Under the pieces are notes generated by a model, which saw nothing but the letters and a program-made list of their open reading frames with translations, was not told the DNA's origin and made no database searches. A DNA stretch of 64,000 nucleotides, from sequence record OP599913.1. One strand, given 5' to 3'. Positions 1 to 64,000 of the stretch are shown here, in pieces. Each line of letters starts with the position of its first letter. Positions within the stretch are counted from its first letter, which is position 1. Both the position numbers and the translations under genes were made by a program.

Positions 1-97
1 GTCGGGCTAAAGCCCACTCTCACTAATTCCGAACACCCGCTCCTATTCTTTACCTCGGAATGACAACTCAATCGTTAATGACCTATAAGGAACCTGA

Positions 98-358
98 ATG
101 ACTACCATCAAAGTCCAACAAAAACTGGGTCTGGCTGCTTTTGCTATCCTGTCGGACCAACTGAAAGCAGAAGGTATTCACGTGATTAACCCGGTAGAGG
201 GCGAGGTGGTTACCGCTGACGATGTGGTTGGTAAAGTCCTGGCTGCCTTCAACCTGGGCAACAAGATTGAAGTGAACGCGGACGTCCCCGCTAGCAATAA
301 AGGGGTGAATTACCGGTTCGAACGGATTGGGGGAGCGTACTACCTGGTCCGGAAGTAG
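98..358 (+). CDS. hypothetical protein (86 aa)
   Basis: ATG with upstream AAGGA, codon bias typical of highly expressed genes, followed by a hairpin terminator. Confidence 0.75.
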   Translation: MTTIKVQQKLGLAAFAILSDQLKAEGIHVINPVEGEVVTADDVVGKVLAAFNLGNKIEVNADVPASNKGVNYRFERIGGAYYLVRK

Positions 359-367
359 CTAACGACT

Positions 368-412
368 CGCCCTCCTGCCTTATTGGCAGGGGGGTGTATG
401 TCCTTTATTTGT
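368..412 (+). terminator. intrinsic terminator
   Basis: CCCTCCTGCC-ttatt-GGCAGGGGGG stem followed by a T-rich tract just after the stop at 358. Confidence 0.6.
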
Positions 413-424
413 TATGAGGTGGTT

Positions 425-1087
425 ATGTCAAGACAATCGTTGTTGGAATATGGAAGAGGGTGGTTATGCGACCAGGGTGGTGAGGGTAAAGAGGAATGGA
501 CCGGGGGTGACGCGGTGTTCTACTCCATGAGTGTCAGTCCTTTAGCCTATCCCCCCACCACCTTTTGGACGGGTCGTTTCAATATCCACATGGAGAACAT
601 CACTGTTCGGTTACATTCGCACGATAATGATCCTGAATTGGTGTTGTTCTTCAATAAGCTCAATCTACTGGAGCAGGGCGTACGGGAGTATTGCAAGGCG
701 TTCAGAAAGGTCCTCAATAACCCGAAGAAACCCCTAAAGGAACCCGTCTATAAGCGACAGTGGCTCAACCCTGAGAACATTGAAGCGCCCTTCACGGGGC
801 ATTATTTCTATTTCATCGACCAGGATAAGGCAGGTAGATTCTGCGTTGGGGATTGTCACCGGACCATCGTGATGTGGATGAACATTCACCACAATGATGG
901 GATGGTCTTTAACAAAGCGTTGTTAGAAGTTCAACTCAGCGCTCTCCAATGCCTGGTGACCTATTTGAAGGAGGCTCAGGTTAAGATCAAGAGTCTTCGT
1001 AAGCAATACAAGGTCTTAGGTTGGGATAAACCCCAGGAGCTCCAGAGTGACTCACCCCCTGAGGACGTTCTTCCAGATCCCCAGTAG
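425..1087 (+). CDS. hypothetical protein (~220 aa)
   Basis: ORF track 383..1087; start moved to ATG 425, which has GAGGTGG upstream. Confidence 0.75.
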   Translation: MSRQSLLEYGRGWLCDQGGEGKEEWTGGDAVFYSMSVSPLAYPPTTFWTGRFNIHMENITVRLHSHDNDPELVLFFNKLNLLEQGVREYCKAFRKVLNNPKKPLKEPVYKRQWLNPENIEAPFTGHYFYFIDQDKAGRFCVGDCHRTIVMWMNIHHNDGMVFNKALLEVQLSALQCLVTYLKEAQVKIKSLRKQYKVLGWDKPQELQSDSPPEDVLPDPQ

Positions 1088-1093
1088 AAATTA

Positions 1094-1117
1094 ATAAACC
1101 TATATTACTCAGGTGTA
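1094..1117 (+). promoter_or_regulatory. phiKZ-type early promoter (TATATTAC)
   Basis: TATATTAC at 1101-1108 in the intergenic gap before the chaperonin; TATATTAC is the described phiKZ-family early promoter core. Confidence 0.7.
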
Positions 1118-1151
1118 ATGCAATTAGGTATGGTTTAACAGGAGTACGAAG

Positions 1152-2828
1152 ATGTCTCAAACGCTGCTGGTACATGGTGAAGATGCCCAAGGAATCATTA
1201 AACAGGTCTTGAGTGAGGTGTATGATGCCGTCACTTCGACCATGGGTCCGAATGGTCAATTGGTGATGATCAAGAATGGGGTCTCCACCAAGACCACCAA
1301 GGATGGGGTGACGGTAGCCCGTTCCATTCGCTTTGCAGATGAAACCCATGAATTGGTGAACCGGGTAATTACCGAGCCGGCTACGAAGACCGATGAGGAA
1401 TGCGGGGATGGCACTACCACCACCATCATGCTGACCCACGCGCTCTATCACCTGTTCAAGGACTTCCCAGGTTTCCAACACCACCGGAACATTGAAGACC
1501 TGGTAGAGCGGGTTATCCAACGTTTGGAATCCATGGCGATTCGGGTGGAAGTGGATGACCCTCGGTTGTATCAAGTGGCATTGACCTCGTCTAACCAGGA
1601 TGAAAAGCTCGCCCGACTGGTCAGCGACCTCTATGCGAAGAATAAAGGGAGTTATCCGGATATTGAACTCAAGGAAGGGGTCAACTTCGAAGACCAGATC
1701 GAACAAACCACAGGGCGCACTATCCGTATGTTCTACGCGAATCCCTGGTTTGCGAAAGGCCATCAAGGGGGTGTGACAGAATTAACAGGGTTTACGGCGT
1801 TCGTTATCGATCGTCGGATTGACAAGGAAGACACCCAGAAGTTGATTGATGGGGTGAATCACCTTGTGAAAACTCACAAACAACACCTGGTCCTTCCCAT
1901 CCTGCTGATTGCACGAAGTTTCGAAGAAGCTGCTAACTCGACCCTGATGCAATTGAATGCGGCGCACCCAACCCTGGTAGAAGATGGGCGCCCTTGGTTG
2001 ATTCCGTTGAGTACGCCGGTAGGTGGTGCAATTGGGACTTCCGAACTGCAAGACATCGCGGTCATGCTGAACGCCCCTATGCTCAGTGACGTAGCGGACC
2101 TGACCAAGTTGGATACCCATTCGATCAATGGCCAACACGGCCAACTGGAACTGGGGGGGAATCGGTCTATCCTGAAGAGTACCACACCTAAGGATGAAGA
2201 CCGGATCGAACAACATGCTCGGGGTATTGAGGAACTGTTGGAGGGGTTTAGCCTCAGCGATAAGTTCTCTGTACGCGCTCGGTACAACGAACGGCGTATC
2301 CGGACCCTACGGGGTAAGTTGATTGCCATTTCCGTAGGTGGTGAAACCTATTCTGAAGTCAAGGAACGGGTAGATCGGTACGAGGATGTGGTGAAAGCCA
2401 TTCGTTCCGCCTTGGAGAACGGTATCCTTCCTGGCGGTGGTGTATCCCTGGTTAAGGCGGTCTTCGGTACGATCAAGGAAGGCCTCGAAGATAAAGACCA
2501 GAGCGCTGAGTTTGCTAAGCGGTATATCAACTCAGGCATTGCCAATGAGTTGATGCGACTGTCCACTATTCAGCATAAGCTGTTGTTCAAGGACACGTCA
2601 CTGTATAAGGAAAATGGGAGTTTCCATTTTAATGATGATTGGCTCAATACACCGACCGTCATGAATCTGGCAACTGGTGAGATTGGTACCCCGGAGGGAT
2701 TGGGTATTTATGACACCGCGTATGCCTCTATCACTGCGCTGAAAGGCGGACTCCAAACCGCTAAGATCTTGGCCACTACGAAGACACTGATCCTAGGGGA
2801 GAAGTTGTCGGCGGTTAAGGTGCGGTAA
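1152..2828 (+). CDS. groEL: phage GroEL-like chaperonin (EL gp146-like)
   Basis: 558 aa; STMGPNG, TKDGVTVA, GDGTTT, KERVDRYEDVVKAIRSALENGILPGGG and GIYD motifs of group I chaperonins; matches my recollection of EL gp146. Confidence 0.97.
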   Translation: MSQTLLVHGEDAQGIIKQVLSEVYDAVTSTMGPNGQLVMIKNGVSTKTTKDGVTVARSIRFADETHELVNRVITEPATKTDEECGDGTTTTIMLTHALYHLFKDFPGFQHHRNIEDLVERVIQRLESMAIRVEVDDPRLYQVALTSSNQDEKLARLVSDLYAKNKGSYPDIELKEGVNFEDQIEQTTGRTIRMFYANPWFAKGHQGGVTELTGFTAFVIDRRIDKEDTQKLIDGVNHLVKTHKQHLVLPILLIARSFEEAANSTLMQLNAAHPTLVEDGRPWLIPLSTPVGGAIGTSELQDIAVMLNAPMLSDVADLTKLDTHSINGQHGQLELGGNRSILKSTTPKDEDRIEQHARGIEELLEGFSLSDKFSVRARYNERRIRTLRGKLIAISVGGETYSEVKERVDRYEDVVKAIRSALENGILPGGGVSLVKAVFGTIKEGLEDKDQSAEFAKRYINSGIANELMRLSTIQHKLLFKDTSLYKENGSFHFNDDWLNTPTVMNLATGEIGTPEGLGIYDTAYASITALKGGLQTAKILATTKTLILGEKLSAVKVR

Positions 2829-2837
2829 GGGGTTTGT

Positions 2838-2876
2838 AAAGGAGTAGGGGGAAGATCCCTACTCCTTTATTTTTTT
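2838..2876 (+). terminator. intrinsic terminator
   Basis: AAAGGAGTAGGG/CCCTACTCCTTT 12-bp stem plus ATTTTTTT. Confidence 0.85.
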
Positions 2877-2986
2877 AAGGAAATCGATGGATGACGAAGC
2901 ATTTGAAGGAGGTAACATCCTATGCAGTGAGTCTTGTAACTTCTTTTGACTTACTCCCATCGGACCACCTTTAAGAGGATAAAGCA

Positions 2987-3616
2987 ATGGCTTCAAACCT
3001 TCCAATCCAAACGATCTTCCTCGACAAATTCGTCGAGTTCAACAAAGACCGCTACAAAGACGACGCAGAAATGCTCGCCCTCTTTGAGGGTCTGACCCTC
3101 GCGGACATCACGATCTCCGACATCACCGCTGACGGCACCAACCCCGAGCTGCAAAGCGCCACGGTCACCTCTGTGAGCCGCAACTTCAAGGGGGTCGAAC
3201 AGAAATGGCTGCCGGCCAACATCAACACTCCGTTCGCCTTCGTGGTGGTGAACAAAGGTGCTCCTCTGACCGGCGAAGACCAACTGGCCGAGCAGACCAC
3301 CCCGGGTGCCTACGTTTACCTGGTCGGTGAAGGCGAAGAAGCGGTTCAACGCGTGGGCCTGGTGCTGGCTTCCACCACCACCACTGAAACCCAAGCCGCC
3401 GACGCCCTGGCGCTGTTCAAGGCCAACTTCGAATACGTCCTGGACGACGCCGATGTCGATACTGCCACCGCCAAGGTGCTCAAGGTAACCACCAACCCGT
3501 TCACCCGCGGCGAGCTCGTGTACGAAATTGGTAAGGCTCCGATCATCGAGATTCCGGAAACCGACTACGGTCGTCTGGAATTCAAAGAAATCGTTCAACC
3601 CGAACCCCAGCCGTAA
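2987..3616 (+). CDS. putative virion structural protein, paralog of 15304-15897
   Basis: 209 aa, GAGGA RBS, strong high-expression codon bias; N-terminus aligns by eye with 15304..15897. Confidence 0.75.
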   Translation: MASNLPIQTIFLDKFVEFNKDRYKDDAEMLALFEGLTLADITISDITADGTNPELQSATVTSVSRNFKGVEQKWLPANINTPFAFVVVNKGAPLTGEDQLAEQTTPGAYVYLVGEGEEAVQRVGLVLASTTTTETQAADALALFKANFEYVLDDADVDTATAKVLKVTTNPFTRGELVYEIGKAPIIEIPETDYGRLEFKEIVQPEPQP

Positions 3617-3623
3617 GCTAGAT

Positions 3624-3655
3624 AACTACCCAGTGGGCTAGCCCACTGGGTAGTT
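3624..3655 (+). terminator. hairpin terminator
   Basis: 15-bp inverted repeat AACTACCCAGTGGGC/GCCCACTGGGTAGTT. Confidence 0.7.
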
Positions 3656-3691
3656 TACCTCTCCTTCGTACCTCATTTCAATTCCAGTGAA

Positions 3692-3717
3692 TTTCAAATC
3701 TACATCATCAGTGTGAG
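3692..3717 (+). promoter_or_regulatory. putative phage promoter (variant CTACATCA)
   Basis: TTTCAAATCTACATCATCAGTGTGAG aligns with the other intergenic copies of the motif. Confidence 0.45.
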
Positions 3718-3772
3718 CCAGGGGCAATAAAAGTTCACGGATGAATGAATTCTCTTGCAACTGGTGCTTTAA

Positions 3773-4354
3773 ATGTCATTAGGAATATTCACCATGAGTA
3801 TGAGTACTGCTAAAAGGGGTAACTTTTCTACGTCCCCCGGCAAGGAAGACGATGATCTTCCTCTGCACGAGATCCGGGATGCTTTTAATCCCGTGTTTGT
3901 GAAAACGTTTGACAAACTGGGCCTCGACCCACAATTGATCAAAGAGTTTATTTACGCGCTTGATCTGCTCGACAACATCGTTAAGACCCCCAACTTCGTA
4001 TCGGGCAGAATTCTGAATAACCGAGATATCGAAGCGTACGGCGAAGAAGCGGTCTTCGCGTTCAACCGGAATAACAACATCCCGTATTACTACGTACGGT
4101 TGGGTATTACCGTGTCGGAAACGGTGTACAAATTGCAGGATGAGTTTCTGGAACGCGATTATCCCAAAACGATCCTGAGCATTCTCCGTCCCATGCGTAC
4201 GCCCGGTATTGACGTGACCGTAGACGGCCATCCTTACAACGTAGGGATTACCTTCAAAACGCCTCATCCTTTGTTCGGTTTGGTGAATTACCAAGATCTC
4301 CGGACTGGGATGAACACTTCAGTCCCCTTCCTACTCACTCGGGTGGGACTTTGA
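3773..4354 (+). CDS. hypothetical protein
   Basis: 193-aa ORF between promoter-like motif and hairpin; start may be the ATG at 3794. Confidence 0.75.
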   Translation: MSLGIFTMSMSTAKRGNFSTSPGKEDDDLPLHEIRDAFNPVFVKTFDKLGLDPQLIKEFIYALDLLDNIVKTPNFVSGRILNNRDIEAYGEEAVFAFNRNNNIPYYYVRLGITVSETVYKLQDEFLERDYPKTILSILRPMRTPGIDVTVDGHPYNVGITFKTPHPLFGLVNYQDLRTGMNTSVPFLLTRVGL

Positions 4355-4454
4355 TCCTCTACCTGCTCCACTGGGCTTAACGCTCCGGTGGAGCGGGGTA
4401 GGGGTTATTACCGCTTTAAATTTTTCAATACACCAACCCAAAAAGGTAATAACC

Positions 4455-5339
4455 ATGCCGAAGAATGAGAACAATCCTGATAAACAAGGTCTTACGTCTA
4501 TCTCTGATGAAGACTTGGATAAGGCACTCAACGAACTGGACAACGCAGGGGAAGACGTAACTCCGGTGTCCAAAGAGACCGCTACGCAGCATCCGGGTAC
4601 GTCGGACATCCTCAACCGCTATTCACATCCCGCCCTCCAGCCGAAGAAGGGAACCCCTGAATACATCGAGTGGAAAGCCGCTCTCAAACAAGAGGAGGAC
4701 CGATTAGTGGAATCGTTGAAGACTTCGGTGACCCGGGAACATGAAGAGAATGTCCTGAAAGGGAATACCCTGGGTACTAAACCGAAGACCAAGCAGGTAG
4801 AAGGCCTGTTGGAGATGGTGGTTCGTAAGAAGGCTGAACTCACCCAAGAAGACACCGTAGACGCCGCAGAACGCGCATTGGCAGCACTGAAGCGAGTACG
4901 GGAATATAACCGTAAGAAACGTATTCGACTGTGGTCCATCGTTGCCGTGCTCTTAGCGGTTGTGGGAAGTGGTCTCTATGGGGGGTGGGTGTTCATCCAG
5001 AAACAAATGCTCACCGGTCATTACACCGTAGTAGCGGAGTGCAAAGTCCCTTACGGGGATTTTGAAATTACCGGTAAGCGGTACTACCGCTACGCGTATC
5101 AATCGATTCTGGGTTACCACCTCGTGGATGAGAGTACGGTCGAAGAAGTCACCGAAGTCAAACTCCCTGGGGATAAAATCATTATCCTTGGATTCGATAC
5201 GAGTAAAGGGAAGTGGTGGCGGATGAACTACGATCGGGGAGAATTCGGTACCGTTAAACTCAAGCCTACGGATAAGTACTGGTTCGTCGGTGAGAAAGAC
5301 CGTACCACCCTGGTACCTTATCACTCGTTCTGCCATTAA
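4455..5339 (+). CDS. single-pass membrane protein
   Basis: 294 aa; basic RKKRIR followed by hydrophobic LWSIVAVLLAVVGSGLYGGWVFI. Confidence 0.8.
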   Translation: MPKNENNPDKQGLTSISDEDLDKALNELDNAGEDVTPVSKETATQHPGTSDILNRYSHPALQPKKGTPEYIEWKAALKQEEDRLVESLKTSVTREHEENVLKGNTLGTKPKTKQVEGLLEMVVRKKAELTQEDTVDAAERALAALKRVREYNRKKRIRLWSIVAVLLAVVGSGLYGGWVFIQKQMLTGHYTVVAECKVPYGDFEITGKRYYRYAYQSILGYHLVDESTVEEVTEVKLPGDKIIILGFDTSKGKWWRMNYDRGEFGTVKLKPTDKYWFVGEKDRTTLVPYHSFCH

Positions 5340-5368
5340 ACGGTAACCTTACCGAGGGAGTCAATCCC

Positions 5369-5947
5369 ATGCTGAATATCTCAGACCAACCTGTGGGTCT
5401 CTTGTCCAGTCGATTGTACATCGATCCCAACGATGGTTCTTTCTTTACCGGTCATTTGGAAAAGTCCCACAAGAAACGGTGCCACTTAGTACGCCACAAG
5501 CTCCAATACGCGATCCGGTATTATTCGTCCGTTAAACTGCCTGATGGGTGGTTGGTGGACATCAGTGATCGGGAGGCAAGCCGGTATTACTTCTTCCCTA
5601 CCCAGGGAAGACGGAGGAGTATTCTGGTTCCTTTACCCAGTACAGCGTACCGAGAGATCTGGTTTAATCTGTTTAAAGGGCTCTGGATGACCGGTACTCG
5701 GGAGGCTGTCTATCTGCACAGTGTCGCGTACCCCCACCTCATGGAGCTCTTGAACGAGTCCTTAGTCCCCAGAGTGATTTCTGTTGAAGGTGAATGGAAA
5801 GGGGAAGGGTATATTGCGTCTCTGGAATGGAAGTCTGAAAAACCCGGTCGGTTGATCGTAACAACGACCTTGGATAATGCTAAAGACCACAGTGTTCCGA
5901 TCCAATGGCATCCCATCGATGCAGTGGTTCGTCTCATCCGAAAGTAA
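5369..5947 (+). CDS. hypothetical protein
   Basis: 192-aa ORF, GAGGGAG RBS, operonic spacing. Confidence 0.75.
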   Translation: MLNISDQPVGLLSSRLYIDPNDGSFFTGHLEKSHKKRCHLVRHKLQYAIRYYSSVKLPDGWLVDISDREASRYYFFPTQGRRRSILVPLPSTAYREIWFNLFKGLWMTGTREAVYLHSVAYPHLMELLNESLVPRVISVEGEWKGEGYIASLEWKSEKPGRLIVTTTLDNAKDHSVPIQWHPIDAVVRLIRK

Positions 5948-5959
5948 GAGGATTACATC

Positions 5960-6823
5960 ATGAAAGAAGAAAACCAGAAGAAGACCAACAGTTTCCAAGG
6001 TGGCGATGTTCGGGTAGTGTCTTCTAAGACGCATCCCGGCAAATCGAAACTCCTCCCGGTAAACCTCATGGGACCGGATACGATCGAGAACCCTGACCAA
6101 CTGGTCCTCCACGTTCATCACCGTCTGACCGAAGGCCAGAAAGCGTTCTATCACACCCTGGAAACCTACGGGCTGTGTAAGGCCTACAGTTCGTCACCCG
6201 ATCCCCGTACGTTGGTGATCAACATCGCTACCGGTCTTCCCCACACCAAGGAAGAGAAAGACGCTCCTCGCCGCAGCATCGAGCTGGACGCCGGCATTAT
6301 CCTCTATGCGGTTATCAGCGAACGGGAGGGCGGGGCCTTCAAAATCGTTATCGTAGGTACCGCTACCCATACGTCTTATTTGGTGATCCGTGAGGACGTT
6401 GCCTTCTCGTTTATCATCGACAAGGTGTCGTTGTCGGTTCAGGATGCGGTAGTCGCCCTGTACGCCAGCAACCTCAGCAAAGGCCGGGGTCTCTTCGAGA
6501 ACACCGCTAAACACCTTCCGGACTTCTTCTACAAGCTGTTTAAGGCGGTCTTCCCGGAAATGGTTCGTCTGGAATTCACGATCACTCACATTCATGAAGA
6601 CAGTGTTCGTGTTGCACTGTACTGGGATCCTAGGGGACCTAACAAGAATCTCATTGCCTGCAATGGGTTTGTCTTCCCGTTGGACATTTCCCAGTTCCCG
6701 GATAAACAAATCTCCCGGGGGTATAACCTCCAGAAGAAAGAAACCCGGCATGTCGCCCACAAACAAAAGGGATCTGACCTGTCAGTCAACACCCAGCGTC
6801 TGTTGGAAAAGTTCTCGAAATAG
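5960..6823 (+). CDS. hypothetical protein
   Basis: 287-aa ORF, GAGGA RBS, followed by a hairpin. Confidence 0.8.
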   Translation: MKEENQKKTNSFQGGDVRVVSSKTHPGKSKLLPVNLMGPDTIENPDQLVLHVHHRLTEGQKAFYHTLETYGLCKAYSSSPDPRTLVINIATGLPHTKEEKDAPRRSIELDAGIILYAVISEREGGAFKIVIVGTATHTSYLVIREDVAFSFIIDKVSLSVQDAVVALYASNLSKGRGLFENTAKHLPDFFYKLFKAVFPEMVRLEFTITHIHEDSVRVALYWDPRGPNKNLIACNGFVFPLDISQFPDKQISRGYNLQKKETRHVAHKQKGSDLSVNTQRLLEKFSK

Positions 6824-6906
6824 TCTGTGAGTACGAGGTGGGGGGTAACACCCCTGCCTCTACCTATGCTGTAACGCTCTGTAATACCCTTTAAAGAGTT
6901 TTTAAC

Positions 6907-7407
6907 ATGAAAGGTACCCCACCCCATTATCAAATCAAAATTATCGCTAGAAGTGCCTTTACAGACGATTTAAAGGAGAGACTCAAACCACTGTATGAAA
7001 ACCTCTTTCACCACGAACTCCATCTCGTCATCGGTACTAAAACAACCCGTAAGCTGTTTAAACCCTCCGCCCGTAAAAATCCCCACCCCTCCGTTATTGA
7101 GAAACGGTACGAAGACTTCTTCAAAGTAACCGACAAGATAGTACTCGTTACTCACTTGGGAGAAGCCGTGGGATATCTGGCGGTGGTTAAGAACAAGATC
7201 ACCTCACTCTTTGTTGAAGAAGACTTCCGGAAGCTAGGCTTAGGGCGGATCATGGTGTCCAAGTTACAACGGGGTGGACATCCTGTGAACCGGTTCCTCT
7301 ACGTTCAATGCTTTACCCAGAATACAGCTGGTATCAACTTCTACCGGAAAGTTGGGTTTAAGGAAATTGACAGAGGAGAGATCTACACGGTTTTGTTAAT
7401 GGAATAA
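6907..7407 (+). CDS. GNAT-family acetyltransferase
   Basis: ITSLFVEEDFRKLGLG (acetyl-CoA motif A) and NTAGINFYRKVGF (motif B). Confidence 0.85.
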   Translation: MKGTPPHYQIKIIARSAFTDDLKERLKPLYENLFHHELHLVIGTKTTRKLFKPSARKNPHPSVIEKRYEDFFKVTDKIVLVTHLGEAVGYLAVVKNKITSLFVEEDFRKLGLGRIMVSKLQRGGHPVNRFLYVQCFTQNTAGINFYRKVGFKEIDRGEIYTVLLME

Positions 7408-7415
7408 ACACCGTA

Positions 7416-7464
7416 CTAGGAGTAGCCCATAAGGGCTACTCCTAGGGGCGTATTTTATTTTTGT
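7416..7464. terminator. bidirectional terminator between convergent genes
   Basis: CTAGGAGTAGCCC-ataa-GGGCTACTCCTAG plus T tract, between convergent stops at 7407 and 7466. Confidence 0.85.
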
Positions 7465-7465
7465 T

Positions 7466-8392
7466 TCAAAAGAAGCGGTAGATATCTCGGTAGCGTCCTG
7501 CTTGGTAGTAATCCCCTGATCCAATGGTGGAAGAATTAACACCCCCTACCAGGTAAATCCCACTGTCATCCGTGAGCATCTCAAAGGCATACCGTTTAGT
7601 TACCGTGGTCATTTGCTTGTACCAACGGTCTTTCAGTATGTCGTAAATATGGAACACGATGTAACCGTTTTCAACACCACAGAGAATCAGGAACTGTTTC
7701 CACGAAGTCCCCCCAGTCCAACTACTGGCAATAGGTGCTTCTGTTACCGTTCTCCAGGTGTTGGTAACGGGATCGTATTCCCTGACCAGTCTCGATGTAC
7801 CCGCGGGGTCGTTCCATCCCCCGAATACATAGATCTTTCCATTGAACTGTCCGATGTAATGCCCATTGAGCGCCATCGGCATATCCGCTTTACGGGTCCA
7901 GACGTTGGTGGTGGTGTCATACTGGTGGTTGAGGGCTGTGGGTTTATTGGTACTCCCCATGTAACCCCCCATGCAGAAGATCGTCTTATCATCCAGGGTA
8001 ATACACCGACCTTGTCCCCGTGCTCCATCCGGGAGGTTATTCAAGTTCGTTGAAGACCCTGTTGAAGGATTCAATTTCCACACGTGACTCACATAGTTCC
8101 CATTATTACCGGTAATACCCCAGAAGGAACTGTTGCAGTAACACCCGCCACTCCAGGCCCATACGGAGATATTCCCGGTAGTGGCCCACGTACGGGTGGT
8201 AAAGTCATAACGGGTATACGTCTGTTGTTGACCCCCACCGGCAAACTGACCTCCGAAGATATGAATCTTCCCTCCACCGATACCCGCACTGAAGTTAGCA
8301 ATACCGTTGAAAGGAACTTGAGTCACCCATTCCATTCGTCCCAGAATGTAGGGGTTATCATCAGAAAGGGTAAATAGTTGACTCTCTAACAT
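7466..8392 (-). CDS. Kelch-repeat beta-propeller protein
   Basis: Repeated GG..Y..W blades: KIHIFGG..YD..TRTW, IFCMGG..YDTTTNVW, KIYVFGG..YDPVTNTW, IYLVGG. Confidence 0.88.
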   Translation of the reverse strand: MLESQLFTLSDDNPYILGRMEWVTQVPFNGIANFSAGIGGGKIHIFGGQFAGGGQQQTYTRYDFTTRTWATTGNISVWAWSGGCYCNSSFWGITGNNGNYVSHVWKLNPSTGSSTNLNNLPDGARGQGRCITLDDKTIFCMGGYMGSTNKPTALNHQYDTTTNVWTRKADMPMALNGHYIGQFNGKIYVFGGWNDPAGTSRLVREYDPVTNTWRTVTEAPIASSWTGGTSWKQFLILCGVENGYIVFHIYDILKDRWYKQMTTVTKRYAFEMLTDDSGIYLVGGVNSSTIGSGDYYQAGRYRDIYRFF

Positions 8393-8437
8393 GAAGCCGC
8401 TCCTAAAGAGAGGGAGTTAATCCCTCTCTTACTGATT

Positions 8438-9112
8438 TCAGTTCAACACAAACAAAGGACCCGGAACGGGAGGGAGTTCCTCTGCGGTGGTGGCTTCTTC
8501 GGCTCTATCCATAAGGGACCATATCGTTTCCAGTCCCTCTTGGATACGGGACGTCACTTCGTTGGACAAGTCAATGGTTTCTTGAGCGGTCAGGGAAAGT
8601 GTTACACCTTCCTTGGTACGAATAGAAGCGGAGAAGGGTTTCTCCTCGCGCAATGCTTCTTTCGCCTGGATACTCAAGGCCGTCAAATGGATTCGGTGGG
8701 TGGATTCGATCAAGAGGGTGTGAACCGTCTCCCCGAATCGCACTTCCATGCCCGTGTAGAAAGCCGCCGCAATCACATTCTGGATTTCATTCTTACGAAT
8801 GTCCTTAGCGGATCGGAGTCGTTCTGCGACTTCCTCAGGGGTAAAGTCCCGAGTGGTCCACTGTTGGGTCCAGTACCCATCAATCTGTTTAGGGGGAAGT
8901 TCAACCGGTACATCCCCGGCGGGTGGCTGGGTCAATTGAACGACAGCCATCAGGAAGGGTTCTCCTTCCAAGGCACTGGCTTGTAGCTTACTGGGAATGG
9001 GCCAGTCAGGGAACTTCTTCCGAACATCCTCAATGTAAAGAGGATATTCCCCCGTACGCGTGTCAATCAAGGCGGTGCTTTCATACACCACAGTTACCCT
9101 ATCCATACTCAT
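8438..9112 (-). CDS. tail fibre assembly chaperone (DUF4376-like C-terminus)
   Basis: Pro-rich N-terminus (PP..DGYWTQQW) and helical C-terminus (AKDIRKNEI..EGVTLSLTAQETIDL) typical of Tfa-like chaperones; lies in the fibre cluster; start set at ATG 9112 after GAGGAGA. Confidence 0.65.
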   Translation of the reverse strand: MSMDRVTVVYESTALIDTRTGEYPLYIEDVRKKFPDWPIPSKLQASALEGEPFLMAVVQLTQPPAGDVPVELPPKQIDGYWTQQWTTRDFTPEEVAERLRSAKDIRKNEIQNVIAAAFYTGMEVRFGETVHTLLIESTHRIHLTALSIQAKEALREEKPFSASIRTKEGVTLSLTAQETIDLSNEVTSRIQEGLETIWSLMDRAEEATTAEELPPVPGPLFVLN

Positions 9113-9120
9113 TCTCCTCA

Positions 9121-10623
9121 TTACGTGATTTTAATTCGATACCCTTGGGAACCGCCAAAGAGGTAGAGGGCTTGGTTGTAGTTCACCCCCCACGCACTCG
9201 TAGCAACACCCGAGCCCAAACTTCCCAATAGCACCCACTTGTTCAACCGAGGTTCAAAATACTGAATTGGTTGATCATTAACACTCCCCGCAATCGCGTA
9301 GAGTTCTCCATTGTTCCCCAGTACAAAGGCTGCACCAACTGGGATACCAGGAAGAGTCACCGTTGTCCAGGTGTTCGTAGCCGGGTTATACTGGTACATC
9401 CCAGGGTTGTTCGCTCCCGCCACTACCCCGCCAATAACGCTCAACTTCCCTTGATAAACCATTACCGTAAAGTCAGAACAATCTCCACTCTCAGCGAAGG
9501 CCTTAAGGACAGTGTGGGTATTGGCAACAGGATCGTACGCAATCAAGAAGCCTTTATTCGTGGTGGGGGTTCCTGACTGTACCCCGCAGATGTACACCTT
9601 CCCATTGAGATAAACCGCTCCACCTGTCAGCGGAGTCAGGGGCATATTGGGTAAACGGGTGACGATGTTCGTAGTGGGATTATACCCGTACGCATCATTC
9701 GCAGCGCCTCCTAGGAAGTAAAGAACATCCTTACCATCAGAAACCAGGATGGAGTTCTTCCGGCGAGGATTGGTAGGCCCTGTTGGACTCAGGGTTTCAA
9801 GTACCCGGGTTTCAAAGTTAACCCGACGGAACTCTTTGGTAGCGGTCTCTACCCCACCGTAGTAGTAGATATGGTTTCCATGGACACATCCCCGTCCGGT
9901 ATTGAATAACAATGAACCCGGCCAGTTAACCATCGCTTCACTCTGACCTTCAATAAACGGGTACGTCCCCTTGGCATACAGAATAGGTCGCCATCCCTGG
10001 GTAGGGACTTCAGAATCACTGGCAGAGTACGTGACATTCCTAATGGTGTACCACCCCCGATACGCTTGAGTGGTACCGGGTTCATTACCCGTAATGTCTT
10101 TACCCCAGTTGGTATTCCCGTTAGTATTACCCCCGCTGGCCGCTTGATTCATCCCCAGTTCTGCATCCGTGAACCGAGTGGGCCAGTTGAATCCATTGGG
10201 ATCTGATACATGGACGTTATACAACAACCGGTCCCATTCAGACGTTGCCGTATTGCCATCACTCCCCATGGTCAAGAGACCCACAGTGTAAATAACCCCT
10301 CGGTACCGGAGCTCATAGCTCCCTGTCCGTAGACCGGCTTGGGTCAACAGAATACGCCGAACATTATTCCGGATCGGCATTTGAGGAATGTAACAGGTTT
10401 CATTGTGGTTCGAAAACTTCAACCACGGTTTGCCTTCATTGATCACTTTACCAAAGGCAATCCCAGTGAGTTTCGCTAAATCCTCGTAACCAAACAATTC
10501 CGTTGCAGGAGTAATCCCGTACCATCCTTGCGCAGGACTACCCGCTTTCAGTTTAGAAGGCCCCGGATAAGGATCGTCCGGAAAGGCATTCGCGGTCGAT
10601 GTAAAGAGTAACGCTTCTATCAT
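9121..10623 (-). CDS. virion-associated protein: jumbo-phage PGP..AG..GWYG domain plus C-terminal Kelch propeller
   Basis: N-terminal PGPSKLKAG..GWYG..ELFG..WLKF and C-terminal Kelch blades (IYYYGG, LYFLGG, LSVIGG, YLFGG). Confidence 0.8.
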   Translation of the reverse strand: MIEALLFTSTANAFPDDPYPGPSKLKAGSPAQGWYGITPATELFGYEDLAKLTGIAFGKVINEGKPWLKFSNHNETCYIPQMPIRNNVRRILLTQAGLRTGSYELRYRGVIYTVGLLTMGSDGNTATSEWDRLLYNVHVSDPNGFNWPTRFTDAELGMNQAASGGNTNGNTNWGKDITGNEPGTTQAYRGWYTIRNVTYSASDSEVPTQGWRPILYAKGTYPFIEGQSEAMVNWPGSLLFNTGRGCVHGNHIYYYGGVETATKEFRRVNFETRVLETLSPTGPTNPRRKNSILVSDGKDVLYFLGGAANDAYGYNPTTNIVTRLPNMPLTPLTGGAVYLNGKVYICGVQSGTPTTNKGFLIAYDPVANTHTVLKAFAESGDCSDFTVMVYQGKLSVIGGVVAGANNPGMYQYNPATNTWTTVTLPGIPVGAAFVLGNNGELYAIAGSVNDQPIQYFEPRLNKWVLLGSLGSGVATSAWGVNYNQALYLFGGSQGYRIKIT

Positions 10624-10638
10624 GATGACTTATACCCC

Positions 10639-10678
10639 AAAAAGAATACCAGGGAGACCCCGTAGAGCCCCCCTGGTA
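10639..10678 (-). terminator. terminator downstream of the tail fibre gene
   Basis: TACCAGGG/CCCTGGTA stem with TTCTTTTT on the minus strand. Confidence 0.55.
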
Positions 10679-10687
10679 GTCATACTG

Positions 10688-13600
10688 TTAAGGAACAACA
10701 GCCCCCAACGCACCAATCCATTTGGTTCCATTCCAGGTAAAGACGTAGACCAGTTCAGATCCACTGACGGATGGGGGAGTTCCGTTATGCCACACCAAGG
10801 GTGTTGCATCCTTACCAGCGAAGGTCACAACACCCGCTCCGCCGGTGACATTAACCGTCAGGACCATCCCACGTACCGGGGCTTTAGGTCCATCAGCAAT
10901 CACCATTTGCTTACCCCCCGCCGCGGTGTTATTGATCTGGATGTACTGATCCACCAACGGATTGATTTCCCCACTGGTCGTAAAGACCTTAATCGGCAAA
11001 TCATAGCGGTCAAAGGTGAGATCCAACTCCTTCCATTCAGGAATATCCGTACCGGCACGGAAGACCCGAACGTACTGTTTACCATCCTTGGCTTGGAGGT
11101 CTTCAATACCCTTCGGAAACTCAATAGCTTTCCATTCGGTACCGTCACCTTCTGCATTGACAGCCTGGGCGTAATACGTCCCTGCAACCGCATTCGGTAC
11201 AGGACCAATAGGGAGGGGTACCCAACGGTTACCCAACCGAACAACCCGCCCTTCAGACTCCATGGGGGAATTGACATCACCCGCCACCAAACGCCCCCAC
11301 AGGACCCAACCCCGATCAACGGTCTTGTAGAACACGTTGAAGGTCTCAGAGACAGCCCAGTCACCGACTCGACCACTGAAGGCATCCGAAGGTGCGTCTA
11401 CACCCGGCGGCAACGTAAGCCACCGGCTGCCTTGCTCGCCCTGAATACCGGGTTTCCCTTGAGGTCCGGGAGGACCGTCACCTCCGGTCTTACCGGTTTG
11501 ACCGCGCCATTCACCGGTTTCACGCCAGGCGTTAGTCGACGTACTCCAGATGGCTAGGGTGTTGGACTCCGCCAGGTAATACGCATCCCCCGCAACCCCC
11601 GCAGGAATAGCCGCTTGTAAAGCTGCCAGGTTCGCATAATCCCCTTTAATGGGTACCGCAGGGCCTTCGGGACCTTGTTCACCCCGTTCCCCGTCCTTAC
11701 CCGGTTCACCCCGGAAATCAAACCCAGGACTCCACTCGCCCTCATCATTCACGAAATACGTTAAATGATTCTCCAGAACGAGGATAGCATCACCTTGCTT
11801 ATAATCACCTGCCGCAGGCAGTTCTGCCAAGGTGGGTACTACATCCACCATGTTCAACCCAGCACCGGGAGCGCCATCACTTCCTGGCATGGACACTGGA
11901 CCCACGTTATCCCAACGAGTTCCAGTATTCACCCAGAGGTCTTTATTCAGGTCAACGTAGGCTTTACCTTGAGTTTCCTCGTTAATCGGAGGAGGATCGG
12001 CATCCGCAGGTGTCAGGACTTTAATGATGTCCAAGGACTTGCCATTCAGGCCATCCTTACCGTTCTCACCATCCTTCCCTTTAAAGACACCCAGATTTGC
12101 CCATGCATTCGAAATGAATCCATAGATCGCGTTTTCATCACGAACGGCATAGACCCATTGATCTTCAGGATTCGCAGGAAGGTCCGCTACCGTGTCAACC
12201 ACACCCCGAAGAACAATGTTGGTACCGTCACGACCATGGAGGCTGGTCAGGAACTCCTCTTCACTCCCAGTATTCCCTTTGGAAATCCAGAGTTCATACG
12301 TGGACTGACCATCGATACCGTCTTTCCCTTTAAAGGGACCCAGGTCCAACCAGGTCGAACTCGCTGCACTCCATACGTACAACCGAAGGGTGTCTCGTGT
12401 CACATACCCGTCTTGGTTAGCCGGAGGGTTGGGTAGGCTGTCCAGATCAGCACGGGTCCCTACAGTCCCCAAGACATTCAGGTTCTCACCAGGTTCGCCT
12501 TTCATGGCCGCCCAGTAATCATCTTCCGTCTTACCTTGGTTCTCGGGTTTATTCAACCAGACCTGAACACTGTTCAGACCACCCGGTCCTGCATCACCCT
12601 TTTCCCCTTTAAACCCCCCCAGCTTCCGCCACGCGCTGTTCAGGTAGATGTACAGGGTATTCTCATCCTGAACCGAATAAACATCCTGTTCTACACCGGG
12701 GTTGGGGAGGTCATCTATGGTCGCTACGGTGTCTTTAACGATCAAGTTACGACCGTCAACACCGTTTCTACCATCTTCTCCCTTGAATTGACCCAGAATT
12801 ACCCAGTTATTCTCAATCCACATACGGACCGTATTGTCCGCACGAACCGACCAGGCATCCTGTTCAACCGCGTTACTCGGGAGTTCACTGGCCAGGTCTA
12901 CCGCCCCTTTCACCACGATACTCTTACCGTCGGTACCGTCCTTACCGTCCTTGCCCTTATACTGACCGACATCAACCCAATCCGTACGGTCTGCAATGTA
13001 GATCCACAGGTGGCCCGTATCCAACGTCACCCAGCCATGTTGATCAACCGGGTCTTTAGCATTCAGCGCATTACGGTCAGCCACCGTTCCCTGTACCTGA
13101 AGGTTAGCCCCGCGTTCACCCCGAATGGCTTCCTGCCACTCTGTAATGGTTTTGTTCTCGTTACCGGGAATCTTCTTCCAGGTTTCGAACGCATCATCTC
13201 CCTGAGCACCTTTATCTCCTCGTTGGGAAGCCAGGAATTCCTGAAGGGTCTTTTCTTCATTCCCAGGAATCTCTTTCCACAGCTCGAAGGTACTCTTGCC
13301 GTCAGGACCTCGAATGTTCAAACTTTCCCAGACAAACTCACCCGCTGTTTTACCCGGAACCAGAACATGGATATCATTCCGCCACAGGTAGGCATCTCCG
13401 GGTTTATTCCCTTCAGGCAGTGGGAGATCGAGGTTGTCAGGCCAAACGCCCAACAGGTTAATCCCCCGTTCCCCTTGCAAGGAACCCGAAGACGCCCATT
13501 CGTTACCGTTCCATACCCGTAGGGCAAAGTTAACGAAGTACGCGGTACCGATCGGAAGCTCTTGGGTATCAATAGCTTCCAGTTCAGCTTCCGAATTGAG

Positions 13601-13828
13601 TTTACCTTTAAGAACAACCCCTTGAGTTGAGAGGGATTCTAGACTCTCCTTCAACCACCGGGTACGCGCATCCAACACCCGAGCTTGGAAGTTAGCCGCA
13701 CCCTCGCCGTTGTCTCCCCCGCGAACTCGTACGTCAGTCACCAAAGCCGGGAGGTGTTCTTCCCATCGAGACTCCTCGACAATCGCTGGTAGTTCACCCG
13801 GTGTTACTGTTTCATCGCCAATAGCCAT
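10688..13828 (-). CDS. long tail fibre with collagen-like G-X-Y segments and repeated globular modules
   Basis: 1046 aa; N-terminal AN.QARVLDARTR.LKE anchor, many GKDG/GEKG/GPQG triplets, repeated V.G.V...LP....D.Y.V....W...G.FKG modules. Confidence 0.88.
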   Translation of the reverse strand: MAIGDETVTPGELPAIVEESRWEEHLPALVTDVRVRGGDNGEGAANFQARVLDARTRWLKESLESLSTQGVVLKGKLNSEAELEAIDTQELPIGTAYFVNFALRVWNGNEWASSGSLQGERGINLLGVWPDNLDLPLPEGNKPGDAYLWRNDIHVLVPGKTAGEFVWESLNIRGPDGKSTFELWKEIPGNEEKTLQEFLASQRGDKGAQGDDAFETWKKIPGNENKTITEWQEAIRGERGANLQVQGTVADRNALNAKDPVDQHGWVTLDTGHLWIYIADRTDWVDVGQYKGKDGKDGTDGKSIVVKGAVDLASELPSNAVEQDAWSVRADNTVRMWIENNWVILGQFKGEDGRNGVDGRNLIVKDTVATIDDLPNPGVEQDVYSVQDENTLYIYLNSAWRKLGGFKGEKGDAGPGGLNSVQVWLNKPENQGKTEDDYWAAMKGEPGENLNVLGTVGTRADLDSLPNPPANQDGYVTRDTLRLYVWSAASSTWLDLGPFKGKDGIDGQSTYELWISKGNTGSEEEFLTSLHGRDGTNIVLRGVVDTVADLPANPEDQWVYAVRDENAIYGFISNAWANLGVFKGKDGENGKDGLNGKSLDIIKVLTPADADPPPINEETQGKAYVDLNKDLWVNTGTRWDNVGPVSMPGSDGAPGAGLNMVDVVPTLAELPAAGDYKQGDAILVLENHLTYFVNDEGEWSPGFDFRGEPGKDGERGEQGPEGPAVPIKGDYANLAALQAAIPAGVAGDAYYLAESNTLAIWSTSTNAWRETGEWRGQTGKTGGDGPPGPQGKPGIQGEQGSRWLTLPPGVDAPSDAFSGRVGDWAVSETFNVFYKTVDRGWVLWGRLVAGDVNSPMESEGRVVRLGNRWVPLPIGPVPNAVAGTYYAQAVNAEGDGTEWKAIEFPKGIEDLQAKDGKQYVRVFRAGTDIPEWKELDLTFDRYDLPIKVFTTSGEINPLVDQYIQINNTAAGGKQMVIADGPKAPVRGMVLTVNVTGGAGVVTFAGKDATPLVWHNGTPPSVSGSELVYVFTWNGTKWIGALGAVVP

Positions 13829-13845
13829 TTAAGAAATTCCTCTGA

Positions 13846-15288
13846 TTAAGGGGTAAAAACAAGATGGGTGTTCAATTGACCCACCCGCACGGTGGTCGTT
13901 TGGGCGACCCCTTTCTTCAACACAATCACGACCCGGAGTTTCAAGGCCTTAGGGGCTCTGGCCAATTCAAGGATTTGGGTATCGAAGATCCCCGAGAGAT
14001 CCCCTTGACGCAGGGGGTAATTCAGTTCAACGTTCTGACCCGAGCGTACAGTTTGGACTTGATCGTCCTGGTAGGTTACTTCCAGTTCCAGTCCTACTTG
14101 CAAGACCGCTTCCGCATCGGTTTGAATCGCCCAACGACCCTGAGCTACCAATTTCATCCCTACGGTCAGGTTTGTAATAGGGAGATCCTGTTCCATTCCC
14201 AAGGTCGGTTGATTACCGGTAGGTGTGCCCGTAAAGGACATCACCTGGTATTCGCCCCCTGAAGGGTTGGTTTCCTTGGTAATAGCGACGGTCAAACCGG
14301 TCAGTTGATTACCTCCAATACCGGTATTCGAGGCGATCTCAACCGTGGTAATGGTAGCACCTCCCGAATCCCCAGCACTACCATCATTACCGGTCAGCAA
14401 AGGGTTGGGGTTAATGCTCCCGAAGAAGTGGGCGGTCTCCGGCGGTGTCGTGCTGAACGGGATGTAACTGGTTGGCAAGGTAATGGTATTCTTGAACAGC
14501 TTGCTCACCGCAGCGGCGACATGGTTACCGATGATCTCGGCTCCTTTGGGGCTTGGGTGTGCACCGTCCCCCAGCATGCCTGCCAGCGGCTTATTGACAT
14601 TACCCGGCTCTACCATGTCATCCCAGGGGTTAACCACGATAACACCCCGTTTAGGCAGCTCAGAGAGCATCCACAGGTGCACTTGGTAATGAATAGCCAA
14701 TTGTTCATCACTGAGCCCAATAGCGGCTTGTTCTACCGGGGTTTCAGCGATCACAATGACGGTTTTGCCATTGGCCAGCAATGTGGCGTAAATCTCGGAG
14801 AGGTTATTGATCGTTTCATTGAACGTCTGGTTACGCAGACGGTCATTCCCCGAACCCAAATGGATAATGACATCGAACTTATCCAAGGAAGCCAGGAGTT
14901 GGGGAAGACGTTGGGCTTGTTGGGAGGTAGTATTCCCATCGACACCGGCGTTCATGGCATCCGGGAAGGCTACGGCTCCCTCGGTCTTCGCACTGGTCCA
15001 GAAGGCCAGACCAACGTTACCTTTCACGCACTGGTAAGCCCGGCTATCACCGTATACCACGATATTGCGGTTAAACGGCAACCGGTCATTACTTACCGCA
15101 TTGACTTTGGTGGTCAGGGTATTCACTTCTTCTTTCAAATAACGGGTACGAGCGTCCAGCACACGTGCTTGCTTGTTCGCATTGCCGGTGCCTTCTTCGG
15201 TGGCTTCAACCTTGTCATCCGGCATCAGAGCCAGCAAAGGTTCAACCCATCCCGGTTGTTCATTAATCACCACGGGATTGTCAGCCAT
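13846..15288 (-). CDS. tail spike with SGNH/GDSL esterase domain
   Basis: VVYGDS (block I), AGVDG (II), GSGND (III), DGAHP (V); same N-terminal anchor as the fibre. Confidence 0.88.
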   Translation of the reverse strand: MADNPVVINEQPGWVEPLLALMPDDKVEATEEGTGNANKQARVLDARTRYLKEEVNTLTTKVNAVSNDRLPFNRNIVVYGDSRAYQCVKGNVGLAFWTSAKTEGAVAFPDAMNAGVDGNTTSQQAQRLPQLLASLDKFDVIIHLGSGNDRLRNQTFNETINNLSEIYATLLANGKTVIVIAETPVEQAAIGLSDEQLAIHYQVHLWMLSELPKRGVIVVNPWDDMVEPGNVNKPLAGMLGDGAHPSPKGAEIIGNHVAAAVSKLFKNTITLPTSYIPFSTTPPETAHFFGSINPNPLLTGNDGSAGDSGGATITTVEIASNTGIGGNQLTGLTVAITKETNPSGGEYQVMSFTGTPTGNQPTLGMEQDLPITNLTVGMKLVAQGRWAIQTDAEAVLQVGLELEVTYQDDQVQTVRSGQNVELNYPLRQGDLSGIFDTQILELARAPKALKLRVVIVLKKGVAQTTTVRVGQLNTHLVFTP

Positions 15289-15303
15289 GAGAATAAGTCC
15301 TGT

Positions 15304-15897
15304 TTAATACGTGAGGGTGCCGTCGTAACGGAATTGTCCGTTAAAACGAGGAATGGCGTCGTAATGGCTTTCTACGACAGCCAGGGTACCGGTAACGGTG
15401 TTGGAGTCAATGGTAGCCTGAGTGAACTCCCCGTCGAGGGTAATTTCATCATCCGTCAAGTCGTAGTAGCATTTGGCTTTGATCAGGGTTTTAATGTGTT
15501 CAGGGTTACGACTCCCTTTGAACACCAATACCGCTCCTTCAATGATATCCTCGTCTCGTTTGACTTGGTAAATACCTTCCACTCCCTGGGTTTGTAAAAC
15601 GTCCCAATCAACCGGATCGGGGGTTTCCAGCATGGAGACTTTATTCTTCACATAATCCGCTGGGAGGTACCGTTGGTTCTTACCGGTCAGTTTACCTTCG
15701 GAATCGATGTTGACCACCCGAGCAAATTCACCACCTTCTACCTCAACTTTCCTGAGGTCAGAGAGGGTAGTATTGTCCAGGGTGAGTTGTTCTAATACAC
15801 TAACAATGTTCGGTTCATCGGAATAACGTTCTTTATTAAAAGCGATGAACCGTTCCAGAAACAGTAGATCGTTTGGAAAGGCCATGGGCGTGTCCAC
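15304..15897 (-). CDS. putative tail/baseplate structural protein, paralog of 2987-3616
   Basis: First gene of the fibre operon; C-terminal RFNGQFRYDGTLTY motif; N-terminal similarity to 2987..3616. Confidence 0.7.
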   Translation of the reverse strand: MDTPMAFPNDLLFLERFIAFNKERYSDEPNIVSVLEQLTLDNTTLSDLRKVEVEGGEFARVVNIDSEGKLTGKNQRYLPADYVKNKVSMLETPDPVDWDVLQTQGVEGIYQVKRDEDIIEGAVLVFKGSRNPEHIKTLIKAKCYYDLTDDEITLDGEFTQATIDSNTVTGTLAVVESHYDAIPRFNGQFRYDGTLTY

Positions 15898-15999
15898 AGA
15901 AGTAGATAGAGGGTTCGGTCATTAGACCATAAAATTGGTAAATAAAATAGTACCCAAACCCATATTCTTCACTTACCTGGTTATTTAACTTGAGGTTCT

Positions 16000-16025
16000 T
16001 TTCAAACCTACATTACCAGGGTGAA
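16000..16025 (+). promoter_or_regulatory. phage promoter (CTACATTAC variant)
   Basis: TTTCAAACCTACATTACCAGGGTGAA heads the small-gene island. Confidence 0.6.
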
Positions 16026-16065
16026 GCACAGACAGAGACCGTTTAACGGTCAAGGAGACTTGTCA

Positions 16066-16224
16066 ATGAATACCCTTCAGGCTAAAGTTGAAGCCCTGCG
16101 TCAAAAAGCCCGTCGTTATGCCCGTCAGGCGATGTGTTCCCTAGAACCGTCTTACCGGCAACATTACCGTCAACTGAGCTACGAAGCAAGCCGTATGGCA
16201 GATCGCCTTCAACGCCAACTGTGA
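16066..16224 (+). CDS. small basic helical protein (52 aa)
   Basis: AAGGAG RBS before ATG 16066; ORF track 16021..16224. Confidence 0.7.
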   Translation: MNTLQAKVEALRQKARRYARQAMCSLEPSYRQHYRQLSYEASRMADRLQRQL

Positions 16225-16262
16225 TTGGTGTTTACCCCCCTTCCCCCACACAGAGGTGTAAG

Positions 16263-16493
16263 ATGAGCAATGTTATCGATATGTTCGACTGGCGTGACTC
16301 GAAGAATAAGTGTTCGAGTCAGTTCTCAGTGCTTCATCGTGAAATCGAAGCACTGTACGTCATTCAGAACCGTGCCCTTCAGGAGATCGCTTCAGCGGAT
16401 ACGGTCTTGGCGTATGAACAAGCTAAACTCTTCCTGATGGATGTCAGGATTGAAATCTACACCAAGACCATTGCGTTGAGTCAGTGTATCTAA
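16263..16493 (+). CDS. small hypothetical protein (76 aa)
   Basis: GAGGT RBS before ATG 16263, in frame with ORF 16134..16493. Confidence 0.7.
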   Translation: MSNVIDMFDWRDSKNKCSSQFSVLHREIEALYVIQNRALQEIASADTVLAYEQAKLFLMDVRIEIYTKTIALSQCI

Positions 16494-16516
16494 GGACATT
16501 TAACGTCCAGTGGTAA

Positions 16517-16540
16517 TCAAGTCTATATTACTTGGGTGAT
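16517..16540 (+). promoter_or_regulatory. early promoter TATATTAC
   Basis: TCAAGTCTATATTACTTGGGTGAT, intergenic. Confidence 0.75.
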
Positions 16541-16579
16541 TAGGTACACAACATTCATTCCTTTTTAGAGGTTTACACC

Positions 16580-17059
16580 ATGGCTAAACAGTCGAACTTC
16601 ACCATCGCTAACTACAACGCCGTCCTGGAAGCTGTTAAAGCCAACAACGGTTACGTGATCGACACCCACGGTGGTAGCCGTGGACCTTATCGTGCTGCTG
16701 GTATCGCCGCACTGGTGAAGGACGAAAGGGTTACCCCGGTGCTGCTGTGCCATGGTTCCTACTTCTGCCTGAACTCGCTGCACAAGGAAGCCGATGGTTC
16801 GGTGACCCTCTCCAGCTGGTCGGTCGGTGTTACCATCTTCACCCACCAACACGGTGGGCTGGAAGAAGCGATCCAAGCCTACAACAAGGAGCAATCCGAG
16901 TGGGCGTTGTCGGGTGGTCAACTGATGCATGTACGCATCTTCGACTACACCGACGAAACCGCACCTGTGTTCGGCGAGCCAGTTGATCTGGCAGGCGAAG
17001 TCGTGGGTGCGCTGGCAGCACAAGAGCCGATCGCCAAGGTCGACATCCCTGCTCAATAA
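16580..17059 (+). CDS. early hypothetical protein (159 aa)
   Basis: GAGGT RBS, high-expression codon bias, downstream of early promoter. Confidence 0.82.
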   Translation: MAKQSNFTIANYNAVLEAVKANNGYVIDTHGGSRGPYRAAGIAALVKDERVTPVLLCHGSYFCLNSLHKEADGSVTLSSWSVGVTIFTHQHGGLEEAIQAYNKEQSEWALSGGQLMHVRIFDYTDETAPVFGEPVDLAGEVVGALAAQEPIAKVDIPAQ

Positions 17060-17104
17060 CGAGCAGTTTTCTGTACGTAATCTGACTTCATTAGGAGCAA
17101 TGCC

Positions 17105-17512
17105 ATGAGTAATGTAATGCACGTTAGCACCATCGCCGGTCGTACCGCCCTGACGGTGATCACACCCGACGACCTGCCGGTTACCAACTGGATGGAAAAT
17201 GTGCTTGCTGCACAGATCCAGAAAGTGGTTGACGAAGGTAAGGGTTGGCCCAACGACGCCGAGTTCAAGGTGGAGGTTACCTACCACACTTGGCCACAGG
17301 GTTGGGACCGGGAAGTGTACACGCACTTCTTTACCAACCGCGCCGAGCTGGACTCCTACATCAAGGACCAGCACGAGTGGGCCCGTTGTGAGGACAACAT
17401 GGTGAAGATCAAGATCTACAACTGGGACCTCGGTCCGAACTTCATGGAAACTCGTGAGTTCGGTGGTCCTGAGTTGTGGAACAGCCCTCTGAGCCGTCCT
17501 TACTTGACGTAA
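17105..17512 (+). CDS. early hypothetical protein (135 aa)
   Basis: AGGAG RBS, high-expression codon bias. Confidence 0.82.
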   Translation: MSNVMHVSTIAGRTALTVITPDDLPVTNWMENVLAAQIQKVVDEGKGWPNDAEFKVEVTYHTWPQGWDREVYTHFFTNRAELDSYIKDQHEWARCEDNMVKIKIYNWDLGPNFMETREFGGPELWNSPLSRPYLT

Positions 17513-17520
17513 GGCTAGCG

Positions 17521-17566
17521 CTACCTCCCTGCCAGTGGCAGGGAGGTAGTACTCCTTTTATTTTTT
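17521..17566 (+). terminator. intrinsic terminator
   Basis: CTACCTCCCTGCC-agt-GGCAGGGAGGTAG plus T tract. Confidence 0.85.
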
Positions 17567-17612
17567 GCTTCATTTCCATTTTTATAGTTCACTCAACACA
17601 ACGAGCAAAGTA

Positions 17613-17753
17613 ATGCCTGACACTAACAACGGTCCTGTGGAAATAAAGATGGAACGTGTGCAGTTCAAAAGAATAAAAGTAAGGGGTCTTCGTAAATTCT
17701 GGTTACTCATCAAACGCTTACTGAGTAAGGACACCGATTATAAGAACACTTGA
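17613..17753 (+). CDS. small cationic amphipathic peptide (46 aa)
   Basis: In frame with ORF 17565..17753; weak RBS; KRIKVRGLRKFWLLIKRLLSK. Confidence 0.4.
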   Translation: MPDTNNGPVEIKMERVQFKRIKVRGLRKFWLLIKRLLSKDTDYKNT

Positions 17754-17805
17754 CGAACGCATGGCTAAGTCAATGGAACTAAGGGTAATTAACTTCTAGT
17801 TGTAA

Positions 17806-17829
17806 TCAGGTCTATATTACCTTTGTGTA
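17806..17829 (+). promoter_or_regulatory. early promoter TATATTAC
   Basis: TCAGGTCTATATTACCTTTGTGTA upstream of the RHH gene. Confidence 0.72.
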
Positions 17830-17888
17830 TATTAAGGCGTGGTTGCCTTCCTATTTTTAAGACCGAATAAACACAAAGGATGTTATCT

Positions 17889-18236
17889 ATGAGTCAAGTC
17901 AAGAAAGCGATGAAAGGTGTTCTGAAAGGTAACAGTCGAACGGCCGATAAGTTTGTATTATGGATGCCAGTTGAGCTACGCGATAAGGTTAGCGAACGCG
18001 CAACGGCCAATGGGCGGAGTATGAATGCTGAATTTATCATGCTCATACAGGCTGCGATAGCCAGTGGGAACACAGGTGGAACCCAAATAAGGACTATTCC
18101 ATCGGTAGGTGACCCTGTTCGGGTTGAAGGGCTCCCAGGTGTGGTGACTGAATTGATACCGACACCGACTGGATTAAAGATCCGGGCAAAAACCTGTGAG
18201 GGAGAGGATATTTATTCGTTATGGGAGATTGTTTGA
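17889..18236 (+). CDS. Arc/AmrZ-family ribbon-helix-helix protein
   Basis: [34 protein letters not shown] versus P. aeruginosa AmrZ [34 protein letters not shown] (recalled); AAAGGA RBS before ATG 17889. Confidence 0.85.
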   Translation: [115 protein letters not shown]

Positions 18237-18237
18237 T

Positions 18238-18438
18238 ATGACTCGTTTCGAGAACTCGGATAAGGAAAAGAAACCCAGTGTTCCTTTGCAGAACAAAATC
18301 GGGTTTGCGGGGATAGGGCCCGACGATGAGCCCATGTCGTGGACACTCACCCTCCCCGGTGAAAACTCGGTGGGTTACGCAGAACCCTTTCGACCTGAGA
18401 AAGAAGACCTGATCCCCCAACCGGTCTCTTTCGATTAA
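18238..18438 (+). CDS. small hypothetical protein (66 aa)
   Basis: ATG 1 nt after the upstream stop, GGGAG RBS, followed by a terminator. Confidence 0.6.
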   Translation: MTRFENSDKEKKPSVPLQNKIGFAGIGPDDEPMSWTLTLPGENSVGYAEPFRPEKEDLIPQPVSFD

Positions 18439-18450
18439 AAGCGTTGTATA

Positions 18451-18500
18451 CCCCTACCCAGCCCTTTTCGGCTGGGTAGGGGTTAATCTCTTTATTTTTG
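18451..18500. terminator. bidirectional terminator
   Basis: CCCCTACCCAGCC/GGCTGGGTAGGGG plus T tract between convergent genes. Confidence 0.8.
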
Positions 18501-18501
18501 T

Positions 18502-19557
18502 TTACTTCACTTTGGTAACACACGACGATCTGACCAGTTCGGTGATGTCGATCATCGTAGCTGCCACCGTCACGGTGATCTTATCCACCTCGACCACCCC
18601 ACTCAGCAATCCTTTCAGCTCATCGAGTCGCTTATTGAGGGCTTCCTTATCGGTGTCGTTACTGTAGTGGTTAATTTGACCTTCCACCTTGGCAATCTTG
18701 CTCTCCAGTGCTTGGCGGGTCTCAAAGATGCTCACCCAACTGTTGGACATTGCTTCTTCACAACGACCGATTTTGCGGACAAATTCCTTAGCGGAATTGA
18801 GGTCTTTGATCGTTGTCACTTTAGGCAGGCCGATAAGTCCATTCACGTATTGCTGGATACCAATAACCATGCCGTCCGCTACGCCAGAATCCTCACCTTC
18901 ATCCGCCAGTTTCTGGTACTTCGCTTTACGCTCATTCAAACGACCCACCGCGGCTTCCAGTTTGGCGACCTGGCTGCGCATTAGACTGCTGTGAATGATT
19001 CTGGAATCAAAGACTTCCTCGATCACCTTTTTAACCTGTTCAGGTTGGTGTTCCACCGGGAGGGCTTTAATGTCGTCAAGTTTCTTAACTACGGTCTCCT
19101 TAGCACTTTGGTCCTCGATCTTGTTGGCGATCTGAGTGGCTTCTTGGAGAACAGGACCCACGTTGGTCGTTGTCACCTTAGGACTCGCTACGGCGTCTAT
19201 CGCCTTTTCAGCGGCCTTAGCGGATTCATCTACCTTATCCAGTTTGTCTTTAACGTTCTTCTTGAAGAGACCCCCGAAGATCGACTTGAACAGGTTCTTG
19301 ATGTATTCCCAGGCTTTCTTAATCCCTTCGCCAATCGACGACAGGAACCCCTCATTCCCCGCCACTTCATTACGGGTCAGGTAACCCGCGGTATGGAGAA
19401 CGGACTGAAGGTAACGCTGATTCGCAGTCAGGTCCATTCCTTCAGTTCCCATGACCGTATCCGAAAGACCATCGAGTACTTGCTCAATATGTTCCATTTC
19501 TGGAACACCGTCCATCAGTTCGTCTTCGTATTCAACCGTGTTGGCTTGCTGTTCCAT
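18502..19557 (-). CDS. internal head (ejection/inner-body-type) protein with cleavable propeptide
   Basis: Acidic N-terminus, G-x-E sites (MGTE/G, AGNE/G), then amphipathic FLSSIGEGIKKAWEYIKNLFKSIFG, the layout of phiKZ-family processed head proteins. Confidence 0.7.
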   Translation of the reverse strand: MEQQANTVEYEDELMDGVPEMEHIEQVLDGLSDTVMGTEGMDLTANQRYLQSVLHTAGYLTRNEVAGNEGFLSSIGEGIKKAWEYIKNLFKSIFGGLFKKNVKDKLDKVDESAKAAEKAIDAVASPKVTTTNVGPVLQEATQIANKIEDQSAKETVVKKLDDIKALPVEHQPEQVKKVIEEVFDSRIIHSSLMRSQVAKLEAAVGRLNERKAKYQKLADEGEDSGVADGMVIGIQQYVNGLIGLPKVTTIKDLNSAKEFVRKIGRCEEAMSNSWVSIFETRQALESKIAKVEGQINHYSNDTDKEALNKRLDELKGLLSGVVEVDKITVTVAATMIDITELVRSSCVTKVK

Positions 19558-19574
19558 TATTTGCTCCTTAAGGG

Positions 19575-22397
19575 TTAAAAGAGTGAGAGAACACTCCGGG
19601 AGGTATACAAGGAATGGGTTTCAGGTTCATCCCCCATATCAAACATTTCTTGGCCGGTGATATTACCCAACAACTCATGGCCCTGTTCTTTACTCATAAG
19701 AATGTCCACTTGTTCCTTAGACCATTCCATGATGTTAATACTGCGGGTCATAATGTTGAGTTTATCCCCGGTGTCCATATCCAAGAGTTTAAAGTAACAG
19801 GGAGCATCCTGACCAGTACGCCAGGTACGGGCTTGGACCTGTTTCACTTCATACTCCCGGAAAGGCGCATTCAACAGAATGGTCAGGTTCGCCATAATCA
19901 AGGGATACCCTTCCTTCAGGGAATCAAAGATCGCAATCAACGCACGGAGAGTGGGGTCTTTCTCAAAGCGTTTGATATTGGTGTCTCGTTCGTTGCTGTT
20001 TTCACCGTATACTGTCACATTCGGATACCCGGCCTTCGTGAGGTATTCCTCGCAGAGTTTAAGGGCATCCACGTAGGAGGTAAAGATCAGAGTCTTCTTC
20101 TCCACGTTATCGATGAGCTCAGGGAGTCCTGCGTGCGCGATGGTGTCCTTAATAGCGTTAATACGGGCTCGTCCTAAAACGTTCCCTAAGGCCTCTCCAC
20201 GCAGTTTTAGACCCAAGTACTTAACCGCAGACTTAATGTTCCTGAAATCCTTCAGGGCGGTCCCTTTAAGGCCCTTCTCGATGTCTTCTTCCACCCGCTT
20301 ACAGAACTGACTGTCTTGGTTATCCGTAAAACTGTTATACCCCCGGGTTCTGAACCGGTGAACAATCTGTTTGTACTTCAACAGATTCTCAACCGCTTTA
20401 GCATTCCCCTGGATGGACAGTTCATACGACGTCAGAACATCGTTGTAGAATTCCAAGAAGCTCGGCATGTGTTTCGTATAGAACGCAATCCGTTCTCCAA
20501 TGTAAATCTGCATTTGGAGGCGAATAGCATCCAAGGTGTATTGATCCGAATTCGGGATCTTCACCTTAACCAGTTCCATAGGAGGAGGATCGCCCAATCC
20601 CACCAGTTCAGGAATGGTGAACTTCATACGTCCAATACGTCTACTCAGCAAATCCATTAACGAGGGACGGTTACGTCCATAGGACGCCATAAAGAACTCC
20701 CGAGCCTTCTTATCGAAGTAGGGATCGATCATACAGGTCGTTGGGAAGATTTCACTCCCCTGAGCCTTTAGCGGCGTCCCTGACATCGGAAGGTGATGCC
20801 CGAACAGTTCCATGTCGCACCATTCGATCAACTTCCGTGTACGGGCTGCTTTAGGGTCATTGAAGTTCTGGGATTCATCCAGAATCATCTTCAAAGCGCC
20901 TTTATGCTTCTTACTCAGCGCAATGAGGAAGTTCTCCAAGTATTTCCCCATACCACTGGTCATGTAATCGTAATGGACGATGTAGAAGTCATACCCTTCT
21001 TCTAAGACCTTACCGCTGATACTGGTCCAGATACGGGGTGGAACCTTAAAGTGCTGGAGGGGTTGTTCTACCCAGACTTTATCCACAATGTTCATAGGGC
21101 AAAAGACAACCGTCGGAGCCGTATTGATCAATTGAGACCACGCCAAGGACGTAAAGGTATTGTGGGTCACGATGTAGTCATCCACCACATACAGCTTCTC
21201 GTCATTATCCAAGGCAATGCAGCAAGTCTCTTGATTCTCCACTTTCTCCCAGTACGCCAGCTTCAGTTGCAGGTCTTCATACTGGGAGAAGTTATACATT
21301 CCTTGAATACGGGGATTGTCTCCAATTAACCCAGTCATCATCTTGCCGACGTCTCGGTGCTTAAAGTCAACCTTATACAAACCGTTAACCAACACTGGCT
21401 CCGTAGCTGTTCCTCCAATGGACCACATCAACCGACGGAAGTTCTCCATCCCAATCCGGTTCTCGTGATACGCGGATAAGACGGATTCACTGATTAAACA
21501 CCCCACGTGTTCAATCACCGATGTGACTATATTAAAGCGATCCCGATACGGGAGCTCCAATACGTTGTCCCCTATTACAACGTCGGTATTGACCAGCTCC
21601 CTTGCAGCGACTTCAGAAGACGTATCGCAATGGGGGTTGCATCCATTGATCTCACCCACTAAGGGGAAGTACACATCCTCTTTACGGGCTTTATGGAGTA
21701 CTTCCAACGTGGTTAAGATTTCATCGACCCCATTCACCGTGGTTTTCCACAAATGATACGGATGAGAGTCAGCCGTTCTACCGTCTTCGAAATAGAAGCG
21801 ATAAACTTCCGTGATCCCCTGGGGGTAAATACTCTCCACACACGCGGTATCGCCTCCAGGGGTCACTACGATATCCTTGACCTTTAGGTCACCCAAGGCT
21901 TTCCACCCATTCGGGACCTTAACCCGAGTTGAGAGTGGCATGGCTTTCCCTGAACCTGGTTTAGCATCCAGCAGCATCCCTTTCAAGTGATAACTGTTCA
22001 CAATGATCGGGTATTGCTGAAGGAAGTCCAACTGCTGAGGAAAGGGAACTGTGTTGAACTGATTCAGTTTCTTAAGATCGAAGGGTTTACCCCCCGGATT
22101 AACCGTATCTTTAATCCAGGTCTCGGTTTCAATGAGTTCCTTCAGTTCACTCAACGCTCGTCTGCGGGTACGAAGGTTCCGTATTTTGAGGAGTTCCCCC
22201 ACAATGTGGTGCAATTCTACCAGGAAGAAGTTATGCACCTTAATGGTGTCCCAGGATTCGCGTCGAATCTGATGTTTCGTTAAGAGAGAAGTGCTGTAGA
22301 ACTTCTCAATGTCTTTGGCTAAATCGTAATAGGACACGCCCGTAATGTGTACGTAGTCTCCCGTTTGTTTGATCTTAACTGAAAACAGTCCTAACAT
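19575..22397 (-). CDS. SF2 (SNF2-like) helicase precursor containing an intein
   Basis: Walker A PGSGK|T interrupted by intein, LDESQN (motif II variant), MSGTP (III), SLKEG and QARTWRTGQ (V/VI). Confidence 0.9.
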   Translation of the reverse strand: MLGLFSVKIKQTGDYVHITGVSYYDLAKDIEKFYSTSLLTKHQIRRESWDTIKVHNFFLVELHHIVGELLKIRNLRTRRRALSELKELIETETWIKDTVNPGGKPFDLKKLNQFNTVPFPQQLDFLQQYPIIVNSYHLKGMLLDAKPGSGKAMPLSTRVKVPNGWKALGDLKVKDIVVTPGGDTACVESIYPQGITEVYRFYFEDGRTADSHPYHLWKTTVNGVDEILTTLEVLHKARKEDVYFPLVGEINGCNPHCDTSSEVAARELVNTDVVIGDNVLELPYRDRFNIVTSVIEHVGCLISESVLSAYHENRIGMENFRRLMWSIGGTATEPVLVNGLYKVDFKHRDVGKMMTGLIGDNPRIQGMYNFSQYEDLQLKLAYWEKVENQETCCIALDNDEKLYVVDDYIVTHNTFTSLAWSQLINTAPTVVFCPMNIVDKVWVEQPLQHFKVPPRIWTSISGKVLEEGYDFYIVHYDYMTSGMGKYLENFLIALSKKHKGALKMILDESQNFNDPKAARTRKLIEWCDMELFGHHLPMSGTPLKAQGSEIFPTTCMIDPYFDKKAREFFMASYGRNRPSLMDLLSRRIGRMKFTIPELVGLGDPPPMELVKVKIPNSDQYTLDAIRLQMQIYIGERIAFYTKHMPSFLEFYNDVLTSYELSIQGNAKAVENLLKYKQIVHRFRTRGYNSFTDNQDSQFCKRVEEDIEKGLKGTALKDFRNIKSAVKYLGLKLRGEALGNVLGRARINAIKDTIAHAGLPELIDNVEKKTLIFTSYVDALKLCEEYLTKAGYPNVTVYGENSNERDTNIKRFEKDPTLRALIAIFDSLKEGYPLIMANLTILLNAPFREYEVKQVQARTWRTGQDAPCYFKLLDMDTGDKLNIMTRSINIMEWSKEQVDILMSKEQGHELLGNITGQEMFDMGDEPETHSLYTSRSVLSLF
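21159..21944 (-). mobile_element. class 3 intein (262 aa) in the helicase P-loop
   Basis: Starts with Ala after GSGK, ends VTHN before Thr+1; WCT triplet: HLW (block B), TCCIAL (block F), VTHN (block G). Confidence 0.92.
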
Positions 22398-22426
22398 TGA
22401 AGTCGTCCTTAAAGAAGGGGTTTAAA

Positions 22427-23593
22427 ATGCGTCAAGTAGAAGTAGGATCCGTGGGCTATAACAACCTGGCTCGTCTATACGACCACCTGTGGGGTGGAGA
22501 ATTGGTTGAGGTAGCCCAACGGGTAGAAGGGGAAACGGAATATCGAGATGTGCTGACCCTCGGAGATGTCGAAATCCATCACTTTTTTACCCTCAATAAA
22601 GAAGGTAAAGAAGAAGCCTACGTGCGGTATACCCGTGACAACGGTACCCTCACGTTCCGACTGAACGAGAAGTGGACCCAATACCTCTTCAATGACGAAA
22701 TCTTCACCATTCCAGAAGAGATCGTAGAGGGTATGGGGAGGGTCTCTATAGAGTTCCCCAGTAGTTGGTTACAGGTCGCGGCTAAACACCCCGCTGATGA
22801 TGTGCTTCAAGATGACCTGAAAACCACGGATAAACTGGTGATTAAACTCTCCAATAAACTCCGTCATGCCGTGGATGTTATCACCAAGAAAAGCAATCAT
22901 TTGGTTGAATGGGTAGGTAAACGTGACCACGACCTCTACCTCACGTTCAAAACCAAGAAAGACAACCTTTCTTACTTCACGGTTCGGTTTGATAAAGTCT
23001 ACCCTGAAGTCCCTAAAGAAGGGATTACCCTCGGGGAAGGGGAAACGTTGGAGATCGATAACCCCGATAATCGTCAGGAAGTTAAGGACCTTATTAAGTC
23101 TATCGGTGAACTGGAAAACCAAGTGAACCGTCAGATTCAATATTACCGCAAGCATGCAGACCTGACTAACGCGGGTAAAGCACTCTTCGAGCAGGAAGTC
23201 CGTACCCTTCTATTTGCCGCCAGTCACTTCAGCAAACGCATTTATCCTTTCAACAGTGTACATGGTAAGGAATGGTTGGATAAGGCGGCTAACGAGATCC
23301 TGGAGCGCTTGTACGCCTATAAAGCCACCACAGACGTTCCCTTCGGGTTGGATGTGAACAGTTGGTTCGTGTGGAGTTATCCACTGGATGGGAGTGAGCC
23401 GGTTAAGGTCACGGATGAATCGGTTGACTTCATTGAACGCGTACTTAATCGGTACACGGAGAGTTTTGTTGATATCCTGACGGGTTTCCTGATGGATTTG
23501 AACCACACGGAAGTCATCCGCCCGTATCACTACGTAGTTCCTGCTGACCTCAGTGACGGATACTCGATCGGCTCGATTCGTCGGGTAAAATAA
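22427..23593 (+). CDS. hypothetical protein (~388 aa)
   Basis: ORF track 22397..23593; ATG 22427 has GAAGGGG upstream. Confidence 0.8.
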   Translation: MRQVEVGSVGYNNLARLYDHLWGGELVEVAQRVEGETEYRDVLTLGDVEIHHFFTLNKEGKEEAYVRYTRDNGTLTFRLNEKWTQYLFNDEIFTIPEEIVEGMGRVSIEFPSSWLQVAAKHPADDVLQDDLKTTDKLVIKLSNKLRHAVDVITKKSNHLVEWVGKRDHDLYLTFKTKKDNLSYFTVRFDKVYPEVPKEGITLGEGETLEIDNPDNRQEVKDLIKSIGELENQVNRQIQYYRKHADLTNAGKALFEQEVRTLLFAASHFSKRIYPFNSVHGKEWLDKAANEILERLYAYKATTDVPFGLDVNSWFVWSYPLDGSEPVKVTDESVDFIERVLNRYTESFVDILTGFLMDLNHTEVIRPYHYVVPADLSDGYSIGSIRRVK

Positions 23594-23600
23594 CGAAAAC

Positions 23601-23642
23601 GACTATACTCCAGGAGAGCCCAACGGCTCTCCTGGAGTAGTC
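23601..23642. terminator. bidirectional hairpin terminator
   Basis: GACTATACTCCAGGAGAGCC/GGCTCTCCTGGAGTAGTC between convergent stops. Confidence 0.75.
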
Positions 23643-23646
23643 GGTA

Positions 23647-24279
23647 TTACGGTACACCTAATCGAGACTCTAGATCCTTAATGTACTCATCCCTGGCCAC
23701 TAAGGCCGCTTCCAGATCCCGGATACGAGACAAATCATTACTGTCATCCGTAATCGTGTTCTTGCGGGTGGTTTCAAACACATCATGCTCATTCTTCGAG
23801 ACATACCCAATGACCGGTACAGTTCCCAAAGTGGATTTCCCTTCCACTCCGAAATGGGCTTTGATGTAGGTATCGAAATGCTGCATCGCCAAGACGAGGT
23901 TATCCTTCATCTCGGGGGGTAATGCACCGCAGTCGGTGACAATACACATGCGTTCGTACGAATACCCATCTACCAACGGGAAACTCTTCAGGTAGGTGGT
24001 CAGTACATAGACCGGAGGGCCACTCCGCGGTATTAACGACACCACCACGGCGTTTTCACTGATCGCCTTTTCCAGTACCGCAGGGTAATCTGCTTCGCTG
24101 AGTCCAATGGGTTTAAAGACCCGCTCGTAGATCTTAATCTTCAATCCCTGCATTTCAGGGATCGTTCGAGTGGCCTCTACGGTGTAGAACGTATTGGGAT
24201 TCACCACGGTTGAGAAGGGTGCGATAGCTTCAAACCGTCCGGCTGCACCAATGGCTGGAATGATGTTTTGCTCAGCCAT
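23647..24279 (-). CDS. putative virion structural protein
   Basis: 210-aa ORF coupled to 24283..25629; position next to the SF2 helicase recalls phiKZ-family virion genes (synteny from memory). Confidence 0.65.
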   Translation of the reverse strand: MAEQNIIPAIGAAGRFEAIAPFSTVVNPNTFYTVEATRTIPEMQGLKIKIYERVFKPIGLSEADYPAVLEKAISENAVVVSLIPRSGPPVYVLTTYLKSFPLVDGYSYERMCIVTDCGALPPEMKDNLVLAMQHFDTYIKAHFGVEGKSTLGTVPVIGYVSKNEHDVFETTRKNTITDDSNDLSRIRDLEAALVARDEYIKDLESRLGVP

Positions 24280-24282
24280 TCA

Positions 24283-25629
24283 TTAATCCTCCTCTACAAT
24301 CCCGTCTTGAATCATTTGCCACCGGGTGAACATCACGTATTTCACTTTACCAATACGCTTGGCCACACAGACCTTATCCAAGCGAGTCAGACGGCTGACC
24401 CCGGGAGGCAGCAAAGAGAACGGCGTAACCACTTCAGCGGCTGCTACCAGGTCCTCCATTCCACGGATAAACGCCATAGTAGCCTCACCCATGGATCCAA
24501 AATCAGGATCCAGGGAGGGGATCAATTGGTACTGGGGAACAATTGAACGAATCTTCTGCATCCCTTGACGGTTGTTCTTTTTAGCTACAAACCCAATCTG
24601 TACCGATTTATACAGCATGGGTAGGGTTTGGAAGGATTTTATGATGAAGTCTTCTGGTATTGTTGGGACCAAGTACCGCTTGGCAATATCGATTTCAGTC
24701 TCACGATCGACAATGGGGGAGAACGAGCTAGCGCCGGTGGTGCGGTCTACAATCCCAATCATGTCGAAACGGGGGATGGCATAGAACTCCAGCGGGTTGA
24801 AGAGATCGGGGATCTTTTCTTCCCAATCTTCACGGGGATACTTCGAATCTTTCAAGATCTCATCTTGAATCTGTTCGTAGAGCTGATCTTCCGCCTCGGT
24901 ACCATTACCCCAGGACAGGATAGACCAGTACCCCATGTTGAACTTGCCGGTGTTAATCAGGTCAAGTATCTGGAATTCTTCGACGTTGCGCTCTGTATAG
25001 GGCCAGCCTGCATTCCGAGTCGCTTCATGTTCACGTTGCGCGATGACCGTCGGGGTTTCCCGTGCGAACCGCTCAGCAATCTGCTGATAGTTCATGGTCA
25101 TCAGGTTGTCCATCTCGTTTAACGGGATGGGGTGGATAATCGTAAACTGAACACGGGGATACTGGATCAGGAAGTACGCGTCAGCCATCCACAAGTAGAA
25201 CGGCTGCTTATCACCACCCACGACATGATAGCCACGAACAAAGCTCGGTAGCCAGATCGTGTTATTGGTGACCATTTCACCAACGTCTTCAATCACAACA
25301 TTGGTGGTGAATTGGGCTTTGAGTAGCGCAAGGGTGTTAGGACGACTGTCAGTGACTTTCCCACTAAGAGCTTGTTCATACAACCAGTTGGACACACCGA
25401 TTTGAGCTTCAGCAATCGCTTGCGGCATAACAATCTCTGTTCCATCGGTTTCGGAATAGAAATTGACCAATACGGTTGCACTGGGAATGTTCGCAGCCAG
25501 GGTAAACTTACCCGGGTCTTTGGCGTAACTGTTGGACTTGTTCGACAGCTCGCCAATAGGGGAGGTTGTGAGTAGACTGTTGTCGTGAAGCTTTGCTATA
25601 CTTGCGAAAGAAAGGAACGTGGTACTCAT
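24283..25629 (-). CDS. putative virion structural protein
   Basis: 448-aa ORF; same synteny argument. Confidence 0.65.
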   Translation of the reverse strand: MSTTFLSFASIAKLHDNSLLTTSPIGELSNKSNSYAKDPGKFTLAANIPSATVLVNFYSETDGTEIVMPQAIAEAQIGVSNWLYEQALSGKVTDSRPNTLALLKAQFTTNVVIEDVGEMVTNNTIWLPSFVRGYHVVGGDKQPFYLWMADAYFLIQYPRVQFTIIHPIPLNEMDNLMTMNYQQIAERFARETPTVIAQREHEATRNAGWPYTERNVEEFQILDLINTGKFNMGYWSILSWGNGTEAEDQLYEQIQDEILKDSKYPREDWEEKIPDLFNPLEFYAIPRFDMIGIVDRTTGASSFSPIVDRETEIDIAKRYLVPTIPEDFIIKSFQTLPMLYKSVQIGFVAKKNNRQGMQKIRSIVPQYQLIPSLDPDFGSMGEATMAFIRGMEDLVAAAEVVTPFSLLPPGVSRLTRLDKVCVAKRIGKVKYVMFTRWQMIQDGIVEED

Positions 25630-25662
25630 GATTGGCTCACCGTTGATGTAAGGAATACGCCC

Positions 25663-26118
25663 ATGGTTTTAGGTATTGCAAAGGAGATGGCGGATAGATT
25701 CATAGAATTCGTTCTTAAATTCTTCAAAGGGGAGTCTGCTGAAGACCAACTGAGCAAAGCCCTTAAAGTTTCAGTACTTACTATTGCCCTGCTACTGTTT
25801 GGTTTGTTTGCATTGTTGAGTAACAACCTCAACCTGCGCATGGATCTGGCGGATGCTGAAATTGGTCTGGCTAAGATTAATATGCTCTTCGATCCTACTG
25901 TGGGGGAAGGGGGACCTTTAAAAGAGTTCGTTCGTATCAATGATGCGTTGAGTCGACAACTAGACAGTGTTAAGAATCAAAATATCATCTTGTCGAAACG
26001 AACCATTACTGCAACGGCTGAAAACAAGGTGCTTAAGGAACACCTACTTAAGGTCCTTGAAGAGAACAAGATTCTACAAAATAATAACCAAATGCTGTTG
26101 AGAAAATGCACACAATAG
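25663..26118 (+). CDS. membrane protein with C-terminal coiled coil
   Basis: TAAGGA RBS before ATG 25663; hydrophobic VSVLTIALLLFGLFALL followed by a heptad-rich tail. Confidence 0.72.
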   Translation: MVLGIAKEMADRFIEFVLKFFKGESAEDQLSKALKVSVLTIALLLFGLFALLSNNLNLRMDLADAEIGLAKINMLFDPTVGEGGPLKEFVRINDALSRQLDSVKNQNIILSKRTITATAENKVLKEHLLKVLEENKILQNNNQMLLRKCTQ

Positions 26119-26184
26119 GGACCGGTTAAATTCCACAAGGATGTGTATCCCATGTACACGCACCTACTAGAATGAGTTAACGTA

Positions 26185-27696
26185 ATGGAAGCCATCACAC
26201 CGTCTGTCAACTGGGTTATGTACCTCCTGGTGGGGCATAACAGCAAGTTAAAGAAAAACGGCTACTTCCTGGGTGGTCATGGGTATTCTTACGATATCCA
26301 ACAAGAAGGCAAACGTAAGCTGACCAAGGATGTCCCGACGTCAGCGGGGTATTACACCGGTAATCCTCAGAAGACCAACACGGCTGTAACGATTCGGGAT
26401 ATTGTGTCGTTGACCGTAGTGAATGCGGAGAGTGAGCTGGAAGCCCTCTTGAAGGGATATTGGGAAATCCTGAATGCCCTTACCACTGATCCCATCCTGA
26501 AGAACCTGTGTGTCATTACCGAACACAAAGTCTTGGAAGCCTTGAGTAAGGTAGTTAAGGAGAACGTCGAAGCCACTGAAGAGTTCAAGCTCGGAAGACT
26601 GGTTTTAAGTGCAACAGAGCGAGCGGTGTTGTTAGACATCCTCACCTGCTTGGAAATAGCGAGTCAAACAGACCGTCGGGTGGTCTTCGATTTCCCAGGT
26701 GTTGCAGAAGGGGGTCAAGGGAATAAGGAAGCTGCCAAACAAAGGGACCTTGCTGAAACGATCAGTCTGTTTGGGTTCAAGAAGGAAACTAACCTGGAAG
26801 TGGTTTCCCGTAAGGAGTATGAAAACCCAGAGGTGGAATTCAACAAGATCGTCAGTGCCTCTCGGTGGTATTTCAATACCTTGGATCCTGAAGCGTTCTA
26901 TAAAGAACAACACGGGTATCGGGTGTACGGGTTTGGTAAAGTCGAACGGGATAAAACGTACTACGGTAAGCTTACCCCAGATGTGACCTATTCCAAACTC
27001 TACACCAAACGACCCCTTCGTTTGCTGGATAAGTTGTTTGACTTTACGGTACAACGGATTGCCAATCCCGAGGGGTATTTGTCAGCAGGGGATCTGAACC
27101 ACATTGTTACCAAGGATGTGGCGCGGTTAGTGGACCATTTCCCAGGGGTTCCTAAGGAAAAGGAACTGATCTCCCCTTTCACCAAACAGAACACGAAACC
27201 GGTTCTGATTGAGCTTATATCCCCGGTCTTGATGTCGTATCGGATCAGGGATTTCTTAATTGGGATGGATATTCTGTTTGAAGGGTTTATGAACAAGGAT
27301 ACCGAGAACCGGTATGGATATCTGACGTTCTACATTATCACGGATTTGATTTACCAGAAGGAAGTCAATGGAAAAGGGGTGGAGAAACTTAAGCTGGATC
27401 CAGCCTTTACCCAGACTCGGGAAACGATCAGTTTAAAGGTCACTCATCCCAGTGCAATTAAGCCGGTAACCATCAAGCTGTCCATTGGGTACGACACTCC
27501 GGATCGGAACGCTTTTAATTCGATTACGGACCCTAAGGTTAAGGTCTGGTGTGTGACAGACACCCGGAACAAGGAAGGTTTGCGGTACGCGACGATTGTG
27601 GAGACGGATGAGTTTATCTATGTCCATACGTCGGCGATTGCTAACCTTCGGGTGTTAACCTTGGCGGAGTTAGGACGAAGTACTGATAAAGCGTGA
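26185..27696 (+). CDS. RNase H-like protein, apparently degenerate active site
   Basis: GGHGYSY..PTSAGY..SELEAL..ITEHKVL resembles jumbo-phage RNase HI pattern; precedes the RecA-like gene as in phiKZ relatives. Confidence 0.5.
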   Translation: MEAITPSVNWVMYLLVGHNSKLKKNGYFLGGHGYSYDIQQEGKRKLTKDVPTSAGYYTGNPQKTNTAVTIRDIVSLTVVNAESELEALLKGYWEILNALTTDPILKNLCVITEHKVLEALSKVVKENVEATEEFKLGRLVLSATERAVLLDILTCLEIASQTDRRVVFDFPGVAEGGQGNKEAAKQRDLAETISLFGFKKETNLEVVSRKEYENPEVEFNKIVSASRWYFNTLDPEAFYKEQHGYRVYGFGKVERDKTYYGKLTPDVTYSKLYTKRPLRLLDKLFDFTVQRIANPEGYLSAGDLNHIVTKDVARLVDHFPGVPKEKELISPFTKQNTKPVLIELISPVLMSYRIRDFLIGMDILFEGFMNKDTENRYGYLTFYIITDLIYQKEVNGKGVEKLKLDPAFTQTRETISLKVTHPSAIKPVTIKLSIGYDTPDRNAFNSITDPKVKVWCVTDTRNKEGLRYATIVETDEFIYVHTSAIANLRVLTLAELGRSTDKA

Positions 27697-27700
27697 ACAT

Positions 27701-27738
27701 TATACCTACTGGGAGGTTCACACCTCCCAGTAGGTATA
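27701..27738. terminator. bidirectional hairpin terminator
   Basis: TATACCTACTGGGAGG/CCTCCCAGTAGGTATA between convergent stops. Confidence 0.75.
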
Positions 27739-27747
27739 CGTATGTTA

Positions 27748-28590
27748 CTATTTTGCTTTGGTTACAATCGTCTCGGTCTGATCACGGAAGACGGCTGCCA
27801 GTTCGTTCAGGAGGGTCATCATCGCTCCGCAGATGTCTGTAAACTCCACAAAACGATTAACCACCAACTCCACTTCGGTCAGAATCTTCTCATCCACTAC
27901 GAGATCATTGGTTTTGATCTTCTCAACCAGGAGTTGTCCCAGTTCATAGACCCGAGACAATTCCCGACTGGCCATTTCAACATCCCGAGCGCCCAGTAGC
28001 TTGGCCGACACGTTGTAGGTTTCCAGTACACTGTACAGTTCTTCGAAATTGACGTAAACTTCACCCAGGGTACACGTTTTGCGGTGGGGGTTGGATGGGA
28101 GACCTTTAAGGAACTGTTCGGAACGGTCCAGTACCGTATCGAAGTTGGTAATGGTCCAACGGAAACGGGTTTCGGGACGACCGGTCTTAATCAGTTGCTT
28201 AAGCCAATCGTATAGTCGAATTGCTTCGGTTTTCATACTACTGACCAGATAGACCCCATCCGTGGCTACGAATTGAGTATAGGCCATCATATTACCGAGT
28301 CCAGGCGTGTAGGTCTCCGGAACAATGACCGGCAAGCCGGCGTTCTTAACAAAGAGAATCTCTTTCCGCTGGATCGTTTTACGGAACTTTTCAACGTCCA
28401 GAGTGATAACCGACTTTTCGAAAGAGGCCAGGCGGCGGTCTATAGAGGCACCGAACTCAGAGAAGAAAAGACCCACACTTTCCCCTACACTGAGTTTTTC
28501 GGCCCCCAGGACTGAGAGAAGCTGGGGATTCTTGATCCGTTCGATGAAGTCTTTCGATGTAAAGGAATGTTCCATAACTGAAAATCTCAT
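27748..28590 (-). CDS. putative virion (head) protein
   Basis: 280-aa helical ORF between RNase H-like and RecA-like genes; function by synteny only. Confidence 0.6.
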   Translation of the reverse strand: MRFSVMEHSFTSKDFIERIKNPQLLSVLGAEKLSVGESVGLFFSEFGASIDRRLASFEKSVITLDVEKFRKTIQRKEILFVKNAGLPVIVPETYTPGLGNMMAYTQFVATDGVYLVSSMKTEAIRLYDWLKQLIKTGRPETRFRWTITNFDTVLDRSEQFLKGLPSNPHRKTCTLGEVYVNFEELYSVLETYNVSAKLLGARDVEMASRELSRVYELGQLLVEKIKTNDLVVDEKILTEVELVVNRFVEFTDICGAMMTLLNELAAVFRDQTETIVTKAK

Positions 28591-28687
28591 GAGTATAGTT
28601 TGGGGAATGGGTTTTTACGCAGACCCATCTAAAACAGGGCGTTGCCCTTTCAGCTAAAGTTCATAAAATACGAGGAATAAGAGGAAC

Positions 28688-30157
28688 ATGAGCACACCTC
28701 TTCTGTTTACCCAAGAGTTGGAATCGTCGGATACGTTGATTGTTGATCTTCCGTTTTCCCCTATCTTCGATATGTTAAACACCGAGATCTTGATGAGTGT
28801 ATCAGGCGTGGCGTATAACAACGGGGGTCTTTGTCGTAACAATGCGATCGCCGGTGGAAACAACACCCAGAAGACCGGGATGACCGTACTGGGTATGGCA
28901 CGGGTCCTGATTCGGTTTAAAGGGTCGGTTGTTTTCTTCTTTGATATTGAGGCCACCTTCTCTGTAGACCGTCTGGCGGAAATGGTAGACCGAGAGATCG
29001 GTATTCCCGAGTACTTCAACGAACAGATACTCGGTAAGCGATTCTTCTACTTCTCTCGGAATGATTTGGTAAATTCTTGTGATGGAGCCTTTGTTCATGA
29101 CAAGTTCAAATGGCTTAAAGAGAAGGTTACTGAACAGATTAAAGCCAAAGCTGATATCTTCATGAAGACCCCCTTTATTGACAGGGAAGGCAAACCCGTT
29201 AAGATTATTACCCCTATTCTGTGTGTGGTCGACTCTATCTCCGAAATGCCTTTCCAGCGTGTATCGGAGCATTTCCAGGAAGGGGAAGTCGATCAAGGCG
29301 GGGAGAAGAAGACTCGGGATTTGGTGATTGGCAACCTCCGCCGGATTGTCTATGAAGACGCGGATATCTTGGGTGGGGTATCGGGTTGCTACCAGATTTG
29401 GGTAGCTCAGGTTGTTGATAAGATCAATATGAACAGCCGTCCTGAAGAGAAGGAATCAGTCTTCATTCGTCCAGGGAAGAAGCTGAAAGGTCCTAAGGCC
29501 ATGATGCGTATTCCGCAGATCGGTCACGAGATCCTTAAAGGGTCGGTGCTTAAAGGTGGGAGCAACGGCCAAGAGTGGTTGTACCCGAATCCCTTCGGTA
29601 AGGACGTTATCGTGACGACCGACGCTAAAGAAATGCCTGACTTGATGCTTTACAGTAGTCAACCCTATCGGAATAAGGCGGGGATGTCAGGTATTAACGC
29701 GTTCTTCATTGGTTCCCAGTCCATGGGAATTCAAGAAGGTCTGACCATGTACCATGTACTGAAGACAGCTAAGTACTTCGGCCTGGAAGGGAGTGACCGC
29801 AGTCATCACTGCATTCTGTACCCTGATCTGAAGGTGGGACGTACCACTGTATGGGAAAATACCATTGAAGACCGTAAATTCCTGCGAGCACTGACCATCA
29901 TTTACCACTTGTGGTTCATGCAAACCTTCTGGCTGACACTTCCCCACAAATACCGTCTGACTCCTCAGGCATTGTACGACGGTATTATTGCTCAAGGACT
30001 GGACTGGAACGATATTCTGGAGAACACAGTAGACTACTGGTACACGAATCCAGATATTGACAAGTACACTGTTACAACGTATGAACTCATTCGCATTGCA
30101 CTGGGTGAACGTAAACCTTACTGGAAAGAGAAAGGTGCACCTAAGGCTATTATTTAA
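28688..30157 (+). CDS. RecA/UvsX-like recombinase
   Basis: Divergent Walker A GGNNTQKT, FFDIE, Walker B CVVDS; 489 aa as expected for jumbo-phage UvsX. Confidence 0.7.
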   Translation: MSTPLLFTQELESSDTLIVDLPFSPIFDMLNTEILMSVSGVAYNNGGLCRNNAIAGGNNTQKTGMTVLGMARVLIRFKGSVVFFFDIEATFSVDRLAEMVDREIGIPEYFNEQILGKRFFYFSRNDLVNSCDGAFVHDKFKWLKEKVTEQIKAKADIFMKTPFIDREGKPVKIITPILCVVDSISEMPFQRVSEHFQEGEVDQGGEKKTRDLVIGNLRRIVYEDADILGGVSGCYQIWVAQVVDKINMNSRPEEKESVFIRPGKKLKGPKAMMRIPQIGHEILKGSVLKGGSNGQEWLYPNPFGKDVIVTTDAKEMPDLMLYSSQPYRNKAGMSGINAFFIGSQSMGIQEGLTMYHVLKTAKYFGLEGSDRSHHCILYPDLKVGRTTVWENTIEDRKFLRALTIIYHLWFMQTFWLTLPHKYRLTPQALYDGIIAQGLDWNDILENTVDYWYTNPDIDKYTVTTYELIRIALGERKPYWKEKGAPKAII

Positions 30158-30215
30158 ATAAAGGGTGGGAGGGTAGCCTGAGTCCTCCCACCCCGACTTT
30201 GTAAAGGACCCCCTC

Positions 30216-30590
30216 ATGGAAACAGCACCGTGCCCTACCACCATTCTCATTATGGCGGACAGTAACTTTATTAATCTTTGCCTGGATCCGTTCGACTACA
30301 TCAGGCGGTTGAAAGAACGGGTGTCTGCCGTGCGGGAGGATAACCCGTTGTTGTATACCGTCAGTGGTCGCTATGGTGTGAGCGCGATTGACAGTGAAAT
30401 CCCGGTGATTGAAGTGAATGACCGGAATAAGACCCTCTTCAGTCAAACCTTGGAGAACTGCTCCATGTTGTTTGACGAACTCCTGGCGATCAGTACGGTC
30501 GAAAGTGATCCCTTTATTAACTCCGCCAAAGAAGTGATTACGTTGGCCAACAAGACGTTTACACATTACAAATACCCGAGGAAAGTGTAA
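30216..30590 (+). CDS. hypothetical protein
   Basis: 124-aa ORF; stop overlaps the next ATG (TAATG); start may be 30252. Confidence 0.65.
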   Translation: METAPCPTTILIMADSNFINLCLDPFDYIRRLKERVSAVREDNPLLYTVSGRYGVSAIDSEIPVIEVNDRNKTLFSQTLENCSMLFDELLAISTVESDPFINSAKEVITLANKTFTHYKYPRKV

Positions 30591-31267
30591 TGGCTGGTAA
30601 CCGGAAGGCATTTGAAGAACATGTGTATAAAGCCTTTGGCCCTCTGACCAAAGGGGGTGGCAATAAGAAGATTTATGAGAAACTCTTTGCCACCATGGAC
30701 GATGACGCTTTTGAAGACTTCGTCCAGTGGTTGGAAAAAGGGAATCCGCTAGCGATTTGGGCCAGTAACTTTGTTCCTGAAGAGAAACTGAATTTCGATA
30801 ACCTGATGAGACTCTGTAAACAGTTCGGTATTGAAGTTGAACACCAACTGGTTATTTACGACGAAGACACCGGGATCAAGTCACTGACCGCTTATAAGGC
30901 GATTGTAGGACGTGCTGAAGTCCGTAAACAACGTCAGATGTTGTCCAAGAAGTTCAGTGCGGCTAAGAACGACTACGAAATCGATGACCTCACCGGTCAA
31001 CCCATGGGGGACAGCCGGAGTGCGGGGATCAGCGGTCCCGAGGTTACCGTACTGCGTAACCTGGGTTTGAACATCATGGCGAATGAACTGTACAACGTTA
31101 AAGGCGGCGACCAAGAGGCCTTTAAGGCGTACAAGAACGATTTGTTGACCACCGGTAAGACTACCACCAATGGGAGCCTGCGTAAAGGCTCGGGTACCAA
31201 GGTGCTGAGCACGGTCCACCACCTCATGCGTGGTCGTCATATCGACACTAACTTTAACCAGAAGTGA
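30590..31267 (+). CDS. rpoB: virion RNA polymerase beta subunit, C-terminal fragment (phiKZ gp149-like)
   Basis: KKFSAAK..DDLTGQPMGDSRSAGISGPEVTVL..ELYNVKGGD aligns with bacterial beta KxHAR..TQQPLGG..GEME..ELLTVKSDD. Confidence 0.85.
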   Translation: MAGNRKAFEEHVYKAFGPLTKGGGNKKIYEKLFATMDDDAFEDFVQWLEKGNPLAIWASNFVPEEKLNFDNLMRLCKQFGIEVEHQLVIYDEDTGIKSLTAYKAIVGRAEVRKQRQMLSKKFSAAKNDYEIDDLTGQPMGDSRSAGISGPEVTVLRNLGLNIMANELYNVKGGDQEAFKAYKNDLLTTGKTTTNGSLRKGSGTKVLSTVHHLMRGRHIDTNFNQK

Positions 31268-31276
31268 TCTCTCCCC

Positions 31277-31690
31277 ATGGATAAACTCATTCATTTGTCG
31301 AATACCATTCAAGAAGTATGGTTAGACCTGTCAACCGGAGAAGCTCCTCCTCCCATTCTTCAGAACTTCTCGTCGCTTATCAACCGTCCTTTGATCTGTT
31401 TTAATGAAGCCTATTCAGTCTTCATGAACCAAGTGGGAAGTAGTAGTGATCTCTTCGACAGTTGGGTCAGTATTCAAATGATGGTTATCACCCGCTTGGG
31501 CGAGCATCAGGTGGCATTCAGTCAGTTCAGTCAAATGTTCAAGGAAGTCTTTAAGACCATTGAAGGGGGTAATGGACTGGATATTTCCGATGAGAATGAA
31601 TATAAACGCTGGAGTTTCTTGATTGCTTTAGCGTTTAGGGTGTATACCAGTCATTTCATTGTACCCCCATCTAAAGGACGTAAGGCATGA
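31277..31690 (+). CDS. hypothetical protein
   Basis: 137-aa ORF; ATGA overlap with the next gene. Confidence 0.7.
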   Translation: MDKLIHLSNTIQEVWLDLSTGEAPPPILQNFSSLINRPLICFNEAYSVFMNQVGSSSDLFDSWVSIQMMVITRLGEHQVAFSQFSQMFKEVFKTIEGGNGLDISDENEYKRWSFLIALAFRVYTSHFIVPPSKGRKA

Positions 31691-32469
31691 ATCGGGTATT
31701 AACCGCCTACGCGGATGTGGACAGTCTCTTCGATTATCGGAGGGGATTGATTCAGAAATGGTTAACACGAGACATGGCTGTTAGCGATGAAAACAGCTTG
31801 AGTGATGAAGCCTTTGCAGCGTATCAAGAGAAACGCCGGCTTCAAGGGGACGCCCTGTGGGAACTTCATATTGAGAAGAACTACAGGGAAAGAAGGATGG
31901 ATACGTTTAGTTATCCGTTCTTTGGGTTCACCCGACAGATATTCAGGGAACTCTATCAGAAACGGAGCTTACGGGATTGGGGGTATGGGTATTACCCTAC
32001 CGGGTTCCTATCTAATTTCGTTAAGGTGATTATCGAGCATGAACAACTGACCGATAAACCCATCGAGATCAAAGGGATTACCCTCACGATCAACTGTTTC
32101 CCTTATGTCATGGATACGGCCCTTAAGGAGGAGTTGATCGAGCACGTTAAGACTCGGTTAGGCTACCGGGTGGAGGTGAAGACCGTTGATGACGACATTA
32201 TCAATGCGACACCCTCCTACTATCGACAGTTCGATTATGTCTTCAAATACGACTTCCTGTTGAATGAAGACTATAAGTCCTTCTTTGAGAACGTCGGTAA
32301 ACCGCCTATTCCTGATACGGCGTTTTTGGTTCCAGATCTCCTGGTTCAAGAAACCGAGTATTTGGAAGGGAGTATTTACGACCGTATCTTCGCCCAATCC
32401 ATTGCGCTGGCTCCTGTATTGAAATTGATTCCGATCAATAAAGGTTTCTATGATTACTTGACGGAATAA
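31687..32469 (+). CDS. hypothetical protein
   Basis: 260-aa ORF, TAAGG RBS. Confidence 0.78.
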   Translation: MNRVLTAYADVDSLFDYRRGLIQKWLTRDMAVSDENSLSDEAFAAYQEKRRLQGDALWELHIEKNYRERRMDTFSYPFFGFTRQIFRELYQKRSLRDWGYGYYPTGFLSNFVKVIIEHEQLTDKPIEIKGITLTINCFPYVMDTALKEELIEHVKTRLGYRVEVKTVDDDIINATPSYYRQFDYVFKYDFLLNEDYKSFFENVGKPPIPDTAFLVPDLLVQETEYLEGSIYDRIFAQSIALAPVLKLIPINKGFYDYLTE

Positions 32470-32478
32470 CCCCTTTAT

Positions 32479-32508
32479 TAACTGGGTGGGGAAATCCCCA
32501 CCCAGTTA
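32479..32508. terminator. bidirectional hairpin terminator
   Basis: TAACTGGGTGGGG-aaat-CCCCACCCAGTTA between convergent stops. Confidence 0.75.
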
Positions 32509-32519
32509 TGTTCGCTTGG

Positions 32520-33032
32520 TCAAATTTCCTCACCATCGATATCCACCAGCTGATTCCCCTGGACCAGCTCTTCTTCCGTAATGGGACTCAAGGTAGGATC
32601 CAGAGGCAGGGGTTTAGAGGGATCCAGTACGAACTGCGAGAACTCAAAGGTGGGGAGTTTAATCCCTCCACTTTGAATACGCTCCATAGCCTCCAGCATT
32701 TGGTTAAAGGCCAGTCGGTTGCCTTCATTCTCTTTCTTCTTAGCCCGCTCTTTACGGTCATCCCGTACGGTCTTTTCAATCTGCGCAATAATCTGGGTCA
32801 CCCCTTCCAGTAGATGCGCATTCTTCGGATTATCCAAATACGCAGACATAGCGTATTCCAGAATGAAAGCCCGGTTACGTTGTACTACCTTAACCAGTTC
32901 TTCCTGTTCGATATCCTCCAGATTACCAGTCATTGCCTTACGGAGTTCTTCCAAAACCGTTTGCATTTTATCCGTATCCAAAGGACTGGCTTTCTTCTTT
33001 TCCTTTTCGGGTGTGTCGTCGGGCGTTTCCAT
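32520..33032 (-). CDS. hypothetical coiled-coil protein
   Basis: 170-aa ORF with plausible protein composition. Confidence 0.72.
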   Translation of the reverse strand: METPDDTPEKEKKKASPLDTDKMQTVLEELRKAMTGNLEDIEQEELVKVVQRNRAFILEYAMSAYLDNPKNAHLLEGVTQIIAQIEKTVRDDRKERAKKKENEGNRLAFNQMLEAMERIQSGGIKLPTFEFSQFVLDPSKPLPLDPTLSPITEEELVQGNQLVDIDGEEI

Positions 33033-33035
33033 GAT

Positions 33036-33056
33036 TTTTCAGACCTACATTATTCG
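33036..33056 (+). promoter_or_regulatory. putative phage promoter (CTACATTA variant)
   Basis: TTTTCAGACCTACATTATT in the 49-nt divergent gap. Confidence 0.5.
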
Positions 33057-33081
33057 TTTGAGTGGTTAGGAGTATGTGTAA

Positions 33082-33660
33082 ATGGCACTAACTAAACGGG
33101 CTCTATTCAGGTGGTTAAGCCGGATACCTGGTATAGGTAACCTGTTTAACCGAAAACTGGATTCCCTCACGATCGAGCAGCTGACTGAGATTAATCAACG
33201 GTTCTCTAAGGCTTCAGTACGGTTCGCGGCTCAGATCCAGGATCTATACGATTGCTTAAAGCCCCTAAATACGTCCTTTGACATCGATCCGAGGGTCTAC
33301 CTACCCTTACCTATTGAACTGTCAACAAAGTCCTCTAAGGACGCTCACAGGCTGGTAGAGAGGGTACTGTCAGGTTACTCGTGGAACCCTGACGAACACT
33401 TCGTGAGTAACATGATCGAACACTACCCCAGTTTCCTGGACTGGTACAGTAACGGTTACAGTCTCGACGGGTATTACCAGGGGATGCTGAAACTCATGGA
33501 ACTGTACTGTACCTTATTCCCTGTTATACCGAATGAGGACGATCCTGTTGAATGTCATCCTGTCGTAGAGAACTTCTTAACCAGCCGGTGGTTTAGGCTG
33601 ACGGTTATTGACCTGATCAAAATACTGACTCTGGTGCTTATCCAACGTCGGGGAGGTTAA
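33082..33660 (+). CDS. hypothetical protein
   Basis: 192-aa ORF, TAGGAG RBS. Confidence 0.75.
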   Translation: MALTKRALFRWLSRIPGIGNLFNRKLDSLTIEQLTEINQRFSKASVRFAAQIQDLYDCLKPLNTSFDIDPRVYLPLPIELSTKSSKDAHRLVERVLSGYSWNPDEHFVSNMIEHYPSFLDWYSNGYSLDGYYQGMLKLMELYCTLFPVIPNEDDPVECHPVVENFLTSRWFRLTVIDLIKILTLVLIQRRGG

Positions 33661-34095
33661 ATGGAAGCAAACAGAAAGAGACCCAAAGCCAGCCGGTTGG
33701 AGAGTATCTCCCACAAGTTTGTACGGGATGAAGAACTCAGAGATCCCCCTGCTCGGTTATTCCGGGCAATTCTGAACAAAGTGGTTCCTACCCCTCACAA
33801 GTGGAAGAACTACTTACGGGATTATCTGGAGTATGTGGTGACCACCCGAGATCCCCAACGGGCTAAGACCGAACGCATTACCCGGCAAGGTAACATTAAG
33901 GCAACCTATTTCCAAAGCTATACGTTAACCTTCCAGAAACTCTTGGAAGGGTTGTCTATCCTACGGATGAAATCTTGCAGAATCATCATCGAGGTTGTTG
34001 ATGAACACGGTGAAATACTCACAGTGGAAGAAACCATTCGCATCGTAGAGAAGAAGCGTTTGGAGAAACCCATTGTGGATGAACCGGAAGAGTGA
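33661..34095 (+). CDS. hypothetical protein
   Basis: 144-aa ORF, GGAGG RBS, abuts the upstream stop. Confidence 0.78.
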   Translation: MEANRKRPKASRLESISHKFVRDEELRDPPARLFRAILNKVVPTPHKWKNYLRDYLEYVVTTRDPQRAKTERITRQGNIKATYFQSYTLTFQKLLEGLSILRMKSCRIIIEVVDEHGEILTVEETIRIVEKKRLEKPIVDEPEE

Positions 34096-34100
34096 ATGCA

Positions 34101-34152
34101 GGAGTAGGTGCGCTAGCGCACCTACTCCCCTTCCCCTTTATTCTTTATTTTT
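34101..34152 (+). terminator. intrinsic terminator
   Basis: GGAGTAGGTGCGC/GCGCACCTACTCC stem plus T-rich tract. Confidence 0.8.
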
Positions 34153-34164
34153 TGGAGTGCCGCT

Positions 34165-35274
34165 ATGGGTATCCTTGACGGGTTCAATCTGTCTTCGGGT
34201 ATTAATGCCTTTAAGAAAGAAACCGAAACCGCAATGCGGGGGGTTAAAAGTGAAACCCTAACCCCTATTGATGTCACCGCCAGTCGCCTTAAAGAAGGGG
34301 TGGCCCTCACTAACCCGAATGACACCACACTCAAGTCAACCATCACCGCGTACCGGAGTTCGGTTGTAGAAGCCCTAGATGGTGTTATTGGAGCCCTGTC
34401 AGGCGGTTTACTCAATACGAAGGACATTACCCGAGCCATTCGTATTGATAGCAATGGGGTCAGTTTCAGTGATGATGACTTGATTACCGCGGCAGGGAAT
34501 CAAATGGGTGTTAACGTCTGGGGTAAGAACGGCGTTAAGCAACTCATCGCAGACACCCTCACCGCAGAATTCAATCGACTCACTGGATTGAATGTGGGTC
34601 AAATTATCCAGGTCGGTTATGGTGACAAAGGTTCACCCTTCCGTATCAATGACAGTTGGAGAACTCAGCTCGGTAGCGCCACCCTCGATATGCTCAGGGA
34701 TTATACCGGTATTGATGAGTTTGTAGACGTCAGTGTTCAATCGGCGTTTTACAACGCCATCCTGTACAACTCAGCGATGTACGGGATGAGTGACAGTTAT
34801 AAAACCCAATGGGATAACTACCCGTATCTCTCTCTGAGACAAGATGCCTTTATTGAAGCCATTCAGTACATGATTACGAATGGGGATGTTGAGAGTATCA
34901 GTAAGGTCTTTGAACTCATTAATACCGAAGGGAAGAATACCTTACTGAGTAAATACCCGGATTTCATTGAAACCCTCTTTACGAAGTTCTCCTTCGACAG
35001 TCAAGTCCACAGTGAAGAGCACCCTGCGATTCGTACGAAACTCTTAAACGTCTTAGAAACGGTAGCCGGTAAAGAGTGGTATTACCGGGAGACCCAATTC
35101 GGTAAAGCGTACAACCTGGGGTTGGTATCGAACATCAGTGACGACATGGTAACCCTGTTAACGCCTGTCGAAGAGTTGATTCCCCTCTTAACCACCCGGG
35201 GGATCTTTCAGACTGAACGGGCAACGGATGTATTGAATCAATCCTTCCCGAACGCCCCTATTCGCATTAAATAA
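34165..35274 (+). CDS. putative virion structural protein (369 aa)
   Basis: Long ORF with GGAG RBS; function inferred from the structural-gene neighbourhood only. Confidence 0.65.
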   Translation: MGILDGFNLSSGINAFKKETETAMRGVKSETLTPIDVTASRLKEGVALTNPNDTTLKSTITAYRSSVVEALDGVIGALSGGLLNTKDITRAIRIDSNGVSFSDDDLITAAGNQMGVNVWGKNGVKQLIADTLTAEFNRLTGLNVGQIIQVGYGDKGSPFRINDSWRTQLGSATLDMLRDYTGIDEFVDVSVQSAFYNAILYNSAMYGMSDSYKTQWDNYPYLSLRQDAFIEAIQYMITNGDVESISKVFELINTEGKNTLLSKYPDFIETLFTKFSFDSQVHSEEHPAIRTKLLNVLETVAGKEWYYRETQFGKAYNLGLVSNISDDMVTLLTPVEELIPLLTTRGIFQTERATDVLNQSFPNAPIRIK

Positions 35275-35285
35275 CCCTAACGAAG

Positions 35286-35317
35286 ACTCCCCTACCCCTT
35301 AATTGGGGTAGGGGAGT
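35286..35317. terminator. bidirectional hairpin terminator
   Basis: ACTCCCCTACCCC/GGGGTAGGGGAGT between convergent stops. Confidence 0.75.
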
Positions 35318-35364
35318 TATTACTGAATAAGTTCTTTTAATCAATACAAAATAGAAGAGGTGTT

Positions 35365-37557
35365 CTATCTTGCAAGAGGGCGTGAAAGGATCCTGGCGAG
35401 ATCTGCCGCTATCGAGTCATTTATCTTAGCCGCGATGTTGTCAGAACGAATACTGGTCTTAATATCCGTGACCACACCCGTCAGTTGACGATTCAAACGC
35501 GACCACCGCAGAATGGTATCCAGGTAGTCCATCCCTGTGATACGACTGGCAAAGTTGTTGAACGCACTGTCATCCGACAGAATACGACTGACCACCGCAT
35601 TCGGATTAGTAAGATCCAGGATGCTAATGGACCGATCAATGGGAAGAGTGACCAGGGGTTCCAGATCGGTAATCTGTAAACTGGCCGTCATATTCAACGG
35701 TTTACGATCACGAGTCCACCCTGCATCTCCTTCCCCCAGGGTCAGATCCAGTTGAGTCACCAGACCGGTACGGATGATTCCACGAGACTTACAGAAAGCT
35801 TTCACGTAGAAGGGTGAGGTATGGGTTCCACCACCTGAGGTATTACCGGCCACTAAGGGCAGTAGGAGGGAAATCAATACCCAGATCTTAACAATCTGCT
35901 CATACGGGTGTGCGTAGTTACACACTGACTTAATGGTGTAGGTCTCCGTATGGAGATTGCAGGAGGATTCGGTCCAGTGGTCAGGGATCTTGACGTAACT
36001 GTTATTGGCAACAGCCAGGGGGATATTTCCAATAACAGACCCGGAAAGGGCTCCCATAGCCGCGTCTTTAACAATGTTAATCAGTCCATCGACAATGGCT
36101 AAGCCAGTTTGACCTTTAGCCACATCGAAGGTGAAGTCATTGGTAGTGCGAACAATGGAATTGAACTTCTCCGCCATAGGCGATTGCCCAGTGCTATTAG
36201 AGAAGGAATCCCGAGTAGCTCCCCCGTTCCCCTCTACGCGGAAGGTGATCCCATCCATACCACCGGCTACAGCGGTTTTAACGAGGTCGTAAATATCTCC
36301 CATCCACGTACGATCGTTAGGGTTGTCTTCGTAGTAGAACTGATCCCCATTGTTAACAGAGGGATTAGCGGTCACCGAGGGGGTAGCGGGAGAGGGGCGT
36401 TGAGGGCGTTCGTTGGGGTTTACAGGAGGAGCTGAAGTACCATAAGACCCACCCGTTCCCATAGGCTGCATGGTGGAGGTGGGTTGTCCGTCAGGTCCGG
36501 TTGGAGGTTGTTCCAGTTCAAGGTTGGCAATTCCATATTGCTTATTACGTGCAGGGTCGATGTCTTGATAAGCGCCTCGGTTGAGATAGGCGCTGTCTTC
36601 TTCAACGTAGTTGGGTTCATTATCACCCCGGTATTTACCGACTGTGCTCATTTCCTTTTCAATATACTCTTGAGAAGGTCTGCCAGCGGTTACCGAACGA
36701 TCGAAGGTGACTTCTTGAAGGATTTGTTTGGCTCGTTCCAATTTCTGTTGGGGGGAGTTAATTGAAGTGTCGTTGTCCATAGAGGCCAGACGCTCCAACA
36801 TTACCCGGTGTTTACGCACCCCTTTATTGACCAACCGCATGAGGTCAATAGTCCCATCCTGGTTGACGCAATCAGGAAAGAGGGTAGACAAACTGGAAAC
36901 GGCTTTACTGTTGTCGTAATCGGGTTTAAGACCGTACAGGGGATCGGTCTGTTGCTGGTTCATCTTAGGTAGGATGGGATCAATGTACCCCAGTTTCACC
37001 ATGAAGTCATTCAGCACACCGGTAGCCACCATGGTGTACGCCCCAACCGCAGGCTTAACAGTCCAGAACTGATGCTTGGGGGAATCTGCTAAGAATGCCA
37101 GGAATTGTGTGCTGATACTCAACAGCTGCATAGGCCAAAAGGCAATAGAACCGATGGCTTGCCCCATGTAGAACGACAGACTGGGCGCCCGCCCTTTGTT
37201 CGCAATGATAGCCGCTGCGGGAGAGAACATGTTTGTAATGAATGACAACAGACCAGCGAACTGAGCCACACCTGGAGTAATGGTTAAGAGAGTGGCATTG
37301 TTGTCGTAGATCTCTTTATACATGGAGCCGAATCCCCCTTCTGGGGTGACCATTAACCGTCCGTACCGGGGATCGGTCGCAGGGCTCCATTGAGGCACAG
37401 GGTTCACAAAGCGGTTATCCCCTGTTGCACTACTGAAAACGTTGAAATATTTGTCCCAATCGAGGATGTCTAATACTTCACTCGGTGGGATACCGCGGGT
37501 TAACAGACGGAACGATTTCGTGATAATGTCCCGGTCGCGTGTCGTCACCTGAGCCAT
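35365..37557 (-). CDS. virion tail/baseplate protein (phiKZ gp182-like by synteny)
   Basis: ~730 aa from MAQVTTRDRD; directly downstream of the tape-measure/muramidase gene. Confidence 0.65.
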   Translation of the reverse strand: MAQVTTRDRDIITKSFRLLTRGIPPSEVLDILDWDKYFNVFSSATGDNRFVNPVPQWSPATDPRYGRLMVTPEGGFGSMYKEIYDNNATLLTITPGVAQFAGLLSFITNMFSPAAAIIANKGRAPSLSFYMGQAIGSIAFWPMQLLSISTQFLAFLADSPKHQFWTVKPAVGAYTMVATGVLNDFMVKLGYIDPILPKMNQQQTDPLYGLKPDYDNSKAVSSLSTLFPDCVNQDGTIDLMRLVNKGVRKHRVMLERLASMDNDTSINSPQQKLERAKQILQEVTFDRSVTAGRPSQEYIEKEMSTVGKYRGDNEPNYVEEDSAYLNRGAYQDIDPARNKQYGIANLELEQPPTGPDGQPTSTMQPMGTGGSYGTSAPPVNPNERPQRPSPATPSVTANPSVNNGDQFYYEDNPNDRTWMGDIYDLVKTAVAGGMDGITFRVEGNGGATRDSFSNSTGQSPMAEKFNSIVRTTNDFTFDVAKGQTGLAIVDGLINIVKDAAMGALSGSVIGNIPLAVANNSYVKIPDHWTESSCNLHTETYTIKSVCNYAHPYEQIVKIWVLISLLLPLVAGNTSGGGTHTSPFYVKAFCKSRGIIRTGLVTQLDLTLGEGDAGWTRDRKPLNMTASLQITDLEPLVTLPIDRSISILDLTNPNAVVSRILSDDSAFNNFASRITGMDYLDTILRWSRLNRQLTGVVTDIKTSIRSDNIAAKINDSIAADLARILSRPLAR

Positions 37558-37591
37558 CGTGAATAAATTCCTAAGGTTAACTAAAAGAGGC

Positions 37592-37613
37592 GGGGAGTAC
37601 ATCAGTACTCCCC
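37592..37613 (-). terminator. hairpin after the tape-measure gene
   Basis: GGGGAGTAC-atca-GTACTCCCC. Confidence 0.55.
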
Positions 37614-37625
37614 TATTAAGATGGA

Positions 37626-40600
37626 TCAATTCAAACGGACGGTTTTATCGGTTCCCTGATTCACCTGTTTGTCTTGCATCTCCGCCATCCGACCCAGTAC
37701 CTTGTAGATCTCAGCCAGAATACTGTTCGTATCCGAACTGTTATCACCCAGTTTACCCAACGAGGCCTTAAGCTCAGCCACCAACGCAGAGTCATCACTA
37801 CGGGTGGTCGTAAGTGCCTCGGTGCCCCGAGTGGACTGAGGAACAGGTTCAGACGGCGCAGGCGGAACCGGTTGAGGTGCAGAGGGGGGTGGAGAACCCT
37901 CATTAGACCTCGGAGTCGAGATCGGGACATCCGTAGCCGGGTTACCAAAGGTGGGAGTAGGCGTAGGTGGAACGTTCCGTTGCATCGGTCCAACCACACC
38001 CCCTCCCAGTCCGGTGGTATCCTGTCCATTCACGGACTGCCCGCCTTGCACAGCGTTAAGGAACTTGTTCGCTGCTTCAGGGGACTTAAAGGCCGCGTGA
38101 ATATGCCCACCCGTGCCGAGTGCCGTTCGACTGCGGTATTCATTGATGACTTGGAATTCCTGAGGGCTCAATCCTGCCCGACGAAGAATATCCGTTACAA
38201 TGGCAACCGCTTGGTCACTTCCTTGTGCACCATTCACCAAGGTGAAGTCTAACGCCAGGCCTTTAGGATGAGCACCTTTAGACCCCTTATTGACGTGGTA
38301 GGCGTCATTCAGTGCAGAGAAGTACCGGAAACCCGGAACTGTCTGTTGAATGATTTTACCCAGTTCTTCCACAGCAGGGTGGTGTTCACCCCCCGCAATG
38401 GCTTCAGGGGATTTCAGGCGCAGTCCACTGCTACCCGGTGTATTGGTGTTAACGATCATCCCACCGTTATCACCTGACCCGTATTGTCCCCCTCCGCCTC
38501 CCATGGTTCCATTCAGGGACGGCAGACTACCACCCACAACGCCCGGAGCCGGTCTACTGACTTGAGGACGCTGGGGTTCGCTGGGGGCTTCTTGACCGTA
38601 CAGGTCGGACCCAGTTTGGCTTCCTAACCCACTTCCAGCCGTTTTATCAGCCGTGGTCAGTTCGCCACTTTGCAGTTTCTTCAGGTAATTCAGATAGAGC
38701 GCATAGCGCTGAGGCATTTCAGGTAACGGATTACCTCCATTCAACCCTGTGGCCGCTCTACCGAAGTCACCGGTTTGGCTAATACTCCTCAAGAGCTTAG
38801 AGTTCCTGAAGAAGTTCACCGCAATGGCTGCCATGACATTCGGATCGTTACTGGCCAGCTCTGGTCTGTTCTCCAGATCAATACCCAGCTCTTGGCCGAC
38901 CCTCCGGTAATTAGCACGACCCGTCAGCTGAATAAACCCACGCCCTCGGTAACGGTACCCATCACCAGCTTCCCTGTTCCCTAAGGAAGCACCTTTACCC
39001 CCACCGTACACGGTATTGGCGATGGCCACTTCGCCAGCTTGTACGAGGGCTCTCGCTTGTTCCATGCTCTTCACTTCCCTGAAGAGTTGAACCAAGCGTT
39101 CCGGACTGCTGTACTTCATGTTCTCAGTGGTCCGGGAATAGCCTGAAGACTCGTAGTTGGTAAGGGCGAGCATTTCAGCGATTTCACGGGGATCCGTAAA
39201 GCCTTGTTTCAGCATCTCACGGATGATCAACTGCTCCGCCAACGGTTTGGGTACACTCACCCCTCGATCCGTTCCTTGGTTCGTACGTACACCGGTCATA
39301 TCCAGATGACTGGTGTCCGAATCACCCGTAATAGGCGTGAAGCCAAAGGCATTCTCAGGGGTTCTGAACCGACCGTCGCTGCTGTACGTATTCCCAGCGT
39401 CTCCGCCAAAGGTACCGTACATCCCTCCTAGAGCAGAATCTCTCCGAGACCGGAACTGTTCCGGGGTAGAAACATTCGCTTGTTGGTCGGTGAGCCCACC
39501 CCCTACCCGGTGAGGACTGATCTTCTCAGCCCAGGTTTGGGCGTTGGTCTTACCCGCTTCCAATTCAGGGTCTTTGAGTTTAGCTTCTACCGACGCTTCC
39601 CCCAAGAGGTTCAACATCCTGTCAACTTTATCCGACCGCCCTGGAGAGGTTTCCCAGGCGAAGGGTGCCGCCCGTACGTTCCAGACTGAAATGGTAAAGC
39701 CAAAGACACCATTGACTTGGGTTTGAGTCAGTTCCTTGGCGATCTCATACCGTGCGGTGGCGGAAAGGGTTCTCCAAACCACACCCGGTAGCCCCCGACG
39801 GTATTTCTTCATCAGGGTCATGTAGTTGGTCAGTACCGGCAGGAACCGATCCCTGAACCACTTACACCAGGCATCCGCGTACCGATCATCCACCCGGAAG
39901 GCGTCCTTGAACCGACCGAAGAGTTCACCTATGTCGCCCTTGAACACCATGTCATCCCCTTTCGCCATAAACAGGGATTCACAATGACGTTCCAACTTGA
40001 GGACAGCTTCGACCCGCCAGGGGATATCCTTATCATTCCCGTAGGTAGCCACCCGGATAGCAGTAAGCATATCCAAGGCTTTACCATCTGGCATCAGGTC
40101 TTGGATATAGATCTGACCGACAACCGCATTGGCGGTATACGCTTTCCCTAACCGATCGATTTCACCTTTAACCTCCTTCAGGCGATCGGTGGCCTCCATC
40201 TTCTCCCCGAAGTCTTTCCACTGGGTACTCCGGTCTTCCAGCTTCCGTTCCAGTTGAACCCGTTCCTTCTGAAGGGACTCCAGACTTTGGCCTTTAACCG
40301 TAGAGACGGCAAAGGGATCAATGGTGGGATCTTTAGCCCCGACGTACTTCTTCAGAGCCTCCAGGAGGTTACCCACCCGGATGATCGTCATTTGTTGATC
40401 AAGGAGAGGAGTCTCCTGGTCAATCTTAGCTACGATCTGGTACGGGGAAGGCACCAACCCACTGAGGGCACTGTGGGCTTGCTTAGCCACCTTGTACACG
40501 ATTAAGTCAGACGAATCGTCATAGTCCTTCAACGACCGCAGTTTAACCGCATCCAAACAGGCCAGGTAGGTCAAGTAAACGGGTTTGAACCGTCCATTGA

Positions 40601-43600
40601 ACCAGGTAAAGACTTCACCAATTTCATTACGGTCTTGAGGATTGCCTACGAAGAGACGAAGGACTTCCTCAATAGGCGCTTGCTTAGACAGCGACGCACG
40701 CCCATTTCCAATCACCACATGGTCTTTTAGCAGGTTCTCAACGTTGAGGATTTTAGCCGCCAGAGGACCTTGAGGATCTGAGAGACCGTACTGAACCATC
40801 CGTAGTTCAGTTTGTTTCCCCTTACCTGAACCAAACAGGGAATCCCATCCCCATTTAGAAGTCTCCAACATCACCCCAAAGGGACTGTACATCGAAGACC
40901 CCAGGGCATCCGTAGTAGGACTCTTTCCTTTGACCTTCTCCAGAATCCATTTCGCAATGGTCTGTCCACCCAGTAAGCCCGCGGTAGCACCCACTTGTTG
41001 GTAAAGACTATTACCGGCTTTACCCACTTTAAGGATTTGGTCGGTGGTATCGAGTTTCTTCGTTTCTTCGTCAGTAGCGACCTGGTACATTTCGTATGCA
41101 GACAATGCACCAGCGCCAATCAAACCGGCGCGTCCTACACCCAGTTTACCCAGACCATTCAATAACCAACCGAGTCCACCAGCGACGCCCTTAGCGATAA
41201 TCGGCAACAGTTTAAGTCCCATACGACTGAACTTAAACAATGCACTGAACCCGCTCCAGAGGACCTTAGAACCCAGGAAGCTGGTCAACCACTCGAAGCC
41301 TTTCTTAACACCTCCTACCAAACTGCTCAGGAGACCGAAGATACCGAACTTCTTCTTCTTACCGAGTTCTTTCTCATCTTTCATACCGAAACCGAAGTTT
41401 TCAGCAATCGAGATGATGGCATTCTTAACGGTGTCGTCTTTCTCTTCCTGGAGTTTTTGCGTGCGGTCGGCCAGTGAGTTAGCTCGGGTGGTATCACTGG
41501 TCGACGCTGACCGACGGAACCGATCGGTGTTGTCCCCCGCACCCGCTTTTCCTTTAGCGGCTCTAAAGCGCTCCAGGGCGTCTTTAAGCGCTGGATTCTT
41601 TTCCATAAGGGCTTCGGTGAGGGTAAGACCGTTTCGATCTCCTAGGGACCCTGGAGGGCCTTCTGGGGCATCTTGGGAACCTGGTACTGGAGGAGTAAAG
41701 GGATTAGGGCTACCATCCGGGGATTTATACCCCCAATGTTTCAAGAGGAGGTAATAGATCCGATCCACGGAATTGACCACAGGGGAGTGATCGGTACTGA
41801 ACGGATTCTTAACCCGACCCCCCATGCCTTTCGCATACCCGCCCGCACGGTCTTTCAGTTTACCAAAGAGATCCAACCCGAACTGTCCGGCTTGTTTAAG
41901 CCCTGCACCCAGCTTGTTGATACTGGTCCCCATGGAGGTTTTAAGTCCACGGTCGTATTCTTCAGCCGTAATCAGGGTATTCCCTTCCTTGTCATACACC
42001 GGTCCATCGATCTCATCCCATCCCTGGAGTTCAACGAATCCGTCTCCACTCCGTTTGAAGTATTGACCTTTACCAAAGCGACTCCCCAGCAAAACCGGTT
42101 CATCTTCGCCTTCAATGTAAATATCCATCCGGTACAGACGTGTACGAGCTTTATCCCAAAGCCCTTTCACTCGGTTAACAGGATCCAGCCAGTTAAAGGC
42201 TTTCATAAAGAGATCCCGCACCTTATTCAGGCCTTTAAGGAATACTTCCTTGTTGTCTTCGGTAAAGAGTTTACCCGCTAAGCGGCTAGCGCCAATAACG
42301 GCTCCGTTGGCCAGGTCTTTAATACTCCCGGTAATCTGATCCCACCCCTGAATGATCTTCCCGGTGAGCATATCCAGATACTCACCCTTAAAGAGTTTAA
42401 AGGATTCAAGGATAGGGGTATCAGACCCTTCTTCGTATAGGTCTTCCGTGTCCTCGGCTCGACGAGCAGCCGCTCGGGCACGCAACTTGTTATATGCCAT
42501 CCCTAGCGCCAAGCCACCTCCTACCAATGCAGCACCTTTCGGGTTGTAGATCGCCATACCCGCCAATCCACCCAGTAACCCACCCAGTACCAACGGTTGA
42601 TTGTCCAGGAGTTTATCTATTCCCTTATTAAACAGATCCCCAAACGACGTACTCTTAATCCGTTCCAGAATACTCCGTTTCTGTTGTTGAATGACCTCTT
42701 CAGCTTCAGGGGTGGTTTTCTCGTAGGGTTGACGTTCCAAGATCTTGGTGAGGATATCGTTACGGTTCCCTCCCAGTTCTACCAGTTTACCCAGCAGGCT
42801 GTTCCCTTGGGTCACCTGGTCGTTCAGAGCGGTGAACAGAGAAGACGGATCCGTAAGACCCGAACGACTTACACCTCCCTGCTCAATATGCGCCCCGAGT
42901 TTATCTAAAGTTTCCCGTACACCCTGAAGGGTTTCATTCAACTGAGCGTTCTCAGCCGCAATCACACCTCCGGCGTCTCGACGTCCTCTTCCTCGTCTGC
43001 CAAAGGAACGGGTCTTACGCACCGCTTCTTCCAGAGGGTTGTCATACGTCATCGCACGGTCAGGGTTGTCAATGAAGGACTGGAGAACGTTCCGGAAGGT
43101 GTCCATATTGACTTCATCATGGCCATTTTCAGACTTGATGATGCCGGCTTCTTTCATGACGTTGTAATACCCAGACGAACGCAGCATATCGACGCGCTCG
43201 GCAATGTCCGGCATAAACCGACCCAGGAGGTTGGATTGTTCCGTTAACTTGGCGGCGCGTTCTCGGGCTTGTTCTGTAGGAAGACGAGCAATGGCGCTCG
43301 CCCGGTCCAGGGTACTGCCCTCCTTAAAGGCCGTAAAGGCTTCCGGGGTAATATCAAAATTCCGTTGGAACAATTCCCGGATTTCATCCGCTACCTGACG
43401 GTTTACCCCTTTGGTCTCCAAGTTCATGTACAGGTACGGACTGAACCCTTTACGTTTATCCGCGTTCTGAACCAGTTGCATCGCCAATACACGGCGGGCT
43501 TCGTTGGACAGTTCCTTATTGGGGTCAATGGAATCCACCAACCGAAGAGACGTATCCGCTTGGGACTTGAATTGGTCTTTATCCATTACCCGGTTAAAGG

Positions 43601-45239
43601 TATCCGCTACCTTTTGGTTATGGCTGACCAACTTACCCCGTACGTAGTCATAACTCGACGCTTTAAGGGTATCATCCCCCGTACGGATCTTTTCAATCGA
43701 CAAGTGAATGTGGCTGAGCAGTTCGGGAATCACTTCATTCAGGGTACGGGAAGACTGTTTGTTCCAGATCTCCGGTTCGTGGGCATCCATTAACCCGCGA
43801 CGTTTCAGGCTGTAACGACTCCCGGTGGGTTGGTACATCTCATCCAACAACCCCGCCATGCCTTTATTCGCCCCTTTCTTCAGGGTGTTAATAACCGTCC
43901 ATTCCACTTTACCCAAGGGCTTTTGGCCTGAACGGAGCGTACTGAGGTATTGTTCGTAGTCCCCATCCTCGTCAAACGAGGATCCCCAGTTGTGGTATTC
44001 CGAAAGGGTATTGACCATCCCTTCCGCATTACTGAGGTTATACGACGCTACGTTACCCAAGTCCGTGAGTTGTGCGTACGCGTTATCCGCCCATTTCCCC
44101 AGTTCCGGGAATTGTTTCTTGAACTTGGCAACGTATTCCTTCCCTTTCCGGGAATTGATCATCCGGGGGAGGTTGCTAATGAACATTTGGGCTGCAACGT
44201 TACCCACCATAGTTCCTACGTTGAGCGGCATGCCTTCCGACATCTCCGCCGCCATGCGCATAGCACCAATCAGATCACCCGCACCTCGGACTCCGTCCCC
44301 TCGCGCATCTTTACCGAACCGATCGTTAATAAACTCCCGTATTCCTCCAAAGGAGCCTTTAACCGTATTGAAGACCGATTCCCGAATGCTCTTACGCATC
44401 GCTTGACTGTGGGTGGTCTTTTCGTAATCACTCTTAGCGGAGTTCACGGCAATGGTCTTCAGTTCAGCAATCATCCGGTGATTACTGGCTTCCATGAACT
44501 TGTAGAACTTCGCGCTGGTCAAATAGGAACGGGCCAACAGGTTCACCTTGAGGGTATCATTCCTCAATTGAACTTTACGTTGGTAATTCACCATTTGTTC
44601 CAGCAGTTGGTTACTCCGCCCAATACTCAGGTTCAGGGTATTCAACCCCCCAATGGTGCGGCCACCTACTTCGGTCATCATGGCGGTAATACTTTCACCC
44701 ACCCCAATGACCGTTTCCCGCTCTAACAGGGAGTTAGCATCTTCACTCCCCAGCAGGTCTTTCACATCATTTTCGCCCACATTTTCCATGGACGGGGTGT
44801 CATTCACCGACGACGTGTATGGCTTCCAACTGCTGAAGTCATTCTGACTAAACCGAGTCAGTCCACTGGCCACACCCCCGGTGATCTTATTAGGAGCTAT
44901 TTTACCTAACTTATCACCACCCCGTTTAGCCAAGTATTGGAGGTCCACGACTGCATCGTAGCTTTCACGTTTAAGTTCGTCTACGATCTCTCTCCGACGA
45001 CGGTTAATATCCGACGCCGTCGTAAAGGCAGTCCCCCAGGTCTTAGGGAGGACCATCTTCAGGGTGTTCAACCGAGCATCGGTGTCCCCTACTGTCTGAT
45101 TCACTACTCCTGACAAAAACCCGGTTGCTACCGAACGAATGAACCCCGGTTTCTTCCCATCGAAATCGGTATCGAAATCAATATCCCCAGTAAAGGGATC
45201 CTCTCCCCAATCGAAATCATCGAATGTATTATCCGCCAT
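37626..45239 (-). CDS. tape-measure-like structural peptidoglycan hydrolase (EL gp183/phiKZ gp181-like) with GH19 and M15-type domains
   Basis: 2537 aa, long helical body; NYESSG and YRYRGRGFIQLTGRANY (GH19); HPKGLALD..GGHIH (H-x6-D, HxH zinc motif); divergent from vRNAP beta' as in phiKZ. Confidence 0.9.
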   Translation of the reverse strand: MADNTFDDFDWGEDPFTGDIDFDTDFDGKKPGFIRSVATGFLSGVVNQTVGDTDARLNTLKMVLPKTWGTAFTTASDINRRRREIVDELKRESYDAVVDLQYLAKRGGDKLGKIAPNKITGGVASGLTRFSQNDFSSWKPYTSSVNDTPSMENVGENDVKDLLGSEDANSLLERETVIGVGESITAMMTEVGGRTIGGLNTLNLSIGRSNQLLEQMVNYQRKVQLRNDTLKVNLLARSYLTSAKFYKFMEASNHRMIAELKTIAVNSAKSDYEKTTHSQAMRKSIRESVFNTVKGSFGGIREFINDRFGKDARGDGVRGAGDLIGAMRMAAEMSEGMPLNVGTMVGNVAAQMFISNLPRMINSRKGKEYVAKFKKQFPELGKWADNAYAQLTDLGNVASYNLSNAEGMVNTLSEYHNWGSSFDEDGDYEQYLSTLRSGQKPLGKVEWTVINTLKKGANKGMAGLLDEMYQPTGSRYSLKRRGLMDAHEPEIWNKQSSRTLNEVIPELLSHIHLSIEKIRTGDDTLKASSYDYVRGKLVSHNQKVADTFNRVMDKDQFKSQADTSLRLVDSIDPNKELSNEARRVLAMQLVQNADKRKGFSPYLYMNLETKGVNRQVADEIRELFQRNFDITPEAFTAFKEGSTLDRASAIARLPTEQARERAAKLTEQSNLLGRFMPDIAERVDMLRSSGYYNVMKEAGIIKSENGHDEVNMDTFRNVLQSFIDNPDRAMTYDNPLEEAVRKTRSFGRRGRGRRDAGGVIAAENAQLNETLQGVRETLDKLGAHIEQGGVSRSGLTDPSSLFTALNDQVTQGNSLLGKLVELGGNRNDILTKILERQPYEKTTPEAEEVIQQQKRSILERIKSTSFGDLFNKGIDKLLDNQPLVLGGLLGGLAGMAIYNPKGAALVGGGLALGMAYNKLRARAAARRAEDTEDLYEEGSDTPILESFKLFKGEYLDMLTGKIIQGWDQITGSIKDLANGAVIGASRLAGKLFTEDNKEVFLKGLNKVRDLFMKAFNWLDPVNRVKGLWDKARTRLYRMDIYIEGEDEPVLLGSRFGKGQYFKRSGDGFVELQGWDEIDGPVYDKEGNTLITAEEYDRGLKTSMGTSINKLGAGLKQAGQFGLDLFGKLKDRAGGYAKGMGGRVKNPFSTDHSPVVNSVDRIYYLLLKHWGYKSPDGSPNPFTPPVPGSQDAPEGPPGSLGDRNGLTLTEALMEKNPALKDALERFRAAKGKAGAGDNTDRFRRSASTSDTTRANSLADRTQKLQEEKDDTVKNAIISIAENFGFGMKDEKELGKKKKFGIFGLLSSLVGGVKKGFEWLTSFLGSKVLWSGFSALFKFSRMGLKLLPIIAKGVAGGLGWLLNGLGKLGVGRAGLIGAGALSAYEMYQVATDEETKKLDTTDQILKVGKAGNSLYQQVGATAGLLGGQTIAKWILEKVKGKSPTTDALGSSMYSPFGVMLETSKWGWDSLFGSGKGKQTELRMVQYGLSDPQGPLAAKILNVENLLKDHVVIGNGRASLSKQAPIEEVLRLFVGNPQDRNEIGEVFTWFNGRFKPVYLTYLACLDAVKLRSLKDYDDSSDLIVYKVAKQAHSALSGLVPSPYQIVAKIDQETPLLDQQMTIIRVGNLLEALKKYVGAKDPTIDPFAVSTVKGQSLESLQKERVQLERKLEDRSTQWKDFGEKMEATDRLKEVKGEIDRLGKAYTANAVVGQIYIQDLMPDGKALDMLTAIRVATYGNDKDIPWRVEAVLKLERHCESLFMAKGDDMVFKGDIGELFGRFKDAFRVDDRYADAWCKWFRDRFLPVLTNYMTLMKKYRRGLPGVVWRTLSATARYEIAKELTQTQVNGVFGFTISVWNVRAAPFAWETSPGRSDKVDRMLNLLGEASVEAKLKDPELEAGKTNAQTWAEKISPHRVGGGLTDQQANVSTPEQFRSRRDSALGGMYGTFGGDAGNTYSSDGRFRTPENAFGFTPITGDSDTSHLDMTGVRTNQGTDRGVSVPKPLAEQLIIREMLKQGFTDPREIAEMLALTNYESSGYSRTTENMKYSSPERLVQLFREVKSMEQARALVQAGEVAIANTVYGGGKGASLGNREAGDGYRYRGRGFIQLTGRANYRRVGQELGIDLENRPELASNDPNVMAAIAVNFFRNSKLLRSISQTGDFGRAATGLNGGNPLPEMPQRYALYLNYLKKLQSGELTTADKTAGSGLGSQTGSDLYGQEAPSEPQRPQVSRPAPGVVGGSLPSLNGTMGGGGGQYGSGDNGGMIVNTNTPGSSGLRLKSPEAIAGGEHHPAVEELGKIIQQTVPGFRYFSALNDAYHVNKGSKGAHPKGLALDFTLVNGAQGSDQAVAIVTDILRRAGLSPQEFQVINEYRSRTALGTGGHIHAAFKSPEAANKFLNAVQGGQSVNGQDTTGLGGGVVGPMQRNVPPTPTPTFGNPATDVPISTPRSNEGSPPPSAPQPVPPAPSEPVPQSTRGTEALTTTRSDDSALVAELKASLGKLGDNSSDTNSILAEIYKVLGRMAEMQDKQVNQGTDKTVRLN

Positions 45240-45269
45240 TGTTAATGCACTCCCGCATAAGGAAACCGT

Positions 45270-46712
45270 ATGAAACCGACTAACATTACCCTCTTAGACC
45301 CCCGGACGATTGTTCCGGGTGTCTTTAAACCTATTACGTCTACGGACTCATTTGAAGGGATGACTCAGAACCTCAATGATGATGGTCTCTTCTCCCTTGA
45401 CATCTTCGGTAAACTGGGTAGTAAACAACGTGATAACACGGAAGCGTATATCGACGTTAAACTTCCCATCTTCAATCCCACTTACCTAAAAGCCCTTATA
45501 CAGATCAAAAGTCTGTATCATTCAATTTTGAAAGGGTCGGAATACGCGGTATGGGATCCCGAACTGAAGGATTTCATAAAATCGAACATCCTGGAAGGGG
45601 AAAAGGGTTTCGCCTTCTTCCTGAAACATTTTGATGAAACCGTCTTCTCCCTGACCCCCTCTCATAAACGCAAACAACGGGTGGAACTGGCGAACCAATT
45701 CCGTAAGACAGCGTTAACGGATAAGGTCCTGGTTATCCCCGCTGGTCTCAGGGATATCCAATTCAATCCGGATGGTTCCCACACCGAACCTGAAATCACT
45801 GAATTCTACCGCGCCTTAATGTTCCGGGTGAGGGTGATCCTCGGGAATAAGGAAGATGCCCTGAACCCCCTTTACGATACCGTTCGGTGGGGGGTACAGA
45901 ATGCTTTCTTGGAATTGGATAATTACCTCTTTGGTTTACTCCAAGGGAAAGGGGGTGTTCTCCAGCGTCGTATGTCCACCCGGGGGGTTCACAACAGCAC
46001 CCGGAACGTCATTACCGCCCGTAAAGTCTCCAGGACACGTTTAGACTTCGACGACGGTGTAGGTCCTAACTCTGCGGACATGGGACTCTACCAAGCCCTG
46101 CTGAACTTCCCTTATGTCTGCATCAATGCGTTAACCAACAGCTACCTTTCCAACATCTTCACCCCCAGCTCTCAAACCGCTAAGCTGGTGAATACCAAGA
46201 CCCTGGAATACGAATACGCTGAAGTCTCCCCTGAGGTGGTAGAGAAATGGACCACCGCCACCGGGTTAATGAAACTCTTCAACGGGTTTGCCGATCCCTC
46301 CTTACGGAGTAAACCCATTGTCATTGAGTGGAAATACTTAGCCCTCATTTATGATGATGGGACTGATGTGTGTGTTCTCCATGACATCAACGATCTCCCT
46401 CAAGGGAAAGACCGTAAACGGGTGAAACCTATCACCTACATGGAACTCTTCTACTTGAGTTGCCACAGTGTCATCGAAGAACAGATTACAGGACAAACCC
46501 GGTATCCCATTACGGGGATTGGCTCTATCTTCCCGGCTAAGGTTAACCTACGTACCACCACCAATGCGAGCCAGCGGGTCATTCGTAATCCGATTGATTG
46601 GAGTGTGCGGGAAACCTGTAAACGGTTCCCTAAACGTGAAGCCCACCCCGATTACTTCGATGCCATGTCCGTAGACCCCTCTAGAGAAGCTTTGCTCGAC
46701 AGTGACCATGAT
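45270..46712 (+). CDS. rpoC: virion RNA polymerase beta' (catalytic half), exon 1
   Basis: VIPAGLRDI and GVLQRRMSTRGVHNSTRNVIT align with beta' PPDLRP and [20 protein letters not shown]; ends DSDHD, completed to DHDGD by exon 2. Confidence 0.9.
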
Positions 46713-46742
46713 TAGATAGTGATGCATGATATAAACTCACTA

Positions 46743-46794
46743 TACAACTCCTATTGTATGCGGAAATGTTCGCATTCGACCATAAGGAGTTGTA
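46743..46794 (+). promoter_or_regulatory. RBS-sequestering hairpin of the HNH gene with internal TATG
   Basis: TACAACTCCT (46743-52) is the exact reverse complement of AGGAGTTGTA (46785-94), which holds the SD; TATG at 46757-60. Confidence 0.65.
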
Positions 46795-46797
46795 AAG

Positions 46798-48069
46798 ATG
46801 TTAACGTGTTTTGGAAAGAAATACGTGTTGTCTACAACCAACACGGTTTACAATGTCACCGATAAGACAGATGTTCCAGTCCATCGGATGACAGACGGGA
46901 ATACGTTCTTCATCGCACGGGGCGATGAAAACGAACTGGTTAAGATCAAACTGGGGTTAATGATCCTCCATGGAGAAGGAAAGTTCCATCTTCCTCTCTC
47001 TGAATGGGAACAGGTGAAAGTAGGTTTTCTGGATGACGATACAGGAAACTTTGCAGCGGATAACCTTTACTTGGTCTATCCTGAAGAGGGCATCCCTTAC
47101 CCTGAACTCTCTGGGTACTACTACATCCCCGGGTTTGAACTCAACGCAATCAACCGAGACGGTGTGGTATACCGAACACTTAGAAAGAATCTTTACCCAC
47201 CGTATCTGGGTGGTAACACCGTTCCTAACAGTTTCTACCCCTTTGTTCGACTGGATGTGGTCAGTGGGGATGAACGCAAGTATGTCCACCGGCTACTGGC
47301 GGAGACCTTCGGTAAGCCGCCTAAGGGCTACCCCAAGCTAATGGTCGATCATAATGACGGTAACAAGATGAACTTCAAGCTCTTTAACTTGATTTGGGTT
47401 ACCGCTAAGAACAACACTTTCAAAGCGTACAACAATCAAGAAGCGAGAGCGGACAATAATCCCTTGGAGGTTTTTGACAGGGAATTAGGTCAAGTCTTTA
47501 AGTACGTCAGTCAAAATGAGTTTGCGAGAACCATGGAGGTGGATTCTTGGTGCATTAGTCTGGTACTCAAACGTCCTCGTTCAGTGTACAAGAACAGGTA
47601 CGTTCTTCGTCGGAAGGGAGATACCCGTGACTTCCAAGAGATCTGGGACTATAAACCCCCTGTGGGTAAGAAGATCCTTGCCCGGAATGTCTTCACCGGT
47701 GAAATCACGGTGTATAATTCATTGGCAGAGGCCTCTAGAGCAACACAGGTAGGGACAACAGGCATCCTGACGTCCCTGAGTAACACCAACCCGAGATCCG
47801 CCTTTAAAGACCTTCAATTCAAGCGGGAGTCTGACGAGACCCCTTGGCCTGATTTGAATGAATACGAACTGGAATGCATCCGGCGCAAGATGCACCCTGC
47901 TACAGCTGTGTATGAAATGTTTGATTCGGTAACCCAGGAGACGTCGATTGTGTATGGCGTTGATGCTGTTACCCGAATCACTGGAGCCAATCCCCGTACC
48001 GTTATCGTTTGCGCACGAGAAGGTAAGTTGCTCCATTCCCGTTATCGTTTCAAGAAACTCACACGTTAA
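46798..48069 (+). CDS. intron-encoded HNH homing endonuclease
   Basis: YVHRLLAETF..VDHNDGNKMNFKLFNLIWVT..NN; NUMOD4-like YIPGFELNAINRDG; three C-terminal NUMOD1/IENR1-like repeats. Confidence 0.92.
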   Translation: MLTCFGKKYVLSTTNTVYNVTDKTDVPVHRMTDGNTFFIARGDENELVKIKLGLMILHGEGKFHLPLSEWEQVKVGFLDDDTGNFAADNLYLVYPEEGIPYPELSGYYYIPGFELNAINRDGVVYRTLRKNLYPPYLGGNTVPNSFYPFVRLDVVSGDERKYVHRLLAETFGKPPKGYPKLMVDHNDGNKMNFKLFNLIWVTAKNNTFKAYNNQEARADNNPLEVFDRELGQVFKYVSQNEFARTMEVDSWCISLVLKRPRSVYKNRYVLRRKGDTRDFQEIWDYKPPVGKKILARNVFTGEITVYNSLAEASRATQVGTTGILTSLSNTNPRSAFKDLQFKRESDETPWPDLNEYELECIRRKMHPATAVYEMFDSVTQETSIVYGVDAVTRITGANPRTVIVCAREGKLLHSRYRFKKLTR

Positions 48070-48484
48070 CGCGTTTATATCCATCACTTAGTCCGGCTAG
48101 GCACGAAAGTCCTAGACCGTATTCCTCTGAATTGCTGGGAGTTCACAAAAGTCTGTTGGCTACAACGTAACTGGAAACAGTAAGCGTGAATGCGACCGAA
48201 AGGTAGAAAGAACAACAGACCTGACCTACGCTAACCAATACGGCTAAGGGTCGTAAACAAGGGACAATCAGCCGCTAAGGCGCTACCGGGTGTTAGACCC
48301 CACGCGTAAAGTTCAACGACTAAGGGAGTTATGACCCTGTACACCTACCAAGGAAGGGGGTGGAAGTGGAGGAGACCTAAGGGGGAATAAACCTATTCCC
48401 TACGGTCAAGATATAGTCTGGCCCTGTTTAATAGACAGGCAGGCACCTGAGTGTGCCGGGTCCTAGTATGGACTGACCACCGCG

Positions 48485-48667
48485 GGCGATCAATTGTCGA
48501 GCCATTCTGTTGTAGCGGAAGACAGTAAACAACAGGCCTACGAACTCTTTGGGAAACGGGAGTATTACATCAGTGGTACGGGTCGGTTTTTGTACGATCC
48601 GATCAACGAACCGATTCTCTTTATGTTTAAAGCAGCGACGAGCGGCTTAGAGGATATTGAGGTATGA
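48485..48667 (+). CDS. rpoC: vRNAP beta' exon 2 (60 aa, GDQLSSHSVV...LEDIEV); absent from the ORF track
   Basis: 183-nt open frame right after the terminal G; TGA overlaps the beta ATG (ATGA); spliced product 541 aa. Confidence 0.88.
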   Translation, partial: GDQLSSHSVVAEDSKQQAYELFGKREYYISGTGRFLYDPINEPILFMFKAATSGLEDIEV

Positions 48668-51600
48668 GCAATCCAATTACGTATTCCGAGTTCTTTAAGC
48701 ACTTTGTGCTGCGTAAGAAACAAGACGTTGTAAACCCTAAAGTCCTGGGTATTGGCGAAGTGATCCTTCCTAAGGGGAGTTTACTGCACTTCGTACCGAA
48801 GACGGTTAATGAAAAGGGACCGGGTAGTAGTGAAGCGTTTATCAGTAACTTCCCTAAAGAGGTCTTTATTGAGTTTGTAAGGGACGGGTATAAGCCGGTG
48901 ATGGGGCATGGGCGTACAGTCGCCTATGACTACCCTAAGGCGGTTAAGGCGTACCGGGCGAGTCACTACATGTACAGCTGGGTGCGTGAGATCAGCACGG
49001 TGTACAACAAAGAGAACGTGTTGGTCGTTAAGAACTACGGGATGATTCCCCAGGGGTTCGTTTACCGTCCGAGTATTTTCGTGAATTATGAAAAATACTA
49101 CAACATGATGCACCTGCTCATTGAGAACATCAATGCAGAAGCCGAGAAAGGGGTGCGTCGGCAGTATATGCGGATTGACCTGCCGTTGAACCTACCGTCC
49201 CTGGTTGAGCTTGAGAAAGACTACGGACGGTTTATTGATGGGTTTAATGATGGGCATCCTGTCCTGATGCGCAATATGTTGGAGAGTACGAAGGCTGAGA
49301 ACTGCTACTGGTTATTGGACCTACTGGGGTTCCTGTTCGGCCAGTATTCATTCAGTTTGTTCGGTAAACTCACCGACCAGGCGTATAAGGATTTGCATAT
49401 CCTCTTTACGTCTCAAAGTAAAGTCATTGTAGTACAACTGGGGCTGTTGAAGGGTTGGTTAGATGAGACAAATCCTAAAGACGAGAAAACCTACCCCTCT
49501 GCTCGGAAAGAGTTTGAAAGTCTGAAGACATTGACCCGCCATAATGCGGTTAAACGTTTCTATTTGGCTTTGATGAATCTTTCTCGTGGAGGCGTTCCTG
49601 AGAATGTACTCATTAAAGAGGAAACGAAAAATGTCATCCCAATTGCCGGAGAGAAAGGTACCGTTGACCAAGTGGCTACGGGAACGTCACGAGAAGAAGA
49701 AGAAGAAACATCCAATCTTCCAGAAACCCGAGACCATACTGGCTCGGGCACGGTTCCCCGTGCTGATCGTCCTGCTGGTTCTATCCTTGATGTTTTCAGC
49801 CGAAGTGAAGGACCTGGCGAGGCACATGACGAAGAGCAAGACACAACGGGAGAACGAGGTGCTGATTCAAGTCTTGAAGAGTGGACATCGCCGGTAGATG
49901 ATGAACTGCTGGAGGTGGAGAAAGTCCAAACCGAGATCAATACCAACAAGAATGTGTTTAAGACGCCTGAGAGTGGTGTAAAGCGGGCGTTAGAGGAGCG
50001 GGCTAAGGAAGGTACGCTGACGGTAGCTGAACATGATTTCTTCATGCGTAAAGCGACCCGTTATCAGCACATTGAAATGGAGAACGGTCAAACGTTCGAA
50101 GAGTTCATTCAGATTAAACCCGAAGAGGTTAAAGACCTGGGTGGAGAGATTGAAGGTGAGTTTCTCCCCGTACTGGATGAGAGCATGTTGCGGAGTCGTG
50201 CTAAATCCCTCAAGATCGAGTATCCTCAGAAGTTTTTACACCGGGATATTGGTCGAATGGTGTTGGGTCTTCAGAACGCTGGCTTTGCGATGAACGACTA
50301 CCGGCGTGAGAAGGTCGTCAGCGTAGAAGGCAGTTACGAGGTCCACAGCATTCAGTTGCACGAAGTCAATGGGGATCAGGTAACTGTACATACTCGGCTG
50401 CCTACGGTGCTGAAAGACGGCACCTACGTCATTGATGGTGTTAAGCAACACATGCAACTGCAACGTCGGGAGAAACCTTTCCGGAAGATCAGTCCTCGGG
50501 AAGTGGTGCTGTCGAGCTATTATGACCGTAAGCTCATGGTGAGTCGTAGTCCGAAGATGGTGGATAACCTCTCTACGTTCATGGTGAAGCAAATCTCCCT
50601 CCAGAGTAAACGGAAAGGGTATACGGTCACTAAAGGCAGTACCTGGGATCGTTCCCTTAAAGCCCCCCGGATTTACAGCATTCTGGCTCGTCAGTACAAG
50701 TACATTACTGTCGACGGGTTGGTATTGGACTTCCGGTTGAAGGATCTCCTGGAACTCCACCCTGAGTTCAAAGCCTATACGCGCCCTGATCGGTTCTTGA
50801 TCGGGGTAAAAGACGGATTACCTTTGATCATTGACGATTACGGTAATCTGTACAAAGGGGAAGAGGAACTCGGTACTGTTGAAGACTTGCTCGGTATTGA
50901 TGTTCGTAAAGCGCCTTTGGAACACGTGGTGATTAATATCAGCGGGTATTCGTTCCCGTTGGGGGTGGTCCTGTGCTTCTACTTCGGTATTGATGAACTG
51001 TTGCGGGTGATTAAAGCCACGACGCGTTCGGTACCCGTAGGGACCCGTCCTAAATTGACTGAGGATGAATACGCGATTCAGTTCAATGACGAATACCTGA
51101 TCTTTAACCGTCGGGAGAAGCTCACCACGTTGATCTTCGGTGGAATGCCGAAGTTGAACAACATCAGTAACTTCAGTCGGAGTGATTTGAATAATAACAG
51201 TATCTGGAGTGCGTTAATGGGAGACCCTCGGGTTCGTCCATCTCAGTTCCAGGAAATGAAGAACCTCTTCGATCTCTTTATCGATCCCATTACGAAAGAC
51301 CTCTTGAAAGAGATGAAGCTGTCTGAAGACTTCCATTACTTGCTGATTGATGCAGCTAAGGCATTGGAAACGGATTACAGTCGGCACGAGGTGGAGATTG
51401 AAGAGCAGCGCATTGTAGGGTATGAACGCTTCGCAGGTCATCTCTACACGGAATTTGTAAAGTCCATTCGTCAATACCGGAATAAAGGGAAAGGGCGTAA
51501 ACACAAACTGGACTTTAACCCGGATGCGGTTATTATTGCCATTGGCACTGACCGGTCTACGAACTTGGTGGAAGAAGTGAATCCGGTTCACCAAGTGAAA

Positions 51601-51864
51601 GACCAAGAGGAAGTGACGTTTGGTGGAACAGGTGGTCGTAGTGAAATCACCATGGTCAAACGCGCACGGACTCAGCTGGAGAGTTACAAAGGGGTCATCA
51701 GTGAAGCCAACAAGGACAGTGGTAAAGTGGGGTATGTGACCTACACCACCTCTGATCCGGGTATCGCTGATTTCCGAGGCAATGTTGATCCCAAGAACAA
51801 ACGTACTCCTACCGGTGACGGTTCGGTTACTATGAACCTGATGTACGGTGGAACGCATGACGAT
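48664..51864 (+). CDS. rpoB: virion RNA polymerase beta (N-terminal/main part), exon 1 (phiKZ gp178-like)
   Basis: NPVHQVKDQEEVTFGGTGG aligns with beta NPLSEITHKRRISALGPGG; ends THDD (beta HDD). Confidence 0.9.
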
Positions 51865-52280
51865 TGAGCTGTTGTGAAAACAATAGATCACTCAGTCCAA
51901 CCAGGGAGTAATCCCTTGTTGCCATTACCTTTAATTGCGGGAACCTACTGAGAGCCTTATCTACCAAACCCGAGCAGGAAACCAACGGGCGGCCAACCAT
52001 AACGGGTTGGGGACGGTAACAACGATAAGGATTGGGGAACCCTACGCAGCGAAGCACCTACGTATTGTCGAGAGGACAAGATAGGGTGAACGTTCAACGA
52101 CTACGGATGAAATTTCCGGTAGAGGTGTCAGGATGATACTTCCAAAAGTAAGGTTGCCCTGTATGCTCGAGGTGTGAATAACACTGAGTACAGGGATGAA
52201 ATATAGTCTCGTCATCTAAGGGAAAACCTTAGAGCGTGGTGCTACGCGCACCGGCGGATAGGATATCCGTGAAGATTACG
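51865..52280 (+). mobile_element. ORF-less group I intron (416 nt)
   Basis: P1 ACGAU/GUUGU with U.G at the splice site; P AATTGCGGGAA 51933, Q CCTACGCAGC 52041, R GTTCAACGACTAC 52092, S GAAATATAGTC 52198; terminal G 52280. Confidence 0.92.
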
Positions 52281-53399
52281 GTCAAACGAGCGGTATTCAC
52301 ATCGACTCAGGCCTCTCAAGCAGTGATGGCTAAGAACTACGAGATCGTTACCCTGAGAACGGGTTACGAGAACGTACTGGCTCACCGGACCTCCGATCTT
52401 TACAGCAAAGTAGCTGCTGAAGATGGTAAGGTTACTAAAGTGGAGAACGATCGCTTACTCGTCGAATACAAGGACGGAACAACGGACTCGTATCCCTTAG
52501 GGTTGGTGATTGGGGAAGCCAGTGGGGAATATCATCCCCACAGCCGTACCACAGATCTGAAGGTCGGAGATACCTTCCGTAAGGGAGATGTCATCGGCTG
52601 GGATGAAAACTGGTTCGGTCGAGACCCCTTCTGCCCAGGACAAGTCGGGGTTAAGATGGGTAAAATGTGCCAGATCGTTATGGTGGAAGATCAGGATGTG
52701 TACGAGGACTCTATTGCAATTTCGAAAGAATTGGCGATGGAAGCACGTACCCCCTTTATTAAACCCAGTCGGTTTGCCGAGGACGTGTCAAACAACCTGG
52801 TAATGCGGGTTAAGGTAGGAGATTACGTCGAACAGGACACGATTTTATGTGATATCGAAGAGCCTCACTTGGTGGAGGGCGAGGAGCTTCCTGAGCTCGA
52901 AGCAGACATCAACAAACTCGGTATCAAACAGATCCGTTCGAAGCATCATGGAAAGATCGTACACATCGATGTTCGGTACAACTCTCCCTTAGACAAGATG
53001 TCTGAGTCGTTCCGTTCGTTCATTGTTCAGAAGGATAAGGAAACGAAACGGAAAGGGTTGGTGGAAGGAACCGGTGTCGAGAACAATGCCATTTCCACGA
53101 TGTTCAATCTTAATCGTCCCATGTTAGGTCCAGGTAAGGCGTTCATTACGTTCTACATCGAGTCGTTAGACCCGAGTACCAATGCGGATAAGTATGTCAT
53201 TGGGAACCAGATGAAAGCCACTGTGGGTCGTATCATGGAAAGACCGCTTAAGACTGCCAGTGGGATTGTAATTGATGTGAAGTCGAGCTTTAAAGGGATG
53301 TTTAACCGAATGGTGCTCAGTTTGAGGAACAAACTGGTTGCTAACGAGTATGGTTACCAAATCACTCGCCAAGCCATTAAACTCTACAGAGGTAAATAA
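52281..53399 (+). CDS. rpoB: vRNAP beta exon 2
   Basis: HDD|VKRAVFTSTQASQAV aligns with beta HDDANRALMGANMQRQAV; YEDSIAISK and ADKYVIGNQMK motifs; spliced product 1439 aa. Confidence 0.9.
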   Translation, partial: VKRAVFTSTQASQAVMAKNYEIVTLRTGYENVLAHRTSDLYSKVAAEDGKVTKVENDRLLVEYKDGTTDSYPLGLVIGEASGEYHPHSRTTDLKVGDTFRKGDVIGWDENWFGRDPFCPGQVGVKMGKMCQIVMVEDQDVYEDSIAISKELAMEARTPFIKPSRFAEDVSNNLVMRVKVGDYVEQDTILCDIEEPHLVEGEELPELEADINKLGIKQIRSKHHGKIVHIDVRYNSPLDKMSESFRSFIVQKDKETKRKGLVEGTGVENNAISTMFNLNRPMLGPGKAFITFYIESLDPSTNADKYVIGNQMKATVGRIMERPLKTASGIVIDVKSSFKGMFNRMVLSLRNKLVANEYGYQITRQAIKLYRGK

Positions 53400-53401
53400 C
53401 G

Positions 53402-54280
53402 ATGAACTTCCGGACGAAGAACGGTTACCGAGACCTGCAAGCGCTGGTTAAGGAACTGGGTCTTTATACCGGGCAGATTGACGGTGTGTGGGGGAAGGGA
53501 ACTTCCTCCTCCACTGAAACCCTGCTCCGGGGGTATGCAGAGGTGGTGGGTAAGAATACCGGAGGTATCGGTCTCCCCACCACCTCGGATGCCAGTGGTT
53601 ATAACGTCATTACAGCGCTCCAGCGTAATTTGGCCTTCTTGGGTCTCTATTCCCTGACCGTGGATGGTATTTGGGGGAATGGGACCTTGAGTGGTTTGGA
53701 TAAGGCATTCGAGGTGTACAAGGAGCGTTACCGCACACCAGTCTATGACATTGCGTGGAGTGGTAAAGTCAGTCCTGCCTTTACGGCGAAAGTGAAGGAT
53801 TGGTGTGGTGTTCATGTGCCGAATCACCGAGCGCCTCATTGGCTGATGGCCTGTATGGCTTTCGAGACCGGTCAGACATTCAGTCCGTCTATTAAGAATG
53901 CGGCAGGTTCTGAAGCATATGGATTGATTCAATTCATGAGTCCAGCCGCCAATGATTTGAATGTTCCGTTGAGTGTGATTCGATCCATGGATCAGTTGAC
54001 TCAATTGGATCTGGTCTTCAAGTACTTCGAAATGTGGATGAACCGGGGTAAGCGGTATACCCAGCTGGAAGATTTCTATTTGACGATCTTCCATCCAGCC
54101 TCAGTAGGTAAGAAGGCTGATGAAGTCCTCTTCCTTCAGGGGAGTAAAGCGTATCTCCAGAACAAGGGGTTCGATGTAGACAAGGATGGTAAGATCACCC
54201 TGGGTGAAATTTCTTCTACATTGTACACCACGTATTACAAAGGTCTGTTGCCTGAAAATCGTCACGTTATTTCGTATTGA
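53402..54280 (+). CDS. modular endolysin (EL188-like): two PG-binding repeats plus lytic transglycosylase
   Basis: DGVWGKGT and DGIWGNGT repeats; MACMAFETG and AYGLIQFM catalytic motifs; matches recalled EL188. Confidence 0.93.
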   Translation: MNFRTKNGYRDLQALVKELGLYTGQIDGVWGKGTSSSTETLLRGYAEVVGKNTGGIGLPTTSDASGYNVITALQRNLAFLGLYSLTVDGIWGNGTLSGLDKAFEVYKERYRTPVYDIAWSGKVSPAFTAKVKDWCGVHVPNHRAPHWLMACMAFETGQTFSPSIKNAAGSEAYGLIQFMSPAANDLNVPLSVIRSMDQLTQLDLVFKYFEMWMNRGKRYTQLEDFYLTIFHPASVGKKADEVLFLQGSKAYLQNKGFDVDKDGKITLGEISSTLYTTYYKGLLPENRHVISY

Positions 54281-54311
54281 TTCACCTTCTTTTCCGTAGG
54301 AGAGTTTCCCT

Positions 54312-54488
54312 GTGAAAGCAGAACTAATCAACAATGTCATTGCACTGGCGAATACCGCGGAGTTCGTTAAACAGACGATCCGTAAGGTAGGGCTGGAGTA
54401 CATTGCGCCGCTGGATCCCAGTATTCAGGCTGAGAAGATCAGCAAGGCCCTCACGAAGCGTGTTGTTAAACAAGGAGCGAACCAATGA
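54312..54488 (+). CDS. small hypothetical protein (58 aa), missed by the ORF track
   Basis: TAGGAGA RBS, GTG start, open for 177 nt, ATGA overlap with the next gene. Confidence 0.7.
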   Translation: MKAELINNVIALANTAEFVKQTIRKVGLEYIAPLDPSIQAEKISKALTKRVVKQGANQ

Positions 54489-56035
54489 TCAGTAAGGACA
54501 GCCTGGCGTTGGCAGAGAACATCGCCGTCGCGCTCCCTGAAGGCACTGTAGTCCCGTCCACCCCGATCCTTCAGGGGTTGAATACCCTGAGTTATGGAGC
54601 GTTCCCGTACGAGGAGGACTTCCGGGATAAGGTGGTTGAAGTGACTTCCGAGATCACGGAGCATTCGGCAGCGATTGAGGCGGGGAGTGACAAAGCCGCT
54701 GAGACCATCCGCGGTGCGTTCGAGATGGTCAAGTCCTACGGTGTCCCGATGGCGGACGCCGTCCAGGAGAAAGTGGGTCTGCTGTACAGCCGAGGTGATC
54801 TGAACTGGGCGTCGTTGCGTCATTTCAATATCACGTACATCAATGTCTCGGATCCGTTCTTTGACTCGGCTATTTATCCCACTGAAGTCAAGAACAAGGC
54901 GCTGTCGTTTGACAGTGTGGGCTTGGATGTCCTGAAACGGTTGGAGTTTGAATTCGCAACGGAACAGGAGATCCGGGATTACGTGGCAACGTCTCACCCA
55001 GAGATTAATGCCATCCTGGATTCCAAACTCGAAGACATCGTGTACGCGTTCTACGCAATTACGATGCTGGCTGATCTCAAATCCCTTTTCCACTACAAGG
55101 GTGAGGCGACCTTTGACTTCACGCGTGTGAAATCGGTACGCCTTAACCTGCTGCTGAAGACCTACGTGATCTTGACGAAGATGTACAGTCAGGAAGACCC
55201 GGCGTTCCTGGTTAAGGGGTCGTTGGAGGATTACCGGGAGTATATCAACCTGCTGTGGAATGGGATGACCCATTACCTCATTGCGTTGAAGAACACGGTT
55301 CAGCTTTACCGTAACCGTAAAGCGGCTATCTACGAGGCTGAAGCCTCCAAGTTGGTGGACTTTAAACCGGTTGATGCCCTGGACGTTACCGTTAAGGGAT
55401 TGAGTGGTAATGTCGTCGTGTATTACAGCGATGAGGTCCTCAAGACGGTAACCGGTAATGGGGGGAGTTTGAACGACTGTGTGATCGCCTCGATCTATGG
55501 GCGTCTCACTGGTCGTCCGAATGGCTTCCTGGACCTCATCAATAACCCCGACCTGGTTAAAGACCTGACGGCTGACTACTTCGAGGGTATTCACCGTCCA
55601 TTGAACCAAGATGCCCGTAAACATTTCATTAACAACAGTGTTGGGGCTATTGTTCAGTTCCTGAATGAACGGGAAGAGGCTCGGGCGGCGTTGTATGAGC
55701 ATTTGGATGCAGAAGGGTCTTCGGTCCGTACCCTCATTGAAGAGAACCTGAGCGGTGACCTGGACGTTCTCTACACCCTTTACGAGAATGACGTCCGCAA
55801 AAACAGTGGCGATGAACCTGTGAGCATGGAGATTGAGGCTCAACGAGCGAAAGAGGTCATCTTCCAAACCAAACTTGTCCCTAACTTCTTGAAGTTGTTG
55901 GGGTGTGAACTGGCTGCGGAGATCATTGAACTGACCTTTGTTAAGCTCGGTGAAGAAGACAACCTCAACAGCAAGCGTGAACGCCTCCATGGGGCGTTGA
56001 TCGAACTGCTGGTGGGTGAACTGCTGGGAGTTTAA
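54485..56035 (+). CDS. conserved jumbo-phage protein (phiKZ gp177-like by synteny)
   Basis: 516-aa ORF, AAGGAG RBS, two genes upstream of the prohead protease. Confidence 0.7.
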   Translation: MISKDSLALAENIAVALPEGTVVPSTPILQGLNTLSYGAFPYEEDFRDKVVEVTSEITEHSAAIEAGSDKAAETIRGAFEMVKSYGVPMADAVQEKVGLLYSRGDLNWASLRHFNITYINVSDPFFDSAIYPTEVKNKALSFDSVGLDVLKRLEFEFATEQEIRDYVATSHPEINAILDSKLEDIVYAFYAITMLADLKSLFHYKGEATFDFTRVKSVRLNLLLKTYVILTKMYSQEDPAFLVKGSLEDYREYINLLWNGMTHYLIALKNTVQLYRNRKAAIYEAEASKLVDFKPVDALDVTVKGLSGNVVVYYSDEVLKTVTGNGGSLNDCVIASIYGRLTGRPNGFLDLINNPDLVKDLTADYFEGIHRPLNQDARKHFINNSVGAIVQFLNEREEARAALYEHLDAEGSSVRTLIEENLSGDLDVLYTLYENDVRKNSGDEPVSMEIEAQRAKEVIFQTKLVPNFLKLLGCELAAEIIELTFVKLGEEDNLNSKRERLHGALIELLVGELLGV

Positions 56036-56038
56036 TGA

Positions 56039-56767
56039 ATGGACGTTACTTCTCTCGTACGAGACCGAAGTAAGATCCGTAAGGCGTACACCCTCCACGA
56101 CGATCACAGTGTCACTGCAAATCGTCCTTTGGAAGTTCATATTCCCAAACGTTTTACTGAACATGGGTTAGCGTTCATTGGGGATAAGGTGACCACCACG
56201 TTAGTGGCGGGTGTTGTCATCCCGGGGGAGTGTTACTCCCCTTGGGTGGCGTTGACGGATGTCACAATGGTCCCTATGAACGTTCGGGAGACGGGTATTG
56301 ACGGGGTTCAGTACCTTATCCTGGAGTTTGAAGAAGGGGATACCCTTATTGAAAACCTTCGGTATATCCAAGACCCCAATAAGCCCTACTTCTATTTCAC
56401 TGAGTTTGACCTCTACGCGAAGATTCCTTGGTACTTATCAGACAATGATGTCACCTCCTTGTTTGATAACGCTAAGATACAATCAGGCAGTGAAGTCGGT
56501 GATACGCCGCAGCACATGCGGATCTTTAATTCCGTTATGATGCGGGATCCGGATAACTTGGATAATCCGTATCGCAACAGTCAAGCCATGCTAGACGGTC
56601 GCCCTCCGGTATGGGTAGGGTTGAATAACAGCTCAATGCTGATTGACGGCACCTACTTGAAACTCACCGGAGGTTTCCTCCAAGACAACACGGTGGCTGC
56701 TATTATCAAGCAAGACACCAAAGTAACCGATCTGGAAATGATCGTTAAAGGGGTCCCAGATGAGTAA
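56039..56767 (+). CDS. putative fifth vRNAP subunit (phiKZ gp176-like)
   Basis: 242 aa, immediately upstream of the prohead protease; assignment by recalled synteny. Confidence 0.55.
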   Translation: MDVTSLVRDRSKIRKAYTLHDDHSVTANRPLEVHIPKRFTEHGLAFIGDKVTTTLVAGVVIPGECYSPWVALTDVTMVPMNVRETGIDGVQYLILEFEEGDTLIENLRYIQDPNKPYFYFTEFDLYAKIPWYLSDNDVTSLFDNAKIQSGSEVGDTPQHMRIFNSVMMRDPDNLDNPYRNSQAMLDGRPPVWVGLNNSSMLIDGTYLKLTGGFLQDNTVAAIIKQDTKVTDLEMIVKGVPDE

Positions 56768-57623
56768 TACTTTAACCTTTGAGAATACCCTGCTGGCGAA
56801 CAGTGGTAAACGGGGTATTCTCAAACCCATGGACAGTTCGGGGTACTACCGGATCAATGCGGGAGGGTTCAATATCCCTAACCGTTCCGGTATTACCTAC
56901 CGGGTGAATGACTACATTCGTGAGTGTGCCCGTCCAGGCAGTGACTTTGACCGTCGGGTGAACGAAGGTCAGATGTATTGTGAAATCGGTCACCCACCTC
57001 AGTATTACAAGATCTTGGTCAACGGGGAAGTGGTTCGCAAGCAGATCACGGATCTCTTCGAATGGATTAACCGCCTTCGGACCATTGACTTTGATAATGT
57101 CTGTGGTCATATTCGTAAAGTTCATTGGATCTTTACGGGTGGACCGAATGATCCGGTTTACAATGACATTGAAGTGATTCCGTGGGCGAAGAACCCACAT
57201 CATAAGCAATTGCTGCAAGAAAGTCTGGATAATCCGGATATCAATACGGCGTTTAGTATCCGTACGGTAACCAAGCCTCAGAACTTTGGCGATAAAACGC
57301 GCGAGGTGGACTACTGGAGCACGTATGACGCTGTCATAGAGCAGGGTATACTCCGTGCCTGTAAACACCTCACAGCGGGCTTGGAGAGCCTTCTGGACGA
57401 CTATTCCGCTGAGGGTGGGGAAATGGAGTTCACCACGACCATGGAAGAGCTCTTCTTTATCTGCGATCAGAAGATGCGTTCACCTGAAGTGGCGGAACGT
57501 TATGCGGGTACGGAAAGCTTTGTTCGAGTACAGGAAATGCTGGATGATCTCCGTAGACGAACGCCTGCTCAATCCAAACCTGCACGGTTGATTGTGTCCA
57601 GTTCGTTGGATGTGTTCCGGTAA
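56760..57623 (+). CDS. prohead serine protease (phiKZ gp175-like)
   Basis: CEIGHP (catalytic His) and AFSIR (catalytic Ser), YDAV; C-terminal AGLE/S and AGTE/S sites. Confidence 0.85.
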   Translation: MSNTLTFENTLLANSGKRGILKPMDSSGYYRINAGGFNIPNRSGITYRVNDYIRECARPGSDFDRRVNEGQMYCEIGHPPQYYKILVNGEVVRKQITDLFEWINRLRTIDFDNVCGHIRKVHWIFTGGPNDPVYNDIEVIPWAKNPHHKQLLQESLDNPDINTAFSIRTVTKPQNFGDKTREVDYWSTYDAVIEQGILRACKHLTAGLESLLDDYSAEGGEMEFTTTMEELFFICDQKMRSPEVAERYAGTESFVRVQEMLDDLRRRTPAQSKPARLIVSSSLDVFR

Positions 57624-57638
57624 GCCTGAGCCAGCATG

Positions 57639-57680
57639 CCTAGCCTTGGGGTCTACCCCAAGGCTAGGTTATTAATTTTA
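57639..57680 (+). terminator. intrinsic terminator
   Basis: CCTAGCCTTGGGG/CCCCAAGGCTAGG plus T-rich tract. Confidence 0.75.
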
Positions 57681-57741
57681 GCTGTTTGTTTATTCTTATA
57701 GTCCGTTGCGGCTAACCATTTAAACCAGAAGGAATTTCCTT

Positions 57742-58410
57742 ATGTTGATTGAAAAGCTTAATTTCCAAACCCTGGTGCTTCATCTGCGTGAGGTGAAGGG
57801 AGGGTTTAATGTTCTCCAGGTATTGTGGGAAACCGCCCAGAAGGAATGGGAACGTTCCAAGAATGCTGACACGGACATCCATTTCATCAAAGGCGTGTTT
57901 ACTTCCACTCAGAAAACCGATGCGGTCCGGATCTATGTGGCGAAGCTGGCTAAGCTGTACATGAACACCGTGGGGGTACTGCCGGGGATGTGGTCCAAAC
58001 ATACTCTGACCCATGAGCATATCCTGACCAAAGCCACTGTGGACAAGATTTGCACCATGGAAGTGAACAGTTCCGAACAGTTGTTCGAATTGGTTGCCAC
58101 CCGTGTATTGGGAGTTGATAAAACCCTGGTGGAGTATATCCTGACCGATGAAGACAAACCCCGGGATCGCGCCCGTATCCTGATTAACTACCTGGGGTAC
58201 CGTGTGGATGAACCGGGTGTCCCGGAAGAGGACTACCCTGACCTCATCAGTAGCCTGAGTGAGTTGATCGGTAACAATGGGTTTACAGATGAGTTCTTTG
58301 AGAACCTGTTGAAGGAAGCAGAAACTTACTTCGACAGCGGATCGGTTGACTTCCAACAAACCCCGTTGGATGTGTTGGAGAACTTCCTGCACCAACCCTG
58401 CAAGCAGTAA
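57742..58410 (+). CDS. hypothetical protein
   Basis: 222-aa ORF, AAGGA RBS. Confidence 0.75.
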   Translation: MLIEKLNFQTLVLHLREVKGGFNVLQVLWETAQKEWERSKNADTDIHFIKGVFTSTQKTDAVRIYVAKLAKLYMNTVGVLPGMWSKHTLTHEHILTKATVDKICTMEVNSSEQLFELVATRVLGVDKTLVEYILTDEDKPRDRARILINYLGYRVDEPGVPEEDYPDLISSLSELIGNNGFTDEFFENLLKEAETYFDSGSVDFQQTPLDVLENFLHQPCKQ

Positions 58411-58428
58411 GGGATTCTGCCCAAAAGA

Positions 58429-58453
58429 TTTCAAGTCTATATTACTTGGGTGA
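58429..58453 (+). promoter_or_regulatory. early promoter TATATTAC
   Basis: TTTCAAGTCTATATTACTTGGGTGA; 22 nt identical to the 16517 copy. Confidence 0.78.
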
Positions 58454-58549
58454 GCGACATCAGGACCTACCTGACGAGGGCAGTACACCACTTCCCTTGC
58501 TTTGTCTTGGTGTCGTCACACCACCACTTTTGGACAGTAAGAGGTTGTT

Positions 58550-58990
58550 ATGTCGATCAATAAAGAATACGGCGAATGGATGGAAAAGGGTGTTAAGGGT
58601 CTGGTAGACGCGCACGACTACAACAAGGCCACCAACCACATCACGTTCGATTCGGAGAAGGTGGAACTGCCTAAGGGTGTTACCCAAGACAGTATTCTCC
58701 AGCACGTCAATTTCTTCAACGATATCAGCGCGCAGGTTGAAACAGCCACCTCCCAGATCGCTCGGAGTCAATTCGAAGACAACAAGGAACTGACCACCGT
58801 CGACGGCACCCTGAACCTCGGGGGGTTGAACATCAATTCCCAGCATCACCTGAAACAGAAGGTGGGTGAAGATTATTTGTGGGGGCAAAGCACCACCTCA
58901 GTCGATTACACGCATACCGAAGAACAAGCCGTTTGGTTGGATACCCAACGTACGGCCAGCCAGGAACAGGCCGCTAAGCTGTTCGAGTAA
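58550..58990 (+). CDS. abundant early hypothetical protein (146 aa)
   Basis: GAGGT RBS; own early promoter and terminator; high-expression codon bias. Confidence 0.82.
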   Translation: MSINKEYGEWMEKGVKGLVDAHDYNKATNHITFDSEKVELPKGVTQDSILQHVNFFNDISAQVETATSQIARSQFEDNKELTTVDGTLNLGGLNINSQHHLKQKVGEDYLWGQSTTSVDYTHTEEQAVWLDTQRTASQEQAAKLFE

Positions 58991-59003
58991 GTATTCCTTC
59001 AAT

Positions 59004-59050
59004 AAAGCTAGCGACCCTAACGGCCGCTAGCTTTATAGGGACTATTTTTT
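59004..59050 (+). terminator. intrinsic terminator
   Basis: AAAGCTAGCG..CGCTAGCTTT hairpin plus TTTTTT. Confidence 0.65.
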
Positions 59051-59164
59051 GATTTAAGGAGTACGGGGGTATGATCGATAAACGCGTGCTGGCTTTTCCT
59101 TCGTTTCGATTATATTCGTCTGTTCCAAACCGTTACCTTCTTAAGACCTCAACGGAGACAGAGA

Positions 59165-59380
59165 ATGAAGTGGTTAAAAGCGTTGCATGACCTTCTCTTT
59201 GGGAGTGGGGAAGGTCAGCGTGAGACGAGGGACGTGACGTTGGAGAACCTCCACGAAACCTTGTTACCTCGGGTTAGATTCCCTTTGGAAAGTCACCACG
59301 AAGACAATTATAAACCCCTCTTACTCCCAGAGTCTTCTAAAGTGATTGGAGAGAAGGAGCAGAAACGGAATGAAGGATAA
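59165..59380 (+). CDS. small hypothetical protein (71 aa)
   Basis: GGAG RBS; N-terminal amphipathic MKWLKALHDLLF. Confidence 0.6.
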   Translation: MKWLKALHDLLFGSGEGQRETRDVTLENLHETLLPRVRFPLESHHEDNYKPLLLPESSKVIGEKEQKRNEG

Positions 59381-59404
59381 CTTCACGTCGGTAGGTAAAC
59401 GAAT

Positions 59405-59794
59405 ATGAGTCATGAACGGTGGAACACGGCTCGTTTTGAAGCCATCAATTGGGAGGACAATCAACGCGGTATCCCTATTGGTATTAAGAACAACCTGTAT
59501 TTCCGGTTTGATTATACCCGTAAGGGTGAAGGCTGGGAGGTTACCCTCTGGAATACAGAAGGGACGATTGCCCGGATTGAAGATAGCCCGACCGGGTTCT
59601 CATTCTCCAGTTACCGAGTGGATCTCGTAGATGCCGAGTTGTTGGCTGAGATCCATACCCAATTGAAAGATCAGATCAATAAGGTTAAACCCACTGAACT
59701 GATCGAGGTAGGGGGGTTAAAGCATCTGAATCACATCGTCTTTACGGAACCAGATGCGGAAGAAGGGTCTCTCGCGCCTTATGATCCAGCCTAA
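59405..59794 (+). CDS. hypothetical protein
   Basis: 129-aa ORF in operon. Confidence 0.7.
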   Translation: MSHERWNTARFEAINWEDNQRGIPIGIKNNLYFRFDYTRKGEGWEVTLWNTEGTIARIEDSPTGFSFSSYRVDLVDAELLAEIHTQLKDQINKVKPTELIEVGGLKHLNHIVFTEPDAEEGSLAPYDPA

Positions 59795-59821
59795 CCGATT
59801 TCAAGACCACGAGGGGTACCT

Positions 59822-60127
59822 ATGCTAAGTAATAACATCATTACGTTCGAGATGGCACTGGAAGCTGAACCTTCGGTGATTCGGACATTTGAATATAAAC
59901 CCTTGAGGGTTATGATGGGACAGCTTGAAACCTTCATTGTCATTGAACAGGGGAAGGAGGGTGTGGTGTATGCCACGATCGAAATCCCCAGTGACGGTGA
60001 TATTAGTGTGAATATTGAAGGGAGTCCGTTTAGCCGTAAAGACACTGAAAAAGCCCTCTCGCTGATCTTTGAACAGATCTCAGAGAAACTCAAAGCTGCA
60101 ACACCCCCCGCTTCCGCTGTCAACTAA
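59822..60127 (+). CDS. hypothetical protein
   Basis: 101-aa ORF, GAGGGG RBS. Confidence 0.7.
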   Translation: MLSNNIITFEMALEAEPSVIRTFEYKPLRVMMGQLETFIVIEQGKEGVVYATIEIPSDGDISVNIEGSPFSRKDTEKALSLIFEQISEKLKAATPPASAVN

Positions 60128-60139
60128 GAGGTTTATTCC

Positions 60140-60958
60140 ATGATCGTCCCTAAACAAGTGGTTAAAGAGTCGCACGAATTCAAGAAGTACGGCGAATTCA
60201 CCTACGGGGTTCATTCTCCCAGTGTTGAAGCCTTGGTGCCTGTTAACGAGGCCACGATCTTGGGCCAAGAAGCCACCCTCAAGATCCTGAACGAACTGGA
60301 TAGTGCAGTCATGGGTTCTGTTCGTTCCCTGAACAACCAGTATGAACTCTTCCGTCAAGGGATTGCCTACGGTCTCCCGTACCGTATCAGTACCGATGGG
60401 TGTGTTGAGTTCGCGGTGTACCAACGTACCAAGAAAGCTGGGGATCAACGCCTGAGTAGCTGCTTGTCCCTGGCCCCCGGGGGTCATATCGAGAAGGAAG
60501 ACATTTCCTACTACCCGGAAGCTGATAAGTTCTACGGGGAAACTTCGGTGATCGATTGGGCTTATACCGTGGAGGCTAACCTCCGGCGTGAATTCCTGGA
60601 GGAGATCACCTTCTATTCGTTTGACCGGGGTGACATCACCGAAGAAGTTACTCAGAAGGCGTTTCCTATTGGGTTCGTGATGGATAAGGGTGAACCCGGG
60701 TACGTTGGGAATGTTCACGTCGGTATCATCTGTCTGGTTCCGGTGGTGGAACACAACGCCACGTTCGATATGTCCAACGAAGTGAACAACAAGGAAATGG
60801 GGTGGTTTACGGTCAAAGAGTTGGTCGCCCAACATACCGGCGAAGACGCCCACATCAAGTCGGATGACGGTGAACTCGTTCGCTTCGAACCCTGGTCAGG
60901 TTTGATCATCAACCGGATTGACCAGATTGTGGATATCATCAAGGGGCAGGGTCAGTGA
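60140..60958 (+). CDS. NUDIX-family phosphoesterase (COG4112-like)
   Basis: VYQR..QRL..SLAPGGHIE..NLRREFLEEI..IGFV..VGNVHVG. Confidence 0.75.
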   Translation: MIVPKQVVKESHEFKKYGEFTYGVHSPSVEALVPVNEATILGQEATLKILNELDSAVMGSVRSLNNQYELFRQGIAYGLPYRISTDGCVEFAVYQRTKKAGDQRLSSCLSLAPGGHIEKEDISYYPEADKFYGETSVIDWAYTVEANLRREFLEEITFYSFDRGDITEEVTQKAFPIGFVMDKGEPGYVGNVHVGIICLVPVVEHNATFDMSNEVNNKEMGWFTVKELVAQHTGEDAHIKSDDGELVRFEPWSGLIINRIDQIVDIIKGQGQ

Positions 60959-61290
60959 GAGGGGATTCCTTCTGTACCAAAGCAACCAGTAAGACGCTTT
61001 TGGACACGTTCTTCCAACTGTTGGAGGTTCTTAAAGAACAGGGGAAGGATCAAACGCCCACGGTATACCAGACCGAAGGTCGTAACGGGTTGACCGCCGT
61101 TATCAGTCCGAATGGGGTTTGGTTCTACCATTTCCCATCCCGGGAAACACCGGTGGCTAAACTGACCTCTACGGGTGAGTATGTCTCTTTGGGGATTATC
61201 AGTCTGTCCACGCGAGAACGGATCGCTTTCCACGAGGAAGATCTCACCGTGGTACTTAAAGAGATCATTGCTCACTATCAACCGCAATAA
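60955..61290 (+). CDS. hypothetical protein
   Basis: 111-aa ORF; GTGA overlap with the upstream gene. Confidence 0.65.
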   Translation: MRGDSFCTKATSKTLLDTFFQLLEVLKEQGKDQTPTVYQTEGRNGLTAVISPNGVWFYHFPSRETPVAKLTSTGEYVSLGIISLSTRERIAFHEEDLTVVLKEIIAHYQPQ

Positions 61291-61299
61291 CCAGACGCT

Positions 61300-61342
61300 C
61301 AGTAGGTAGGGGTATCCCCTACCTACTGGTTTCTTTATTTAT
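61300..61342 (+). terminator. intrinsic terminator
   Basis: CAGTAGGTAGGGG-tat-CCCCTACCTACTG plus TTTCTTTATTT. Confidence 0.82.
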
Positions 61343-61356
61343 TTGGAGGAAAGAGA

Positions 61357-62274
61357 ATGGCTGTTATTAATTTGGCTTGGAGTGGTGGGGTGGAATCTGT
61401 GGCGATGTATCATAAAGCCATGAAAGCCGGCCATACGGTGAATCCTTGCTTGGTGAATGCCACGGGCAGTGCATGCGTGACCTTGGTGGAATTAATGGCA
61501 CTCGCTAAAGTGGAAGATTATTTCAAAGATCACACGAATGACTATCCAGGGTCCATTGGAAAGACCTTCGTGATGATGGACACGAGTATGGCCGTTCCTT
61601 CCATTTACACCATTGATAGCAACAGACAGAGTCCATTCGTTCATATTGCTAATCAATCCCTGAATGTGGTATTGGGGATGATGCAAGCGTCTCGGAGTAA
61701 CATTCACCTATTCCCCAGTACGTGGGTAGGGTTCATACAAGAAGATAGCTCAGAACACACATTAAATATCAATGAATGGAGCGAAGCAGATTACCAGGTA
61801 CTGTTGAATCTTCCCGCCACACTCGGTAAATTGGCGGGCACGGACATAGGTTGTCGGCCATTCATAGCCCCATTGTGGGATGTTCCTAAGCGAATCCTTT
61901 ATAACGATCTTCCCGGGGAATTGAAAGAGCTAGTACTCCCCAATCTCATTTCACATTGGTATACTCTAAAAGAGAATGATGAAGTGGTCCTTACGGTCTC
62001 TAAGGAGAAGGAAGTAGAGTGGGAAAGGGCAGGTATCCCTCTACCGACTCAACGCTTTGTCTTTCGTTTGAAAGACTCCACCCCTGCGATGAGGTTATTG
62101 GTAGGATTGCCCACCCCTAAAGACCTAGAGATAGAAGATGATCTTGGCGGAGCGCTACATGAGATCACCCAGGGTATCATCAGGAGGAAATCCGGTTACT
62201 GGATGAATGACTATGAAGAAGTTAAGGGGGTTTATTTGGGTGTGATTAATGATATCTTACGGAGTAGAGAGTAG
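61357..62274 (+). CDS. QueC-like PP-loop (adenine nucleotide alpha-hydrolase fold) protein
   Basis: N-terminal INLAWSGGVESVAM (PP-loop SGGxDS variant); PFIAPLWDVPK resembles the QueC-family P+..K segment. Confidence 0.55.
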   Translation: MAVINLAWSGGVESVAMYHKAMKAGHTVNPCLVNATGSACVTLVELMALAKVEDYFKDHTNDYPGSIGKTFVMMDTSMAVPSIYTIDSNRQSPFVHIANQSLNVVLGMMQASRSNIHLFPSTWVGFIQEDSSEHTLNINEWSEADYQVLLNLPATLGKLAGTDIGCRPFIAPLWDVPKRILYNDLPGELKELVLPNLISHWYTLKENDEVVLTVSKEKEVEWERAGIPLPTQRFVFRLKDSTPAMRLLVGLPTPKDLEIEDDLGGALHEITQGIIRRKSGYWMNDYEEVKGVYLGVINDILRSRE

Positions 62275-62297
62275 CCTACAACACTGGAGTATTCGTT

Positions 62298-62477
62298 ATG
62301 GCTAACAACGATGTTAAAATCGACCGTAAACTACTGGAATCCCTCGGTAAGGTTTATGACCATATTCCTGAAGAACGCCGACCGTACGACCCCAGCAGAC
62401 CCGAAGGGGACGCAGGTATCCTCAAGACGTATGAGAAACCCAAGCGATTCAACTTTGAAATAAAAATCGGGAAATGA
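62298..62477 (+). CDS. small hypothetical protein (59 aa), missed by the ORF track
   Basis: GGAG RBS, 180-nt open frame, ATGA overlap with tmk. Confidence 0.7.
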   Translation: MANNDVKIDRKLLESLGKVYDHIPEERRPYDPSRPEGDAGILKTYEKPKRFNFEIKIGK

Positions 62478-63127
62478 CTATGAATTTCGCTAGTCTCTAC
62501 TCCGGAATGTTTTGTGTGGTGGAGGGGTTGGATGGAACGGGTAAGACCACTGTTGTTAATCGCATAACGGACTGGTTAGTAGAACGTGGTGTGGATGTGG
62601 TTAAGACCCGAGAACCGGGTGGGACCCCGTACTGTAACCGTATCAGGGATTTGCTCCTGTCGCTGGATGAGGGTGGAGAAGGTCCTTGCCAAATGACGGA
62701 ACTCCTGTTGTTCAATGCAGCTCGGGTACAACACCTTGAAACCTTGGTTAAACCCCGCTTACAAGCTGGGAAGTTTGTACTCTGTGATCGGTATGTGCAT
62801 ACGACCATAGCGTACCAAGGGGAAGCCCGGGGATTGGGGGTAGGGAAAATCCTGGAGTTACACCGCTTGCTGACCCAAGACTTTTGGCCTCACTTTACGT
62901 TCATTCTGGATGCACCGGTTGAGGTGGTGTTGGACCGAGTCCATCAACGGGGTGGTATGAACCGTCTGGATTCTCAAACGGTTGAATTCTATGAAAAGGC
63001 CCGTACAGCGTATCGTCGTATGGGGCAGACAGGCCGTGATTGCGCACTCATTGACGCCACTGTGAGTGAAGACGAGGTGTTCAATCAAATGACCACCTAT
63101 CTGGAACGCCTGTGTAATAAATATTAG
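62474..63127 (+). CDS. tmk: thymidylate kinase
   Basis: VVEGLDGTGKTT, TREPGGT, ELLLFNAAR, LCDRY motifs. Confidence 0.95.
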   Translation: MTMNFASLYSGMFCVVEGLDGTGKTTVVNRITDWLVERGVDVVKTREPGGTPYCNRIRDLLLSLDEGGEGPCQMTELLLFNAARVQHLETLVKPRLQAGKFVLCDRYVHTTIAYQGEARGLGVGKILELHRLLTQDFWPHFTFILDAPVEVVLDRVHQRGGMNRLDSQTVEFYEKARTAYRRMGQTGRDCALIDATVSEDEVFNQMTTYLERLCNKY

Positions 63128-63136
63128 AACACATCG

Positions 63137-63182
63137 CTACTGCCTAGCCGTAATGGGCTAGGCAGTAGGTTGTCGTATTTTA
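63137..63182 (+). terminator. intrinsic terminator
   Basis: CTACTGCCTAGCC/GGCTAGGCAGTAG stem. Confidence 0.7.
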
Positions 63183-63194
63183 ACTTGCATGTTC

Positions 63195-63220
63195 TTTGAG
63201 GTCTATATCACTAGGGTGAA
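63195..63220 (+). promoter_or_regulatory. early promoter variant TATATCAC
   Basis: TTTGAGGTCTATATCACTAGGGTGAA. Confidence 0.68.
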
Positions 63221-63263
63221 TAAGGCATTGGTTTCCTTAGTCAATTAAAGGAGGATATGCTCT

Positions 63264-63785
63264 ATGCTGGCGATACTAGACGAAAGTCTTGAGTTGGCTA
63301 AACGTTTCGAAAACGTGATGGCCCGCATAGATAATTCAATGGCTTTTGATCCCGAATGGAGGAGCTCAGGGAATATGTACGAGGGTGCTGTAGGACTTCA
63401 ACTCCCAGTGGGTAAAGTCTTTAAAGCACTGGATCCTAAAACAGGTCGTCGTCTTATTTTGATCGGTACGGACTGTGGTACCGTGGTGATCTTCGAACAT
63501 AACGGTCGTGACAAGACCGGATCCAAGTTTGCCTTGGCGTATAACGCTGACCCTGCCTTAGACTTTATGTTGGGAGGAAGTCGGCTCTCAATCGCCCAAT
63601 TTAGTCTGGCGATTACGGATTATGATATCGAAGAGAACATCGGTATCAGTCTCCGTCGCTTGATTCAACAGGTGAACCGGAGCACGCAGGATAAGAACAA
63701 GGAAGAGAAGATCATAAAAACCCCAAAGGGAATACCCCCGTCTAAAGTACTGTCAGGGTTCTTTGGTTGGGGGGAGTCTGCTTAA
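63264..63785 (+). CDS. early hypothetical protein (173 aa)
   Basis: AAGGAGG RBS downstream of the promoter. Confidence 0.8.
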   Translation: MLAILDESLELAKRFENVMARIDNSMAFDPEWRSSGNMYEGAVGLQLPVGKVFKALDPKTGRRLILIGTDCGTVVIFEHNGRDKTGSKFALAYNADPALDFMLGGSRLSIAQFSLAITDYDIEENIGISLRRLIQQVNRSTQDKNKEEKIIKTPKGIPPSKVLSGFFGWGESA

Positions 63786-63847
63786 CACCTAAACGAATGA
63801 AACCCAACATCCACAAGGATGTACTTTCGCACACATGAGGATACTCC

Positions 63848-64000
63848 ATGAAAACGTTTTTCCTGTCTATTTCAACCGTCTTCACTTTCCTGTTCTTGCA
63901 ACTGGCCAATGCGGCGGGTAATGAAGAAATCATGTTCAACTGCACCTTGAAGGACGGTGCTGAGGTCAAGCTGACCCAGATTCCTCAAGGTGACCTGTGG
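63848..64000 (+). CDS. exported protein with signal peptide (truncated by window end)
   Basis: GAGGA RBS; MKTFFLSISTVFTFLFLQLANA|AGNEE is a classic Sec signal with A-N-A cleavage site. Confidence 0.7.
   Translation, partial: MKTFFLSISTVFTFLFLQLANAAGNEEIMFNCTLKDGAEVKLTQIPQGDLW

Follow-up and report, generated by a model that had tools for sequence, protein, structure and literature searches.

The product of gene gp163 of Pseudomonas phage EL is probably a long-resident phage regulator of the AmrZ class, built of two domains in the manner of gp184 of phage PaBG, and the substitutions R25W and G29E that mark the EL allele probably weaken or retarget its reading of DNA. This interpretation draws on sequence comparison of the DNA-binding domain, the C-terminal domain and the Arg/Trp polymorphism at position 25 of the protein, and is developed below together with the explanations that compete with it.

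The gp163 locus

A 2-kb test stretch taken from the DNA that was analysed (64,000 nucleotides of record OP599913.1, hereafter the window) was 100% identical to Pseudomonas phage EL, and adding 148,027 to a window coordinate gives the EL coordinate. Phage EL belongs to the Elvirus phages, assigned in newer records to the Chimalliviridae. The gene of interest is the following:

17889-18236, + strand: gp163 coding sequence, 115 aa plus stop (EL gp163, YP_418196.1)

The ATG at 17889 is preceded, at a distance of 9 nt, by a GGA-rich ribosome site. An alternative ATG at 17880, which is used as the start in some records, abuts this site, and 17889 is therefore the likelier start of gp163. The gene was found intact in all Elvirus genomes examined. 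Its labels vary among records between 'hypothetical protein', 'transcriptional regulator' and 'partition protein ATPase'. The last of these, used in RefSeq, is wrong: it repeats the naming of PHROGs 2685 and 795, whose match to gp163 is confined to the DNA-binding domain.

An RHH domain in register with AmrZ

On the evidence of profile searches and alignments, gp163 is a ribbon-helix-helix (RHH) protein of the Arc/AmrZ class, as proposed in the initial annotation, which had been made from the sequence alone. The Pfam family Arc (PF03869) matched residues 16-56 with an E value of 5.7e-14 and 52.1 bits (cut-off 20.4), Arc-like PHROG families matched at about 1e-13, and a sequence search of the PDB returned Mnt (1mnt, E 2.3e-6) and AmrZ (3qoq, E 3.3e-6). 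The features of this part of the gene are:

17925-18068, + strand: N-terminal arm and RHH, residues 13-60, placed by the Pfam Arc match, the PDB matches to Mnt and AmrZ, and the modelled helices
17961-17963, + strand: TGG codon for W25, aligned to R22 of AmrZ, R10 of Mnt and R13 of Arc

The alignment between gp163 and AmrZ contained no gaps; query residues 15-57 fell on chain residues 15-57 with 18 identities over the 43 residues, and it included the run SRTADKFV, the eight-residue identity of the initial annotation, which was indeed found in both proteins. The chain index of 3qoq equals the AmrZ numbering plus 3, a relation that was checked on S13, R14, K18, V20, R22, E25/R28 and N43 of Pryor et al. 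2012 (PMC3325190). With this numbering S16, R17, K21, V23, R31 and N46 of EL correspond to S13, R14, K18, V20, R28 and N43 of AmrZ. These conserved positions are DNA-contact or arm residues, and the sole difference is the replacement of R22 by W25, so that the Trp at the R22 position, encoded by TGG, was confirmed. The extended N-terminal arm carrying S13 and R14 in AmrZ is thus present in gp163 with S16 and R17. The K18-V20-R22 triad of AmrZ appears in EL as K21-V23-W25, and is complete in the alleles of HHBS8_1, HHBS47_1, MIZ-Pa99 and phiRU.

In the AlphaFold2 model of gp163 the predicted RHH helices span residues 28-41 and 45-58, and the N-terminal strand would pair only in a dimer. The turn motif R43-S44-M45-N46 at the start of helix 2 was invariant among the relatives of gp163.

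The significance of position 25 follows from work on AmrZ, in which K18, V20 and R22 read two 5'-GGC half-sites and the bond between R22 and guanine is bidentate (PMC3325190); the use of these three residues given in the initial annotation agrees with this source. The R22A replacement raised the Kd 44-fold and derepressed amrZ (PMC3325190), and Jones et al. 2014 took R22A as a DNA-binding-deficient control (PMC3946381). The motif derived from AmrZ ChIP-seq consists of GCC between two A/T-rich parts (PMC3946381) and is too poor in information for a useful scan.

Relationship to AmrZ and to other phage regulators

The initial annotation had described gp163 as a specific mimic of the host regulator AmrZ. 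A word-based protein search with gp163 found two Elvirus clusters only, whereas HMMER, run exhaustively on 1.84 billion representatives, yielded 183 hits with E <= 0.001, almost all of them through the RHH domain. The string SRTADKFV was present in exact form in 20 of 151 representative clusters and as near variants in many more, and in the family column counts S16, R17, A19, D20, K21 and F22 were each the majority residue. Since these columns are conserved and the string recurs across clusters, SRTADKFV must be considered a signature of the subfamily. In the search with gp163, AmrZ scored 30.4 bits as against 35.8 bits for the 150th best cluster, with more than 150 clusters placed above AmrZ. 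Identity between the RHH domains of gp163 and AmrZ was 42-45%, and BLASTP comparison with a 108-aa AmrZ-like ORF of P. asturiensis gave 45% over 64 residues, the alignment ending at residue 63. By identity and by bit score AmrZ is not the nearest relative of gp163. The alignment also stops before the C-terminal tetramerisation domain of AmrZ, where gp163 has a barrel instead. The subfamily signature, the low rank of AmrZ and the 42-45% RHH identity led us to reject the notion of a specific mimic. A reading head of the form K-x-V-x-R combined with the ADKFV motif was very common: there were at least 600 pattern matches in Pseudomonadales genomes and 266 stretches on viral contigs, many of these contigs being 220-312 kb long.

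In many relatives an RHH of the AmrZ class is combined with a small beta domain at the C-terminus. This layout, with a linker between the two parts as in gp163, was shared by PaBG gp184, Noxifer gp106 and SM1 gp115, all of which differ from EL in having Arg at the reading position; the RHH of gp184 is only 39% identical to that of EL. Further two-domain proteins were found on contigs of 221, 237 and 276 kb and in PaMx31-like kin of SM1. In these two-domain relatives the C-terminal domain opens with a motif containing Trp, Pro and Gly. PaBG gp184 is labelled 'alginate and motility regulator' in GenBank. In the work of Borges et al. a delta-amrZ strain was reportedly complemented by the PaBG homologue, which also lowered the levels of the Csy complex, and mobile AmrZ homologues were reported to retain the DNA-contact residues (bioRxiv 10.1101/673095), in line with the repression of CRISPR-Cas by phage homologues of AmrZ that the initial annotation mentions. 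We infer that amrZ_PaBG of Borges et al. is gp184, because gp184 is the AmrZ-like gene found in the PaBG genome. The RHH of gp184 is 75% identical to the AmrZ-like ORF of P. asturiensis, and the values for the tested phage homologues are 72-75%. The EL domain is far less AmrZ-like than these tested homologues, so that even the Elvirus alleles with Arg need not share targets with them.

AmrZ itself (AlgZ of P. aeruginosa, 3qoq) resembles gp163 in the N-terminal arm, the RHH and the in-register contacts, and differs in having R22 where EL has Trp and in its own C-terminal domain, which does not align with the SH3-like barrel of gp163. Mnt and Arc of P22 (1mnt and 1arq) have the same fold and belong to the same Pfam family as gp163, Mnt being the best PDB match. 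The arginines R10 of Mnt and R13 of Arc align to W25, whereas their neighbouring reading residues differ from the Lys and Val of EL, and the gene arrangement of P22 immI is missing at the gp163 locus. Mnt consists of an RHH and a C-terminal oligomerisation domain (PMC3325190). Another point of comparison is Gp53 of phage PhiPA1019, described in a 2026 paper as an early phage RHH protein of 126 aa that resembles AmrZ more closely than Arc and binds promoters of the host, namely those of fleQ, pslA, amrZ and ftsZ (PMC13650114). Gp53 is an RHH protein of similar size to gp163, the comparison being with its published description.

It was already known that AmrZ-like regulators of phages act on the CRISPR-Cas, motility, biofilm and cell division regulons of Pseudomonas. 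In view of the precedents set by the PaBG homologue and Gp53, gp163 belongs to a kind of system already known, to which it adds a diverged jumbo-phage member.

The C-terminal domain

The part of gp163 that follows the RHH comprises:

18069-18089, + strand: flexible Gly/Thr-rich linker, residues 61-67, pLDDT below 50
18090-18233, + strand: predicted C-terminal SH3-like small beta-barrel, residues 68-115, pLDDT about 90

In the AlphaFold2 model, for which an alignment of 14 relatives was the input, the strands of this domain are predicted at residues 76-79, 82-92, 95-102 and 106-110. Foldseek gave weak, generic small-barrel matches, with best E values of 0.085 (PDB) and 0.002 (BFVD), and no significant match was obtained in either database. 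The types of protein matched were designed SH3 domains, CAP-Gly, KOW-type domains of NusG, eIF5A and EF-P, and the Tudor domains of UvrD/PcrA. No Pfam family covered the domain. Going by the modelled structure, the C-terminal domain of gp163 is SH3-like by fold class and without a specific relative, and the KOW/SH3-like domain of the initial annotation holds at the level of fold.

Several comparisons bear on the relationship of this domain to its counterpart in the PaBG gp184 group. When a profile of the C-terminal domains of EL, phiRU and P0003, the last being the nearest relative outside Elvirus, was compared by hhalign with a profile of the others, the probability was 84% (P 7.5e-6, 46 columns), and that of a reversed control was 0.2%. 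An HMM of the C-terminal domain made from the non-Elvirus members ranked the EL domain at the top, but with an E value of 0.079. Pairwise BLASTP of the gp163 domain against the PaBG domain was not significant, and in a structure search of BFVD the Noxifer protein came at rank 13 with E 0.012. Taken as a whole, these sequence and structure comparisons make homology of the two domains likely but do not settle it. In several lytic Pseudomonas phages, PaBG among them, an undescribed SH3-like C-terminal domain appears to replace that of AmrZ, with the same reservation as to shared homology.

Promoter and leader

The following features precede gp163:

17789-17827, + strand: phage promoter-like element (TTAAC, 18 nt, CTATATTAC, 4 nt, GTG)
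17820-17879, + strand: leader inverted repeat with 14-nt arms and 93% complementarity
17834-17849, + strand: perfect palindrome AAGGC-N6-GCCTT with a T run, a terminator-like match

The promoter motif claimed in the initial annotation was located as TATATTAC at 17813-17820, followed by GTG after four bases; the core and the spaced GTG together occupy 17812-17827, and this phiKZ-type promoter motif sits 61 nt upstream of gp163. In the window TATATTAC occurred 4 times (1.23 expected), a degenerate core pattern with the spaced GTG at 7 sites (0.05 expected), and the long form with TTAAC-N18 at 4 sites (0.59 expected). All seven sites of the core pattern are on the + strand and 5' of genes, namely gp146, gp148, gp159, gp161, gp163 and two more. 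The long form is common to the sites of gp159, gp161 and gp163 and a site at 63180. These counts show that the motif is real and that gp163 has its own copy. The element of gp163 fits sigma-70 at 9 of 12 positions, and across seven genomes it was unchanged except at one site.

In a published table of predicted promoters phiKZ has TATATTAC, 201phi2-1 a longer form in which this core and the spaced GTG recur, and EL a related string (PMC7058600, Table 2). This AT-rich motif, placed roughly 10 bp ahead of the start site, has been tied to early genes in 201phi2-1 and phiKZ (PMC11512511, PMC8244752). Because the motif upstream of gp163 resembles the promoters of phiKZ and 201phi2-1, we infer early expression of gp163 by analogy; a literature search found no transcriptome of EL.

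The leader inverted repeat folded as RNA with -18.4 kcal/mol (z -2.3). According to this model it would pair with the Shine-Dalgarno region, provided that the transcript starts at or before 17820. The conserved region upstream of gp163 had no stable RNA fold (z +1.8), and an Rfam search of 17300-18300 returned nothing credible.

Arg and Trp at position 25

The codon at position 25 divides the Elvirus genomes as follows:

Codon 25 TGG (Trp): EL; IR-QUMS-PaBa1 (Iran, wastewater); GXNNE2 and GXNNA8 (China)
Codon 25 CGG (Arg): HHBS8_1 and HHBS47_1 (Germany); MIZ-Pa99 (Iran); phiRU

Arg was thus present in 4 of 8 Elvirus genomes. In a collection of 15 billion proteins, position 25 was covered by 14 of the 15 Elvirus variants listed, and these 14 distinct variants had Arg in 11 cases and Trp in 3. 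Trp is found in the EL sequence, in a version of it with another start (118 aa) and in P0162, in which one further residue is changed; the exact EL protein was seen on 6 contigs. In the family as a whole, Arg occupied the column of position 25 in 177 of 185 domains (96%). It is also found in P0003, which is encoded beside the same helicase gene (SNF2) on a syntenic jumbo-phage-like contig. The usual state is Arg, and the Trp is real, derived and limited to the EL sub-lineage. In EL, R25W is accompanied by G29E; position 29 is Gly in 133 and Glu in 21 of the 185 domains. The Arg/Trp split in otherwise near-identical Elvirus phages offers a natural comparison for the contribution in vivo of the Arg that reads guanine.

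Proposed mode of action and alternative explanations

If gp163 works like other RHH proteins, it would dimerise through the RHH, and the two-stranded sheet would enter the DNA's major groove. The barrel may join dimers or bind a partner, which is the role of the C-terminal domains of AmrZ and Mnt. Most Elvirus phages have the K-V-R reading head as in AmrZ, and their proteins would probably bind half-sites of the GGC type. The candidate targets of the Arg alleles are host operators of the AmrZ type, which should be accessible in the cytoplasm, with the phage DNA inside the phage nucleus; where the phage forms a nucleus, host DNA would be expected to be within easier reach of a small DNA-binding protein in the cytoplasm than phage DNA. 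The protein might also bind the palindrome in the gp163 leader. A C-to-T transition in the EL sub-lineage would have swapped the guanine-reading Arg for Trp, accompanied by G29E where helix 1 begins. The EL subunit would thereby lose the bidentate contact between Arg and guanine, a contact that is beyond Trp, and on its DNA-facing side R25W would remove one positive charge and G29E add one negative charge. Taking into account the loss of the Arg-guanine bond and these changes of charge, the most likely outcome for the EL allele is much weaker binding to the usual sites, or a shift to another recognition sequence.

Among the competing explanations, it is possible, though not the view we favour, that gp163 is a regulator internal to the phage, which represses phage promoters in the way of Arc and Mnt of P22 and plays no part in the host AmrZ regulon. 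RHH proteins commonly autoregulate, and the leader of gp163 contains, just past the promoter motif, the palindrome AAGGC-N6-GCCTT, which is a candidate for an RHH operator whose half-sites are GGC/GCC, or else forms a hairpin in the leader. There is also a direct repeat of 10 nt that overlaps the promoter, and the 326 nt upstream of gp163 are nearly invariant. However, the palindrome is weak statistically, being present as a single copy in the window where 0.15 are expected, with one or more copies in 13 of 100 shuffles, and it may simply be an RNA hairpin of the leader. A small cytoplasmic protein would, moreover, need to be imported into the phage nucleus, to judge from the placement of EL in the Chimalliviridae, and the closest characterised relatives of gp163 work on host promoters.

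A second explanation, which we consider doubtful, is that W25 and E29 form a working head that was adaptively retargeted to a new DNA specificity, in which case the sites of the EL type would differ from those of the Elvirus phages with Arg. Isolates from three countries carry the W allele, which also persists in a second variant with one further change, and the gene has stayed intact. The only other domain found with Trp, P0088, is an independent candidate for an Mnt-like repressor and has Glu at the equivalent of position 29 too; Glu is infrequent at this position, yet present in both Trp cases. P0088 sits in an Mnt-like slot facing arc-like and antirepressor genes, which hints, by analogy, that a repressor with a Trp head can be functional, but it is known from one contig of low coverage (about 3x). 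Within the 326 nt upstream no base, those of the palindrome included, varied with the W/R split, which speaks against a co-varying operator there. Trp is also no substitute for the bidentate guanine contact, as judged from AmrZ (PMC3325190) and from Arg-guanine recognition in general.

It is unlikely that gp163 is a dispensable accessory gene whose function the W allele has lost. The conservation of Arg in 96% of the domains, the crippling of AmrZ by R22A and the two charge-reducing changes on the DNA-facing side of EL would all fit neutral decay. But stops, frameshifts and an excess of nonsynonymous change were all absent: of the fixed differences between the W and R groups 5 are nonsynonymous, G29E among them, and 6 are synonymous (ratio about 0.26), and the C-terminal domain is still conserved. 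Pairwise pN/pS of gp163 between divergent genomes was 0.31-0.46, with lower values in the C-terminal half, which shows purifying selection on the gene. The counts of 5 nonsynonymous and 6 synonymous differences gave no support to positive selection on the EL branch. The W-type genes are all nearly identical, and selection after the change from R to W is therefore beyond measurement.

A more far-reaching proposal, and a rather unlikely one, is that R25W and G29E constitute a natural switch, producing either a retargeted head, as recurs in P0088, or a protein that does not bind DNA and engages a partner through the SH3-like domain. If this were true, sister Elvirus phages would reprogramme the host differently.

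That the Trp subunit poisons host AmrZ in mixed dimers or tetramers, as suggested in the initial annotation, is very improbable. The RHH fold and 42-45% identity in it are all that the two proteins have in common, and AmrZ is not a close relative of gp163. The dimers of RHH proteins are intertwined and co-fold, and mixing at such a distance is not expected. AmrZ forms tetramers through its own C-terminal domain (PMC3325190; Xu et al., as cited in PMC13650114), which does not align with gp163. Finally, poisoning cannot be the conserved role of gp163, because most Elvirus alleles carry Arg.

The chance that the TGG of the EL record, which a single transition separates from CGG in the sister phages, arose through faulty sequencing or assembly is virtually negligible, since the same codon was found in independent isolates (IR-QUMS-PaBa1 and GXNNE2/GXNNA8), the protein on 6 contigs and Trp in the second variant P0162; of the two eventualities raised in the initial annotation, Arg in relatives was borne out and an error in EL was not.

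Base composition and probable transcription unit

The preferred reading of gp163 as a long-resident phage gene was considered against recent capture from the host. The GC content of gp163 is 47.7%, as compared with 49.5% for the window, and the genome of the Pseudomonas host is GC-rich. This phage-like base composition argues against recent capture, which was rejected on this ground and on the distance to AmrZ.

Two further features lie downstream of gp163:

18238-18438, + strand: gp164, a 66-aa ORFan that starts 1 nt past the gp163 stop
18450-18483, + strand: strong intrinsic-terminator-like hairpin with a 14-bp stem, 10 GC pairs and a T-rich tail, closing the gp163-gp164 unit

For gp164 no Pfam or PHROG match was found, and the gene is missing beside the orthologue P0003; for these two reasons a toxin-antitoxin pair of gp163 and gp164 was rejected. 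The two genes are probably co-transcribed, and the order of the unit is probably promoter, gp163, gp164, terminator.

Sequence variation around gp163

Among seven Elvirus genomes, gp163, the gene for the Arc/AmrZ-class RHH regulator, varies at 32 of its 348 nucleotides and the ORFan gp164 directly downstream at 17 of 201; the stretch upstream of gp163 (window 17563-17888) is variable at only two of 326 sites. Between the genomes carrying Trp and those carrying Arg at the reading position, codon 25, all eleven fixed differences within 17580-18449 fall inside gp163. Because the upstream region and gp164 contain none of the fixed differences in this span, gp163 is a local divergence hot-spot within it. 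The conserved upstream stretch includes one ORF that is annotated in other records:

17613-17753: ORF of 46 aa

No family match was obtained for this ORF, and neither an Rfam match nor a stable RNA fold was found in 17563-17888.

Promoters and leader palindromes

With a degenerate pattern for the phiKZ-type promoter core, seven copies were found in the window, all on the plus strand, against 0.05 expected:

1100, 3700, 16008, 16523, 17812, 58437 and 63203, plus strand: phiKZ-type promoter cores

One core lies immediately 5' of gp146, the GroEL-like chaperonin gene, and the sites of gp148 and gp159 are labelled 'putative phage promoter' in the EL record. A third promoter of that record located in the stretch, at 33036, 5' of gp179, is a near-variant that was missed by the search pattern.

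The palindrome in the gp163 leader has a look-alike at 63222. Palindromes or hairpins early in the leader were also seen in other genes with the same promoter type (16008-16060 and 63203-63245), and their occurrence there favours a role at the RNA level for these elements.

A second Trp/Glu protein

The pair found in EL also occurs in P0088, a metagenomic Mnt-like RHH protein whose reading residue is Trp and which has Glu where EL has its residue 29; it is encoded on a contig covered only about 3x:

L176 1475-1702: P0088 gene

Opposite this gene, in the same layout as in P22 immI, lie one arc-like gene and one for an antirepressor.

The SNF2-type helicase gp166

19575-22397, minus strand: gp166, SNF2-type ('DarB-like') helicase, 940 aa

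The syntenic helicase beside P0003, the nearest gp163 orthologue outside Elvirus, has 685 aa (L008 6425-8482). Compared with it, gp166 contains an extra, intein-like looking stretch that starts just past Walker A. Its last two residues are His-Asn, and the next residue is Thr. The Pfam result for gp166 contained no Hint or intein domain, Helicase_C being the sole match.

Annotation faults

Several database entries are faulty: gp163 is misnamed 'partition protein ATPase' in RefSeq (NC_007623) and two other records, and the MIZ-Pa99 record (PV472050) has two opposite-strand ORFs annotated across the gp163 gene and places the phage in Straboviridae.

Follow-up and report, generated by a model that had tools for sequence, protein, structure and literature searches.

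In phage PhiPA3, the intron-encoded HNH enzyme gp210 nicks the intron-less phiKZ allele and gives a competitive advantage (Birkholz et al. 2024, PMC11620839). In phiKZ itself, gp180 is a virion RNA polymerase subunit with a DFDGD motif (PMC10612078), and gp179 has been called an intron-encoded homing endonuclease (PMC12676376, PMC11512511). The HNH enzyme I-HmuI nicks one strand (PMC12908238). The locus described here lies in the EL-like jumbo phage (Elvirus) Pseudomonas phage IR-QUMS-PaBa1-GHS-2021, of which a stretch of 64,000 nucleotides from record OP599913 was analysed (the window). Judging from the sequence, a mobile group I intron carrying an HNH endonuclease gene splits the DxDGD motif of the beta' subunit gene and would be spliced out to give a 541-amino acid subunit; we estimate the probability of this reading at about 0.88. 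The layout is already known in phiKZ; the EL-type intron, though well supported, is an ordinary further example of it and is unannotated in public records. The principle being established for phiKZ and PhiPA3, it should not surprise a specialist. No description of the EL/Elvirus intron was found in literature searches, the scope of which did not extend to Ceyssens et al. 2014, where the introns of the phiKZ RNA polymerase genes were first treated, or to Hertveldt et al. 2005, the EL genome paper.

The interrupted gene and its intron are made up of the following parts:

45270-46712, + strand: exon 1, beta' N-terminal subunit, 481 codons, homologue of EL gp184 and phiKZ gp180
46713-48484, + strand: group I intron, 1772 nt, with an in-frame UAG first and the omega-G, G48484, last
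46798-48069, + strand: HNH homing endonuclease, I-HmuI-like, 423 amino acids, in the terminal loop of the extended P1
48485-48667, + strand: exon 2, 60 codons and a stop codon, starting with Gly and the third Asp (GDQLSSHS...)

Exon 1 is 98.7% identical to EL gp184 and matches PHROG 2986 with an E-value of 1.8e-192 (profile positions 5-486); phiKZ gp180 and EL gp184 are linked in the annotation note of PhiPA3 gp212. As a single sequence, exon 1 gave no match in the PDB, but a profile of its homologues matched the AR9 beta' subunit (PDB entries 7S00 and 7S01, chain d, E 1e-13), aligning the motif to DYDGD of AR9. Bacterial beta' subunits were matched by the same profile, with DxDGD aligned to their catalytic motif; the homology takes in the double-psi beta-barrel region. 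By homology to phiKZ gp180 (PMC10612078), the beta' subunit of the window is probably packaged in the virion. The open reading frame at 45270-46715 encodes 481 amino acids and ends in LLDSDHD followed by TAG, so that exon 1 supplies the first and second aspartates (Asp1-x-Asp2) of DxDGD only. The complete magnesium-binding motif exists only across the exon junction, DHD being contributed by the first exon and GD by the second.

Exons 1 and 2 were searched separately and set against natural intron-less homologues. The codons GGC GAT CAA begin at 48485, and removal of 46713-48484 joins them to the GAT at the end of exon 1, giving DSDHD|GDQ. The protein across the junction would read EALLDSDHD-GDQLSSHSVVAEDSK, the 481 and 60 codons add up to 541 amino acids, and the beta' stop codon TGA (48665-48667) overlaps the ATG of the beta gene (48664) as ATGA. 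Exon 2 matches PHROG 2986 at profile positions 487-538 (E 1.9e-8), the profile thus running unbroken from 486 to 487 over the junction. In a tblastn search with an intron-less relative of 538 amino acids (P0003), residues 1-481 fall on exon 1 and residues 482-538 on exon 2. Among the best 120 homologue clusters, all 84 with at least 530 amino acids have DxDGD followed by QLNSNS..AEDSK..LFGKREY, which corresponds to exon 2 of the window. The first-pass annotation had placed the reading frame's end at LLDSDHD-TAG, the junction, the 541-residue product and the stop/ATG overlap at these same coordinates, and its claim that a hidden 60-codon exon completes DxDGD is borne out by the full-length clusters, PHROG 2986 and tblastn alike. 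It was also right that the ORF track misses exon 2, which is listed only as a 57-amino acid ORF starting with TTG (48494-48667) and would be missed by a default list; exon 2 is unannotated in OP599913, EL and HHBS8_1. A junction shifted to GAUU|..G|GC was rejected: it would give Asp-Cys-Asp instead of the nearly invariant Gly. A translation start of exon 2's own was rejected as well, the sole candidate, TTG 48494, being downstream of the Gly-Asp codons.

The intron boundaries are set by the intron-less homologues, and excision restores the frame. A U (T46712) precedes the intron and a G (G48484) is its last base. The whole of Rfam model RF00028 (positions 1-253) aligns to 48075-48438, with E-values of 7e-10 in a local search and 2.2e-8 over the whole 64-kb window. 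In this Rfam search, proposed in the first-pass annotation, the score of 45.5 bits is just below the gathering score of 50; a scan of the window at the gathering threshold returned nothing, and the intron surfaced only with an E-value threshold. Four metagenomic lineages have orthologous introns at this site, with scores above the Rfam cut-off, at 64-68 bits (68.3, 63.9, 63.8); one of the orthologues, L008, has no ORF and is 457 nt long. The conserved elements P, Q, R and S are present (AATTGCTGG at 48130, GTTCAACGACTA at 48311 and AGATATAGTC at 48409), R and S being exact. The U, the G and these elements had all been noted before, as had the position of a group I intron inside the catalytic aspartate triad, to which the covarying core can now be added. 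The core contains the following elements:

48097-48457, + strand: ribozyme core, P2 to P9.1, from RNAalifold on 10 related introns
48097-48115, + strand: P2
48122-48128 with 48368-48374, + strand: P3
48133-48138 with 48268-48273, + strand: P4
48141-48144 with 48262-48265, + strand: P5, to which a P5 extension is added
48274-48312, + strand: P6
48318-48322 with 48414-48418, + strand: P7
48323-48338, + strand: P7.1
48342-48362, + strand: P7.2
48374-48407, + strand: P8
48422-48439, + strand: P9
48442-48457, + strand: P9.1

In the alignment of the ten introns (485 columns), RNAalifold finds 71 consensus pairs, 39 of them with compensatory changes, covering P2 and P4 through P9.1. P3 also covaries (UCCUC/GAGGA, UUCUC/GAGAA, UCCCG/UGGGA). 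The intron, which has P7.1 and P7.2, is putatively of the IA type. Inspection of 48080-48090 against the 3' exon GGCGAU gave no P10 pairing that convinces, a point against the reading, though not a decisive one, since many introns have a weak P10 or none.

The endonuclease contains a Pfam HNH_3 domain at residues 161-206 (41.3 bits, cut-off 24.8), and its ORF matches PHROG 59 with an E-value of 1.6e-48. The structure of I-HmuI (PDB entry 1U3E) aligns over the HNH region, with the catalytic motif VDH.DGNK.N...NL.WVT, and in it the catalytic His and Asn, kept. Its identity to the proteins encoded by the introns of L005, L007, FishSpeaker and TSL-2019 and to phiKZ gp179 is 25-53%, and it may nick DNA and promote homing. 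Just upstream of its gene is a hairpin:

46744-46793, + strand: hairpin sequestering the ribosome-binding site, covering AAGGAG (46784-46789)

The fold of 46737-46803 has an energy of -22.2 kcal/mol (z = -5.2), equalled by none of 200 shuffled sequences, and comparable hairpins lie over the ribosome-binding sites in L005, L007 and FishSpeaker. The hairpin probably keeps translation of the endonuclease low.

P1 and its extension are made up of these segments:

46710-46714, + strand: 5' strand of P1, exon GAU and intron UA, with U46712 as the 5' splice-site U
48089-48093, + strand: internal guide sequence UAGUC, in which G48091 wobble-pairs with U46712
46718-46736, + strand: 5' strand of the P1 extension, AGUGAUG, a CAU bulge and GAUAUAAAC, pairing with 48073-48088
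48073-48088, + strand: 3' strand of the P1 extension, starting 4 nt past the endonuclease stop codon

The pairing of 46710-46714 with 48089-48093 is recovered by an unconstrained co-fold. All ten related introns keep the guide (A)GUC(C). Against the reading, only three exon bases (GAU) are paired in P1. The extension is a 16-bp helix that brackets the endonuclease ORF; its pairing is kept in L005, L007, VP4B, TSL-2019 and phiKZ despite entirely different sequences, and in the ORF-less L008 the corresponding helix is a plain 17-bp hairpin. The comparative data thus point to a P1 formed by long-range pairing of GAU and UA with UAGUC, with an extension bracketing the ORF.

The first-pass annotation had drawn P1 differently, as a local hairpin of the exon sequence CAUGAU with GUGAUG (46719-46724) around a 6-nt loop, with one G.G mismatch, in an intron that is otherwise real. 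Both the window and L007 allow such a hairpin, and GUGAUG lies near the 5' splice site, which is the usual place of a guide. Its predicted energy is only -1.3 kcal/mol (z = -0.5), however, and 52 of 200 shuffled sequences fold as well. The orthologous introns L008 and L005 cannot form it, and in L008 the bracket helix begins 3 nt past the splice site, leaving no space for a local guide. GUGAUG pairs perfectly with CAUCAC (48083-48088), as the 5' strand of the covarying bracket helix around the ORF. The local P1, no better than shuffled sequences and not conserved, was rejected and is very unlikely. Two other explanations concern splicing as such. A free-standing HNH gene might have split beta', the 481-residue piece and a small carboxy-terminal piece assembling as separate proteins. 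The public annotation does give the region as separate CDSs, and other phages do have split genes that arose by insertion of an endonuclease gene and still function, Aeromonas phage Aeh1 nrdA/mobE reportedly being one. A gene in pieces is nevertheless highly improbable here: a complete group I core is located exactly between the endonuclease stop codon and exon 2, the boundaries follow U| and G| and restore the frame exactly, and inserts with no ORF are found both at this site (L008) and at one close by (VP4B). In exon 2 the Gly-Asp codons come before any start codon, and a protein starting at the TTG would lose the third aspartate.

Alternatively, the intron might have decayed and no longer splice, leaving beta' as a pseudogene, with the polymerase function supplied otherwise or dispensable. 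The score of the window copy under the Rfam cut-off is in favour of this, as is a long-read transcriptome study of phiKZ, in which no spliced reads for the predicted introns were seen under its conditions (PMC10914365). Against it, the window copy retains every invariant core position of the ten-intron alignment, both exons are intact and 97.5-100% conserved among nine viable Elvirus phages that were isolated independently, an intron-less relative shares 82% identity with exon 2, and no second copy of the beta' gene was found in the window. We regard decay as the least probable of these explanations.

With a splicing-competent intron as the preferred reading, the following course of events can be proposed. 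The intron interrupts the beta' gene within DxDGD, directly after the GAU codon of the second Asp and ahead of the Gly codon. An unspliced transcript encodes a 481-amino acid product without the third catalytic aspartate and the final 60 residues, because the first codon of the intron is UAG. Since the intron lies inside the three-aspartate motif, a working enzyme would need RNA splicing, and the packaged polymerase would be catalytically dead unless the transcript was spliced. Exon GAU and intron UA would pair with the guide at 48089-48093, with the G.U wobble at U46712, and P1 would continue into the long helix with the 423-amino acid HNH gene in its terminal loop. Guanosine-initiated splicing at U46712 and ligation after G48484 would then join GAU to GGC GAU CAA, restoring DSDHDGDQ and the 541-amino acid protein with its stop codon overlapping the beta start. 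The boundaries, the restored frame, the ribozyme core and the endonuclease domain are shown by the sequences compared here, and splicing in vivo is an inference. The endonuclease probably nicks intron-less alleles of co-infecting relatives, and the intron would spread by gene conversion.

The adjoining beta gene is itself interrupted by a second intron:

48664-51864, + strand: beta subunit exon 1, homologue of EL gp186 and phiKZ gp178, ending in GGTHDD
51865-52280, + strand: second group I intron, without ORF, 416 nt, Rfam 39.8 bits, E 1.2e-6
52281-53399, + strand: beta exon 2, where the gp178 alignment resumes at KRAVF (window position 52284)

Exon 1 of beta matches PHROG 3148 at profile positions 2-1050 of 1424, in agreement with tblastn using phiKZ gp178. 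The second intron is paralogous to the beta' intron and alignable with it in the set of ten. It has a perfect 7-bp P1, GAU|UGAG with CUCAGUC, of the same design as in the beta' intron, and occupies the site of PhiPA3 gp210, HDD|.

The beta' intron, with an intact ORF, is present in nine of nine Elvirus records at 97.5-100% identity. The four intron-bearing lineages do not form a clade, and three changes are needed on the tree. All four share the codons AGT GAY CAT GAT| at the 5' flank, where eight intron-less relatives have TCN GAC CAC GAC|. On a wider scale, the motif is split in 29 of 119 homologue clusters, which takes at least 22 changes on a tree, and four intron positions among the relatives fall inside a stretch of 12 nt that is bounded by the codons of the first and third Asp of DxDGD. 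In PDCC-1 the YDGD codons of the beta' motif are missing, through either a real deletion or a collapse in the assembly. The distribution is patchy and the flanks carry a signature of co-conversion, a pattern that supports homing indirectly. The intron family is found at D|xDGD, DxD|GD and DxDGD| of beta' and at the Asp-Asp site of beta. Two further sites lie nearby. In the phiKZ non-virion beta' gene, a paralogous intron follows AAU, at N|ADFDGD. At DxDG|D, a divergent intron follows GGU.

Tentatively, and with somewhat less than even odds, the family with its three-base guide pairing (GUC with GAU) may be tuned to GAU codons for aspartate; the introns would be competing weapons between co-infecting jumbo phages, and the synonymous GAC, CAC and TCN codons of intron-less relatives would be codon-level resistance, not drift. 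Such tuning would explain the three Asp-codon sites in or at the end of the beta' DxDGD motif and the Asp-Asp site of beta. At N|ADFDGD (AAU) and DxDG|D (GGU) the preceding codon is not GAU.

The nine public EL-like genomes found all give the essential beta' subunit as a truncated protein without its third catalytic aspartate, and exon 2 is missing from the annotation. Some of these records call spurious small ORFs over the ribozyme, and the beta gene is likewise misannotated. The error passes to proteomics, structural work and phylogenies built on EL-like records. Early transcription by the injected polymerase would need two splicing events (beta' and beta) in the previous infection cycle. 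After PhiPA3 gp210, intron endonucleases in virion polymerase genes are candidate weapons between co-infecting jumbo phages, and the EL-type HNH enzyme with the "empty" sites containing GAC codons forms a second, directly testable pair in laboratory Pseudomonas phages.

When the intron is compared with known systems, it resembles the Twort/K-like introns of Staphylococcus phages in the P3-P5 region (about 81% identical over 65 nt) and in containing P7.1 and P7.2, as in IA2 introns, but those introns are in other host genes and the nucleotide similarity is confined to this short stretch. In the T4 td intron, reportedly of the IA type, the ribosome-binding site of I-TevI is said to be held in an RNA hairpin that limits translation (a finding attributed to Gibb and Edgell 2010); the window likewise has a strong predicted hairpin over AAGGAG, but I-TevI is a GIY-YIG enzyme with its ORF in the P6 region, while the ORF of the window is in the P1 loop. 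The DNA polymerase intron of Bacillus phage SPO1, likewise a group I intron of a phage, interrupts an essential polymerase gene and encodes the HNH enzyme I-HmuI. The ORF of the window resembles I-HmuI over no more than about 60 residues (E 9e-4) and is more than twice as long, and the two introns lie in different host genes. Like the EL-type intron, that of PhiPA3 gp210 belongs to group I, encodes an HNH enzyme and interrupts the gene of a virion RNA polymerase subunit of a jumbo phage directly after conserved aspartates. It is located in beta instead of beta', however, and the intron of the window at the gp210 site has no endonuclease ORF. The phiKZ gp180/gp179 locus, where the first-pass annotation had suspected a similar layout, does have one. 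Its exon 1 ends in LGAD| and its exon 2 starts with FDGD, placing the insertion after the first aspartate; relative to the EL-type site, DSDHD|GD, this is 6 nt upstream. Most of the long P5 extension is absent from the phiKZ core, and gp179 has 357 amino acids against 423 in the window. The order of beta' exon 1, HNH ORF, ribozyme core, exon 2 of about 60 codons and beta gene is the same, the ribozymes are homologous and share the (A)GUC guide, the endonucleases are homologous with 26% identity, and in both phages it is the DxDGD motif that is cut.

The gene for the virion RNA polymerase's N-terminal beta' subunit is interrupted by a group I intron inside the codons of its DxDGD Mg-binding motif, as the first-pass annotation had claimed; the exon junction, the Rfam match and covariation bear this out. 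The features concerned are the following:

37626–45239 (-), 2537-aa ORF, transcribed divergently from the beta' gene
45270–46712 (+), beta' exon 1
46713–48484 (+), first intron (1772 nt)
46798–48069 (+), 423-aa endonuclease ORF within the first intron
48485–48667 (+), beta' exon 2
48664–51864 (+), first exon of the beta gene
51865–52280 (+), second intron
52281–53399 (+), second exon of the beta gene

The ORF at 45270–46715 encodes 481 residues and ends in ..LLDSDHD followed by TAG. T46712 lies just before the insert, G48484 is its last base and GGC GAT CAA starts at 48485, from where the frame continues for 60 codons to the TGA at 48665–48667, overlapping the ATG of the next gene at 48664; all these elements had been read correctly from the bare sequence. 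Three independent lines argue that the junction is real. On the PHROG 2986 profile, exon 1 covers positions 5–486 and the 60-residue piece 487–538, with neither gap nor overlap. Of the best 120 clusters of exon 1 homologues, 84 reach 530 residues or more, and every one of these has DxDGD near residue 479, followed by QLNSNS..AEDSK..LFGKREY, which corresponds to exon 2 of the window. An intron-less homologue (cluster P0003, 75% identical) maps by tblastn with residues 1–481 to exon 1 and 482–538 to exon 2, in the window's own record (L003), two EL records (L001 and L010) and two metagenomic contigs (L005 and L007). A junction moved by one base was rejected; it yields Asp-Cys-Asp where the Gly is nearly invariant.

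A single-sequence search of the PDB with exon 1 gave no match. The family profile matches the AR9 non-virion polymerase's N-terminal beta' subunit (7S00 and 7S01, chain d, E about 1e-13) as well as many bacterial beta' chains, and its alignment places the DxDGD of the family on the DYDGD of AR9. The PhiPA3 record ties gp212 to phiKZ gp180 and EL gp184, and in phiKZ the virion polymerase subunit gp180 has the Mg-binding motif DFDGD (PMC10612078); by homology, these links suggest that the EL-like beta' is packaged in the virion.

The sequence agrees at 100% identity with Pseudomonas phage IR-QUMS-PaBa1-GHS-2021 (OP599913), of the genus Elvirus, and at 97.5–99% with eight further EL-like records, phage EL among them. 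The EL-like records annotate three separate CDSs (EL gp184, gp185, an HNH endonuclease, and gp186) and neither the intron nor exon 2 of beta'; in some, small spurious ORFs are called over the non-coding stretch. In phage HHBS8_1 (L002, PQ287644, 1501–2944), exon 1 is annotated as two overlapping CDSs, with a frame change near codon 228–239 (tblastn) that comes either from faulty sequencing or from a frameshift in that isolate, and the stretch of the ribozyme core and exon 2 is given three small 'hypothetical protein' CDSs. The RefSeq entries of VP4B, PDCC-1 and TSL-2019 (L020–L022) present exon 2 as a separate 'RNA polymerase beta subunit' CDS of 53–59 residues, beginning at an internal codon, and contain no intron feature. 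Relatives label the 2537-aa ORF 'endolysin' or 'tail fiber protein', and a Glyco_hydro_19 domain is present in its homologues; the grouping of this giant ORF with beta' and beta is kept in all relatives examined.

The expected match to the Rfam group I models was obtained in part. With an E-value threshold, RF00028 matches 48075–48438 across the whole model (E 7e-10 locally, 2e-8 for the window), but the score of 45.5 bits lies under the cut-off of 50, and an Rfam scan of the window at the curated threshold gives no match. Contigs with truncated beta' homologues were fetched, and four metagenomic lineages contain an insert at the identical codon boundary, always CATGAT/ ... CG/GGN GAY CAR (slashes mark insertion points). 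The three complete inserts score 68.3, 63.9 and 63.8 bits with Rfam, while the fourth contig (L004) is cut; the insert of L008 and L009 measures only 457 nt and is ORF-less. In Shewanella phage FishSpeaker, Vibrio phages VP4B and 2 TSL-2019, and Photobacterium phage PDCC-1 this gene likewise contains homologous cores, of 66–69% identity, and a homologous core is also present in the beta' gene of phiKZ. The RNAalifold consensus of ten aligned cores contains P2, P4, P5 (with a long extension), P6, P7, P7.1, P7.2, P8, P9 and P9.1, with compensatory changes in 39 of its 71 pairs. Covariation extends to P3, the pseudoknot partner of P7 (UCCUC with GAGGA, UUCUC with GAGAA, UCCCG with UGGGA). The presence of P7.1 and P7.2 points to an IA-type intron.

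The P1 drawn in the first-pass annotation, CAUGAU with GUGAUG, did not hold: it is weak (-1.3 kcal/mol, z = -0.5) and is not formed in the orthologues L008 and L005. GUGAUG belongs to a helix in which 46718–46736 pairs with 48073–48088, right after the endonuclease stop codon. This helix takes the form of a plain 17-bp hairpin in L008, which has no ORF, and begins there 3 nt past the splice site; in L005, L007, VP4B, TSL-2019 and phiKZ its sequence is wholly different with the pairing retained. Directly 3' of this P1-extension helix, every intron compared has (A)GUC(C), and in unconstrained co-folding GUC pairs with the GAU that closes the exon, the splice-site U forming a G.U wobble; for the window, UA of the guide region additionally pairs with the first two intron bases. 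From these bracketing and guide pairings, P1 is predicted to be long-range, with an exon part of just 3 bp, and the endonuclease gene would sit in the terminal loop of the extended P1. The second intron has a P1 of like design, a perfect 7-bp helix (GAU/UGAG with CUCAGUC). No convincing P10 was found for the first intron. The last six exon bases, CATGAT, recur inside the intron at 46725–46730, 13 nt past the splice site, where they partly form a bulge of the P1 extension; this repeat could be chance, a target-site remnant or a decoy.

The 423-aa ORF contains a Pfam HNH_3 domain, matches PHROG 59 and aligns with I-HmuI (PDB 1U3E) over the catalytic motif; identity to the ORFs of related introns, phiKZ gp179 included, is 25–53%. 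Its ribosome-binding site, AAGGAG, lies in a strong hairpin (z = -5.2), of which it makes up the 3' strand, and in three further ORF-bearing relatives the site is covered by hairpins of other sequence, which suggests translational restraint of the endonuclease. Comparable restraint has been described for I-TevI.

The empty site was defined from eight intron-less relatives in IMG/VR (L011–L018), all of which have TCN GAC CAC GAC/GG at the place of 46689–46712, against AGT GAY CAT GAT/GG in all four intron-bearing lineages. In the exon 1 tree, lineages with and without the intron are interleaved; three changes are needed, at least two of them forced by well-supported branches. The split of the Ser codon, AGT versus TCN, across interleaved lineages looks like what co-conversion of flanking exon during homing would leave. 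Alternatively, the 5'-flank codons look like a signature of codon-level resistance. GAU at -1 is also required by P1, and in the genes that have no intron GAT makes up 21–39% of the Asp codons; codon bias alone would make the GAC pattern just mildly unlikely, so that the Ser codon carries most weight. Among the best homologue clusters (P0001–P0120), the motif is interrupted in 29 of 119, with at least 22 changes on the FastTree phylogeny.

Across relatives (loci L019–L022, L026, L027 and L029 and clusters P0001–P0120), there are four insertion points in the 12 nt from the first to the third Asp codon, and the DxDGD codons of the virion beta' are an intron hot spot.

Insertion points within the beta' motif
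D/xDGD: phiKZ, TSL-2019
DxD/GD: EL family
DxDG/D: contig L027
DxDGD/: VP4B, FishSpeaker, contig L029

The guide (A)GUC(C), pairing with a GAU Asp codon, is common to the introns checked in detail; the L027 intron, inserted after GGU, is divergent. In PDCC-1 (L021, NC_048821, 1680–3399) the intron's 5' end is like that of TSL-2019, lying after the first Asp, though position -1 is C and not U, and the 3' end and exon 2 are like those of the VP4B intron, after the third Asp. The YDGD residues between these sites are encoded in no frame, and the spliced product would be without two catalytic Asp. The arrangement resembles two neighbouring introns merged into one with the YDGD codons lost; it is either a genuine recombinant or the result of an assembly that collapsed two homologous cores. 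In phiKZ, the non-virion beta' gene gp55 (L031, NC_004629, 47923–50761) is cut at N/ADFDGD by a paralogous intron containing the gp56 HNH ORF. The last ~40 nt of this intron nearly match the end of the gp180 intron, and what is annotated as 'gp56.1' is the tail of gp55 exon 2.

The beta gene of the window is interrupted after ..GGTHDD/ (GAT/TGA) by the second intron, an ORF-less 416-nt member of the same family (Rfam 39.8 bits, E 1.2e-6). Joining the two exons would give a beta protein of about 1439 residues; public records annotate only the 1067-residue first part as the beta gene. The site is that of the PhiPA3 gp210 intron (phiKZ gp178 D1072), which interrupts beta following two conserved Asp and whose product nicks phiKZ gp178 and aids competition (PMC11620839).

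Among the papers searched, none was found to describe the EL-type intron. For the phiKZ introns, one long-read study found no spliced reads (PMC10914365), a caution against assuming efficient splicing. Passages in PMC12676376 and in PMC11512511, citing Mesyanzhinov 2002 and Ceyssens 2014, place phiKZ gp179 inside an intron of the virion polymerase operon, and gp179 deletion mutants are viable (PMC12676376; PMC11512511). The intron is real, and the initial reading of it was right apart from P1, including its suspicion of a like layout at phiKZ gp180/gp179: there, exon 1 ends in LGAD/ and is followed by gp179, the core and an exon 2 starting with FDGD, in the same motif but with the insertion 6 nt upstream of the EL-type site. 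The EL-type intron is new and unannotated so far but of a kind already known, as in phiKZ; it is of use chiefly for annotation and because it offers a second case in which to test competition by intron endonucleases.

Follow-up and report, generated by a model that had tools for sequence, protein, structure and literature searches.

An ORF-less group I intron predicted within the virion RNA polymerase beta-like gene of EL-like Pseudomonas jumbo phages

The window analysed here, 64,000 nt of sequence record OP599913.1, belongs to an EL-like Pseudomonas jumbo phage (Elvirus). Across positions 48664-53399, its identity is 100% to Pseudomonas phage IR-QUMS-PaBa1-GHS-2021 and 98.2% to phage EL, of the genus Elvirus. 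The EL record places two ORFs here, gp186 and gp187, each labelled "RNA polymerase beta subunit," downstream of gp184 (likewise "beta subunit") and gp185 (HNH endonuclease); two CDSs are annotated in all seven intron-bearing EL-like records. According to the ORF list and its translation, a 1067-aa ORF of the window (48664..51867) ends in ...MYGGTHDD followed by TGA, and the frame of a 387-aa ORF (52236..53399) reads VKRAVFTSTQASQAV from 52281, immediately after G52280. The spacer between the THDD end and the resumed frame, 51865-52280, is 416 nt long. The original prediction had described this THDD-TGA end and the frame that resumes after a G 416 nt later, both of which are present as stated, and had proposed that an ORF-less group I intron interrupts a single gene. 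The layout is as follows.

48664..51864, + strand: exon 1 of the gene for the virion RNA polymerase N-terminal beta-like subunit (aa 1-1067; EL gp186)
51865..52280, + strand: predicted ORF-less group I intron (416 nt); GXNNE2/GXNNA8 and the X4/X5 contigs lack exactly these bases
52236..52280, + strand: artefactual head of the "387-aa ORF," consisting of intron sequence (P9.1, P9.2 and tail)
52281..53399, + strand: exon 2 (aa 1068-1439 and stop; the conserved portion of EL gp187)

The "first" intron of the window, in the region 45270-48667, belongs to the neighboring gene and not to the 1439-aa gene. There, PHROG 2986 is matched at positions 5-486 by gp184 (45270-46712) and at 490-538 by a 57-aa ORF (48494-48664). 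The sequence between the two holds an HNH gene (46798-48069), whose protein is 29% identical to PhiPA3 gp210 (E 7e-12), and a group I core (48075-48438; Rfam 45.5 bits). At least the last 500 nt of this neighboring-intron region are retained in GXNNE2.

The spacer at 51865-52280 is present in seven of nine EL-like GenBank records and missing from two, vB_PaeM_GXNNE2 and GXNNA8. These two are 98.2% identical to the query, which they match in two pieces with 91% coverage. In GXNNE2 the region is a single 1439-aa CDS (XRX14893.1), whose first 1067 aa have the same extent as exon 1. Its alignment runs from ...ACG CAT GAC GAT directly into GTG AAG CGA GCA (THDD|VKRA), with precisely 51865-52280 missing, and no alternative placement of the gap recreates the intron-less sequence. 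Natural intron-less alleles thus fix the intron limits at 51865 and 52280. Presence or absence at one site among close relatives is a hallmark of mobile group I introns, and the seven intron-bearing phages, independently isolated, are evidently viable.

Four public sequencing runs (X1, X4, X5, and X9, from 21 candidate runs) were also examined. X1 and X9 contain the intron. The X4/X5 contigs join 51864 straight to exon 2, with zero coverage across the 416 nt. The depth over the neighboring HNH intron is flat, the reads carry Nextera adapters and exon 2 opens with a third allele (GTA AAG); X4/X5 therefore most likely represent DNA of a further intron-less strain, and we set aside their junction contigs as candidates for spliced RNA. 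Near the junction, 52283 and 52286 are the sole positions that split intron-bearing from intron-less alleles, and both changes are synonymous: exon 2 starts with GTC AAA in all intron-bearing alleles, with GTG AAG in GXNNE2 and with GTA AAG in X4/X5. These differences could mark a tract of co-conversion, meet some requirement of splicing or alter the target site of an endonuclease. One Pseudomonas phage, MIZ-Pa99 (PV472050), has many single-T deletions within the intron and an aberrant intron 5′ end, and is filed under Straboviridae despite being an EL-like phage. These oddities are probably sequencing and annotation errors; since the single-T deletions resemble sequencing errors, we discarded the variation in this record as evidence on P1.

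Removal of the 416 nt restores a frame that is conserved and uninterrupted in the intron-less alleles, in the family profile and in Thermus beta. The joined product gives a full-length colinear match to the phiKZ gp178 / PHROG 3148 family profile ("RNA polymerase beta subunit," length 1424), with exon 1 covering positions 2-1050 and exon 2 positions 1052-1423. Aligned with Thermus beta residues 540-695, the intron-less protein shows no gap across the junction, where ...GGTHDD-VKRAVFTSTQASQAV falls on Thermus LEHDD-ANRALMGSNMQTQAV; the corresponding conserved beta motif in E. coli is HDDANRALMGANMQRQAV. The colinearity with phiKZ gp178 that the original prediction expected is found at the level of the family profile, alongside the gap-free Thermus alignment. 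A tblastn search with 241 aa around the junction located the gene in 297 phage records, and it is uninterrupted there in most of the best matches listed. Pfam returned no domain above its cut-off for either exon product, the one sub-threshold match being Biotin_lipoyl in exon 2 (16.2 bits, below the 22.1 required; E 0.0097); it was unusable for colinearity for this reason, and PHROGs served instead.

The gene encodes the N-terminal beta-like subunit of the virion RNA polymerase, a homolog of phiKZ gp178 and 201phi2-1 gp273/274. The PhiPA3 and 201phi2-1 records themselves name EL gp186 and gp187 as phiKZ gp178 homologs, and presence in the virion is known for 201phi2-1 gp273/274 (GenBank note; PMC2919709). 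[quoted passage not shown] Beta thus remains split at another, genuine gene boundary, so that the earlier description of "one 1439-aa beta subunit" is right about the length and the single gene and overstated as to the subunit, of which this is only the N-terminal beta-like part. The predicted tryptic peptide spanning the junction of the spliced product is TPTGDGSVTMNLMYGGTHDDVK.

Within its limits the 416-nt stretch contains the P, Q, R, and S elements, P3-P8 and the P3/P7 pseudoknot topology of a group I core. The four elements, which had been claimed from inspection of the letters, could all be located. The following elements all lie on the + strand.

51862..51897, +: P1 stem-loop (MFE and centroid folds)
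51898..51921, +: P2 hairpin with a GUAA loop (folding)
51927-31, +: 5′ strand of P3, within the domain 51927..52049 (Rfam alignment, folding)
51933-51941, +: element P (J3/4 and 5′ strand of P4), AAUUGCGGG
51944-52037, +: P5 with a three-way P5a/b/c-like extension (Rfam alignment, folding)
52040-52049, +: element Q (3′ strand of P4), CCCUACGCAG
52049..52093, +: P6 / P6a hairpin, in a GCGAAGC...GAACGU frame that is the same in related introns
52092..52234, +: catalytic half (MFE of the stretch alone, covariance model R1)
52092-52103, +: element R, GUUCAACGACUA
52099-52103 and 52204-08, +: 5′ and 3′ strands of P7
52104-18 and 52122-42, +: P7.1 and P7.2
52150-54, +: 3′ strand of P3
52157-95, +: P8
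52198-52208, +: element S, GAAAUAUAGUC
52215-33, +: P9
52238-52 and 52255-69, +: P9.1 and P9.2, within 52238..52280
3′ tail, +: UGAAGAUUACG, within 52238..52280, with G52280 as its final base

In a search of 1.2 kb, the Rfam model RF00028 gave a full-length match at 51830-52234 with 39.8 bits (E 2.2e-8). This score lies under the curated gathering threshold of 50 bits, so a search of the whole window at that threshold returned no match. The shortfall comes from P2, P5, P7.1/7.2, and P8, all of which hold large insertions; in other phages, homologous introns score 51.9-87.4 bits. The P3-P5 domain is 67-75% identical to that of introns in Bacillus phage AgentSmith and in PhiPA3 gene 065 (Rfam 82 and 79 bits).

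The 416-nt stretch folds better than 100 of 100 shuffles (z = -3.64), and when 52092-52234 is folded alone, P7 encloses P7.1, P7.2, and P8, with P9 coming after it. From this shorter segment we built a covariance model (R1), which found eight related phage introns. In the resulting alignment of nine introns, which was fitted to the model and so somewhat favors the structure, 92.7% of cells are paired compared to 66.5% in shuffles and both sides change in 31 of 40 pairs; the observed values were reached by none of 500 shuffles, slid registers came nowhere near them, and P7 is invariant. P3 covaries by inspection (ACCUU/AAGGU here, CUCCUU/GGGGAG in 201phi2-1, GUCAUC/GGUGAC in PhiPA3 gene 065, and AACCCU/AGGGUU in PS1). 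Among the EL-like copies the intron has diverged by only ~1%, compared to ~2.5% in the flanking exons, where nearly all changes occupy third codon positions. The intron SNPs fall in loops or keep pairing, as at 52168, where a C-G pair of P8 becomes U.G; at 51917, a C.U mismatch in P2 of the window is a C-G pair in HHBS8_1.

Judged from its sequence, 51865-52280 is a group I intron of subgroup-IA type, P7.1/P7.2 being a subgroup-IA trait. The phage T4 td, nrdB, and sunY introns belong to subgroup IA2, self-splice, either carry or lack an ORF, and sit in conserved motifs of essential enzymes; they, too, have P7.1/P7.2 between P7 and P3′. They differ from the EL-type intron in their host genes, and the likeness is drawn from topology. 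No internal ORF longer than 75 aa occurs inside 51865-52280 and none of those present has a Pfam match, which bears out the earlier description of the intron as ORF-less. It thus lacks a homing endonuclease of its own, the ribozyme helices filling the 416 nt.

The 5′ exon ends in a U that would pair with a G in P1 (U51864 with G51895 or G51871), and the last intron base is G52280. In the MFE and centroid folds, the 5′ strand GAU|UGAG (51862-51868) pairs with a guide CUCA-G-UC (51891-51897), leaving the U51864.G51895 wobble at the cut and closing a hairpin in L1 (51869-51886, GAAA loop). A different P1, ACGAU (51860-64) with GUUGU (51871-75), had been described as clean. That complementarity exists and has its attractions: it offers five exon base pairs, compared to only 3 bp for the favored P1, a U.G at the cut, and a small loop of the kind that characterizes the phage T4 td intron. 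GUUGU, however, is sequestered in the stem of the stable L1 hairpin in the MFE and centroid folds alike, and it has no counterpart in the introns of 201phi2-1, PhiPA3 or FishSpeaker; it also lies in the loop region that holds the endonuclease gene in PhiPA3. What is conserved instead is the guide ...CA-GUC-C... directly 5′ of P2, found in 201phi2-1 and PhiPA3 (AUACA-GUC-CCA), and GUC likewise lies just 5′ of P2 in FishSpeaker. The guide also covaries with the first intron bases (UGAG/CUCA here, UGUGU/AUACA in 201phi2-1, UGU/ACA in PhiPA3), with a compensatory change at intron position +3 (A-U in EL, U-A in 201phi2-1/PhiPA3). The ACGAU/GUUGU pairing is thus probably a mis-assigned P1, the folds and covariation favoring the stronger pairing with the G51895 guide, and we consider it unlikely to be the functional helix. 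The splice junction position is the same under either P1. A search by eye for a P10 that would join the guide region to GUCAAA, the first bases of exon 2, gave no convincing pairing.

As the original prediction held, the start at 52236 is an artefact. In phage EL, a 1-nt deletion at 52276 brings a stop into the 52236 frame, 7 codons upstream of exon 2, and the GTG start at 52236 is not conserved. A Shine-Dalgarno-like motif (AAGGA/GAGG, as before neighboring genes) is absent before both GTG 52236 and ATG 52326, and a start at the latter would remove the conserved VKRAVFTSTQASQAV of the beta motif. The annotators of EL, HHBS8_1, and MIZ-Pa99 chose other starts, which differ among the records.

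Introns occupy the same boundary in orthologous genes of other jumbo phages. In 201phi2-1, gp273/274 is annotated as a joined CDS with the note [quoted passage not shown]. Its intron is 336 nt long, ORF-less and inserted at HDD|MKRIGF, with an RF00028 score of 87.4 bits, and its splicing is supported by published data: a single SDS-PAGE band (PMC2919709) and two spliced nanopore reads in a 2024 paper (PMC11512511). It and the EL-type intron are homologous ribozymes that sit in orthologous genes at the identical point, after the second Asp of HDD; both are without an ORF, and they share ...AUAGAU.AC.AGUCC... as the guide region ahead of P2, together with the 3′ tail and elements R and S. It differs in length (336 vs 416 nt) and in having neither the P5 nor the P8 extension, which explains the difference between 87 and 40 bits. 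The PhiPA3 intron (gp211/gp209, NDD|MKRVGF, 67.8 bits) lies in this gene too, at the identical insertion point DD|xKR, and its core is homologous and its 3′ tail UGAAGAU..CG shared, but it is 1352 nt long and carries a 330-aa endonuclease gene in the P1 loop, which the EL-type intron lacks. For that intron-carried HNH protein, gp210, nicking of alleles that lack the intron and interference with phiKZ have been shown (Birkholz et al. 2024, PMC11620839). All three introns have in common the tail UGAAGAU..CG, which the PhiPA3 and 201phi2-1 introns of this site keep as UGAA(G/U)AUNNCG, as well as P9, the guide/P2 region and elements R and S.

In PhiPA3, whose intron spans 23669-25020 (- strand) of the extracted locus, the P1 guide and P2 overlap the end of the gp210 coding sequence (...YKDLIDTVPL...). 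These nucleotides, ACAAAGAUUUAAUAGAUACAGUCCCACUAG, are still found in the 201phi2-1 intron, which has no ORF (12582-12917, - strand, of the extracted locus), and in more diverged form in the EL-type; they look like a remnant of a lost endonuclease gene. Shewanella phage FishSpeaker has a 341-nt ORF-less intron exactly at the EL site (KDD|PKRTSF; 1825-2165 of the extracted locus) in a gene annotated as two "RNA polymerase beta subunit" CDSs; this intron falls short of E 0.001 in Rfam and scores 29.5 bits with model R1. The EL-type copy is best regarded as a member, without an endonuclease, of the 201phi2-1/PhiPA3 mobile-intron lineage, an already known one whose target is the HDD|xKR codons in the virion RNA polymerase gene of jumbo phages. 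With same-boundary introns in PhiPA3 and in 201phi2-1, where it has been annotated since 2008, the EL-type intron is not new in kind.

From the exact boundaries, the colinear exons, the covarying group I core, and the presence/absence polymorphism observed here, we infer that the EL-type RNA splices, and self-splices. The gene would be transcribed as a single pre-mRNA in which the intron would fold into its P3-P9 core. P1 would offer the U51864.G51895 wobble pair, an external guanosine would attack after U51864, and the freed exon 1 would in turn attack after the terminal G52280. This would join ...ACG CAU GAC GAU to GUC AAA CGA..., and the resulting protein, 1439 aa long, would run through the conserved beta motif as ...GGTHDD-VKRAVF.... 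We regard it as very likely that 51865-52280 is an ORF-less subgroup-IA group I intron that is spliced out of the gene for the virion RNA polymerase N-terminal beta-like subunit.

Current GenBank and RefSeq annotation implies a different arrangement, a natural split in which gp186 (1067 aa) and gp187 are separately translated and then assemble, the 416 nt being an inert spacer or a dead intron relic. All seven intron-bearing records carry two CDSs, the 2010 paper allowed a split for EL (PMC2919709), and jumbo-phage RNA polymerase subunits are split elsewhere (PMC7598289). The break, however, cuts an invariant beta motif midway and coincides exactly with the boundary of an insertion that is missing from intron-less strains. 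The second piece has neither a conserved start nor a ribosome-binding site, and its GTG 52236 frame is broken in EL, while the supposed spacer is a conserved, covarying ribozyme core that has diverged less (~1%) than the exons (~2.5%). A natural split is most improbable in the face of these observations. Another possibility is that the intron is removed but self-splices inefficiently, either relying on a phage or host protein cofactor or serving to time virion polymerase production. Many group I introns need protein helpers in vivo, the exon-guide pairing is short (3 bp) with no P10, and the large peripheral insertions lower the Rfam score. Against this, nothing in the sequence points to a cofactor need, no part of the core is lacking, and close relatives exceed the Rfam cut-off by a wide margin; we judge such a dependence quite improbable. 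Splicing of one gene remains the preferred reading. The 1439-aa CDS of the intron-less alleles, the PHROG 3148 colinearity, the gap-free alignment to bacterial beta across the junction, and the covarying core agree with the proposal that the two "separate" genes are one, and support the view that EL gp186/gp187-type "split" genes together make up a single gene, which an ORF-less group I intron interrupts and whose joined product has 1439 aa.

Phage EL, which is the RefSeq type genome of Elvirus, and six relatives would have their gene models corrected accordingly. With gp186 and gp187 as one gene, the virion RNA polymerase would have one subunit fewer than annotated, and a point left open in 2010 (PMC2919709) would be settled. 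The same misannotation affects FishSpeaker, PS1, PS2, CF8, phiKp_32, and VB_ZK_P1. A literature search, which extended to papers other than the 2005 EL genome and 2008 201phi2-1 reports, returned none describing the EL gp186/gp187 intron. Since related phages have known introns at the same spot, the result is mainly an annotation correction, and the mechanism is not new. The intron-less and intron-bearing EL-like phages, 98% identical, form a natural pair for asking about intron cost or benefit, including protection from intron-endonuclease interference of the PhiPA3-vs-phiKZ type.

A second insertion point lies 10 nt downstream in the same gene, where the Aeromonas phages PS1, PS2, and CF8 carry ORF-less introns and the Klebsiella/Raoultella phages phiKp_32 and VB_ZK_P1 carry introns with a 350-aa ORF. 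These resemble the EL-type intron in having a homologous core, 75-87% identical over P6 and R, and in being the best R1 matches; they differ in being inserted after DDxKR+U, not after DD. Their splice sites were inferred from the U...G rule and intron-less relatives, which read DDPKRALF (Miami) and DDTKRSLF (AhC3_1) at this site. The PS1 and CF8 introns span 1835-2225 and 1329-1731 of the extracted loci, and the pieces of the interrupted genes are annotated as separate hypothetical proteins.

A tentative and rather unlikely reading is that the endonuclease-free intron acts as a shield: by occupying the site nicked by gp210-type endonucleases of co-infecting Pseudomonas jumbo phages, it might confer immunity on EL-like phages. 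Such conflicts would then maintain the coexistence of alleles with and without the intron, along with the synonymous differences at +3 and +6 of exon 2; more broadly, the DD-xKR codons would form a hot spot that related introns have entered at two points, 10 nt apart, in no fewer than eight phage lineages.

Related ribozymes also occur beyond these insertion points. In Bacillus phage AgentSmith, a 1414-aa gene (1-1673 region of the extracted locus) named "putative HNH endonuclease" matches the beta-like subunit, and an intron at 2949-3278 of the extracted locus (81.8 bits), between AGENTSMITH_112 and 113, is 75% identical to the EL P3-P5 domain. Gene 065 of PhiPA3, which belongs to the non-virion RNA polymerase and is the homolog of phiKZ gp71, contains an intron at 2949-3242 of the extracted locus (79.2 bits). 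Its P4-P5 extension is common with the EL-type intron (67-70% identity), and related ribozymes are thus found in both jumbo-phage polymerase gene sets.
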